From Lachnospiraceae bacterium (GTDB taxonomy: Bacteria > Bacillota > Clostridia > Lachnospirales > Lachnospiraceae): a DNA stretch of 32,000 bases. Location of the stretch: contig SVDZ01000003.1 in assembly GCA_015057625.1 (NCBI GenBank), positions 196,180 through 228,179 on the forward strand, written 5' to 3'. Positions 1-32,000 of this stretch are shown here, one piece after another. The notes beneath the pieces were generated by a model. That model was not told the origin of the DNA and ran no database searches. It was given only the letters and a program-made list of their open reading frames with translations. Made by a program: the position numbers and the translations under genes. Each line of letters opens with the position of its first letter. Position 1 is the first letter of the stretch.

Positions 1-53
1 TATGGCAATTCAAGATATTTTGTCATTATTTTCAATTTTTAGAGGTCTCGTTA

Positions 54-82
54 TTGACATTTTGTCTGTGCTGGGATACTTT
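54..82 (+). promoter_or_regulatory. Candidate sigma-A promoter for feoAB
   Basis: Perfect TTGACA at 54-59. Only weak -10 candidates lie 15-17 nt downstream (GATACT 75-80, TACTTT 77-82). A start here would place the 73-bp element in the transcript leader. Confidence 0.3.
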
Positions 83-111
83 ACTTTTGTAATGTTATCA
101 TTTCAACAACT

Positions 112-184
112 ATAACTTACAGAGTAAATTATCTCATGACTGACGCGCATTTCGCAGCAAGAACGCTGAGGCGTTCTTGAATTA
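112..184 (+). repeat. 73-bp hairpin element, copy A (5'-truncated), in the feoAB leader
   Basis: Identical over all 73 nt to 15061-15133, with unrelated flanks. Contains the hairpin aagaacgc-tgag-gcgttctt (159-178). Only part of the first hairpin is present. Confidence 0.85.
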
Positions 185-225
185 TCTATGTCAGTTATTT
201 ATTTTTATTATCTATGGAGGCAATT

Positions 226-2580
226 ATGACTTTAAAAGATTTGCAAATTGGTGAATGTGCAAACATACTTTCAGTCGGTGGTGAAGGTGCTCTGCGACAG
301 CATTTTCTGGATATGGGCGTAATTCCCGGCGCGGAAGTTTCTATAGTAAAGTACGCACCTATGGGCGACCCGATGGAGTTGCTTATTCACGGATATAAAC
401 TCACACTCCGCCTTGACGATGCTGCCCAAATTGAAGTGTCACCCATAAAATCTGATGAAACTGGTAAAAATATCTCAAGCACTAAGACAAAAGAGAAAAA
501 ATCTCACACAAGCCATCCGGGACTTGGTGAAGGTGGTAAGTATCATGCAAAGGGAAGTGGAGATCCCCTTCCTCCAGATACATTGCTTACTTTTGCCCTT
601 GTTGGAAATCAGAACTGCGGAAAGACTACTCTATTTAATCAACTTACCGGTTCAAACCAGCATGTAGGTAATTTCCCGGGAGTAACTGTTGACAGAAAAG
701 ACGGGCCAATCAGAGGGCATAAGAATACTCTTGTCACTGATTTGCCTGGCATCTATTCCATGTCACCATACAGCAATGAAGAAATTGTATCCCGAGATTT
801 TGTCTTGAAAGAAAAGCCAAAGGCTATCATCAATATTGTGGATGCTATGAATATAGAAAGAAATCTTTATCTGACAATGCAGCTTCTTGAAATGAACATG
901 CCTATGGTTGTGGCGCTCAATATGATGGATGAAGTGGCCGAAAATGGTGGAACCATTGATATCAATGCAATGGAAGCTATGCTTGGAGTTCCTGTTGTTC
1001 CGATTTCTGCCTCAAAGAATTCCGGTGTTGACGAGTTAGTTGAACACGCACTCCACATTGCTCATTATCAGGAACGTCCTGTACGCCAGGATTTCTGTGA
1101 CGAAGAGGGTCCTTGTGCCGCTGTTCACAGATGTCTTCACGGCATATGCCATCTCATTCAGGACCACACTAAAAATGCAAATATTCCTCTTAGATTTGCT
1201 GCAAGCAAAGTCATTGAGGGGGATTCACTGCTGATATCTAAACTCAATCTTGACGCCAATGAACTTGATGCCATAGAGCACATAGTATCTCAGATGGAAA
1301 AAGAACGCGGTCTTGACAGATGTGCTGCCATCGCCGATATGAGATTTTCATTTATCAGTAAGGTTTGTAAAGCTACTGTCAAGAAACCACGTGAGAGCAA
1401 AGAATCAATCCGAAGTGAAAAACTCGATCGCATTCTCACCGGTAAATACACAGCCATTCCTTCATTTATTTTGATAATGGGTATGGTATTTTGGCTCACC
1501 TTCAATGTTATAGGTGCCTGGTTCCAGGGGCTTATTGAGACAGGTGTCGAAGCTTTGTCAGCAATTGTCGATAATGCCATGACTTCAACGGATGTAAATG
1601 AAGTACTTCACGGCCTTATAATAGATGGTATTTTTGCCGGAGTAGGAAGTGTATTAAGTTTTCTTCCGATTATTGTTACACTGTTTTTCTTCCTCTCGCT
1701 TTTAGAGGACAGCGGTTATATCGCCAGAGTAGCTTTCTTTATGGATAAGTTGCTTAGAAAAATAGGACTTTCAGGTCGAAGTATTGTGCCTCTTCTCATT
1801 GGATTCGGTTGTACTGTTCCGGCAGTTATGTCAACCAGGACCCTTCCAAGTGAGCGAGACAGAAAGATGACTATTCTTCTCACTCCGTTTATGAGTTGCA
1901 CAGCTAAACTTCCAATTTATGCATTTTTTGTAAATGCCTTTTTCCCAAGACACGGTGCCCTTATTATGATTGGCCTGTATCTTCTTGGAATTGTAACCGG
2001 AATACTTGTTTCACTCTTATTCAGAAGAACTCTGTTCAAAGGTGAAGCCGTTCCGTTTGTAATGGAGCTTCCAACCTACAGAATGCCTGGTTTTAAAAAT
2101 GTAACTCAGCTTCTCTGGGAAAAAGCAAAGGACTTCTTGCAGAGAGCATTTACTGTAATTTTAATCGCAACAATTGTAATCTGGCTATTGCAAAGTTTTG
2201 ACTACCACTTTAACTATGTTACAGATTCAAGACAAAGCATACTCTCTATGCTTTCAGGATTATTAGTTCCAATAATGACTCCTATCGGACTTGGAGACTG
2301 GAGAATCTGCACTTCATTAATCAGTGGATTTATGGCAAAAGAAAGCGTAGTATCCACCCTTAACATCCTCTTTGATCAGGATGTTGCCGGCTCAATGACT
2401 TCACTGTCCGCCGCTTCACTTTTAGTGTTCTCGCTATTGTACACACCTTGTATTGCTGCCGTTGCATCAATCAAGCGTGAAATGGGACGCAAGTGGGCAT
2501 GGCTTGTAGTACTGTGGCAATGTTCCGTTGCCTGGTTCGTATCACTGGCAGTATATCTGATTGGATCATTGATAAAATAG
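226..2580 (+). CDS. feoB: Ferrous iron transporter, FeoA-FeoB fusion
   Basis: ORF 214..2580. N-terminal FeoA-like domain (MTLKDLQIGE...LRLDDAAQIEV), a Lys/Ser/Gly-rich linker, a G-domain (GNQNCGKTT, DLPG) and a long polytopic FeoB membrane domain. GGAGG lies 5 nt before ATG 226, and there is no RBS before ATG 214. Confidence 0.93.
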   Translation: MTLKDLQIGECANILSVGGEGALRQHFLDMGVIPGAEVSIVKYAPMGDPMELLIHGYKLTLRLDDAAQIEVSPIKSDETGKNISSTKTKEKKSHTSHPGLGEGGKYHAKGSGDPLPPDTLLTFALVGNQNCGKTTLFNQLTGSNQHVGNFPGVTVDRKDGPIRGHKNTLVTDLPGIYSMSPYSNEEIVSRDFVLKEKPKAIINIVDAMNIERNLYLTMQLLEMNMPMVVALNMMDEVAENGGTIDINAMEAMLGVPVVPISASKNSGVDELVEHALHIAHYQERPVRQDFCDEEGPCAAVHRCLHGICHLIQDHTKNANIPLRFAASKVIEGDSLLISKLNLDANELDAIEHIVSQMEKERGLDRCAAIADMRFSFISKVCKATVKKPRESKESIRSEKLDRILTGKYTAIPSFILIMGMVFWLTFNVIGAWFQGLIETGVEALSAIVDNAMTSTDVNEVLHGLIIDGIFAGVGSVLSFLPIIVTLFFFLSLLEDSGYIARVAFFMDKLLRKIGLSGRSIVPLLIGFGCTVPAVMSTRTLPSERDRKMTILLTPFMSCTAKLPIYAFFVNAFFPRHGALIMIGLYLLGIVTGILVSLLFRRTLFKGEAVPFVMELPTYRMPGFKNVTQLLWEKAKDFLQRAFTVILIATIVIWLLQSFDYHFNYVTDSRQSILSMLSGLLVPIMTPIGLGDWRICTSLISGFMAKESVVSTLNILFDQDVAGSMTSLSAASLLVFSLLYTPCIAAVASIKREMGRKWAWLVVLWQCSVAWFVSLAVYLIGSLIK

Positions 2581-2616
2581 TAGTGGAAATTGTTCCGAAG
2601 AGTGAGATTTGCTCCT

Positions 2617-2686
2617 GGGAAATGTAATGTTTTTGGGAGATGTAATGTTTTTTTGAGAGATGTAATGTTTTTTGAGAAATGTAATG
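2617..2686. repeat. Four tandem 18-20 bp repeats with core ATGTAATG
   Basis: ATGTAATG occurs at 2622, 2640, 2660 and 2679, each preceded by G(G/A)GA(A/G) and followed by a T-run. Located directly after the feoB stop. Confidence 0.85.
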
Positions 2687-2777
2687 CGCGAAAGCCATGA
2701 GATAACTTACTCTGTAAGTTATCGAAGCGAAAGCGATTATTTTTAATCGCGAAAGCCATGCCGACGCGCATTTTTTT
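2684..2777 (+). other. Composite palindromic element related to the 73-bp element; possible feoAB terminator
   Basis: Outer stem atgcgcg (2684-2690) / cgcgcat (2765-2771) followed by T7 (2771-2777). Inner hairpins: gataacttac-tct-gtaagttatc (2701-2723) and gcgatta-tttt-taatcgc (2733-2750). 13-bp direct repeat cgcgaaagccatg at 2687 and 2748. Shares catgagataacttac and gacgcgcattt with copies A and B. Confidence 0.6.
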
Positions 2778-2793
2778 CTATTTTGGGCTTGTG

Positions 2794-3144
2794 TGCAACA
2801 TATTTTTGAATTTCTTGATTTATGTTGTACATTTTTTCTTCCAATTTTTGTCCGCATACAACATAGAATTCATTTTCCTAATCTATGTTGTACATTTTTT
2901 CTTCCAATTTTTGTCCGCATACAACATAGATTTAATTTTCTTAATCCATGCTGTATTTTCTCCTCCAACAATTTTTTTCACGTACAGCATAGATTTAATT
3001 TTCTTAATCCATGTTGTATTTTTTGCTCCAACAATTTTTTTCACGTACAACATAGATTTAATTTTCTTAATCCATGTTGTATTTTTTGTTCCTGCAACTA
3101 TTTTTATGTACAACATAGAATTGAATTTCTTATTATATGTTGTA
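2794..3144. repeat. 63-bp-period tandem array 1 (6 units)
   Basis: T(A/G)CA(A/G)CAT at 2794, 2857, 2920, 2983, 3046 and 3109. ATG(T/C)TGTA at 2822, 2885, 2948, 3011, 3074 and 3137. All spacings are exactly 63 bp. 36-bp blocks alternate with 27-bp T-rich blocks, and these are mutually similar (2830-2856 is identical to 2893-2919). Confidence 0.95.
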
Positions 3145-3162
3145 CCCGCTCTTTACACACAC

Positions 3163-3294
3163 AATATGTGTCACATCAAATTATTTCCCCTGCATATCAT
3201 CAAAGCCATTTTGGCCACTTTAAACACTTTGCCCTGCATATCATCGAAGCCATAGTGATTGTATCTATCATGTTGCCCTTTTGTGACACATATT
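3163..3294. repeat. 13-bp inverted repeat enclosing two 22-bp direct repeats
   Basis: aatatgtgtcaca (3163-3175) is the reverse complement of tgtgacacatatt (3282-3294). Inside it, ccctgcatatcatc(a/g)aagccat occurs at 3188-3209 and 3232-3253 with one mismatch. Located just downstream of the GH5 stop on the minus strand. Confidence 0.8.
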
Positions 3295-3299
3295 TCACT

Positions 3300-5486
3300 C
3301 TAATATCCCACTCTCACATAATTTCCATTTACTATCGAGAGTACTTCATTGTACAAATAATTATGACCACTTTCGTTTGGCATCAATTTATTCCTGTACA
3401 AATAGTCTGCTATTTCGTAGACTGATTTTTTTGAAATTTCACTGTACTTGTATGTGCCATTTTTCAACTTCACATATGCTCTAATCATCAGCACACTACT
3501 GTAAAACTCTTTAGTTTTTATGTTCTTCATGGTCATGGCATAACTTTGCGCTCCGGCAATTTCACTGTGAATCGCAGTTATTCTTCCATTGTCAGTAGCT
3601 TTGAAACTATATACATTACTGTTGTTACTTTGAATAACCATCTCAGATTCATTTGCATATTCTTTAAGTCCGTATATCAAACCTTTTTCCACCACTTCAC
3701 TTTTTGGATCTGCCACGGAATAAATTGTTCTGAAACCTTCATATTGGGCATTGAACTGGAACCCGTTAATTTCCACTCTCGACTGCTCATATGACGCTCC
3801 CGTTGTTGTCTCCTGCGCCTTTGAAGTTTCCTCTGCTCCCGTTGTTGTCTCCTGCGCCTTTGTTGTCTCCTCTACCTCGGTTCTCTCTCTCAAAGACACC
3901 TCTGTAATTTTGACGGTATGCCCCGGAAGGTTGCTCACTCCGTCTATGGTTCCAAGACATATGGTACACTTAACACCTGTTTTTGTAACAGCCTGGGCAG
4001 GAATTATAATTTCAACTTCCTGAGTTTTTCCTGCCTCTAACGAAATTGTTTGCGATGCAAGAGTTTCGTAATTATTTGACGGTATCTGAAAATGAATTGT
4101 CACGCTTCTGCTTACTGAAGAATTCAGCTTACATCTGAACACATAGTCTTTTCCTGCATTTATCACGATATCCGCTTTTGAAACGTGGGGTTGCCAATTA
4201 CTCTCCCCCATGCTTTGAATTGTAACCGTGCCATCAGCACCATAAGTGTTTGAGTTTTGGTAGTTATAAAAAGAAAGATTATCAATCAGATTTTCTCCCT
4301 CTTCGTATTCAATGTCATGAATAGGCTCTTCGTCCTTCTCACTTGCAATCATTGACGAAATGAGATTTGGGAATAAAGGCACATATGAATATCTGTCAAA
4401 TATGCCAAAGCACTCCTCACCCTGTCTGTCAGCGGTGGTTCCATTGTCCCACCACACACAAGTAATTCCATATTTTCTTGCTGCCTTAACATAATATTTT
4501 GCATGAACTATTCTAGAATCAAGATTGCCCTTATTGGTGGTTCCGAATTCGCCAATAATTACAGGTGTTCCCTTCGACACAAACTTGTCGTAAAGCTTTT
4601 TCATCTGATTGTCCATTGCAATTTTGTCAGCTTCGCTGCCCCATGTGTTAACACCGCTGTCTTTCATTGCAAATTCATACGGCGAATATGCGTGAACCGA
4701 CAATATGACATTGGGATCATTTGGCTTCACAAAACCGTTTAACGCGCTATCCGTAATTGCCGCTGCCACTGTGGGAAGCATAACTTTTCTGATGCTGTTG
4801 TTTCCGCCGGTTGCTCTAATTGCATTAAGTGCAACCTGATTATAATAATTCAATACTGCTCTTGATTCCTCAGTTCCGCCACTCCACTCAGTAGGACTTC
4901 CTTCCTCCCTTGGCTCATTTAGCACTTCAAAAATCAGATTTCCACCATACTTATTAAATCTTGTAGCAATCTGAGTCCAAAGAGCATTGATAAGTTCAGC
5001 GTTTTGCTCCTTGTGGTTGTAATTCGGTATAATATGTTCTCCTTCATGATGGGTATTGAGAATAACATACATCCCCTCATCCAATGCGTAATTTACTACC
5101 TCTTCAACCCTGTTCATCCATGAGGCATTAACTGTGTAATCCGGTGCATTTCCCAGTTTATATGTCCAGGTAGTAGGAATTCTGACCGTTCTAAATCCAT
5201 GTTCCTTCAGTCCGTGAAGCAATTCTCTGGTAATGACAGGCTTTCCCCAGTTAGTCTCTGTCGCATTTGCTCCCTTAGCGGAATCAAGAGAATTTCCGAT
5301 ATTAATCCCCACTCCCATATCATCCACCATTTGTTGTGCCGTAATATCAAATGTAACCAGTGCATTTTCGTTTGCCTGTGCCATAACCGAATTCTTCATC
5401 TCTGTTTTACTAACTCCCGTAACCAACATCGCCCCACAAACCAAAAATGTGGTAACTCTCTTTCCGTACAATCCTAATTTCTTCAT
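3300..5486 (-). CDS. Secreted multidomain GH5 glycoside hydrolase (endoglucanase/cellulase family)
   Basis: Signal peptide. GH5 hallmarks FEVLNEPR (acid/base Glu) and PVIIGEFG (nucleophile Glu). These are followed by a beta-rich putative carbohydrate-binding region, a duplicated ETT(K/S)AQETTTGA linker and a ~170-aa C-terminal domain of unknown type. GGAG lies 8 nt before ATG 5486; ATG 5492 is too close to the SD. Confidence 0.9.
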   Translation of the reverse strand: MKKLGLYGKRVTTFLVCGAMLVTGVSKTEMKNSVMAQANENALVTFDITAQQMVDDMGVGINIGNSLDSAKGANATETNWGKPVITRELLHGLKEHGFRTVRIPTTWTYKLGNAPDYTVNASWMNRVEEVVNYALDEGMYVILNTHHEGEHIIPNYNHKEQNAELINALWTQIATRFNKYGGNLIFEVLNEPREEGSPTEWSGGTEESRAVLNYYNQVALNAIRATGGNNSIRKVMLPTVAAAITDSALNGFVKPNDPNVILSVHAYSPYEFAMKDSGVNTWGSEADKIAMDNQMKKLYDKFVSKGTPVIIGEFGTTNKGNLDSRIVHAKYYVKAARKYGITCVWWDNGTTADRQGEECFGIFDRYSYVPLFPNLISSMIASEKDEEPIHDIEYEEGENLIDNLSFYNYQNSNTYGADGTVTIQSMGESNWQPHVSKADIVINAGKDYVFRCKLNSSVSRSVTIHFQIPSNNYETLASQTISLEAGKTQEVEIIIPAQAVTKTGVKCTICLGTIDGVSNLPGHTVKITEVSLRERTEVEETTKAQETTTGAEETSKAQETTTGASYEQSRVEINGFQFNAQYEGFRTIYSVADPKSEVVEKGLIYGLKEYANESEMVIQSNNSNVYSFKATDNGRITAIHSEIAGAQSYAMTMKNIKTKEFYSSVLMIRAYVKLKNGTYKYSEISKKSVYEIADYLYRNKLMPNESGHNYLYNEVLSIVNGNYVRVGY

Positions 5487-5717
5487 CAACATATCTCCTC
5501 GTCTAATGATGCTTTATTCAAGACTCTCTCCCCTTTGCTTTTAAACCGCTCAAAATACCTAACACATGTTATGAGTTATGAGCAGCATTTCGTTCGTGCT
5601 CATTTTCCTTCCGATAAGTTACATTATATACAATTTTTAACCAACTGCATACCTTGAAATAATAATTGAAAATGTGTTATTATAACTATCAATATTTATT
5701 AAAGTAGGGAGGTTATT

Positions 5718-7460
5718 ATGAAACAATCTAAAATTATTTCGACATTACTTATCTGTTCGTTGGCAGCAAGTTCTTTATTTATCACTCCTGCTGACGCTGC
5801 GAAAAAAGATGCCTCTAAGGTTTCTTTTTCAAACAAAGTAATATCCCTTAACGTGGGGGCAAGAAAAACTATCAAACTTAAAGGCGTTAACAAAAAAATT
5901 AAGTGGAAGATCAAAAACACTAAAATTGCAAAAATAGTTGCCAAAAAAGGGAAATTCAAAAATAAGATTACTATCGAGGGGCTGAAAAAAGGCAGTACAA
6001 AAATCACTGCCAAATATAAGAGCCAAAAATATACTGCTAAGATTAAAGTATTAACAGCTTTCAAGGATGAGAAAGAGGCTACAACAACTAAATCAGGAAC
6101 AAGCCCAAATGCTGCAGGAACAAACGGTAACACAAACATTACTGAAACTACAGCTAATGTCAAAGATCCTTTAACAATGTCAGTTTCCGGAAAGGTTAAT
6201 AAAGATGACAATGGCGATTATGTATTAGCTCTTAATTACACTATCTCGGAAAATGGCGGAGATGGATCCTATGTCTTCACTCCTGGTTTAGGGATTAAAC
6301 TCGAGAAGAAAGTTGATAATAATTGGGTTGATCTTCCAATTAGATATGGCTATTTCAATCAAACATTAGTATACCTTTCTCGCTCTTACAGCAATACGCT
6401 TCCAATATACAGCGGCGAGGCATATGAAGGCATTGCGCATTATCCGGAAGCAATTGCCATTCCTACCATAGAGTCAGGCACATACAGATTTTCTCAGACA
6501 GTTTCCGATTGGCAAAATAATCTTTCTGTTACTGTTTCATCTGAATTTACCATTCATTTAGGCGAGACTGCTACAGAATCTGAAACTACTTCATATAATC
6601 TCGAAGATCATGTAGCAATGACTGTTTCAGGAAACATTGATACAGATGAAAACGGTGATTATATATTCTATCTTGATTATACGATTAAAACAAATGCAAA
6701 GGATGCATACCTCACTTTTACTCATGGTAATAACCTTAAACTTCAGAAGAAAGTTGACGATAATTGGGTTGAAATTCCAATGTGGAGCGGAGCATTCCAT
6801 GAAACATTAGTATACCTTAGTCCATATTTTGATCATACAGAAACACTCACAATATACAGCGGTAAAAAATATGAAGACAAGGGTTGGCTTTTAGAGGCAA
6901 TTGCCATTCCTTCTATAGAAAACGGCACTTACAGATTTGTTCAGTATCTATACGACCACAATAGCAATACTAGTATTCCGGTTTCAGCTGAATTTACTAT
7001 CAACACCGGTGAGACTATCGAACATGAAATCAAAGCTGTCTCTTTAATATGCGACAAATCATATAAATTGGAAAAAGGGGAAGACTACTCAGTGTTACCA
7101 TTCACTTTTTCAATCAATAACACTACTGATTCATCGATAATAGTCGAGAATTATTTCAGATTACTAGAAGTTAAAAAGGGAGATGAATGGGAGGAAGTTC
7201 CTGTGTTTGTGGGTCCACATAATGAGATGCTGTATACAATCAGATCAGGCGAGGCCGCAAACTACAATATGCCAATAACCGTGGGACTTAACCCATATGA
7301 ACTTGATAATATTCCATTATATTCGGTTATAATACAGAATTTAGAACCCGGTCATTACAGATACACTCATTACTACTCAACGGACCTTACAGATTTAATT
7401 CCTGTTTCAGCTGAATTTGATGTAATAGAAGATACTACAGAGGCTGAGACCACTAACTAA
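5718..7460 (+). CDS. Secreted protein: signal peptide, Big_2-like Ig domain and three ~135-aa repeats of an uncharacterised beta-rich domain
   Basis: AGGGAGG RBS. Signal peptide ending ...PADA. Lys-rich Big_2-like segment (VISLNVGARKTIKLKG...ITAKYKSQKYTAKIKV). Three internal repeats start near nt 6165, 6603 and 7023, sharing ...L(E/Q)KKVD(N/D)NWV(D/E)(L/I)P...GTYRF...(V/P)S(S/A)EF(T/D). Confidence 0.85.
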   Translation: MKQSKIISTLLICSLAASSLFITPADAAKKDASKVSFSNKVISLNVGARKTIKLKGVNKKIKWKIKNTKIAKIVAKKGKFKNKITIEGLKKGSTKITAKYKSQKYTAKIKVLTAFKDEKEATTTKSGTSPNAAGTNGNTNITETTANVKDPLTMSVSGKVNKDDNGDYVLALNYTISENGGDGSYVFTPGLGIKLEKKVDNNWVDLPIRYGYFNQTLVYLSRSYSNTLPIYSGEAYEGIAHYPEAIAIPTIESGTYRFSQTVSDWQNNLSVTVSSEFTIHLGETATESETTSYNLEDHVAMTVSGNIDTDENGDYIFYLDYTIKTNAKDAYLTFTHGNNLKLQKKVDDNWVEIPMWSGAFHETLVYLSPYFDHTETLTIYSGKKYEDKGWLLEAIAIPSIENGTYRFVQYLYDHNSNTSIPVSAEFTINTGETIEHEIKAVSLICDKSYKLEKGEDYSVLPFTFSINNTTDSSIIVENYFRLLEVKKGDEWEEVPVFVGPHNEMLYTIRSGEAANYNMPITVGLNPYELDNIPLYSVIIQNLEPGHYRYTHYYSTDLTDLIPVSAEFDVIEDTTEAETTN

Positions 7461-7464
7461 CACT

Positions 7465-7512
7465 ATTGAAGATGATTTAACAATGTCAGTTTCAGGAAAA
7501 ATTGTAGAATAA
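7465..7512 (+). other. Out-of-frame vestige of a fourth repeat unit after the stop codon
   Basis: att gaa gat gat tta aca atg tca gtt tca gga aaa att gta gaa taa reads IEDDLTMSVSGKIVE*. This copies the start of repeat 1 (KDPLTMSVSGKVNK, nt ~6167-6205) in a different frame from the CDS. Confidence 0.55.
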
Positions 7513-7536
7513 ATCACATTGTCTCTTCGAACAATA

Positions 7537-7588
7537 AAGAAGCGTTGCTTACGTGTTAATCAATACACTAAAGCAACGCTTTTTAATT
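7537..7588. terminator. Bidirectional intrinsic terminator between convergent genes
   Basis: Perfect 10-bp stem agcgttgctt (7541-7550) / aagcaacgct (7571-7580), extendable by A:T pairs. TTTT follows on the + strand and a T-rich tract (ttctttattgtt) follows on the - strand. Confidence 0.7.
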
Positions 7589-7614
7589 CTTCTTTATATT
7601 GTCGTTACATCATT

Positions 7615-8346
7615 CTAATGTTCACTTAATCTGTATTCTCTCGGGGACATTCCCATCATCTTTTTAAACACCTTGGAGAAATACTTTTCGTCATGGAACC
7701 CTACCTTGTAAGCCACCTCATATGTCTTTAAATAATTCTGTTCAAGGTAGCTGCATGCTCTTCCTATTCTTACCTGATTAAGATAATCAATGAAGCCGCA
7801 TTTGACATTCTGAGCAAAAATGGTAGACAGATAACCACTTGATATTCCTAAATATTCTGCCATAAATGACAGCGATATGTCCTCCATATAATGATCTGAA
7901 ATATAGTCACAGGCTTCTTTTATAAAGTGATTTGTGGATTCAGATTCCTCATCCTCCTCATCAACCTTGTCCTCCTCAAAATACTGTTTAACAAGATTGT
8001 TAATACATTCCAATATATCCTTTGCCCTGATAGGTTTTAATAGATATTCATTGGCACCGTATTTTATAGCCTGTTGAGCATACTTGAAATCGTCGTATCC
8101 GCTCAATATTACAATTATAGGATGAAGGCTTGCTTTGCCACATTCCCTCATAACCTCAATCCCTGTTTTGAGAGGCATCTGCACATCTAAAAGTACAATG
8201 TCCGGTTGATATGTAAGAATAATATCAATAGCCTCCTGTCCGTTTTCCGCCTCATATATTTTATCAAATCTATTGGTGTGCAGTTCAATATATTTAGCCA
8301 CACCCTTGCGTATTGTTTCTTCATCGTCTGCTACCAACAGTTTCAT
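7615..8346 (-). CDS. Response regulator with AraC-type HTH output (YesN-like)
   Basis: Receiver domain (MKLLVADDE...DIVLLDVQMP...) plus a C-terminal AraC/XylS HTH (...GFHDEKYFSKVFKKMMGMSPREYR). AAGGAG lies 7 nt before ATG 8346. Confidence 0.9.
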   Translation of the reverse strand: MKLLVADDEETIRKGVAKYIELHTNRFDKIYEAENGQEAIDIILTYQPDIVLLDVQMPLKTGIEVMRECGKASLHPIIVILSGYDDFKYAQQAIKYGANEYLLKPIRAKDILECINNLVKQYFEEDKVDEEDEESESTNHFIKEACDYISDHYMEDISLSFMAEYLGISSGYLSTIFAQNVKCGFIDYLNQVRIGRACSYLEQNYLKTYEVAYKVGFHDEKYFSKVFKKMMGMSPREYRLSEH

Positions 8347-8406
8347 ACACCCACTCCTTTCAATCAAAGACGCTACTCCTTTGAAATAATAGTCCCTTCG
8401 GAATAA

Positions 8407-10203
8407 TTACTCCTTCGGAATAACTACGATTACCTTTGTTCCCTTACCAATCTCACTTTCAATCTTAAGTTCAAAGTTCTCGTTGTATCTAAGTTCTAAT
8501 CTTTCTTTTACATTTTTAATGGCATATCTGCCTATCCTCTGGTTTGCGTACTCGTCCTTATCGCCGCTCCAAATACTCTCTATCTGATCCTGTCTCATTC
8601 CTATTCCGGTATCACTGATTTCGAACCTCACATAGTCTCCTGTTATAGCTCCTGTAACCTTCAGCAGACATTTGGTGCTGACATTCTCAAATCCATGAAC
8701 AATTGCATTTTCCACAAAGGGCTGAATAATAAGTTTTGGAATTTTAACTTTAAGAGCTTCCTCCTCTATCTCAATCAGATAGTCAAGCCTCTTTGTGAAA
8801 CGCATCTTTTGAATCTGAAGGTATCTGGAAATCAGTTCAATCTCGTGTCTCACAGTCACTTCGCTGTTTCCCCTGTTTAATACCAATTTAAACAGTTCTG
8901 ACAATGCAAGAATACTCTCCGCTATCTCATCATTGTCCTCTGATGTAGCTTTCCAATAAAGCGAATCCAAAGTGTTGTACAAAAAGTGAGGATTAATCTG
9001 CGCCTGCAACGCACTAAGTTCACTCTCCCTCTCTTTCAGAGTAATGACATAATTGTCGTCGATTAGTTGCTTAATATCCAATACCATCTTGTTAAAACAT
9101 CTTGCAACCTCCCCAACTTCATCATTAGTTGTCACTTCAAGCTGCTGCTCAAAATCTCCTTTAGAGAAATTCCTGATGGCAACGTTAAGCTTTGCCAACG
9201 GTTTTGTAACCATATTGGAAATAATAATTAACAGCGGTAACAAAATAATCATTACACTAATCAGTATAATAATAGGTATGTATGCAGCATTTGCCACCTG
9301 CATTCTGATATTGTAGGCAGGGGAAATTTTGCACACAATCGCAGCATCTGCACTCTTTTGAATACAAGTAACACTGTAATTATTTAATGTAAAATGAACT
9401 CTTCTCTCGTCGTACTTCTGGCTAATAAACTCTTCTTTCTTAAGATATTTTTCAACCTCTTTATCAAGTTCTCCTACTCTGCAAAGTTCCCCACCATTTT
9501 TATCTATGATAACCACGCTCTCATCATCACTCTTTATAATATTCTCGCAAAGTGATGTGAATTGCTTTTGATTAACACCTAAAACAATATATCCAATAAC
9601 TTTCTTTTTACTGAAATCATAAATCTTTCTGTAGAAACCAACCTTGTCGTATCGGTTCGTATAATAAGTATCGCCGCTCCCTTTGGAGATGTGACGCCAA
9701 ATCATTCCGCTTTCGGATGTGACTGTTTTCTGATATATCTCAGTAACTTTAACAAGATTCTTATCTGAAATATAAGCACTTCCATCCATGCACCTTAGAT
9801 ATGGTCGGATATCATTTTCCGGATAAATAGCAAGAGTCTGTATCTGCCCTTTTAGAGCCACAATATCCTGGACCATCTGCATAGGAGCCTCTTCAAGCCA
9901 CAGTCTTGCATTATCATTTTTCTGTCCTGCATCTTCCTCTTTCAGCAGACTTCTAATCTGCTCGTTAATGCATAGGTATGTGGAAATATTCATAACATCC
10001 GACTGGAGTACATCCACACTTCCTGCCAGGGAACTGACGCTTTCGATATCATTCTCTTTTCGTTCATCCACTACCTTTCTGTAGTTTATAAAAAACAATA
10101 CCGAGCACGCCAATATCAGTACCGGTGTGATAATCATATAACCGTATAATATTAACTTTTTCTTTACACTTAAACTACTGACCCACTGTTTGATTTTCTT
10201 CAT
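8407..10203 (-). CDS. Sensor histidine kinase, YesM/LytS type
   Basis: Two TM segments flank an extracellular domain. HAMP region, then the His_kinase motif LQAQINPHFLYNTLDS and a C-terminal HATPase_c domain (DTGIGM...GKGT). Confidence 0.9.
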   Translation of the reverse strand: MKKIKQWVSSLSVKKKLILYGYMIITPVLILACSVLFFINYRKVVDERKENDIESVSSLAGSVDVLQSDVMNISTYLCINEQIRSLLKEEDAGQKNDNARLWLEEAPMQMVQDIVALKGQIQTLAIYPENDIRPYLRCMDGSAYISDKNLVKVTEIYQKTVTSESGMIWRHISKGSGDTYYTNRYDKVGFYRKIYDFSKKKVIGYIVLGVNQKQFTSLCENIIKSDDESVVIIDKNGGELCRVGELDKEVEKYLKKEEFISQKYDERRVHFTLNNYSVTCIQKSADAAIVCKISPAYNIRMQVANAAYIPIIILISVMIILLPLLIIISNMVTKPLAKLNVAIRNFSKGDFEQQLEVTTNDEVGEVARCFNKMVLDIKQLIDDNYVITLKERESELSALQAQINPHFLYNTLDSLYWKATSEDNDEIAESILALSELFKLVLNRGNSEVTVRHEIELISRYLQIQKMRFTKRLDYLIEIEEEALKVKIPKLIIQPFVENAIVHGFENVSTKCLLKVTGAITGDYVRFEISDTGIGMRQDQIESIWSGDKDEYANQRIGRYAIKNVKERLELRYNENFELKIESEIGKGTKVIVVIPKE

Positions 10204-10223
10204 ACAAAAATGATTTCCCTAAT

Positions 10224-11063
10224 TTATCCTTTAACCGCACCCATGGCAACGCCTTTAGTGATGTGCTTATTCAAAATTATGTAAACTATTATTGCAGGTG
10301 CTGCTGTCAACGCCATAACTGCAAACTGGATGGCATAATTAGAGGAATACTGTCCCGTAAAGTCAAGTATTGAAAACGGAAGTGTCTTCCACTTATCTGA
10401 GCTTAAATAAATTCTTGCCATCATAAATTCATTCCAGTTATTTAAAAATGTCATAATGGAAACTGTGGCAATAGATGTCTTTAACATCGGGGTGATTACC
10501 TGAAATATAATTCGGTAAATACCACATCCGTCAATTACTGCTGCCTCCTCCAATTCAATAGGAATTGACTCAATAAAGCTGGTCATAAGGAATAATCCCT
10601 GAGGAAGCGAAAAAGCAACGTAAGGAATAAGTAATGCCCAGATGGTATCTGTTATCCCAAGTTCTGTATATATCTTGTAGTTTGGCAAAAGTGTTGCGTG
10701 GATTGGAATCATCATTCCCATAAGGAGCATTGTCTTAACAAATCCGCTCAGTTTCCAACGCATTCTTCTGCAGGCAAATCCCGCCATAATAGATGCAACT
10801 AATACTAGTATAACTGCCAGTATATTTATAAGTAAACTATTTTTTAAATACAGCAAAAAATGTCCGTCCGTAAACGCCTTTGTGTAATTGCTAAACATTA
10901 TTTTCTTTGGAATTATAAGCAATCCGCTGGTAAACATTTCCGTACTGCTCGCAAATGAAAAATCGATAAGCCAGATTAACGGGAAAATCTGTATTACAGC
11001 TATGGCGATGAGTATAATCCACATAAATATTTTAACTACTTTGGTTCTTTTTTTCTTTTTCAT
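10224..11063 (-). CDS. Carbohydrate ABC transporter permease (MalG-like, CUT1)
   Basis: Six-TM profile and EAA loop EEAAVIDGCGIYRIIFQVITPMLK. Abuts the upstream permease gene. Confidence 0.9.
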   Translation of the reverse strand: MKKKKRTKVVKIFMWIILIAIAVIQIFPLIWLIDFSFASSTEMFTSGLLIIPKKIMFSNYTKAFTDGHFLLYLKNSLLINILAVILVLVASIMAGFACRRMRWKLSGFVKTMLLMGMMIPIHATLLPNYKIYTELGITDTIWALLIPYVAFSLPQGLFLMTSFIESIPIELEEAAVIDGCGIYRIIFQVITPMLKTSIATVSIMTFLNNWNEFMMARIYLSSDKWKTLPFSILDFTGQYSSNYAIQFAVMALTAAPAIIVYIILNKHITKGVAMGAVKG

Positions 11064-12035
11064 TTATGACACCGCCTTTACACTGTTTTTATAATTATTT
11101 TGCATCATTCTCTTTTGCATGGCATTTTTTTTATCTCTTTTTCTCTCCATTTTTCTGTATTTTGCTTCTTCTCTGTCTTCAAATACTTTATTGAGAGCAA
11201 CTGTAGCAATAAGGCATATTATAATAAAAATTACACCAATCGCATTTCCGTAACCGTACCTGTATGCCGTAAAGCCCTGTTGGTAAAGATAGTTTGCCGC
11301 AAACTGTGTACTGTTTCCAGGTCCTCCCTGTGTCAACAAATAGACTGTCTCCATCTGTTTGAGCGCTGATATGACAGCCATTGTAACATTAACCTGAATA
11401 ACAGGTTTCATAAGCGGTAAAGTAACGCGCAAAAATGTCTGAACCTGACTGGCACCATCTATTGATGCAGCTTCATAAAGGGTTGGGTCAATATTTTTAA
11501 TTCCTGTGTAATAAATCAACATACCCCAGCCAAAGCCGTGCCAGATTAGAACTAATAAAACTGACCAAATCGCATTCTTTTCGTCCAGCCAGTTGATATT
11601 ACCTTTTCCGCCCATGGCTTTAATTATATTGTTAAGCAGTCCGAAATTCGGATTATATATAAAACTCCAAAGCTTGGCAATAACCGCTATGGAAATTACA
11701 TTTGGAATAAAATATATACATCTGAAAATGCTTTCTGCCCTTCCACCGATTTTATCCAATACTGCTGCAATAATCATAGCAATTGGATGCTGAATGCAGA
11801 TAAATCCTATTGCAAGAAAAAGTGAGTTTCTAAGCGAAATGGCAAACACTTTATCGTGAAGCAGATTTTTGTAGTTCTCAATTCCTATCATATTGTATTT
11901 GCCCATACCCGAGTAATCTGTAAAACCGTAATAGACGCTCAGACATATAGGCGCAAGTATTGCAAATATAAACAGTAAAAGTCCCGGAAGAATAAGACTA
12001 AAAATAACTAATTTGTTACTGTATAATTTCTTCAT
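11064..12035 (-). CDS. Carbohydrate ABC transporter permease (MalF/UgpA-like, CUT1)
   Basis: Polytopic, with EAA loop YEAASIDGASQVQTFLRVTLPLMKP. Has an unusual basic ~40-aa C-terminal tail (EEAKYRKMERKRDKK...). Confidence 0.9.
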   Translation of the reverse strand: MKKLYSNKLVIFSLILPGLLLFIFAILAPICLSVYYGFTDYSGMGKYNMIGIENYKNLLHDKVFAISLRNSLFLAIGFICIQHPIAMIIAAVLDKIGGRAESIFRCIYFIPNVISIAVIAKLWSFIYNPNFGLLNNIIKAMGGKGNINWLDEKNAIWSVLLVLIWHGFGWGMLIYYTGIKNIDPTLYEAASIDGASQVQTFLRVTLPLMKPVIQVNVTMAVISALKQMETVYLLTQGGPGNSTQFAANYLYQQGFTAYRYGYGNAIGVIFIIICLIATVALNKVFEDREEAKYRKMERKRDKKNAMQKRMMQNNYKNSVKAVS

Positions 12036-12072
12036 ATTAAGCCCTTTCTAATTTGCTTTATTAAAATTATGA

Positions 12073-12092
12073 CCGCCTGGCTTCCCAGGCGG
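12073..12092 (-). terminator. Intercistronic GC-rich hairpin between the SBP and permease genes
   Basis: ccgcctgg-cttc-ccaggcgg, an 8-bp GC-rich stem. On the - strand only a weak T-containing tract follows. Such hairpins commonly act as partial terminators or stabilisers after SBP genes. Confidence 0.45.
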
Positions 12093-12125
12093 CCATAGAA
12101 GCGTATGTTGTTGAGTAAAGGATTA

Positions 12126-13442
12126 TTATTTGCAGGCATTGCCGATTGCTGATAAGAAGTCATCGACACTCTTGCTTCCGTTACATACACTTTGGATTTC
12201 ACTTTCAATACATGTTTTGAAGGCTGATGTTCCCTGATCATTAATTGGTGTACCTGAAAGATTTGTTGATTTACTTAAGATATCAACAATCTGTTTCTGA
12301 AGTTCAGTCTCATTTCCTGTCATGTATGAGCTCTGATCCTGAGCTGATAAACCAACTCCATTTTCCCATCCATACTTAGAAAGTTTGTCTGGCTGGTACA
12401 TATAATTTAAGAACTTAATTGCTTCTTCCTTAACTTCTGAGTTTGCGTTTACTGCATATCCGCCACCGTTCCAAGCTGAAATATCTGTAGCTGCTGCTTT
12501 TCCACCTTCAACCGTTGGCATTGTAAATACGCGGATATTTGTACGGATATCTTCTGCGATGTCCTGGTTAGTTGCCATTGATGTCTCCCAGCTTCCCATG
12601 TAGAACATTGCTGCCTGACCGTTTGTAAATAAGTTCATAGCTGCGCCGTAATCCTGAGTGTCATATCCGTTCTGGAAAAGTTTTGCATCTGATGCATCTT
12701 TCAAAAGCTGTGCAGCCTGTTTAAGTTCCGGTGCACTGAAATCACCTGTCTTAATTGCATTGCTTACTGCATCTGAATAATCTTTTCCTGTAATCTTGAA
12801 TAATACATCTGCAAGGTATACACATAATGGCCATCCGTCTCCGCCATCCATAGCTACAGGAACAATTCCCTTCTCATTAATCTTGTCTGCAAGTGCTAAT
12901 AATTCATCATATGTCTGTGGTACTTCCCAACCATTATCCTCGAACATTTTCTGGTTATAGTAGAAAACAGAAATATCTGTATTTCTTGGAAGTCCGTAAA
13001 GCTTTCCGTCATAAGTATATCCGTTTAATGAGCCTTCTACGAATTTGTAATCTGAATAGTCTGACGGATTAAGTTCTGCAAGAACACCTGCTTCAACAAC
13101 CTCATCTAAGAATGCAGGCTGTCCCCAAATACTTACTACATCAGGCATTCCTGACATTGAATAAGCCTTGAATTTTGTTTTGTAAGCCTCCTCATCAAGA
13201 GCTTCAACCTCAATTTTAACTTTTGGATTAGCTTTCATGTACTCGTCAATAATTGTCTGCTCTACTAATCCCTGTCCGTTCTTTCTGTCAGTTAAGTTTG
13301 AAAATAACTTGATAGTAACCTGACCGTCGTCCCCCTTCTTTCCTGACGATGAACTCGTCGATGAATCTCCACAACCTACTAACATTGTTGCAGCCATAGC
13401 AGCAACTAAAGCTGTCGAAACTACTTTTTTAATCCTTCTCAT
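12126..13442 (-). CDS. Extracellular sugar-binding lipoprotein of the ABC transporter (SBP family 1)
   Basis: Lipobox LVGC followed by a Ser-rich tether. Length and composition are typical of CUT1 solute-binding proteins. First gene of the SBP-permease-permease order. Confidence 0.9.
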   Translation of the reverse strand: MRRIKKVVSTALVAAMAATMLVGCGDSSTSSSSGKKGDDGQVTIKLFSNLTDRKNGQGLVEQTIIDEYMKANPKVKIEVEALDEEAYKTKFKAYSMSGMPDVVSIWGQPAFLDEVVEAGVLAELNPSDYSDYKFVEGSLNGYTYDGKLYGLPRNTDISVFYYNQKMFEDNGWEVPQTYDELLALADKINEKGIVPVAMDGGDGWPLCVYLADVLFKITGKDYSDAVSNAIKTGDFSAPELKQAAQLLKDASDAKLFQNGYDTQDYGAAMNLFTNGQAAMFYMGSWETSMATNQDIAEDIRTNIRVFTMPTVEGGKAAATDISAWNGGGYAVNANSEVKEEAIKFLNYMYQPDKLSKYGWENGVGLSAQDQSSYMTGNETELQKQIVDILSKSTNLSGTPINDQGTSAFKTCIESEIQSVCNGSKSVDDFLSAIGNACK

Positions 13443-13532
13443 TTTAAAGTCATACCTCCTAAAATTACATTACTTCAATCATATGTTTATCATTCCGTAT
13501 AATATGACTGAAATCATTTATTTGATGATGTG

Positions 13533-13561
13533 ATTTTAGCACGCAGTAGAAGCAGATTGAA
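13533..13561 (-). promoter_or_regulatory. Candidate promoter of the sugar ABC operon
   Basis: On the - strand: TTCAAT (13561-13556), a 17-nt spacer, then the extended -10 TGcTAAAAT (13541-13533). Confidence 0.35.
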
Positions 13562-13604
13562 GATATTAAATTTTCAAAAAAGTGGAAAATTTTCATATTC
13601 AATA

Positions 13605-13642
13605 TAAAAAGCATCTGACTAACTTTTTGTTAATCAGATGCT
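13605..13642 (-). terminator. Intrinsic terminator after the small-protein pair
   Basis: Stem agcatctgactaac (13610-13623) / gttaatcagatgct (13629-13642) with one mismatch and loop ttttt. On the - strand it is followed by TTTTT (A-run 13606-13610). Confidence 0.75.
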
Positions 13643-13671
13643 TCTTACGATTATTGTTTATTTATTTTTGT

Positions 13672-13845
13672 TTACTTTGCGATTGGTGTAATTATCGGCT
13701 TTCCTTCCCTGTCAAGCAGCGGTGATAAACCACCTGCATATCCATTAATGTAAGCCATGTAATTAACTCCTGTTTCTGTATCTACCCAAATCTCAATACC
13801 TTTTAGCACTCCCTGATCATATACTTTTTTAAATCTGTCTCCCAT
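13672..13845 (-). CDS. Small 57-aa protein, DUF6440-like (family assignment from memory)
   Basis: Below the ORF-track cutoff. AGGAGGT lies 6 nt before the ATG. Translation: MGDRFKKVYDQGVLKGIEIWVDTETGVNYMAYINGYAGGLSPLLDREGKPIITPIAK. The RBS overlaps the stop of the upstream gene. Confidence 0.7.
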   Translation of the reverse strand: MGDRFKKVYDQGVLKGIEIWVDTETGVNYMAYINGYAGGLSPLLDREGKPIITPIAK

Positions 13846-13857
13846 AACAATTACCTC

Positions 13858-14211
13858 CTAAAGACCTGAATGATAAATATTCATAGCCAATTGAAAAATA
13901 AAGAATAATACAGCTAATATACAAAATCCTCTAACTATCCATTTTGTTTTCTTTGATACCTCTGATACTGAAGTACCATCTTCCATTACTATGTAATCAT
14001 TTTCTTCCATTATCGCTTTTGCTTTTTCAAAATCCTGTTCTTTAACTTTTACATCTTTAAAGAGATTGAAATCACCACCTAACGTTCTCATGTAGCCTCC
14101 AACTCCTTCTTCTGTAATCAGGACTTCCACGCCATTGCTCTCAAGCACTCCCTTTAAAATTGCAATTTCAGGTTCACTATTTGAAGAATATATTTTTTTC
14201 ATATTAATCAT
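13858..14211 (-). CDS. Small membrane-anchored protein with an N-terminal DUF2007-like (putative signal-transducing) domain
   Basis: 117 aa. The N-terminal ~75 aa resemble the DUF2007 fold signature (EIAILKGVLESNGVEV...FEKAKAIMEE). One C-terminal TM segment (WIVRGFCILAVLFFIFQLAMNIY). The start could be ATG 14211 or 14202. Confidence 0.6.
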   Translation of the reverse strand: MINMKKIYSSNSEPEIAILKGVLESNGVEVLITEEGVGGYMRTLGGDFNLFKDVKVKEQDFEKAKAIMEENDYIVMEDGTSVSEVSKKTKWIVRGFCILAVLFFIFQLAMNIYHSGL

Positions 14212-14446
14212 CCGCCTTTCATGTTAAATTGAGATAGCACTCTCTGCACATCTTTTCAAAATATATTTCTATTTACTATTACGCCGATACACACTTCTTT
14301 AATATGCGCGTATCATTAATAATAATTATACATATTTTTTCATTTCCATAAATGGGTGAAAAAAACGAAATATAAAGGGATAATTCGCTTTTAAGTTGTA
14401 AATACTACTCCGAAACACAAATTACATATCAGGAACAAAAATTGTT

Positions 14447-14887
14447 TGTGGTACGTACTCCCAAGAAACTTATTCGGAGAGAATATGCGTATCAGAATAT
14501 AAATTTGCTTGTGGTACGTATGCCCAAGAAGCTTATTTGGAGAGAATATACGTATCAGAATTAATAATTGCTTGTGGTACGTACTCCCAAGAAGCTTATT
14601 TCGATTGTATATACGTATCAGAATTAAAATTTGTTTGTGGTACGTACTCCCAAGAAACTTATATAGATTGTATATGCGTATCAGAATTTAAAATTGCTTG
14701 TGGTACGTACTCCCAAGAAGCTTATTTGGAGAGAATATGCGTATCAGAATTAAAATTTGTTTGTGGTACGTACTCCCAAGAAACTTATATAGATTGTATA
14801 TGCGTATCAGAATTAAAATTTGCTTGTGGTACGTACTCCCAAGAAACTTATATAGATTGTATATACGTATCAGAATTAATAATCCCC
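14447..14887. repeat. 63-bp-period tandem array 2 (7 units)
   Basis: TGTGGTACGTA starts at 14447, 14510, 14573, 14636, 14699, 14762 and 14825, exactly 63 bp apart. Each unit has the palindromes GTACGTAC and AT(A/G)CGTAT and a 20-nt variable segment of two types plus a hybrid. Degenerate partial units flank the array (about 14300-14330, 14420-14446 and 14890-14900). Confidence 0.95.
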
Positions 14888-14922
14888 CTATAATACGTAT
14901 ATTCATTTTTCCAATTACAAGC

Positions 14923-14969
14923 AAAACTTTATATTAACGAATAATTATTACTTAATATAAAGTTTTTTT
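14923..14969 (+). terminator. Terminator-like hairpin downstream of array 2
   Basis: Perfect 15-bp A/T-rich stem aaaactttatattaa (14923-14937) / ttaatataaagtttt (14952-14966). The T-run continues to 14969. There is no T-run in the - orientation. Confidence 0.55.
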
Positions 14970-14978
14970 GTTACCTTT

Positions 14979-14987
14979 TGGTATAAT
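14979..14987 (+). promoter_or_regulatory. Extended -10 promoter for the ECF sigma transcript
   Basis: TGgTATAAT (TG 14979-14980, TATAAT 14982-14987). No good -35 is present. The predicted start near 14995 gives a ~160-nt leader containing element copy B. Confidence 0.45.
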
Positions 14988-15054
14988 CTACATATATTAG
15001 TATACAAGCTTGTTTTACTTGCTACTTATAGAATCATAACTCTCAAAATGTCAG

Positions 15055-15133
15055 CATGAGATAACTTACAGAGTAAATTATCTCATGACTGACGCGCATT
15101 TCGCAGCAAGAACGCTGAGGCGTTCTTGAATTA
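15055..15133 (+). repeat. Hairpin element, copy B (full length), in the ECF sigma leader
   Basis: 15-bp stem catgagataacttac (15055-15069) / gtaaattatctcatg (15073-15087) with one C.A mismatch and loop aga. Second hairpin aagaacgc-tgag-gcgttctt (15108-15127). 15061-15133 is identical to 112-184. Confidence 0.85.
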
Positions 15134-15156
15134 CATAAGAATGGAGAATTAGTGAA

Positions 15157-15669
15157 TTGAAATTTTTCGAAGACATATGTCGAGAATATTATTCCCGCAT
15201 TTACAAATATGTCTTGCGTATGACCTGTCAGAAAGAAACTGCAGAAGACATTACACAAGAAGTTTTTCTGATTGCATATCAGAAGGGAAATATATTCTTA
15301 AATCATGAAAATCATTTGGGCTTTTTGTATACAACTGCCCACAATTTAATAATGGATGAATACAGGAAACAAAAAAAGCAGATTCTCACAGACGTGGAGA
15401 AAATGGATTTGAAATCTCCGGATGTTTTTGAAACACTTTGCAACAAATACAGTAGCAAAGTGGATATTGAAGACCAACTAAAATCAGTTCTGTCAATTCT
15501 GACTCCTTTTGAGCAGACCTTGTATGAACAATATTATGAGCAAAAAATTCCTATGGTGGAGATTGCAAAAGCTTTAGGAAAAAGTAACTCATCCATAAAA
15601 ATGAACTATATGCGACTGAGGAACAAACTTAAATCGCATATAAAAGAACTCGAGTTAGATTTATTCTAA
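15157..15669 (+). CDS. ECF-type sigma-70 family RNA polymerase sigma factor
   Basis: Region 2 (YYSRIYKYVLRMTCQKETAEDITQEVFLIAYQK...FLYTTAHNLIMDEYRK) and region 4 HTH (LTPFEQTLYEQYYEQKIPMVEIAKALGKSNSSIKMNYMRLRNKLK). TTG start with GGAGA 9 nt upstream. Confidence 0.88.
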   Translation: MKFFEDICREYYSRIYKYVLRMTCQKETAEDITQEVFLIAYQKGNIFLNHENHLGFLYTTAHNLIMDEYRKQKKQILTDVEKMDLKSPDVFETLCNKYSSKVDIEDQLKSVLSILTPFEQTLYEQYYEQKIPMVEIAKALGKSNSSIKMNYMRLRNKLKSHIKELELDLF

Positions 15670-15747
15670 ATTTAAGCTTAATTCCAGTTTTGGGATTTCT
15701 TTATTTTAATTTTAATGCGCATATAAAATAGATGAAAGGAGCAATTA

Positions 15748-16824
15748 ATGAAAGATAATAATATTGCATCTTTAAAACAACAAATTAACACTGCAATAGA
15801 AAATCAGGACTTCGAAAAAGTCGAACAGCTCTCTGAAGAGTTAGGCGCTCTTCTTAATTTGGACGAGTCCGACTGCGAAATGCCTGAAGATTTCTTATTG
15901 CGGATTAAACGAAACAATAAGGAGAAAAAAACTATGAATATGAAAAAAATAGTTATACGAAGTATAGCGGCTGCGGCAATTATTGTACTGGCAATTTCGG
16001 GTGGAGCCATTGCTAAAAATCTGAATATTATGATGAGAAAAAATCTTACAGTACAAACAAATGAGGATGGTTCAAAAGACGCTTATCTCTTTTATGATAA
16101 AAATGATGAGCTGAAATATTTATATATATCTTCTGATAAATCTTTTTTCCTTCCGGCAGGTTATTCTTTATTAAGCGACTCGATTTGGTCTTCAGAAGAA
16201 GAACTAAAAGATGCGAAAGCCCAACAATATAGTAATAACAATCCTGAAGAAGGCGGATATGACTCTATTTCCTACGAAAAACCGACAAAAGATGATTTAT
16301 GGTTATCCAAAATAACAACAACCTATCACTATCCTTCTAATTGCGAAGCTGAAGATGGTGATTATGATAAAGTAATAGCTTCAGAATATGAATATGAAAA
16401 CTTAAAATCCTTAATAATAGATCAACACTTATATAATATTTTTGCAAATATTCCAGATATTAACCATCACTTTTCAATTACTTCATCTGCATATTATAAT
16501 CACTACGAAAACAGCGATTTTTATCTTGATACTTACGAAGAATTACTCGAAACTTTCAAATATGGAAGTGGATATATAAATCTGAATATATTTTCAAATC
16601 ACACTTCAGGTGATAATATCGGTCTTGTTTGGGTAATAAAAGATATCTCAAATCAAAGAGAATATAATGCTAAAAACGGTAAGACCTATCAATTAGTTGA
16701 TGTAAAAAGTGAAGGAAAAACTTATACCAAACTTCTTGTGGGGGGTGACTCCTATATGTGGATGTTTACATTCAGCGATTTGACTGAAGATGAAATTCAC
16801 GATTTCATTGATACATTAAAGTAA
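15748..16824 (+). CDS. Single-pass membrane protein, putative cognate anti-sigma factor
   Basis: AAGGAG RBS. ~65-aa cytoplasmic N-terminus, one TM (IVIRSIAAAAIIVLAISGGAIA) and a ~270-aa extracytoplasmic domain with no family I recognise. The role is assigned by position only, and no HxxxCxxC ZAS motif is present. Confidence 0.55.
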   Translation: MKDNNIASLKQQINTAIENQDFEKVEQLSEELGALLNLDESDCEMPEDFLLRIKRNNKEKKTMNMKKIVIRSIAAAAIIVLAISGGAIAKNLNIMMRKNLTVQTNEDGSKDAYLFYDKNDELKYLYISSDKSFFLPAGYSLLSDSIWSSEEELKDAKAQQYSNNNPEEGGYDSISYEKPTKDDLWLSKITTTYHYPSNCEAEDGDYDKVIASEYEYENLKSLIIDQHLYNIFANIPDINHHFSITSSAYYNHYENSDFYLDTYEELLETFKYGSGYINLNIFSNHTSGDNIGLVWVIKDISNQREYNAKNGKTYQLVDVKSEGKTYTKLLVGGDSYMWMFTFSDLTEDEIHDFIDTLK

Positions 16825-16867
16825 TCAGTTTAAAGATACTCTTTGTGTCACGAAAGTTAAACCCATA

Positions 16868-16923
16868 GAAAAAAGAACTGAAACATTAGCGATTTTCAAT
16901 CACTAACGTTACAGTTCTTTTTT
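16868..16923. terminator. Bidirectional terminator between convergent genes
   Basis: ~24-position stem (16871-16894 / 16898-16921) with three mismatches and a 3-nt loop. A T-run follows on the + strand (16918-16923) and an A-run precedes it (16868-16874). Confidence 0.7.
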
Positions 16924-16970
16924 AGTTCATGACTTTCTTTTACATCGATTAAATGTCATCTTCTTAGTTA

Positions 16971-17639
16971 TTAACTATACTCCTTCTTTGCAATTATTCT
17001 CTCTGCAATCACCTCAGAAACCAAAAGTATAACAATTGATCCCGCTATCAGTATTGATGCTATCTGAACATCGCTCAATCCTTCTAAAAATTCAATTACT
17101 TTTGCTGCGAATCCTTCAGGCAATTTGTCTTTCATCTTGAAAAGAAAGTAGCATACAGCTGCAATTCCACCGAGCACCGCAAAATTCACAAGTTTGGCTT
17201 TTTCTGCGTCATATTTCACTCTGATTGGAATAAGTAGTCCCGCATATATTGCTCCCACACAGACAGAACCTATTATGCTTTCACCAAGAGTATCCAGATA
17301 ATTCTGAACTGATCCTGTATCTTTAAGTAGTTCTGCCGGAAAACCAATTAAACATCCTGCCACTATTCCGATAACCAGGCAAAGTATAAAGAACAAATAT
17401 TTTTCTCTGACATATGCTTTTTTGGAAGCAGGAAGTGTAAATAAAAATCTGAATCCGTTGTCGAACTCGTCATATCCGATTGTGGATAATGAAAACATTG
17501 ATATAATCATTGCCATATATACAATTCCTGCATTGTCCTTCATGGACATTGACATGAAAAATCCAAGTGCTAAAAATGCCAAAAGTGATTTACTTTGATT
17601 TTTAACTATTATTAAATCTTTTACAAACAATCCCTTCAT
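16971..17639 (-). CDS. ABC-2-type transporter membrane component
   Basis: 222 aa with ~6 TM segments. Overlaps the upstream ATPase gene by 4 nt (translational coupling). Confidence 0.7.
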   Translation of the reverse strand: MKGLFVKDLIIVKNQSKSLLAFLALGFFMSMSMKDNAGIVYMAMIISMFSLSTIGYDEFDNGFRFLFTLPASKKAYVREKYLFFILCLVIGIVAGCLIGFPAELLKDTGSVQNYLDTLGESIIGSVCVGAIYAGLLIPIRVKYDAEKAKLVNFAVLGGIAAVCYFLFKMKDKLPEGFAAKVIEFLEGLSDVQIASILIAGSIVILLVSEVIAERIIAKKEYS

Positions 17640-18487
17640 AGTTCTTTCCCCCTTATCATCAATCCTATTAATTCGTCAATTCCGCTTTTTTCAATAACCG
17701 TATCCGGATAATTTTCCATATAGAATTGTCTTTCATTTGTGAGGCACATATATCCGTAGGACTCTTCCTTAGCTCTTAACAGATACTTCTTATCTAAACT
17801 CTCAAACATATCCTTATCCACTTTTAATATTGCGTAACTTGAAAGAAGTTTGTCAGTGTCTTCATGGATAATAATCTCTCCGTCATTTATCATATAAAAA
17901 TCATCGCACAGATTTTCCAAATCCGATGAGATATGGGAGCTGATAACTATAGTTCTGCTGTCATCCTCTTCCATGTACTGTCTTAACATATCTATAACTT
18001 CTTCTCTTGCTATTACATCAAGTCCTGCGGTAGGCTCATCTAAAATAAGTAGCTTAGCATCGTGTGACAATGCCGCAATAACATGGAGTTTTGCCTTCAT
18101 ACCTGTGGATAATTCTTTTACTTTCTTTTTTGGATCAAGTTTGAAATCTGCAATTTTCTTATTGAACTCTTCCTCATCAAAATCACTATAAAATGCCTTT
18201 AACATCTTACCTACATCTTCAACTTTTAAGTATCCTGAGAATCCTGATTCTGACAATACCACTCCAATATTTTCTCTCTCCTTATCCGTCAAAGATTTGA
18301 TGTTCTTTCCAAACAGTTTAATCTCACCTTCATCTATTCTTACAAGTCCCAATACTGCGTTAAATAGTGTGGACTTTCCTGCACCGTTTGGACCGATAAT
18401 ACCTGTGATTCTTCCAGGTTCCACATTAATATCGCACTTTAACGTAAAGTTATTATATTTTTTTACAATTCCATTTACCTCTAGCAT
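17636..18487 (-). CDS. ABC transporter ATP-binding protein
   Basis: Walker A GPNGAGKST, signature LSTGMKAKL, Walker B LLILDEPTAGLD and H-loop SSH. Confidence 0.92.
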   Translation of the reverse strand: MLEVNGIVKKYNNFTLKCDINVEPGRITGIIGPNGAGKSTLFNAVLGLVRIDEGEIKLFGKNIKSLTDKERENIGVVLSESGFSGYLKVEDVGKMLKAFYSDFDEEEFNKKIADFKLDPKKKVKELSTGMKAKLHVIAALSHDAKLLILDEPTAGLDVIAREEVIDMLRQYMEEDDSRTIVISSHISSDLENLCDDFYMINDGEIIIHEDTDKLLSSYAILKVDKDMFESLDKKYLLRAKEESYGYMCLTNERQFYMENYPDTVIEKSGIDELIGLMIRGKEL

Positions 18488-18514
18488 AAGCTATCCCTCC
18501 AATATTCTTACATG

Positions 18515-18889
18515 CTAACTGTCTTCTAAAATAAGATTAACCAGTTCTGATATTTCGTCTGAACTAATTCCGTACTGTTTAGCTTTATTTATAGTTTTCT
18601 CAAATTCTTTTTCTATCTCTCTTCGCTGCTGGTCAGCTATCATCTCAGTATTCACACCTGTGACATAACTGCCCTTGCCATGTACCGTGGCAGTATAGCC
18701 TTCAGCTTCCAGTTTGTCATAAGCCTTCTTAACTGTCAGTGCGCTAATCTTAAGCTCTGCCGACAAAGCTCTAACCGACGGTAGCGCCTCTCCGCTTTGT
18801 AGTTTTCCTGAAGCTATCTGAGCTTTTATCTCATCCATGATCTGTTCGTAAATAGGAACCATAGACGAAGTGTTTATAATAATATTCAT
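18515..18889 (-). CDS. GntR-family (YtrA subfamily) transcriptional regulator
   Basis: ...VPIYEQIMDEIKAQIASGKLQSGEALPSVRALSAELKISALTVKKAYDKLEAEGY..., with the short C-terminal helical tail typical of YtrA. GAGAGGTG lies 9 nt before ATG 18889. The track's GTG 18901 abuts the SD. Confidence 0.88.
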   Translation of the reverse strand: MNIIINTSSMVPIYEQIMDEIKAQIASGKLQSGEALPSVRALSAELKISALTVKKAYDKLEAEGYTATVHGKGSYVTGVNTEMIADQQRREIEKEFEKTINKAKQYGISSDEISELVNLILEDS

Positions 18890-19001
18890 GAATACAATCA
18901 CCTCTCATTGGATATATCAGTATATAACAGTATATATCTGTTACTAACACTATATAACAGTACATAACTGTTTGTCAATATTTTTTCACTTACGCATAAA
19001 T

Positions 19002-19055
19002 AAGGACCTGCCTCACTTATCTTTCCTATAAAGAAAAATAGTGAAACAAGTCCTT
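19002..19055 (-). terminator. Possible terminator hairpin after metG
   Basis: aaggacctgcctcact (19002-19017) / agtgaaacaagtcctt (19040-19055), an imperfect 16-position stem with a 22-nt loop. Only weak T-rich tracts follow on either strand. Confidence 0.35.
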
Positions 19056-19089
19056 TATTTCTCATATGATTAAAACTGTTCTCTGTTTA

Positions 19090-21087
19090 TTAGTTCTGTT
19101 CAAACTGACATGCAGGCTTCGCAAAGAAGTCTACCTTTGGCTCTAAGAACTTAAGCTTGTGATTCTCCGGATCGTCAACCAATGAAAGTACATCATCAAA
19201 AATGTAATTCCAGTCGAAGAACTTATCTCCCACATTGAGATATTCCTGAACCATCTCACAGCCCTTTGGCGCGATTGGATGAACAAGTGCTGCTATTACA
19301 CGAACTCCATAGAAACAATCCACGAGGATCTGTCTTCTGAGTTCATTGTCATCGTTCTTGTCTGCCATTCTGATATTGTTTGCCCAGTGTTTATTGATAT
19401 CTCTGATGAGACTGTCAAGTACATAAGTTACTCTGTGGAACTCATGATTGTACATATGTCTCTCAAACTCTAAAATAGCATCCTTACAGATGTTCTTAAT
19501 CTTCTCATCAACCTCACCCTGTGGAATAACTCCGTCAAAGTACTGCTGTGATGAGTAGAAACATGATCTGATAAGTCTGTTATATACATTTGTAAGAAGG
19601 TTTCCATCCTTGAGAACAGGATCAACACCCTCTCTCTCATTTTCCGGAAGGTATACCTGAGGCTTGAATCCAACACTCTTTGATGAAAGTCCAAGACTTA
19701 AGAAGTGCATTCTAAGCTGTTCAGGTGAATAATAATCAAGAAGTTCATCTGCCATAGGTGGCTTAATCTCTGATGATGAACTTGCCTTTTTGTCCATAAA
19801 TAATACGTGGTTGTTTGCAACGATATGTGGAAGGACAGTATTTACCATGTCCATATTTTCACTTGCTTTTACGTGAGTTGCAGCAAACATTGCCATCTCT
19901 GCAAGACCGTAGAAATAAATGTTATCCTGGCCAATGAACTGGTATACACAAGCCTCTTCATCAACCCACCATTTCTTCCATTCGTCATCTGCACATCCCT
20001 TGCTCTTAAGGTATGATCTTGTGAACGAAATAGGTGCCCAAAGTGATTCCGGCCAAACCCAGAAAGTAAGACCTTCAACATCATCCTTGTCAGGAACCGG
20101 TACACCCCAGTCAATATTTCCTGAGAGTCTGAATGGAACCAAAGTCTTTCCTGTACGATAATGGATATTCATTCCATCGAGTACTTCTCTCGCCTTGTCT
20201 CTGTCATCAAGATTCTCGAAAATAAATGTTACTGAAGGTTTCTTTTCTTCATTTATAGTCTCATGCTGTGGGAAAGCTGCCTCAACTGCATCAATATCTT
20301 CCATCTGTTTCTTCTGAACGTAGATACATGGTGCTTTAAGGAACTCTTCCATAGCTTTGATTTCGTATTTACGTGTGTTGGTCTCTCTCTTTAAGTAGTT
20401 CATTCTGTCAATCAACGGATTCATACACTTATCAAGTGAGAAATACCAGTTAGTAACATACTTAACTTCAGGCTTTTCTCCTGAGAGAGTACTGATTGGA
20501 TCAATGAGTTCTGAAGGTGAGTACTGATGTCCGAGATCACATTCATCAGCGTAGGCCTTCTCTGAACAACATCCCTCAATTGGGCATTTACCGACAACCT
20601 GACGTCCGTTTATAAATATCTTCTTAACAGGATCAAAGAACTGTGGTGTAGACATCTTCTCCAAATAACCGTTGTCATAGAGAATATTGAAAATCTCTTC
20701 TGAAACTTTCTTGTGCATCTCACCTGTCTCGCCAAATGCCGAAGACCCAAATAAGTTAGGGCTGATTCCATAAGCCTCAAGTGTTTTCTTCTGCTTTTCA
20801 TGATTTCCCATAACATATTCTTCGATAGTTCCATCAAAGCCTGCCTCACAAAGTTTTCTGTAAGCTTCAACGATTGGTGAACCGTAACAGTCTGTACCTG
20901 AAACGAAGATGACATTATCCTTTCCGATTCTGTCTCTTAAAAATCTTGCAAATGTATCTGCGTGAACGAACATTCCACCCACATGACCAAAATGCAAAGA
21001 CTTATTACCATATGGCATACCACCTGTTATAACAGCTCTTTTTGGAAATACCGGTCTCTCATCCGGACGAATTCTCTTGTTATCCAT
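19090..21087 (-). CDS. metG: Methionine--tRNA ligase (E. coli-like catalytic core with Zn knuckle, no C-terminal dimerisation/tRNA-binding domain)
   Basis: HIGH motif HFGH. Knuckle [32 protein letters not shown] aligns to E. coli [44 protein letters not shown] aligns to YHFIGKDIVYFH. The KMSKS position reads KKASSSS. Confidence 0.88.
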   Translation of the reverse strand: [665 protein letters not shown]

Positions 21088-21125
21088 TTTTATCTCCTTT
21101 TTCTTCTATTAGAGTATCAAATTCA

Positions 21126-21154
21126 ATTATATGAGATTTTATCAATAACCTCAA
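21126..21154 (-). promoter_or_regulatory. Candidate metG promoter
   Basis: On the - strand: TTGAGG (21154-21149), a 17-nt spacer, then TATAAT (21131-21126), ~38 nt upstream of the ATG. Confidence 0.45.
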
Positions 21155-21160
21155 GTCTTT

Positions 21161-21189
21161 ATGACGATTGTTCTGTATTTTCTTATAAT
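21161..21189 (+). promoter_or_regulatory. Candidate promoter of the mgtE leader
   Basis: aTGACg (21161-21166), a 17-nt spacer, then TATAAT (21184-21189). Implies a ~340-nt 5' leader. Confidence 0.4.
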
Positions 21190-21298
21190 ATTTTCTTTTT
21201 ATTCGGTAGCATTTAATTAAAAGTTCTGTTACAATATTTTTTGGAGTTTTGTAACGTATATTGCGTACAATTACTCTATATTATATACGAAAAGAGGT

Positions 21299-21446
21299 GA
21301 ATGAAATGGATAGTGGCGACAGTCTCGGGCGATATTTTAACAATGAAAGTTATATCAATGATAATATTGCATTCGGATATCTTGTATCCGGAAATGGATT
21401 ATCACTTACCTGCCGGACCGGTGCCTGTGATTCCATTTCATTTTTA
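21299..21446 (+). promoter_or_regulatory. Structured 5' leader with terminator/anti-terminator logic upstream of mgtE (riboswitch- or attenuator-like)
   Basis: TCCATTTCATT (21432-21442) plus a U-run can pair with GAATGAAATGGA (21299-21310, long range). Alternatively it pairs with the second copy GAAATGGA (21391-21398) plus ATCAC/GTGAT, forming a local terminator hairpin. An inner hairpin lies at 21372-21393. Confidence 0.45.
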
Positions 21447-21536
21447 TTGATATAATTTTCATTATTATTTTGCCCTAATGTACAAATGATTTATTAAACT
21501 GATTTATTTTTGCATTAGTACGAAGGGAGGATTATA

Positions 21537-22943
21537 ATGAGCACAGAATTATTAGAAAACGAAAGAGTCGATTATGAGAAAGAGATTATCGAACTCATTC
21601 GTAGCGACAAATCCGCTGCCGAGAAAAAAGATTTATTAAGCGATTACCATGAGAACGATATCGCTGCAGTATTATCTGAACTCGACAGCAAAGAACGTAA
21701 GAAAATCTACATGATTCTCGGTCTTGAAAGAGTATCTGAAATTTTTGCATACCTTGATGACCCAGAGGAATTCATTGAAGAATTAGACGAAGAAGTTGCG
21801 GCAGACATCCTTGAAAACATGGAAGCCGATGATGCCGTTGACATTCTCGAAGAATTAGAGGATGAGAAGAGTGAGGCCCTCATTCAGTTGATGGAAGGTG
21901 AGGCCAGAGAAGATATCGATCTTATCCAATCCTATAACAGCGACGAAATCGGTAGCAAGATGACTACCAATTTTGTCACACTTAAGCTTGGGCTTACTAT
22001 CAGACAGGCAATGAAAAGTCTTGTCAGCCAGGCAGAAAATAACGACAATATTTCCACACTTTATGTTTTAAAAGACGATGACACTTTCTATGGCGCCATT
22101 GATTTGACTGATTTGATTGTTGCAAGAGATTACGTGGATATGGAAACTTTGGTTACCACATCTTATCCATTTGTTTACGACCATGAAAATATCGATGATG
22201 TCATTGAAGAATTAAAGGGATACTCAGAAGATTCCATTCCTGTATTAGATCAGGATAAACATATCTTAGGTGTAATTACATCTCAGGATATGACAGAAAT
22301 TGTCGATGAAGAGATGGGTGAAGACTACGCAAGGCTTGCCGGTTTGAGTGAAGAGGAAGATTTAGAAGAACCTCTTCTTGCCAGTCTCAAAAAGAGAACA
22401 CCTTGGCTGATTGTTCTTTTATTCCTTGGCATGATTGTTGCCACTGTTACCGGAACATTTGAGGGGGTAATCGCCGGAATTCCTACTATTGTTTTTTTCC
22501 AATCAGTTATTCTTGGAATGTCGGGAAATGTAGGAACTCAAACACTTGCTGTTACCATTCGTGTACTTATGGATGAAGAACTCACCACATCACAGCAGTT
22601 CAAATTTGTACTCAAAGAAATGCGAATCGGATTTTGTAACGGATTGATTGTAGGACTTATTTCTTTCCTCGTCACAGGTATGTACATCCATTTTATAAAA
22701 GGATTCGACTTTCCTTATGCATTTGCAATGTCAGGTTGTATAGGATGCGCACTTTGGGTTGCCATGATTATCTCAAGTTTTGTTGGCGCTATAATACCAA
22801 TTGTATTTACAAAATTAAAAGTTGACCCTGCAGTTGCTTCAGGTCCACTTATTTCAACTATGAATGACCTTGTTGCAGTAATCACATACTACGGAATGGC
22901 TTTATTATTACTTGTAAATGTGATGCATTTAGATCAACTATAA
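21537..22943 (+). CDS. mgtE: Magnesium transporter MgtE
   Basis: Acidic N-domain, tandem CBS region and a five-TM C-terminal domain with MSGNVGTQ. AGGGAGG RBS. Confidence 0.93.
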   Translation: MSTELLENERVDYEKEIIELIRSDKSAAEKKDLLSDYHENDIAAVLSELDSKERKKIYMILGLERVSEIFAYLDDPEEFIEELDEEVAADILENMEADDAVDILEELEDEKSEALIQLMEGEAREDIDLIQSYNSDEIGSKMTTNFVTLKLGLTIRQAMKSLVSQAENNDNISTLYVLKDDDTFYGAIDLTDLIVARDYVDMETLVTTSYPFVYDHENIDDVIEELKGYSEDSIPVLDQDKHILGVITSQDMTEIVDEEMGEDYARLAGLSEEEDLEEPLLASLKKRTPWLIVLLFLGMIVATVTGTFEGVIAGIPTIVFFQSVILGMSGNVGTQTLAVTIRVLMDEELTTSQQFKFVLKEMRIGFCNGLIVGLISFLVTGMYIHFIKGFDFPYAFAMSGCIGCALWVAMIISSFVGAIIPIVFTKLKVDPAVASGPLISTMNDLVAVITYYGMALLLLVNVMHLDQL

Positions 22944-22952
22944 ATAACTGAA

Positions 22953-22979
22953 AAGAAGGCGGTAACTAACCGCCTTCTT
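22953..22979 (+). terminator. GC-rich hairpin after mgtE (first of two)
   Basis: gaaggcggt-aacta-accgccttc, extendable to 11 bp. The following T tract is weak (ttctc). Confidence 0.5.
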
Positions 22980-22994
22980 CTCACAGCACTATAC

Positions 22995-23041
22995 GTCAGA
23001 CTGTCTAACGATTATGTTCTACAGTCTGACTTTTCTTTTTT
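22995..23041 (+). terminator. Intrinsic terminator after mgtE
   Basis: Perfect 10-bp stem gtcagactgt (22995-23004) / acagtctgac (23021-23030) followed by ttttctttttt. Confidence 0.8.
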
Positions 23042-23122
23042 CTCTATATTTGCGCATTTCTGCAAGCTACCAGATAACACATTTAATATGTATTACTTAT
23101 AGCCCATCATATAAATAAAACT

Positions 23123-23151
23123 CTTGCTAAAATTCAATTTAGGGAGTATTA
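23123..23151 (+). promoter_or_regulatory. Candidate promoter of the ligase/amidotransferase pair
   Basis: TTGCTA (23123-23128), a 17-nt spacer, then TATTAT (23146-23151). Confidence 0.4.
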
Positions 23152-23228
23152 TTTATTCATACCATTTTAATAGGAATTAAAAACCATAATACAACTAGAA
23201 ATAGATTCTATAATTGGAGGATTGAATT

Positions 23229-24476
23229 ATGAGTATTGTCAGCGATATTTCAGCTTATATTAGAAGTGGCGAAACAACAGATCAAAAGCTTGGTCTTGAG
23301 ATTGAACATTTTATTATAGATAAAGATGGGCACCAAATTGGTTTTAATGCTATTTCTTCTCTTATAGAGGAAGTGGGAAACAGTCTTCATGCACCTTTAC
23401 ATTTCATTGACGGATATGTTGTAGGATACAACACAAAGGAATATGCCGTAAGTCTTGAGCCATCATGCCAGTTTGAGATAAGCATTAATCCCTATTCTGA
23501 CATTAATGAAATCAGCAGAATATACAAGGAATTTATAGATTTGTGGAAACCTATATTTTCAGCACGTGGATATAAAATAAAAACTTTTGGTAATCTTCCA
23601 AATGTAGAGCTTGGAATAGTCAGTCCCGATGAAATTCCACTGTCTCCCAAAAAGAGATATGAATTTATGAACAAACATTTTCTTCAAACAGGAAAATATG
23701 GAAAACACATGATGAGAGCATCTGCTTCCACTCAGATTTCCATAGATTACTCTTCCGAGGAAGATATGATACGAAAAGTAAGAATTCTCCAGAAGCTTGC
23801 TCCTATTATCATGATTCTTCTCGAGAGCAAGAGTGATCCCGCTTCAACTATGAAAGGTGTTCCTGACAAGCCGCATCTTTTCAGGACACAACAGTGGGAT
23901 GATCTGGATCCGGACCGTACCGGATTTATCCCGGGATCATTTGATCAGGGCTTTGGTTATGATTCTTTATCAGACACCATATTTAACACTCCACTAATCC
24001 TTTATCCCGACAAGGACGGAACAATCTATGTGGAGAATAAAAGCGCAAAAAATCTATTTGAAGATTCAGTCATCAATAAAGAGGATTTAACTGCTGAAAG
24101 GAAAAAACAGCTCATTGAGCATTTCATATCAATGGGATTCTTCCATTTCAGAATCAAGACTTACATAGAAATAAGAGTTGCAGACAGTGTGCCGATTGAA
24201 AAAGCTCTCGGTTATGTAGCTCTTATAAAGGGAATTGTATATTCAAATGACAATTTGGACATTCTCGAAAAAGAATTAGCAGATATAAACACGATAGACA
24301 GCATAGAACTGGCAATAGAAGAGATTGAAAAGAAAGGATTTGACGCCACAATTTACCACGGAAAAACTGTTGGTGCTTGGGCAGATTATCTTATAACCCT
24401 GGCAGAAAATGGGTTAGATGACAATGATAAGGAGTATCTTAAAAATGTGCGAACTTTTTGGAATAACAGCAATTAA
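23229..24476 (+). CDS. Glutamate--cysteine ligase family protein (GCS2 / carboxylate-amine ligase-like)
   Basis: 415 aa. The N-terminal LGLEIEHFIIDKDG motif and overall layout are typical of the gamma-glutamyl ligase fold. GGAGG RBS. The substrate cannot be assigned from sequence. Confidence 0.65.
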   Translation: MSIVSDISAYIRSGETTDQKLGLEIEHFIIDKDGHQIGFNAISSLIEEVGNSLHAPLHFIDGYVVGYNTKEYAVSLEPSCQFEISINPYSDINEISRIYKEFIDLWKPIFSARGYKIKTFGNLPNVELGIVSPDEIPLSPKKRYEFMNKHFLQTGKYGKHMMRASASTQISIDYSSEEDMIRKVRILQKLAPIIMILLESKSDPASTMKGVPDKPHLFRTQQWDDLDPDRTGFIPGSFDQGFGYDSLSDTIFNTPLILYPDKDGTIYVENKSAKNLFEDSVINKEDLTAERKKQLIEHFISMGFFHFRIKTYIEIRVADSVPIEKALGYVALIKGIVYSNDNLDILEKELADINTIDSIELAIEEIEKKGFDATIYHGKTVGAWADYLITLAENGLDDNDKEYLKNVRTFWNNSN

Positions 24477-25218
24477 AAAAGTAAATATTACCGGTCTTCT
24501 TAATGAGTTTTTCTCGCATTCAGATGCTCATCCTAATGGTTGGGGGTTAGCGGTGTTTGACGACAGAAACGTCATTGTTGAAAAAGAACCGTTAAAAGCT
24601 TCGAAAAGTCATTACTTAAAAAGCAGACTTCACGATACCATTGAAACCTCGGGGCTTTTCGCTCACATCCGCAAGGCTACAATCGGTGGCGATTCTTATT
24701 CTAACACTCATCCCTTTGTTGCCACAGATAACTCCGGAAGAACATGGACTCTCGTTCACAATGGTACTATCTTTGACGCTCCTGTCCTGAGTGGTTACCG
24801 ACATTATCAAAAAGGAACTACAGACAGTGAACGTATTCTCTTATATATCGTTGATCAGGTTAATCGACACATCGCTGAAAAATCTGACGTGTTCGATGAT
24901 GATGCAAGATTTCATCTCATTGAAAAAATTATTAAAGAGCTTTCTCCTGAAAACAAGCTCAATCTTCTCATATATGACGGTGAACACATGTATGTTCACA
25001 AAAACGCTGCGGGCACTCTATATATAAAGGAACAATCTGGTGTTACTATTTTTTCCACAAGACCATTGTGCGGCACTAATTGGAATGAAGTGCCACAGAA
25101 CAAGCTCCTTGTATATAAAGAGGGTTCCACTGTTTATAGTGGAACCCCTCACAAACATTCATATATTGAAGATCCTGAACGAATCAAATTATTATTTATG
25201 GAATATTCACATCTGTGA
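24445..25218 (+). CDS. Class II (Ntn) glutamine amidotransferase-like protein (YafJ/EgtC-like)
   Basis: AAGGAG lies 9 nt before ATG 24445, giving N-terminal MCELFG. Cys2 would be the Ntn nucleophile, as required for this family. HPNGWGL and HIRKAT(I)G motifs. Overlaps the ligase gene by 32 nt. Confidence 0.75.
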   Translation: MCELFGITAIKKVNITGLLNEFFSHSDAHPNGWGLAVFDDRNVIVEKEPLKASKSHYLKSRLHDTIETSGLFAHIRKATIGGDSYSNTHPFVATDNSGRTWTLVHNGTIFDAPVLSGYRHYQKGTTDSERILLYIVDQVNRHIAEKSDVFDDDARFHLIEKIIKELSPENKLNLLIYDGEHMYVHKNAAGTLYIKEQSGVTIFSTRPLCGTNWNEVPQNKLLVYKEGSTVYSGTPHKHSYIEDPERIKLLFMEYSHL

Positions 25219-25309
25219 TTCAAAAACGTCTTATGCTACCTATGTGAATTAATTATCTGCACATTTTTGCAATCCTCGCAGGATTATAACTGAAAACTAG
25301 CTTTCTTAT

Positions 25310-25516
25310 TTATCTTTTTTTGCTAATTACCTGTCGTAAAATCTCCACGACCTCTTTCATTCTATCATCCTTGGCTTCAGAGAACATCTTCAATAACATT
25401 TTGTTCTGGCTCAGGTTAAATCCTTCAAATTTTTCCCGGAGTTTTTCGTCACTTGTTCCTCTTACATCAACCATATTTGCCCAGAAATCAATCTCCATAA
25501 ATTCCTGTTCAGTCAT
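25310..25516 (-). CDS. Hypothetical small acidic/basic helical protein (68 aa)
   Basis: AAGGAG lies 7 nt before the ATG. No family recognised. Last gene of a four-gene minus-strand cluster. Confidence 0.55.
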   Translation of the reverse strand: MTEQEFMEIDFWANMVDVRGTSDEKLREKFEGFNLSQNKMLLKMFSEAKDDRMKEVVEILRQVISKKR

Positions 25517-25585
25517 ATTGCTTCTCCTTTTAATTCTATCGTAAGCCTTACACCGTCAGCGTCTTCTAATTCAAATGTCTTCTAA

Positions 25586-26263
25586 TCAGATAGTATTCAA
25601 CAACTGATCGATAATCTTAAATGCTTTATCTGCTGAAGCTCTCACGTTTGTTTCAAAGTCACTGCCATCACCATCATACTCATCAGATATGCATTTGATT
25701 GATAAGCATTTTACATTGTTTAAATAACTTACTCTGGCAATTGCCGCAATTTCCATATCGCAAATATTACATCCCAAAGCGAATCGAGCTTCCTTATCCT
25801 CTGTTTTTTCTACAAATATATCACCTGATGCATCAACAGCTTCCTTGATTTCCGGGTAAATAGACTTGAGTATTTCTATTAACTCCTCATCAAGATAAAT
25901 ATACATATCTTTCATGTCGCCATACTGATGTTCAACCACATCATCTATACATGATGTGTCAAAATCATAATTTATACATTTGCTGACATAGAATAAATCG
26001 GATACCTTTAAGCTTGGATCAAGTGCTCCCGTAACACCAAAGTTCAAAATCATTTCCACATTATATTTAGTAATAAGATACTGAGTTGTCATAGCAGCAT
26101 CGATAAGTCCCCAACCTGACTTTACGGCATATACTTCATTACCGTTGATGACAGTTTTAAAACAAGTAAATGCTCCATCATCAAATTCTTCAATTTCGTA
26201 ACTGCTTTTTAAAAAAGCCTCCAATTCTCTTTCAATTGCAATAACAATACCTATTTTTTTCAT
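25586..26263 (-). CDS. PNP_UDP_1 family nucleosidase (MTA/SAH nucleosidase-like)
   Basis: MKKIGIVIAIERELEAFL...VKSGWGLIDAAMTTQYLI...NFGVTGAL...CDMEIAAIA, a pattern typical of MtnN-like phosphorylase-family proteins. Confidence 0.65.
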   Translation of the reverse strand: MKKIGIVIAIERELEAFLKSSYEIEEFDDGAFTCFKTVINGNEVYAVKSGWGLIDAAMTTQYLITKYNVEMILNFGVTGALDPSLKVSDLFYVSKCINYDFDTSCIDDVVEHQYGDMKDMYIYLDEELIEILKSIYPEIKEAVDASGDIFVEKTEDKEARFALGCNICDMEIAAIARVSYLNNVKCLSIKCISDEYDGDGSDFETNVRASADKAFKIIDQLLNTI

Positions 26264-26292
26264 TTTGTTTCTGTTCCTTTCTTTTCTTTTTC

Positions 26293-26799
26293 TTACACCT
26301 CTAGTCTGTACACATAATCATCCATAAAAAATCCGTTTCCAATATCATTCTTCTCCTCACGGATAATCCTGAATCCCATATGATCATAGACCTGGCAGGC
26401 ATCATTTCCACGATTAACATTGAGTTCAATACCATATAGACCTGCTGCCTTAGTTTCGTCTTTTATAAAATCAAGCATCTTTGATGCATATCCTTTTTTT
26501 CTCTCTGTCTTGTACAAATAGAACTTACTTAGATACATTGCACCCTCTCTCGGGTAAAATGCCGTAAATCCAACTACTTTATCATCTGCTTTTACAAAAT
26601 AATACCTATAACCATTTTCTAGCTGTTCTCTTATGGCATCTTCTGTCTGAAACATTTGAAGCATATAATCATTTTGGGTCTTTCCAATCAGGGGATCAAA
26701 ATGCTCTCTGACAATTGATGTTGCCATCACGGACATTTCACTTATACCCTTATCGTCATCTTTTGATAATTCTATAAAATACATATGAGCATTCTCCAT
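26293..26799 (-). CDS. GNAT family N-acetyltransferase
   Basis: Acetyl-CoA motif region YLYKTERKKGYASKMLDFI...GLYGIELNV...A..VYDHMGF. The alternative start ATG 26784 has GGAGA 8 nt upstream and may be the true start. Confidence 0.8.
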   Translation of the reverse strand: MENAHMYFIELSKDDDKGISEMSVMATSIVREHFDPLIGKTQNDYMLQMFQTEDAIREQLENGYRYYFVKADDKVVGFTAFYPREGAMYLSKFYLYKTERKKGYASKMLDFIKDETKAAGLYGIELNVNRGNDACQVYDHMGFRIIREEKNDIGNGFFMDDYVYRLEV

Positions 26800-26815
26800 T
26801 TTCAGTCATTTATAC

Positions 26816-27004
26816 TTACATCCACTTGCATCCACAGTCATTACAAATGTACTTTTTCACATGATAACTGTGAAAAAATAATACTCTGACTCTTTCATCA
26901 ATTTCCTTTATCCCGGTGCCCCTGCACTCAGGACATATTTCATGCTGCCCCCATAATGATGCAAGTTCAGCGTCCTCTCTATTATTATCTTTGCTATTAC
27001 TCAA
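26816..27004 (-). CDS. Small Zn-ribbon-like protein (62 aa)
   Basis: CPEC...CNDC pair (ICPECRGTG...ICNDCGCKW). TTG start with a poor RBS, so the start and even expression are uncertain. Confidence 0.4.
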   Translation of the reverse strand: MSNSKDNNREDAELASLWGQHEICPECRGTGIKEIDERVRVLFFHSYHVKKYICNDCGCKWM

Positions 27005-27210
27005 AAAACTCGTGCCCCTTTTTTCATTGTTTTATTTTCTTATATCACCTATCATACCATACTTCCAACAGCAAAACTACAGTTGGGTGTGTTTCTGACT
27101 TTTCTAAACCCAATTTACCATATCACTCATTTTTGTCTGCAAATTCGAAACGATATACCTGAAAGGCTGAAATCTTACATATATTAACACATGATTTTCC
27201 CTCAATTTCC

Positions 27211-27239
27211 TTGTTTGCTCATTTACATGATGTTATAAT
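27211..27239 (+). promoter_or_regulatory. Candidate promoter of the hydrogenase-like gene
   Basis: TTGTTT (27211-27216), a 17-nt spacer, then the extended -10 TGtTATAAT (27231-27239). Confidence 0.55.
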
Positions 27240-27308
27240 TCTCATAAAAGAATTATATCCCCCACAAAGAAAAAGATTGTTGCAAGCATATTTTTGAAAG
27301 GACATTGT

Positions 27309-28829
27309 ATGAGAGGAATTTATTCAAACAAAACAGAAATCAGACATCAGGTGTTTACCGAGATTGCCAAAATGGCATATGAGGGCGGTGATTTTTCACG
27401 AATTGAGGAGTTGCCATATAAGCTTGTGCCCGGAGAGATGGGTACCTACTACAACAATATATTTCTCGAGAGAGCAATCATCGGTGAGCGTCTGCGCGCG
27501 ACTATGGGACTTCCTATCAGAAACTTTTCTGAGCACTCACTTTTGTCGGAAGGAATCGACAAGAGTGCAATCGACGAGAAATACTATGACCCTCCTCTTG
27601 TAAATATTATCAAGTTTGCATGCCACGCTTGTCCTGAAAAAAGAACCTTTGTTACCAACGGTTGCCAGGGCTGTCTTGAACATCCGTGCGTTGAGGTATG
27701 TCCGAAAAAAGCCATTTCCATGGTTGACGGTCACTCCGTGATAGATGAGGAGAAGTGTATCCATTGTGGCAAGTGTGTCAACGCCTGTCCATACAATGCA
27801 ATCGTCAAACAGGAACGCCCATGTGCTAAGGCTTGCGGAATGAATGCCATCAAATCAGACCAGTACGGAAGAGCAGATATCGATTACAATCTCTGCGTTT
27901 CCTGTGGTATGTGTCTTGTAAGCTGTCCCTTCAGTGCAATTGTTGATAAGAGTCAGATTTTCCAGACAGTACTGGCTCTTAAAAGTGATACACCTATTTA
28001 TGCTGCTATCGCTCCTTCATTTATAAATCAGTTTGGTGAAGGTGCTGACGAAGTTCACATGAGAGCAGCTCTTAAGGAACTTGGTTTCGAAGATATGATT
28101 GAAGTTGCAATCGGTGCAGATTTGTGTGCATTGCAGGAGGCTGAAGACTTTTTAAATGAGGTTCCTGAAAAGATTCCATTCATGGGAACATCCTGCTGCC
28201 CTGCCTGGTCAGTCATGGCAAAGCAACAATTCCCTGAATACGCTAACTGCATTTCCATGGCTCTTACACCTATGGTTCTTACTGCGAGAATGATAAAGAA
28301 AGATCATCCTGACTGCAAGGTTGTTTTCATTGGACCTTGTGCTGCCAAAAAGCTTGAGGCCAGCAGACGAAGCGTTAGAAGCGAGGTCGACTTTGTTCTT
28401 ACATTTGAGGAGATGGCCGGAATATTTTCTGCAAAAGGCATAGACCCAAAATCAATCAATGTATCAAGTGAGCTTACACAAAAATCAAGTGCCGACGGAA
28501 AAGGATTCGCTGTGAGCGGCGGTGTTGCACACGCAGTTACAAATGTTATCAAAAAGCTTGACCCTGACAGAGAAGTCAAAGTTGTCAGCGCTGAAGGACT
28601 TGCAGACTGCAAGAAAATGATGATGCTTGCAAAAGCCGGCAAATATGATGGATATCTTCTTGAAGGCATGGCATGTCCCGGCGGTTGCGTCGGAGGCGCC
28701 GGAGTTGTCAGCGATATAAAAAAAGCTGCCAAAGTTTTGGAATCTGCCAAAACCAAGTCAGCTCTTAAGACTTCAAACGAAACCGAATATAAGGATTATC
28801 TTGATCTGATAACTGCTAATGAAAACTAA
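27309..28829 (+). CDS. [FeFe]-hydrogenase family protein with N-terminal 4Fe-4S ferredoxin-type domains
   Basis: Cys clusters CIHCGKCVNACP and CVSCGMCLVSCP. H-cluster motifs TSCCPAW, GPCAAKKLE (canonical MPCxxKxxE) and EGMACPGGCVGG. AAAGGA lies before ATG 27309; the track's TTG 27294 is unlikely. Confidence 0.85.
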   Translation: MRGIYSNKTEIRHQVFTEIAKMAYEGGDFSRIEELPYKLVPGEMGTYYNNIFLERAIIGERLRATMGLPIRNFSEHSLLSEGIDKSAIDEKYYDPPLVNIIKFACHACPEKRTFVTNGCQGCLEHPCVEVCPKKAISMVDGHSVIDEEKCIHCGKCVNACPYNAIVKQERPCAKACGMNAIKSDQYGRADIDYNLCVSCGMCLVSCPFSAIVDKSQIFQTVLALKSDTPIYAAIAPSFINQFGEGADEVHMRAALKELGFEDMIEVAIGADLCALQEAEDFLNEVPEKIPFMGTSCCPAWSVMAKQQFPEYANCISMALTPMVLTARMIKKDHPDCKVVFIGPCAAKKLEASRRSVRSEVDFVLTFEEMAGIFSAKGIDPKSINVSSELTQKSSADGKGFAVSGGVAHAVTNVIKKLDPDREVKVVSAEGLADCKKMMMLAKAGKYDGYLLEGMACPGGCVGGAGVVSDIKKAAKVLESAKTKSALKTSNETEYKDYLDLITANEN

Positions 28830-28850
28830 TAATCGGATATTCCATAAAAC

Positions 28851-28902
28851 AATCCCCCTTAAGTAGATTATGGTTATATACCTTGTCTACTTAAGGGGGA
28901 TT
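28851..28902. terminator. Long perfect hairpin between convergent genes
   Basis: 17-bp perfect stem aatcccccttaagtaga (28851-28867) / tctacttaagggggatt (28886-28902). The flanking T tracts are weak, with gtttta on the - strand. Confidence 0.55.
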
Positions 28903-28956
28903 ATATCATTAATCCTAACTCCTTATACTTAACCTTTATTTAGTGCAAGCTATGAG

Positions 28957-29211
28957 TTATGCTCCGATTCTCATCTCAACCTGTGAGTTAACTACTATTA
29001 TTTCATCTACCGACACACCGAGTACTGTTGAAAGAACAACTAAATTATCGATTGTTGGTAATGTATCCCCCTTCTGCCACTTGTAAATTGCATTAGGAGT
29101 GGCAAACCCGAATATATCCTGAATATCCTTTACGGATAAACCTGCCTGCTTTCTTAAATCCTTAATATTATTTCCTGTTCCTATCATATCAATTGTTGGC
29201 ATTGTAAACAT
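28957..29211 (-). CDS. XRE-family HTH transcriptional regulator (84 aa)
   Basis: GGAGGAG lies 8 nt before the ATG. HTH ...NIKDLRKQAGLSVKDIQDIFGFATPNAIYKWQKGDTLPTIDNLVVLSTVLGVSVDEII. Confidence 0.85.
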   Translation of the reverse strand: MFTMPTIDMIGTGNNIKDLRKQAGLSVKDIQDIFGFATPNAIYKWQKGDTLPTIDNLVVLSTVLGVSVDEIIVVNSQVEMRIGA

Positions 29212-29344
29212 ATACTTTTCTCCTCCATTTAATCATCATACTGTTTTTGTTAATAAGTAAAAAATGTATCTTTGATTAGGCGGTTACTCCTATATGTCTC
29301 ATTTATATTTTCTTCTCCGGCTTATAATATAAACTGAAAAGCAA

Positions 29345-29381
29345 ATAAAAAAACCGCCTACCCCATAAAAGATAAGCGGTT
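29345..29381 (-). terminator. Intrinsic terminator after the M50-like gene / small ORF
   Basis: On the - strand: aaccgctta...taggcggtt stem (one mismatch) followed by seven T (plus-strand A-run 29347-29353). Confidence 0.7.
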
Positions 29382-29421
29382 CAATGATTGATATAACTAC
29401 AAATAATCTATAGTATAATAA

Positions 29422-29565
29422 TCAGCAAAATTCATGTTTCTTTTGCAAATCACTTATCTCATATGCGAGCACTGTAACATAACCATGCACCTTATGGGTA
29501 TTATGATGCATCGCCACTCTATTTCTATATACGTTATGATAAGTATTAACATTGCTATTAAACAT
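29422..29565 (-). CDS. Possible 47-aa His/Asn-rich small protein
   Basis: Below the ORF-track cutoff. AAGGAGA lies 5 nt before the ATG. Translation: MFNSNVNTYHNVYRNRVAMHHNTHKVHGYVTVLAYEISDLQKKHEFC. No homology recognised. Confidence 0.3.
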   Translation of the reverse strand: MFNSNVNTYHNVYRNRVAMHHNTHKVHGYVTVLAYEISDLQKKHEFC

Positions 29566-29705
29566 AAATTTCTCCTTTCCTGATTATTTTATCATATGCT
29601 CGTTTTTTTAGTACAAGCCAACTATAACACATCTTCCAGATTTTGTCATTATACCTGTGGTAGAAAAATTACATTTTTTTCTTTTCTTCTATCCTATATA
29701 AAATT

Positions 29706-30863
29706 CTATTTAGATTCCTTGTTTGAATAATGTTCTTTTGCTTTTAACAACATTTCTTCTTCCGTTTTTTTGTCTACTTCATAAGGATAACTCTTCATTA
29801 TTTTATAAAAATTATCATAGTGCTTTTTAGCTTTCTTTTCATCCTGCTCAACAAACAATGAATACACATATTGAATTCTTGGAGTAGATATCATATTTGC
29901 TGCCATTTTCAAATATTCATTCAATTCTTTATCCTTATACATTTCATCTATTTTTTCTCTCGGATAATCTAACATAATCATACAATAAACCATTTCCTGT
30001 TTTACTATATTTTTATGTACGCCTGCAATCTTCTCCACATGTTCAAGAATATATTCTCCCAGATTCATTGCCTCTTCCAGTTTCCACAAATCAATTAGTC
30101 TCATAAACTTATTGATAATTACACTGGCACTTATTGAATCTTCTATCTTGTCTTCCATTTCTATCTCAAATAATTCTTCCGGGATTTCTCTCAATCTCTT
30201 TCCCTCTGTGATTTTTTCAAAAATAGAAAATGTATTTGCAAACGCTTTGCGGGCTTTCGGATTTTTTTTAAGTGTAATAATATTCTTTCCGTCATTGTCC
30301 AACTGACTTGAAGACATTGGAACTCCGTTTAATATTGCGCAGGCAACACCAACCACTATAAATAGTTTCAGGGCTGCATCCACAATTGCATTTCCACCAA
30401 ATACCAACAATACAATCAATGCTAAGATTGCTGTTATGAGATTAATTAATACTCCTCCTAAATTGTACAATACATAAGGAATTTCATCTCCATTATCTTT
30501 TGGAGGAAGCATAATACACTGTCCCCCCGTTCCGGGAATGGAATATTTCTTAATTTTCAATTTGCCGTTATCCTTCAAAATTATTATGTTGCCAACTCTG
30601 AAAGAAGAAAAATCATATCCGCTGATTAATCCGAAAATAAGATGTCCTGCTTCATGAATAACAAGATGAACAAACATCATTGTAAACATAATAACAACGG
30701 CCAACATACATATAATTATGTTATTCACAGCAGTACCATCTTCCCCAAATAGATACCTGCTTATTTCTACTCCCTCGATACCTGCAACCCATCCCGATAC
30801 CATAAGCGCTATCATTGACGCCACACTCATCATATTTACTTTTGATTTCTTCTTTTCCATCAT
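29706..30863 (-). CDS. M50-like (site-2 protease family) membrane metalloprotease with C-terminal helical-repeat domain
   Basis: HEAGH in a TM segment (VHLVIHEAGHLIFG) and a second TM motif LNGVPMSSSQLDNDG (NxxPxxxxDG-like). ~190-aa soluble helical C-terminus. GGAGG lies 6 nt before the ATG. Confidence 0.7.
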   Translation of the reverse strand: MMEKKKSKVNMMSVASMIALMVSGWVAGIEGVEISRYLFGEDGTAVNNIIICMLAVVIMFTMMFVHLVIHEAGHLIFGLISGYDFSSFRVGNIIILKDNGKLKIKKYSIPGTGGQCIMLPPKDNGDEIPYVLYNLGGVLINLITAILALIVLLVFGGNAIVDAALKLFIVVGVACAILNGVPMSSSQLDNDGKNIITLKKNPKARKAFANTFSIFEKITEGKRLREIPEELFEIEMEDKIEDSISASVIINKFMRLIDLWKLEEAMNLGEYILEHVEKIAGVHKNIVKQEMVYCMIMLDYPREKIDEMYKDKELNEYLKMAANMISTPRIQYVYSLFVEQDEKKAKKHYDNFYKIMKSYPYEVDKKTEEEMLLKAKEHYSNKESK

Positions 30864-30907
30864 AAAACCTCCACCATTTTTCCACTATTCAAGAGTGCTC
30901 TCGCCTT

Positions 30908-31108
30908 CTATTCCTCTTCCGGCCAGAACAGATCATCCAGACTTTTATTTAATGCCTTGCAAATATCAATACAAAGGGAAATACTGGGATTGTATTTTCC
31001 GGCTTCGATAAGTCCTATAGTTTGCCTTGCCACATTAACTTTGTCGGCCAACTGCTCCTGCGTCAAATCGCACTCTATTCTTGCAATTTTCATTCGCTTA
31101 TTCTTCAT
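30908..31108 (-). CDS. Small XRE-family HTH regulator (66 aa)
   Basis: MKIARIECDLTQEQLADKVNVARQTIGLIEAGKYNPSISLCIDICKALNKSLDDLFW, the classic short Cro/CI-type regulator. ATG 31108 overlaps the upstream gene by 11 nt. The alternative start is ATG 31093. Confidence 0.88.
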   Translation of the reverse strand: MKNKRMKIARIECDLTQEQLADKVNVARQTIGLIEAGKYNPSISLCIDICKALNKSLDDLFWPEEE

Positions 31109-31814
31109 CTTCTACATCAGCCTCCTTGACTTTCTTATCTGAATTCCTTTCACTGATTCTTATCAAAGTATACATCGCTGCAAAGAATAAAACACCCCAC
31201 ATTATCGCCATCTTAATCACAATTATCACATTGTCTATGTTCATAGACTTGCCCTCTTTTAAACTTGATAAGAACATCACCGAACCAAATATTATACTTC
31301 CACCAAAACATCTTAATGCTAATGCTTTAACTCTGGTCAATTCACTCTCATTTCGCTTTTCAGCGGTATTTTTCTTTTCGAAGGTTAACCAGCCTTTCTT
31401 TACTGCAATAACGGTAAATATAGAAAGCGGAATTATCCATATAATAATATTAGATGCATAATACAAAACGCCATCGGTAATTAACGATAATACAACGTCA
31501 CCTAAAGCAAATGTAAATAACATTGCAATTAATATATATCTAAATGTTTTATAATGCATTTCCAGCAGACATTCATCTGATTTTTCCACAAACAGAATGC
31601 CTTTTCTTTTCTCATCAACAAGATAGATTACTGCCCCAATAACTAAAGATATAATCTCAAGACTATATCCTACAAACGGTACTTCAAAAGATACCTTTAT
31701 CACAATTGAACAAATTGCCAAAAAAATCATGGCAACAACAGTATAATAGCAATATTTTCCTGATTCCCCAATAATTCTTTCATCTTCTTTAAAAATATAA
31801 TTGTTACTTTTCAT
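31098..31814 (-). CDS. Polytopic membrane protein of unknown function (238 aa)
   Basis: GGGAGG RBS. ~6 hydrophobic segments and an acidic C-terminal tail. Co-oriented with and overlapping the HTH gene. Confidence 0.65.
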   Translation of the reverse strand: MKSNNYIFKEDERIIGESGKYCYYTVVAMIFLAICSIVIKVSFEVPFVGYSLEIISLVIGAVIYLVDEKRKGILFVEKSDECLLEMHYKTFRYILIAMLFTFALGDVVLSLITDGVLYYASNIIIWIIPLSIFTVIAVKKGWLTFEKKNTAEKRNESELTRVKALALRCFGGSIIFGSVMFLSSLKEGKSMNIDNVIIVIKMAIMWGVLFFAAMYTLIRISERNSDKKVKEADVEDEE

Positions 31815-32000
31815 AATAAACCTCCCATACTAATCAACAATAATTCATAATCAAGCACGCACTCTCAAGCGAGTCTGAATTTTGATAACAATACAATATC
31901 ACACCTGCAAGTAGAATGCAATATATATATTACATTTTGTATTATTATGATTACTTTATGTGGTAGATATATGATATTTTGCTGCAATTAGCCGGCATTC

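What the first reader, a model, noticed from the sequence alone, without database searches (positions are those of the whole stretch)
2794..3144. Second 63-bp-period array with a compensatory double substitution in an 8-bp stem
Six units have an exact 63-bp period. ATGTTGTA (2822, 2885, 2948, 3011, 3074, 3137) alternates with its reverse complement TACAACAT (2794, 2857, 2920, 2983, 3046, 3109). In one unit both arms are changed in a complementary way. The arm at 2948-2955 reads ATGCTGTA (C at 2951) and the arm 27 nt downstream at 2983-2990 reads TACAGCAT (G at 2987). This preserves perfect pairing across the 27-nt T-rich segment while breaking pairing with the arms on the other side. It is the signature expected if the hairpin ATGYTGTA-N27-TACARCAT is selected, either as an RNA stem-loop or as a DNA cruciform or protein half-site pair. 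The 27-nt 'loops' are related to each other: 2830-2856 is identical to 2893-2919, and 2956-2982 differs from 3019-3045 by about 3 nt. The array shows the same order of short motifs as array 2: TGT(T/G)GTA, CTCC(C)AA(C/G)AA, ACGTA(C/T), AGA(T/A)TTAA(A/T)(A/T)TT. It also shows the same alternating ~35/28-bp motif spacing and the same total period. This suggests two diverged members of one repeat family 11.6 kb apart, although the internal spacings differ, so homology is not proven.
Basis: seen in the sequence. Interest (0 to 1): 0.75.

Follow-up and report, generated by a model that had tools for sequence, protein, structure and literature searches.

The report
Helically phased TACAACAT inverted-repeat array

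Summary
Array 1 (2794-3144) is real. It has six 63-bp units, each a 36-bp module TACAACAT-N20-ATGTTGTA plus a 27-nt T-rich spacer. It lies between the convergent 3' ends of feoB and a GH5 cellulase gene in a Lachnospiraceae genome. C2951 and G2987 are as described; the arm at 2794 is TGCAACAT.

The compensatory reading does not hold. That position is the family's tolerant R/Y site, it is mostly uncompensated in relatives, and neither pairing register covaries above shuffles. The other hairpin (N20 loop) is far more stable.

Array 2 is not a detectable sequence relative, although it shares the 63-bp period and a similar 29/34 split.

New here: arrays with the same arms and geometry occur at 9 or more loci of another Lachnospiraceae MAG and in several other Clostridia. 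Only the arms and the spacing are conserved between arrays. Arm spacings form a ladder with a step of about 10.5 bp (51, 62-63, 73, 83, 104...). A congeneric species lacks both arrays.

Best reading (about 0.45): a BIME-like dispersed array of half-sites on one face of the duplex for an unidentified DNA-binding or mobilising protein. Main rival: REP/BOX-like mRNA hairpins.

The parts
2794..3144 (.). Array 1: six 63-bp units, each a 36-bp inverted-arm module plus a 27-bp spacer. T-rich on the + strand and purine-rich on the - strand.
2794..2829 (.). Module 1 (degenerate edge unit): TGCAACAT-N20-ATGTTGTA
2857..2892 (.). Module 2: TACAACAT-N20-ATGTTGTA
2920..2955 (.). Module 3: TACAACAT-N20-ATGCTGTA. 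The right arm carries C2951, the Y variant of the family's R/Y position.
2983..3018 (.). Module 4: TACAGCAT-N20-ATGTTGTA. The left arm carries G2987, the R variant.
3046..3081 (.). Module 5: TACAACAT-N20-ATGTTGTA. As RNA on the - strand it forms a perfect 13-bp stem including one G.U pair, -12.9 kcal/mol.
3109..3144 (.). Module 6 (edge unit): TACAACAT-N20-ATGTTGTA
2948..2990 (.). It is the centre of the whole-array minimum-free-energy fold, but on its own gives only -7.8 kcal/mol (+ strand) or -6.4 kcal/mol (- strand).
2733..2750 (-). Terminator-like hairpin GCGATTAAAAATAATCGC, 44 nt downstream of the array on the - strand. This gives an order of GH5 stop, array, hairpin, as in L114. The U-tail is weak.
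   Evidence: inference
14437..14879 (.). Array 2: seven 63-bp units with two ACGT-centred near-palindromes (GTACGTAC and ATRCGTAT) 34/29 bp apart. It is not a sequence relative of array 1. It shares the same period and a similar split. Copy number varies: strain L003 lacks 2 units.

Best explanation
Array 1 is one copy of a dispersed, phylogenetically patchy family of intergenic tandem arrays in Clostridia.

The functional element is an 8-9-bp half-site, TACARCAT(A), placed in strictly alternating orientation. Successive sites are spaced so that same-orientation sites are a whole number of DNA helical turns apart. Here the spacing is 28+35=63 bp, or six turns. All sites therefore lie on one face of the double helix.

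The most likely mechanism is a double-stranded-DNA scaffold on which one sequence-specific DNA-binding protein binds cooperatively. That protein is unidentified and is possibly the one that spreads the repeats. The array works like the BIME clusters of enterobacteria. It was seeded in this lineage and then grew in place by duplication of 63-bp units.

C2951 and G2987 are two hits at the one tolerant (R/Y) position of the half-site, or one mutation copied to the neighbouring inverted arm by template switching. They are not evidence for a selected N27 hairpin.

Shown: family membership, geometry, the helical ladder, lineage-specific presence, and the absence of covariation. Inferred: protein binding, the identity and role of the protein, and the mode of spread.
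For: (1) Family. The pattern scan of 185,579 species genomes found arrays with the same arms and geometry at 9 or more loci of the Lachnospiraceae MAG JAZQQI01. L119 has 18 units of 62-63 bp. L122 has two arrays. L114, L118, L125, L126, L138 and L140 also carry them. Further arrays occur in RUG091, UMGS736, CALZOZ01, CAKMLH01, CAKQXD01 and Lentihominibacter faecis. The array-1 HMM hits L119 at E=9e-6.

(2) Between arrays only the half-site (consensus TACARCAT then A) and the spacing are conserved. The interiors differ.

(3) Helical ladder. Same-orientation periods are 51-52, 62-63, 72-74, 81-83, 103-104, 114 and 124-126. Opposite-orientation gaps are about 20 / 28-35 / 39-45 / 49-50. Leaving out all 62/63 values, the Rayleigh R is 0.64-0.66 at T=10.4-10.6 bp, p about 1e-6, and 0 of 2000 random sets reach it.

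(4) The period stays at 62-63 even where the split differs: 20+27 here, 21+26 in JAZQQI01, 23+23/24 in Lentihominibacter. Paralogous arrays with unrelated interiors keep the same spacer pattern (L128 vs L135/L027; L116 vs L124).

(5) There is no covariation in either pairing register.

(6) The half-site variant is genome-specific: all G/C in RUG091 and A/T here.

(7) Spread. The same A/B 125-bp super-unit lies at 8 or more core-genome loci in one MAG, and the arrays begin and end with arms.

(8) Lineage specificity. The congeneric L141 (MetRS in the same 90% cluster, GH5 67% identical) has neither array. About 120 kb from relatives contains none.
Against: No binding protein is identified. No transposase, RAYT, cas or any other recurrent gene appears among 75 ORFs flanking the arrays.

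The ladder values are not all independent. Some arrays are paralogues, and '>' and '<' distances were both counted.

The arrays lie inside transcription units. L114 and L126 are between a stop codon and a terminator, and L119 and L122 are between co-directional genes. An RNA role is therefore possible.

In JAZQQI01 the G..T (G.U-compatible) strand is the sense strand in most determinable arrays, about 7 of 9. Here the 13-bp inner stem has G.U on the - strand but A.C on the + strand.

Eighteen units is more than any known regulator needs.
Confidence: 0.45

Rival explanations
1. REP/BOX-like RNA element. The array is co-transcribed on the - strand as the 3' UTR of the GH5 cellulase mRNA. Each unit folds into the inner hairpin (UACAACAUGGAUU / AAUCUAUGUUGUA). 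The run of stable hairpins between A-rich linkers protects or punctuates the mRNA, acting as an exonuclease barrier or processing sites.
For: The inner hairpin is -12.9 kcal/mol on the - strand (z -6) and -9.0 kcal/mol on the + strand. Units 3-5 have G.U on the - strand where the + strand has A.C. No intrinsic terminator lies between the GH5 stop and the array, and a hairpin follows the array on the - strand. In L114 and L126 the arrays sit between a stop codon and a terminator. In L119 and L122 they fill intercistronic gaps of 9-42 bp. The window's - strand aligns with the sense, purine-rich strand of L119. In JAZQQI01 the G.U-compatible strand is usually the sense strand.
Against: An RNA stem needs no fixed sequence, yet the 8-mer is conserved across bacterial families while the stems do not covary. 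The inner stem does not extend beyond 8-9 bp in most other arrays, and the interiors fold differently. A ladder of about 10.5 bp has no RNA rationale. Orientation is not uniform: L140 and L138b are probable exceptions, and the two Lentihominibacter arrays are opposite to each other. There is no Rfam match.
Confidence: 0.25
2. The hairpin ATGYTGTA-N27-TACARCAT is the selected structure, as an RNA stem-loop or a DNA cruciform, and C2951/G2987 is a compensatory pair that preserves it.
For: The pair is perfectly complementary, and the whole-array minimum-free-energy fold on both strands centres on it. Under uniform mutation P is about 0.013. In CALZOZ01, UMGS736 and CAKMLH01 arrays the constant-length unit has this polarity (N24/25).
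Against: An 8-bp stem closing a 27-nt loop gives -5.4 kcal/mol on the + strand and -4.2 kcal/mol (z -0.2) on the - strand. It competes with a 13-bp hairpin. Outer-register covariation is no better than shuffles: 118-258 of 500 shuffles reach the observed values. At the R/Y pair 10 of 41 distinct rows are unpaired. In JAZQQI01, 31 of 56 modules are uncompensated at this position. Under the hot-spot model P=0.076-0.17. Template switching between nearby inverted repeats produces such pairs without selection; this is established knowledge of quasipalindrome mutagenesis, not tested here.
Confidence: 0.06
3. A minisatellite with no sequence-specific function. A 63-bp unit that happens to contain an inverted repeat expanded by slippage or unequal recombination, and the resemblance to other genomes is by descent or chance.
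For: The arrays are lineage-specific and absent from a congener. Array 2 varies in copy number between strains. Edge units are degenerate, as in ordinary tandem arrays.
Against: The identical 8-mer and geometry recur in several families of Clostridia while everything else has diverged. The same super-unit is dispersed at 8 or more loci in one genome. Spacer-length patterns are conserved with unrelated sequence, and the ladder is quantised.
Confidence: 0.12
4. A degenerate or orphan CRISPR array: a 36-43-nt palindromic repeat with 20-27-nt spacers.
For: The period of 63 bp lies in the CRISPR range. Genuine CRISPR repeats of the form GTTGTA...TACAAC exist (L087).
Against: Both segments of the unit are repeated, so there are no unique spacers. 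No cas gene was seen in the window ORFs scanned with Pfam or among 75 ORFs flanking related arrays. Between arrays neither segment is conserved.
Confidence: 0.01

Closest known systems
REP / BIME clusters of enterobacteria (bound by IHF and DNA gyrase; mobilised by RAYT transposases)
   Same: Both are extragenic, usually inside transcription units or at gene 3' ends. Both are short palindromic motifs in alternating orientation forming tandem clusters. Both are dispersed at many loci and patchy between lineages. Both have DNA-level (protein binding) and RNA-level (hairpin) roles as possibilities.
   Different: The conserved motif here is only 8-9 bp, not a 35-nt palindrome. The linkers are not conserved types. 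Spacing is quantised in helical turns with a dominant 63-bp period. No RAYT or any cognate protein has been found. The host is Clostridia.
BOX elements (Streptococcus pneumoniae) and MIRU (mycobacteria)
   Same: Both are intergenic or intercistronic tandem repeats of tens of bp, dispersed at many loci. Copy number is variable (seen for array 2). Both are co-transcribed with their neighbours.
   Different: BOX has A-B(n)-C modules, and MIRUs carry small ORFs overlapping the flanking genes. Here the units alternate 62/63 bp in relatives, so they cannot be coding. What defines this family is an inverted 8-mer and its geometry, not the unit sequence.
CRISPR arrays
   Same: Regularly spaced short palindromic repeats with a period of about 60-66 bp.
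   Different: There are no unique spacers and no cas genes were seen. Only 8-bp arms are conserved between arrays.
Iteron or centromere-like arrays (plasmid oriV iterons; parC/tubC) and phased operator arrays (Lrp, NrdR)
   Same: Repeated protein-binding sites spaced by whole helical turns, so that the protein binds along one face of the DNA.
   Different: Those lie next to their rep/par/regulated gene and occur once per replicon. These arrays lie between unrelated housekeeping genes at many loci, with up to 18 units.
Tus-Ter replication fork barriers (E. coli TerB AATAAGTATGTTGTAACTAAAG, PMC4499146)
   Same: The arm ATGTTGTA equals TerB positions 8-15. JAZQQI01 arrays share TATGTTGTAA.
   Different: The window lacks A16, C17 and G6 of the Ter core. 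The sites alternate in orientation, so they would block forks both ways. According to the review PMC10331603, Tus and RTP belong to other bacterial groups. Treated as a coincidence or a lead only.

Membership tests
TACARCAT 63-bp alternating half-site arrays (family defined here) | Arms TACARCAT and ATGYTGTA in strict alternation | tested here: met
   11 of 12 arms match the R/Y pattern and one has a single mismatch at another position (TGCAACAT at 2794)
TACARCAT 63-bp alternating half-site arrays (family defined here) | Inner gap of 20-23 nt and same-orientation period of 62-63 bp (or +/- whole helical turns) | tested here: met
   Inner gap 20 nt and period 63 bp in all units; family values
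TACARCAT 63-bp alternating half-site arrays (family defined here) | Sequence similarity beyond the arms to another member | tested here: met
   nhmmer with the array-1 HMM against L119: E=9e-6, opposite strand
REP/BIME | Extragenic imperfect palindromes in alternating orientation forming clusters | tested here: met
REP/BIME | Many dispersed copies in the same genome | tested here: inconclusive
   Only one such array in the 38.7 kb available for the source organism. There are 9 or more loci in MAG JAZQQI01.
REP/BIME | Cognate RAYT (Y1 HUH transposase) and a conserved GTAG-type head | not testable with these tools
   No transposase among 75 flanking ORFs, but whole genomes could not be searched
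CRISPR array | Conserved repeats separated by unique spacers | tested here: not met
   Both segments are repeated; spacers 1 and 2 are identical and spacers 3 and 4 differ at 2 nt
CRISPR array | Associated cas genes or leader | tested here: not met
   No cas domains in the window ORFs scanned or near related arrays
Type III toxin-antitoxin antitoxin RNA array (ToxI-like) | Tandem repeats immediately upstream of a ToxN/AbiQ-type endoribonuclease gene | tested here: not met
   The neighbours are feoB and a GH5 cellulase gene. Related arrays lie between housekeeping genes.
Tus-Ter fork barrier | Ter core: G6 and positions 8-18 ATGTTGTAAC(T/G) (PMC4499146, PMC10331603) | tested here: not met
   Only positions 8-15 match. 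Position 16 is C or T in the window, and position 17 is not C.
Rfam RNA families | Match to any curated covariance model | tested here: not met
   0 hits at gathering score in the window. Nothing on the arrays at E<=1 in seven related loci.
   Best hit in array 2 has E=11, and the reciprocal search finds nothing. Consensus comparison gives P=0.45-0.99.

The most novel reading that the evidence does not exclude
Clostridia carry an unrecognised chromosomal DNA-binding protein that assembles cooperatively on helically phased, alternating TACARCAT sites. The arrays are spread through core intergenic regions and serve as a new kind of bacterial chromatin, insulator or roadblock element, or as the landing and propagation sites of a new mobile system. 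The second 63-bp array (29/34 split, different arms) would then be the site array of a paralogous protein with the same architecture.
Probability: 0.25. Interest if true: 0.8.

Novelty: new variant of a known kind. Interest (0 to 1): 0.55.

Why it matters
Interspersed extragenic repeats such as REP/BIME, BOX and MIRU are well studied in Proteobacteria, streptococci and mycobacteria. I found no description of an equivalent in gut and rumen Clostridia.

This family is unusual in one respect. Selection appears to act on an 8-bp half-site and on spacing in whole helical turns, not on the unit sequence. That predicts a specific, testable protein partner. A cultured carrier, Lentihominibacter faecis BX16, exists for the experiment.

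There are practical consequences too. These arrays break short-read assemblies: Logan contigs end inside both arrays. They can be mistaken for CRISPR arrays or called as ORFs: a 77-aa and a 118-aa gene are called inside the two arrays, and a 128-aa one overlaps the edge of array 1.

For the first-stage finding itself, the lesson is that one complementary double change in a palindromic tandem array is weak evidence for a selected stem.

Tried and rejected
Protein-coding 21-aa repeat. ORFs run through the array only because 63 is a multiple of 3. Related arrays alternate 62/63 bp (super-period 125), and the ORFs have no Pfam hit.

CRISPR. Rejected, as set out in the rival explanations. Three pattern hits (L072, L085, L087) were genuine CRISPR arrays and L132 a probable one, and all four were set aside.

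Promoter or terminator array. Sigma-70-like hits are no more frequent than in shuffles. By eye I found no convincing match to alternative sigma-factor consensus sequences.

CsrA sponge. The SELEX consensus RUACARGGAUGU (recalled from memory) resembles AUACARCAUGGAU on the - strand. But the GGA is inside the stem and is absent from other arrays.

Tus-Ter. Only 8 nt are shared.

ToxI-like antitoxin. No toxin gene is nearby.

Mini-ORFs (ATG in the right arm to TAG after the left arm, 15 codons). These are not conserved in other arrays.

tRNA and Rfam searches found nothing.

Phage or plasmid origin. The phage search gave only four short, low-coverage matches (12-15% of the query), the plasmid search none, and the viral scan gave two irrelevant hits.

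Orthologous-locus covariation. The nearest relative with the GH5 gene has no array, so that test could not be run. Three more relatives found through MetRS have different synteny and no arrays.

Literature searches for the motif, for 63-bp repeats in Clostridia, and for Lachnospiraceae repeat families found nothing relevant.

The metagenome scan was largely wasted on an unrelated satellite (sample Ga0209679) and did not contain the source contig.

Full report
1. WHAT IS THERE

The window is chromosomal DNA of a Lachnospiraceae bacterium. The identification rests on an exact-sequence look-up of its MetRS and MgtE, which NCBI names 'MAG... [Lachnospiraceae bacterium]'. The window is identical to metagenome contigs from ENA and JGI.

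Array 1 lies in the 720-bp gap between the convergent 3' ends of feoAB (214-2580, +) and a GH5 cellulase gene (3300-5492, -). TRF reports 2796-3145, period 63, 5.6 copies.

Laid out in register, each unit has two parts:
- a 36-bp module, TACAACAT-N20-ATGTTGTA;
- a 27-nt T-rich spacer.

C2951 and G2987 are confirmed. TACAACAT occurs 10 times in the window against 1.9 expected, and nine of those are in the array.

2. THE TWO HAIRPIN REGISTERS

Free energies of single units folded as RNA:

| Hairpin | + strand | - strand |
|---|---|---|
| Inner (N20 loop) | -9.0 kcal/mol | -12.9 kcal/mol (z about -6) |
| C/G variant of the outer hairpin | -7.8 kcal/mol | -6.4 kcal/mol |

DNA parameters give the same ranking.

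The whole array folds far better than shuffles (z about -9 on both strands). This is the trivial result of a run of palindromic modules. The minimum-free-energy fold centres on the C/G pair simply because those two arms can pair perfectly only with each other.

In the inner register, one of the two substitutions is neutral (G.U) and the other is disruptive (A.C), whichever strand is read.

3. IS THE DOUBLE SUBSTITUTION MORE THAN CHANCE?

With three random arm substitutions, a compensated pair across the N27 spacer appears with P=0.013. The figure is 0.029 if either register counts.

If the position is a tolerated R/Y site, the chance that two variant half-sites of twelve face each other across a spacer is 5/66=0.076. 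For either register it is 11/66=0.17.

Template switching between neighbouring inverted repeats also produces such pairs without selection. This is established knowledge and was not tested here.

4. ARRAY 2

Array 2 (14437-14879, 7 x 63 bp) lies between the divergent DUF2007 and sigma-factor genes.

Its consensus unit is no more similar to that of array 1 than shuffled sequences are, on either strand and in any rotation (P=0.45-0.99).

An HMM built from array 1 finds nothing in array 2 (best E=11), and the reverse search also fails.

What is shared is geometry. Array 2 has two ACGT-centred near-palindromes 34 and 29 bp apart and a 63-bp period. None of about 30 unrelated tandem arrays in the fetched loci has period 63.

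5. RELATIVES ELSEWHERE

I scanned 185,579 species genomes with the pattern TACARCAT-N17-24-ATGYTGTA-N22-30-TACARCAT. The scan returned 30 loci.

One Lachnospiraceae MAG (JAZQQI01) has arrays at nine or more loci with the same geometry:
- L119 has 18 units of 62-63 bp.
- L122 has two arrays with a 125-bp A/B super-unit.
- L114, L118, L125, L126, L138 and L140 also carry arrays.

Arrays also occur in rumen Clostridiales RUG091, UMGS736, CALZOZ01, CAKMLH01, a Hadza-gut MAG and the isolate Lentihominibacter faecis BX16. The last also accounts for the two human-gut classes found in the metagenome scan.

The source genome itself was not among the hits. The array-1 HMM does detect L119 (E=9e-6). It does so on the opposite strand, so the window's - strand corresponds to L119's purine-rich sense strand.

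Between arrays only the half-site and the spacing are conserved.

The arrays lie between housekeeping genes: hslO and malic enzyme, lepA and hemN, and upstream of metG. No recurrent neighbour of any kind appears among 75 flanking ORFs.

No Rfam family matches. The phage collection gave only four short, low-coverage matches, the plasmid collection none, and the viral contigs held nothing relevant.

6. TEST OF THE SELECTED-STEM IDEA ON THE FAMILY

The position that changed in the window is the family's one variable arm position:

| Genome | State at the R/Y position |
|---|---|
| RUG091 | G/C in all 8 modules |
| This window | A/T, except C2951 and G2987 |
| JAZQQI01 (56 modules) | A..T 19, G..C 2, G..T 14, A..C 17, other 4 |

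I ran formal pair counts on 41 distinct arm triplets. For the inner register, 435 of 500 shuffles reach the observed percentage paired. For the outer register, 163 of 500 do. Covariation scores are reached by 431 and 118 of 500 shuffles.

7. THE DECISIVE PATTERN: SPACING IN HELICAL TURNS

Across arrays and genomes the distance between arms of the same orientation takes these values: 51-52, 62-63, 72-74, 81-83, 103-104, 114 and 124-126 bp. Gaps between opposite arms cluster at about 20, 28-35, 39-45 and 49-50 bp.

Leaving out every 62/63 value, the remaining 34 distances are strongly periodic at 10.4-10.6 bp. The Rayleigh R is 0.64-0.66, p about 1e-6, and none of 2000 random sets reaches it over the scanned range of periods.

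The period is held at 62-63 even when it is split differently: 20+27 here, 21+26 in JAZQQI01, 23+23/24 in Lentihominibacter.

Paralogous arrays with unrelated interiors keep the same series of spacer lengths. This holds for L128 vs L135/L027 and for L116 vs L124.

A step of about 10.5 bp is the helical repeat of B-DNA. It has a natural explanation if the sites must face one side of the duplex, and none for an RNA.

One caveat applies. The distances are not all independent.

8. POINTS IN FAVOUR OF AN RNA ROLE

The arrays are inside transcription units. In L114 and L126 the array sits between a stop codon and an intrinsic terminator. In L119 and L122 it fills intercistronic gaps of 9-42 bp.

In the window no terminator separates the GH5 stop from the array on the - strand, and a hairpin follows it.

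In JAZQQI01 the G.U-compatible strand is the sense strand in about 7 of 9 arrays. There are two probable exceptions, which is not significant.

I keep a REP/BOX-like mRNA role as the main rival.

9. EVOLUTION

The nearest relative carrying the GH5 gene is L141 (GCA_016282745.1). Its GH5 is 67% identical, and its MetRS is in the same 90% cluster as the window's.

In L141 the GH5 gene is followed after 66 bp by the anti-sigma and sigma genes. Its sigma-DUF2007 spacer has no 63-bp repeats.

About 120 kb from other close relatives contains no such array. A 99.7%-identical strain lacks two units of array 2.

In JAZQQI01 the same A/B super-unit occurs at eight or more loci, and the arrays start and end with arms.

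The family therefore spreads between loci and, judging by its patchy distribution, between lineages. It then grows and shrinks by whole units. How it spreads is unknown. The TA-CAACAT...ATGTTG-TA ends recall elements that duplicate a TA target, but that is only a resemblance.

10. VERDICT

It is wrong to take the double substitution as evidence for the N27 hairpin, and wrong to treat array 2 as a diverged copy.

The best-supported explanation is a BIME-like, dispersed array of half-sites phased on one face of the DNA for an unidentified protein (about 0.45). A REP/BOX-like RNA hairpin array comes second (about 0.25).

I could find no description of this family in Rfam or in the searchable literature. 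I rate it a new variant of a known kind, the interspersed extragenic repeats.

Noticed in passing
window 113-185 and 15060-15133; partial copy 2696-2775; L141 14148-14222 and 14463-14500: A two-hairpin element of about 73 nt (ATAACTTACAGAGTAAATTATCTCATGACTGACGCGCATTTCGCAGCAAGAACGCTGAGGCGTTCTTGAATTA). Identical copies lie just upstream of feoA and of the sigma-factor gene, and a diverged copy abuts array 1. In the related species both hairpins carry compensatory changes (GAGATAAC../..TTATCTC becomes AAGCTAAC../..TTAGCTT; CAAGAACGC/GCGTTCTTG becomes CAAGACTCGC/GCGAGTCTTG) around a conserved linker, GACGCGCATTTCGCAGCAAGA. There is no Rfam hit. It is a candidate structured 5' leader or a target region of the sigma factor.
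   Followed up: partly
window 14437-14879 (array 2); L003 3372-3702: A second 63-bp array with different arms (GTACGTAC / ATRCGTAT, 34/29 bp apart) in a divergent promoter region. A 99.7%-identical strain has two units fewer. It is absent from the orthologous spacer of the related species L141.
   Followed up: partly
window 2622-2686: A 19-nt tandem repeat, ATGTAATGTTTTTTGAGAG x 3.4, directly after the feoB stop codon.
   Followed up: no
window 3163-3294: A perfect 13-bp inverted repeat (AATATGTGTCACA / TGTGACACATATT) enclosing a 38-nt direct repeat (3172-3209 and 3216-3253, 82% identical), between the GH5 stop and array 1.
   Followed up: no
window 18912-18968; L141 5912-5987: A 10/20-bp repeat, ATATAACAGT x 5.7, immediately upstream of the gntR-family gene and conserved in the related species. 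Probably the operator array of that regulator.
   Followed up: no
L128 1794-2006 (= L021 10031-10245) and L135 5592-5806 (= L027 1639-1860): Lentihominibacter faecis has two four-module arrays, ACAACATGAA-N17-TTCATGTTGT, with the same spacer series (12, 24, 23 nt) but unrelated interiors. One lies about 150 nt upstream of metG and the other about 150 nt upstream of an unknown gene after fabF. They look like assembly sites for a defined nucleoprotein complex.
   Followed up: partly
L125 1833-2095: In MAG JAZQQI01, 460 bp from a TACAACAT array, there is another tandem array. It has period 53 (about 5 helical turns) and its own inverted arms, TCAGCG / CGCTGA, 27/26 bp apart.
   Followed up: no
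L112 669-746, L120 769-846, L131 6326-6403: Shimia sediminis (an alphaproteobacterium, 60% GC) has triplets of the 14-bp palindrome ATGTTGTACAACAT spaced 32 bp apart. In all three loci they lie between convergent genes.
   Followed up: no
window 2883-3116 (-), 2471-2857 (-), 14537-14893 (+): Public gene calls place ORFs of 77 and 118 aa inside the two arrays, and one of 128 aa overlapping the edge of array 1. They have no Pfam match and are almost certainly artefacts of a period divisible by three. Logan short-read contigs also break inside or next to both arrays.
   Followed up: yes

What the first reader, a model, noticed from the sequence alone, without database searches (positions are those of the whole stretch)
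14447..14887. Seven-unit tandem array with exact 63-bp period upstream of an ECF sigma gene (CRISPR-like geometry, no cas, related 'spacers')
Seven head-to-tail units start at 14447, 14510, 14573, 14636, 14699, 14762 and 14825, with no indel across 441 bp. About 43 nt of each unit is nearly invariant. That part contains two 8-bp palindromes with a TACGTA core: GTACGTAC, and AT(A/G)CGTAT 34 bp later. An internal 20-nt segment comes in two alternating types, (a/g)cttatt(t/c)ggagagaatat and acttatatagattgtatat, plus one hybrid (unit 3). So the array has been shuffled by recombination rather than by spacer acquisition. Degenerate partial units flank it on both sides. Several points are worth noting. 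First, 63 bp is about 6 helical turns, so every motif lies on the same DNA face. Second, the array lies in a 945-bp gene-free island and is followed on the + strand by a perfect 15-bp hairpin with a T-run (14923-14969). The overall layout (tandem repeats, terminator, promoter, protein gene) formally resembles type III toxin-antitoxin loci such as ToxIN, where 36-nt repeats and a terminator precede toxN. Here the downstream gene is a sigma factor, not a nuclease. Third, units 1, 4, 6 and 7 contain GAAAC-N18-CGTAT, which is reminiscent of ECF-type promoters (sigW-like TGAAAC-N16-CGTA). The spacer is 1-2 nt too long, so the idea of an array of ECF-promoter-like decoy sites next to an ECF sigma gene is only a weak hypothesis. 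I know of no described element with this structure.
Basis: partly seen in the sequence, partly recalled or inferred. Interest (0 to 1): 0.8.

Follow-up and report, generated by a model that had tools for sequence, protein, structure and literature searches.

The report
Dispersed 63-bp tandem repeat family
The seven-unit 63-bp array is real, but it is one copy of a lineage-specific, non-coding repeat family that also sits inside a fatty-acid operon 20 kb away and is missing from the same sigma-factor locus in related species, so it looks like repetitive DNA rather than a dedicated sigma-factor control device.

Summary
There are seven head-to-tail 63-bp units at 14447-14887 with no indel, degenerate edge units, and an AT-only hairpin with a T-run.

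The source is an uncultured Lachnospiraceae MAG. Three results change the interpretation:
- A homologous array (C, about 8.7 units, 45/63 identical in register, z=28) lies about 20 kb away. It is inverted in the chromosome and sits between accC and accD/A. It shares the terminal partial unit and a roughly 27-nt tail, and it is also followed by an AT hairpin.
- Two related species keep the DUF2007 | ECF-sigma/anti-sigma synteny and the conserved sigmaA-type TGnTATAAT promoter, but they lack the array. About 560 bp is extra in this lineage.
- There is no coding signal, no Rfam match, no RNA covariation and no consistent folding strand. The ECF-like GAAAC-N18-CGTAT motif is not conserved in array C.

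Best reading: a BOX/MIRU-like interspersed minisatellite that was copied as a block and homogenised by unequal recombination.

Oddities that remain:
- A third, unrelated array (A, 2796-3145) also has a 63-bp period.
- All 26 TACGTA sites in 45 kb lie inside arrays B and C.

Copy number across the whole genome could not be measured. Interest is modest.

The parts
14403..14446 (+). Degenerate left-edge partial unit (...ACATATCAGGAACAAAAATTGTT). Its sequence is closer to array C than to the interior of array B.
   Evidence: This is the first part of the ~560 bp that is absent from the orthologous locus L128.
14447..14887 (+). Seven 63-bp units (array B). Across each unit junction lies an imperfect inverted repeat, TACGTAYCAGA-N13-TGTGGTACGTA. 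Each unit also has AAGAA(A/G) and a 14-20-nt variable interior.
14888..14927 (+). Terminal partial unit plus a tail ending in CAAAAC. This part is homologous to the end of array C.
   Evidence: alignment; 16/27 identical before the CAAAAC anchor, p=0.002. L127 shows no such similarity.
14923..14969 (+). AT-only near-perfect palindrome (arms 14923-14944 and 14945-14966) followed by T7. It is a possible weak intrinsic terminator or insulator. The inner 35 bp is an insertion relative to L127, which reads GCAAAAC|TTTTTTTGTTACC.
   Evidence: -12.9 kcal/mol, z=-4.6. Not called by the terminator scan.
14963..14987 (+). Conserved sigmaA-type promoter block of the sigma operon, TTTTTTTGTTACCTTTTGGTATAAT (extended -10 TGGTATAAT at 14979-14987). 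It is present in all three species. It is not part of the repeat element.
   Evidence: invariant columns; sequence read
15061..15133 (+). 73-nt dispersed two-hairpin element in the sigma 5' leader. It is identical to 112-184 in the feoAB leader. It is a separate repeat family.
15157..15669 (+). ECF-type sigma factor gene (TTG start). It is a neighbour of the repeat element, not a component of it.
15748..16824 (+). 358-aa protein with no family match; putative anti-sigma factor by position. NCBI names it 'hypothetical protein E7254_05190 [Lachnospiraceae bacterium]'.
13858..14211 (-). DUF2007 gene, transcribed divergently from the island.
2796..3145 (+). Array A: 5.6 units of 63 bp with a sequence unrelated to B. 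Each unit is a 14-bp-stem hairpin followed by a T-run (terminator-like). It lies between the convergent feoB and GH5 cellulase genes.
   Evidence: no homology to B or C.: -18 kcal/mol, z=-9.7.

Best explanation
Array B is one locus of a lineage-specific, non-coding, interspersed tandem-repeat family in an uncultured Lachnospiraceae genome. In kind it is comparable to pneumococcal BOX elements or mycobacterial MIRUs.

The element is a block made of:
- a degenerate edge unit;
- n modules of 63 bp, each carrying an imperfect inverted repeat built around TACGTA;
- a terminal partial unit plus a ~27-nt tail.
An AT-only hairpin follows the block.

Shown:
- At least two such blocks exist in one genome (B upstream of the ECF sigma operon, C between accC and accD/A).
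- They are homologous in register, including the tail.
- The block is absent from the orthologous sigma locus in the two nearest available relatives.

Inferred:
- The block was copied to a new site by transposition or ectopic duplication.
- Each array was then expanded and homogenised by unequal recombination or replication slippage.
- It has no dedicated role in sigma-factor control.
- Any effect on neighbouring genes is generic. Examples are hairpins in co-transcribed RNA, a weak terminator or insulator in front of the sigma promoter, or extra spacing between divergent promoters.
For: - Second homologous array: L129 5020-5568, 8.7 units, 93% internal match. The B and C consensus units are 45/63 identical with no gap, with an alignment z=28 against shuffles.
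- Shared terminal partial unit and tail, p=0.002.
- Both arrays are followed by an AT-only hairpin and point toward the downstream co-oriented gene.
- Concerted evolution: identity within an array (88% and 93%) exceeds identity between arrays (71%). The left-edge unit of B is C-like. There are 126/189-bp higher-order periods.
- Gain in this lineage: L128 (anti-sigma 64% identical) and L127 (46% identical) keep the synteny and the promoter but have no unit (nhmmer; shuffle test).
- Non-coding: variable columns fall 6:5:7 over codon positions 1, 2 and 3. Different frames are open in B and in C. There is no start codon.
- No Rfam match.
- The inverted repeat is 95% paired but has zero compensatory changes, and its covariation is no better than shuffles. 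The + strand folds better in B and the - strand folds better in most C units.
- The same genome region is rich in other small repeats (array A, the 73-nt element, 15- and 19-bp repeats). Pneumococcal BOX, RUP and SPRITE elements cluster in the same way (PMC3049150).
Against: - Only two loci of the family were seen in about 50 kb sampled. Genome-wide copy number is unknown because the one genome-collection scan found only a chance hit and the one metagenome scan was wasted on an over-general pattern.
- No terminal inverted repeats, target-site duplication or transposase were identified, so mobility is inferred, not shown.
- The inverted-repeat half-sites are somewhat better conserved between B and C than the rest of the unit (3 differences in 22 columns against 15 in 41; about p=0.08 by my own estimate). 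This could reflect function.
- All 26 TACGTA sites in 45 kb lie within B and C.
- The exact 63-bp period is shared with the unrelated array A. These last two points are not explained by neutral repeat dynamics.
Confidence: 0.6

Rival explanations
1. Protein-binding array. Each unit presents an inverted pair of 11-bp half-sites (TACGTAYCAGA / TGTGRTACGTA). The pairs repeat every 63 bp, about 6 helical turns, so a dimeric DNA-binding protein would coat one face of the DNA. This would form a regulatory, titrating or architectural nucleoprotein complex, analogous to sopC or iteron arrays.
For: - The half-sites are the best-conserved part between B and C.
- The G-G mismatch position is conserved in both arrays, and variation is limited to transitions.
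- TACGTA is otherwise absent from 44 kb of flanking genome.
- Residual twist per unit is within -23 to +10 degrees of six full turns in a wedge model.
Against: - No candidate binding protein is linked to both loci, and no ParA/ParB/Rep genes are present.
- The array is dispensable at the orthologous locus of relatives.
- Predicted intrinsic bend per unit is no different from shuffled units (parameters recalled from memory).
- The TACGTA depletion is not significant against a Markov expectation (0 observed against 2.5 expected).
Confidence: 0.15
2. Transcribed repeat RNA. The + strand of the array is transcribed and ends at the AT hairpin with its T-run. The RNA acts as a multi-module RNA, such as a type III antitoxin-like RNA, a sponge, or a cis element for mRNA stability or attenuation.
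For: - The layout is array, then hairpin with T7, then gene, at both loci, in the sense orientation of the downstream gene.
- Array C lies between co-directional acc genes, so it is probably co-transcribed with them.
- The junction hairpin in B reaches -10.2 kcal/mol with G-U pairs on the + strand only.
Against: - No sigma-70-like promoter stands out upstream of B. The scan found 8 sites against 5.8 expected from shuffles, all 9 of 12.
- There is no covariation.
- Most C units fold better on the opposite strand (-13.6 against -6.3 kcal/mol).
- The two interior types of B have incompatible inner folds.
- There is no nuclease or toxin partner.
- No Rfam family matches.
Confidence: 0.1
3. ECF-promoter decoy. 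Units carry GAAAC-N18-CGTAT sites that titrate, or are transcribed by, the sigma factor encoded next to the array.
For: Four exact GAAAC-N18-CGTAT matches, all inside the array. The array sits next to an ECF sigma gene.
Against: - The motif is present in only 4 of 7 units; the other three read GAAGC.
- The homologous array C has GAAAT...CGTAC at those columns and sits in a fatty-acid operon.
- Relatives with the same sigma operon lack the array.
- The conserved promoter of the operon is sigmaA-type.
Confidence: 0.03
4. Degenerate coding repeat (21-aa units, a RiPP-like multi-core precursor, or a pseudogene), or an assembly artefact.
For: - 63 = 21 codons, and frame 0 is open from 14402 to 14893.
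- Gene callers annotate a 118-aa ORF there.
- Some assemblies break at the arrays.
Against: - There is no ATG/GTG/TTG start or ribosome-binding site before 14537, and no third-position bias among variable columns.
- The frame that is open in B has stops in C, and the reverse is also true.
- No protein homologues were found in three database searches.
- Four independent assemblies give the identical array, including its unit-specific SNPs.
Confidence: 0.04

Closest known systems
BOX elements of Streptococcus pneumoniae (boxA, n x boxB, boxC), with the co-clustering RUP and SPRITE repeats
   Same: - It is a composite, non-coding, interspersed intergenic element.
- The middle module is a tandem array of variable copy number (7 against about 8.7 units here).
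- The units are rich in hairpins.
- It is found in clusters with other small repeats, including terminator-like ones. Array A and the AT hairpins resemble SPRITE in form.
- The description of BOX is taken from PMC3049150.
   Different: - There is no sequence relationship.
- The unit is 63 bp rather than about 45 bp (the boxB length is from my memory).
- No boxA/boxC-type terminal inverted repeats or target-site duplication were recognised.
- Only two loci were seen.
- No matching IS transposase was identified.
Mycobacterial interspersed repetitive units (MIRU-VNTR)
   Same: - These are tandem intergenic minisatellites of tens of bp, dispersed at several loci.
- Array C lies between co-directional genes of an operon, in the sense orientation.
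   Different: - MIRUs insert at start codons and carry an ORF that is translationally coupled to the flanking gene (PMC12548453).
- Here no common reading frame or start exists.
- Array B lies in a divergent promoter region.
Type III toxin-antitoxin loci (ToxIN, CptIN, TenpIN)
   Same: Formal layout only: tandem direct repeats, then a hairpin with a T-run, then a gene of about 170 codons.
   Different: - The downstream gene is an ECF sigma factor, or accD/A at the second locus, not an endoribonuclease.
- About 190 bp, with a separate conserved promoter, lies between the hairpin and the gene.
- There is no RNA covariation.
CRISPR arrays
   Same: The period is about 63 bp, with a conserved part and a more variable part, and the conserved part is partly palindromic.
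   Different: - The 'spacers' are only 14-20 nt, homologous to each other, and of two types.
- No cas genes were found.
- The same 'spacer' type recurs in array C.
Plasmid centromere or iteron arrays (F sopC 43-bp repeats, R6K-type iterons; from my own knowledge)
   Same: These are indel-free tandem direct repeats, each containing a short inverted repeat. An AT-rich hairpin region lies next to the array.
   Different: - The context is chromosomal, with housekeeping genes.
- No rep or parA/parB genes are present.
- There are no matches in plasmid or phage collections.

Membership tests
CRISPR array | Identical repeats separated by unique spacers of similar length (about 30-40 nt) | tested here: not met
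   The variable segment is 14-20 nt, comes in two related types plus one hybrid, and is homologous to the same columns of array C.
CRISPR array | cas genes or a recognisable leader nearby | tested here: not met
   Pfam scan of 20 window proteins and PADLOC scan of 5 neighbours. The only hit is a noise-level Cas10_Id match to the sigma factor (15 bits, E=0.0015).
Type III toxin-antitoxin (ToxIN/CptIN/TenpIN) | The repeat array lies immediately upstream of a ToxN/CptN/TenpN-type endoribonuclease gene | tested here: not met
   The downstream gene is an ECF sigma factor (TIGR02937, 69.7 bits against a cutoff of 42.9). There is no PADLOC hit. The second array precedes accD/A.
Type III toxin-antitoxin (ToxIN/CptIN/TenpIN) | An intrinsic terminator lies between the repeats and the toxin gene | tested here: inconclusive
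   An AT-only hairpin with T7 is present (-12.9 kcal/mol). The terminator scan does not call it. Its T-run belongs to a conserved promoter-upstream block.
Type III toxin-antitoxin (ToxIN/CptIN/TenpIN) | Each repeat unit folds into a conserved RNA structure on the transcribed strand | tested here: not met
   No compensatory changes, and covariation is no better than shuffles. The favoured strand differs between B and C.
BOX-like composite interspersed repeat / MITE | Several dispersed copies in one genome | tested here: inconclusive
   Two homologous loci (B and C) were found in about 50 kb sampled. Genome-wide count was not obtainable.
BOX-like composite interspersed repeat / MITE | Internal module present as a tandem array whose copy number differs between loci | tested here: met
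   7 units in B against 8.7 in C.
BOX-like composite interspersed repeat / MITE | Distinct terminal modules with terminal inverted repeats and a target-site duplication | tested here: inconclusive
   A shared right-hand tail is supported (p=0.002). No TIR or TSD was seen at the B insertion boundaries on reading. No formal search was done.
BOX-like composite interspersed repeat / MITE | Sequence homology to boxA/boxB/boxC | not tested
MIRU-type minisatellite | Located between genes of an operon, oriented with transcription | tested here: inconclusive
   True for C, which lies between accC and accD/A with all three on the same strand. Not true for B, which lies in a divergent intergenic region.
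MIRU-type minisatellite | The unit carries an ORF coupled to the stop or start codon of the flanking genes | tested here: not met
   The open frames differ between B and C, there is no start codon, and there is no codon-position bias.
   The spacing is N18. The motif is present in 4 of 7 units. The corresponding columns read GAAAT...CGTAC in array C. The cognate promoter of this particular sigma factor is unknown.
Plasmid iteron or centromere array | A linked rep or parA/parB gene and a plasmid or phage context | tested here: not met
   No such domains in the window or flanks. No match in plasmid or phage collections or in viral contigs.
Any Rfam RNA family | Covariance-model match | tested here: not met
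   0 hits at gathering thresholds in the window. The permissive search of 14200-15200 gave only a noise match, E=0.84.

The most novel reading that the evidence does not exclude
The B/C arrays, and perhaps the unrelated array A that shares the same 63-bp period, could be functional helically phased scaffolds. In this reading, clusters of TACGTA-centred inverted repeats, a hexamer otherwise absent from the surrounding 44 kb, are bound by a dedicated dimeric protein or targeted by a TACGTA-specific modification or restriction activity. They would then act as chromosomal organising, insulating or decoy sites, and the 63-bp period would be selected because it keeps every site on one face of the helix.
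Probability: 0.1. Interest if true: 0.6.

Novelty: new member of a known kind. Interest (0 to 1): 0.3.

Why it matters
If the main reading is right, this adds an uncharacterised interspersed minisatellite family from an uncultured Lachnospiraceae. Practical consequences:
- The arrays break short-read assemblies.
- Gene callers annotate spurious ORFs across them (118, 194 and 223 aa).
- The arrays could serve as strain markers.
- Such arrays should not be read as regulatory devices of whichever gene they happen to sit next to.

It would matter more if the shared 63-bp period and the confinement of TACGTA to the arrays turn out to reflect a protein that reads them.

Tried and rejected
- **Genome-collection scan.** The conserved 21-mer TGTGGTACGTAYKCCCAAGAA gave one chance hit, in a Saccharibacteria rplW gene. 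The source species, or its array, is therefore not among the representative genomes.
- **Metagenome scan.** None is related to B or C by blastn or nhmmer.
- **Viral contigs.** The 21-mer and a 35-nt B/C consensus both gave 0 hits.
- **Plasmids and phages.** blastn found no match.
- **Protein databases as a proxy for other arrays.** The B frame-0 ORF gave nothing. A chimeric query built from the open frames of C, B and A gave nothing. The full HMMER search of representatives returned only unrelated proteins with 21-aa periodicity.
- **Homology of array A to B or C.** None detected.
- **Degenerate units in L127 and L128.** A resemblance seen by eye was not supported by shuffles or by nhmmer.
- **Intrinsic DNA curvature as the reason for the 63-bp period.** A wedge model gave a per-unit bend within the shuffled distribution for A, B and C. 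The parameters were recalled from memory. One search timed out.
- **RNA covariation.** Not supported. One search was a malformed structure string.
- **Look-ups of FeoB (788 aa) and the cellulase (730 aa).** Both failed because the recorded gene starts differ. The look-ups were repeated successfully through other proteins.
- **Literature searches for 63-bp intergenic repeats.** Nothing relevant was found.

Full report
**1.

Tandem Repeats Finder reports 14437-14879 with period 63, 7.0 copies, 88% matches and 0% indels, plus a 189-bp higher-order period. Printing the sequence in 63-bp rows from 14447 shows seven units in perfect register with degenerate partial units on both sides. Forty-five of 63 columns are invariant. 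GTACGTAC at columns 5-12 and AT(A/G)CGTAT at columns 39-46 are as described. The interior occurs as type 1 in units 1, 2 and 5, as type 2 in units 4, 6 and 7, and as a hybrid in unit 3.

The island between the DUF2007 gene (13858-14211, minus strand) and the sigma gene (15157-15669, plus strand) is 945 bp. The sigma factor is ECF-type (TIGR02937, 69.7 bits against a cutoff of 42.9). The palindrome at 14923-14966 followed by T7 exists. However, its stem is almost purely A/T, and the terminator scan did not call it.

The whole intergenic region is identical in four independent metagenome assemblies. All of these are the same strain (at least 99.99% identical). The array is therefore reproducible, but nothing can be said about variation in unit number. 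One unitig-style assembly breaks exactly at the first unit, and its other contig starts inside the 73-nt dispersed element in the sigma leader.

**2. Source and context**

NCBI names the neighbouring 358-aa protein as a hypothetical protein of a Lachnospiraceae bacterium MAG. The window is ordinary chromosome. It carries feoAB, a GH5 cellulase, an Ig-domain protein, a two-component system with a sugar ABC transporter, MetRS, MgtE and other housekeeping genes. There are no cas, rep, par or toxin genes, no tRNA genes, and no Rfam match.

**3. The orthologous locus in relatives lacks the array**

The anti-sigma candidate has only two homologues in the large protein collection. Both of their contigs keep the arrangement DUF6440-DUF2007 (minus strand) | sigma-anti-sigma (plus strand). 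Their intergenic regions are about 480-600 bp, against 945 bp here, and contain no 63-bp repeat. A profile of the units finds nothing there. A resemblance I thought I saw in L127 is not better than shuffles.

The alignments show two conserved blocks. One lies next to DUF2007. The other is a sigmaA-type promoter, TTTTTTTGTTACCnTyTGsTATAATCT (extended -10 at 14979-14987), together with the ribosome-binding site and TTG start. In L128 these blocks abut. In the window about 560 bp (14403-14962) lies between them. This stretch holds the edge unit, the seven units, the tail and the hairpin.

L128 is closer to the window than L127 (anti-sigma 64% against 46% identical), and both lack the array. Gain in the window's lineage is therefore the parsimonious reading. 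This is an inference.

**4. A second, homologous array exists elsewhere in the same genome**

Extending about 9 kb beyond the right end of the window revealed an 8.7-unit, 63-bp array at L129 5020-5568 with 93% internal matches. I call it array C. Its consensus is 45/63 identical to the consensus of B, in the same register and without gaps. The alignment score lies 28 sd above shuffles.

Array C lies between accC and a fused accD/accA gene, on the same strand as both. In chromosome coordinates it is inverted relative to B and about 20 kb away.

Beyond the last full unit, both arrays share a partial unit and a ~27-nt tail ending in CAAAAC (16/27 identical, p=0.002; L127 shows none). Each is then followed by an AT-only hairpin of different sequence. 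The degenerate left-edge unit of B (CAGGAACAAAAATTGTT) is closer to the C consensus than to the interior of B. This is the pattern expected when the interior of an array is homogenised and the edges are not.

Identity within an array (88% and 93%) exceeds identity between arrays (71%). These are the signatures of a composite repeat copied as a block and then evolving in concert at each site.

Array C is unstable in assemblies. One scaffold has an N gap inside it, and one contig ends inside it.

**5. Coding, RNA and ECF readings tested**

*Coding.* Frame 0 is open across B, and gene callers annotate ORFs over B (118 aa) and C (194 or 223 aa). However, variable columns fall 6:5:7 over codon positions 1, 2 and 3. 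No start codon precedes 14537. The frames that are open in B carry stops in C, and the reverse is also true. Three protein-database searches found no real relatives.

*RNA.* The inverted repeat TACGTAYCAGA-N13-TGTGRTACGTA pairs in 95% of cells. It has no compensatory double changes, and its covariation is not above shuffles. In B the + strand folds better (-10.2 against -1.5 kcal/mol). In most C units the opposite strand folds better (-13.6 against -6.3 kcal/mol). The two interior types of B fold differently.

*ECF decoy.* GAAAC-N18-CGTAT is found in four units only. The corresponding columns read GAAAT...CGTAC in C.

*ToxI-like.* The genes downstream of the two arrays are an ECF sigma factor and accD/A, and there is no PADLOC hit.

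**6. What it most likely is**

It is a lineage-specific interspersed minisatellite. In kind it is closest to pneumococcal BOX elements. Those have flanking modules around a tandem array of boxB of variable number, and they occur in clusters with other small repeats, including terminator-like SPRITE elements (PMC3049150). It is also close in kind to MIRUs (PMC12548453).

The region around the arrays is similarly crowded with other repeats:
- array A (2796-3145);
- a modular 73-nt two-hairpin element, present at least three times in the window and also in the relatives;
- 15-bp and 19-bp microarrays.

Membership of BOX or MIRU as families is not claimed. There is no sequence relationship, no TIR or TSD was recognised, and the MIRU-type coupled ORF is absent.

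The steps 'copied as a block' and 'homogenised by unequal recombination' are inferred from the pattern of similarity. A generic cis effect, such as a weak terminator or insulator in front of the sigma promoter or hairpins in the acc transcript, is possible but untested.

**7. What remains odd**

- Three non-coding arrays in about 50 kb all have a period of exactly 63 bp, yet A shows no homology to B or C. A wedge-model calculation gives per-unit bends that are indistinguishable from shuffled units. Special intrinsic curvature therefore does not explain the period. The parameters were recalled from memory.
- All 26 TACGTA hexamers in 45 kb lie in B and C, and none lie in the other 44 kb. The expectation is 14.3 from base composition but only 2.5 from a maximal-order Markov model, so this is suggestive and not significant.
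- The half-sites are slightly better conserved between B and C than the rest of the unit.

These points keep a protein-binding reading alive at about 15%.

**8. Limits**

Genome-wide copy number, distribution in other taxa, variation in unit number, transcription and protein binding could not be tested. The genome-collection scan found only a chance hit.

**Verdict**

The array is interesting as a new repeat family with a few unexplained regularities. The proposed links to the sigma factor, to type III toxin-antitoxin systems and to CRISPR are not supported.

Noticed in passing
window 2796-3145: Array A is a second 63-bp tandem array of 5.6 units, with no sequence homology to the array in the finding. 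Each unit is a 14-bp-stem hairpin (-18 kcal/mol, z=-9.7) followed by a T-run, so the array is a tandem series of terminator-like elements. It lies between the convergent feoB and GH5 cellulase genes.
   Followed up: partly
window 112-184, 15061-15133, 2683-2723 (inverted); L127 1024-1085, 8947-9013, about 640-680; L128 1235-1301: - A modular dispersed element made of two or three hairpins around the linker CTGACGCGCATTTCGCAGC.
- 73 nt are 100% identical in the 5' leaders of feoAB and of the sigma gene.
- A copy in a related species is 98.5% identical, although genes in that species are only about 80% identical.
- Other copies show compensatory-looking hairpin changes (GAGATAAC.../AAGCTAAC...; AAGAACGC/AAGACTCGC).
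- At the sigma locus its orientation is opposite in L127.
- No Rfam match.
   Followed up: partly
L129 5020-5568 (about 35.3-35.8 kb in window coordinates, opposite strand), with L129 4930-5025: - Array C is homologous to the array in the finding. It lies inside the acc gene cluster.
- It is preceded by a 15-bp x 6.4 micro-array (CGGGAATTATAGTTG) that resembles the variable segment of the unit itself and overlaps the end of accC.
- Assemblies disagree here: L130 has an N gap in the array and L131 ends in it.
   Followed up: yes
window plus flanks (45 kb): All 26 TACGTA sites lie inside arrays B and C. There are none in the other 44 kb (14.3 expected from base composition, 2.5 from a Markov model). 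AGATCT is also absent.
   Followed up: partly
window 3300-7460 compared with L127 2843-6763 and L128 3487-3839: In both related species the GH5 cellulase and Ig-domain genes directly follow the anti-sigma gene. In the window genome this block has moved about 10 kb away and now abuts array A. The ECF sigma/anti-sigma pair may therefore originally have been linked to a cellulase locus.
   Followed up: no
window 14930-14964 compared with L127 926-945: The inner 35 bp of the AT hairpin is an insertion relative to L127. L127 reads GCAAAAC directly followed by TTTTTTTGTTACC. The apparent terminator T-run is therefore an older, conserved promoter-upstream sequence.
   Followed up: partly
window 2622-2686: A 19-bp x 3.4 tandem repeat (ATGTAATGTTTTTTGAGAG) lies immediately downstream of feoB, next to the inverted copy of the dispersed element.
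   Followed up: no
window 18912-18972; L127 9046-9114: 10/20/30-bp direct repeats (TATATAACAGT-like) lie upstream of the GntR / ABC-2 transporter operon. They are conserved in the related species, which suggests operator sites.
   Followed up: no
L040 4345-4640, L122 8053-8194, L094 552-830: Other metagenome contigs carry intergenic arrays of about 63 bp built around GGTACGTA...TACGTACC inverted repeats with variable loops, or around a TTGGTACGTACCAA palindrome. nhmmer finds no relation to B or C. The search pattern selected for such arrays, so no enrichment can be claimed.
   Followed up: partly
L139 1014-1165: A further 63-bp repeat (2.4 copies) about 9 kb to the left of the window lies inside an 853-aa ORF with no Pfam match. 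It is probably a 21-residue coding repeat.
   Followed up: no
window 6142-7504: The Big_14 protein gene contains three domain repeats of about 441-447 bp.
   Followed up: no
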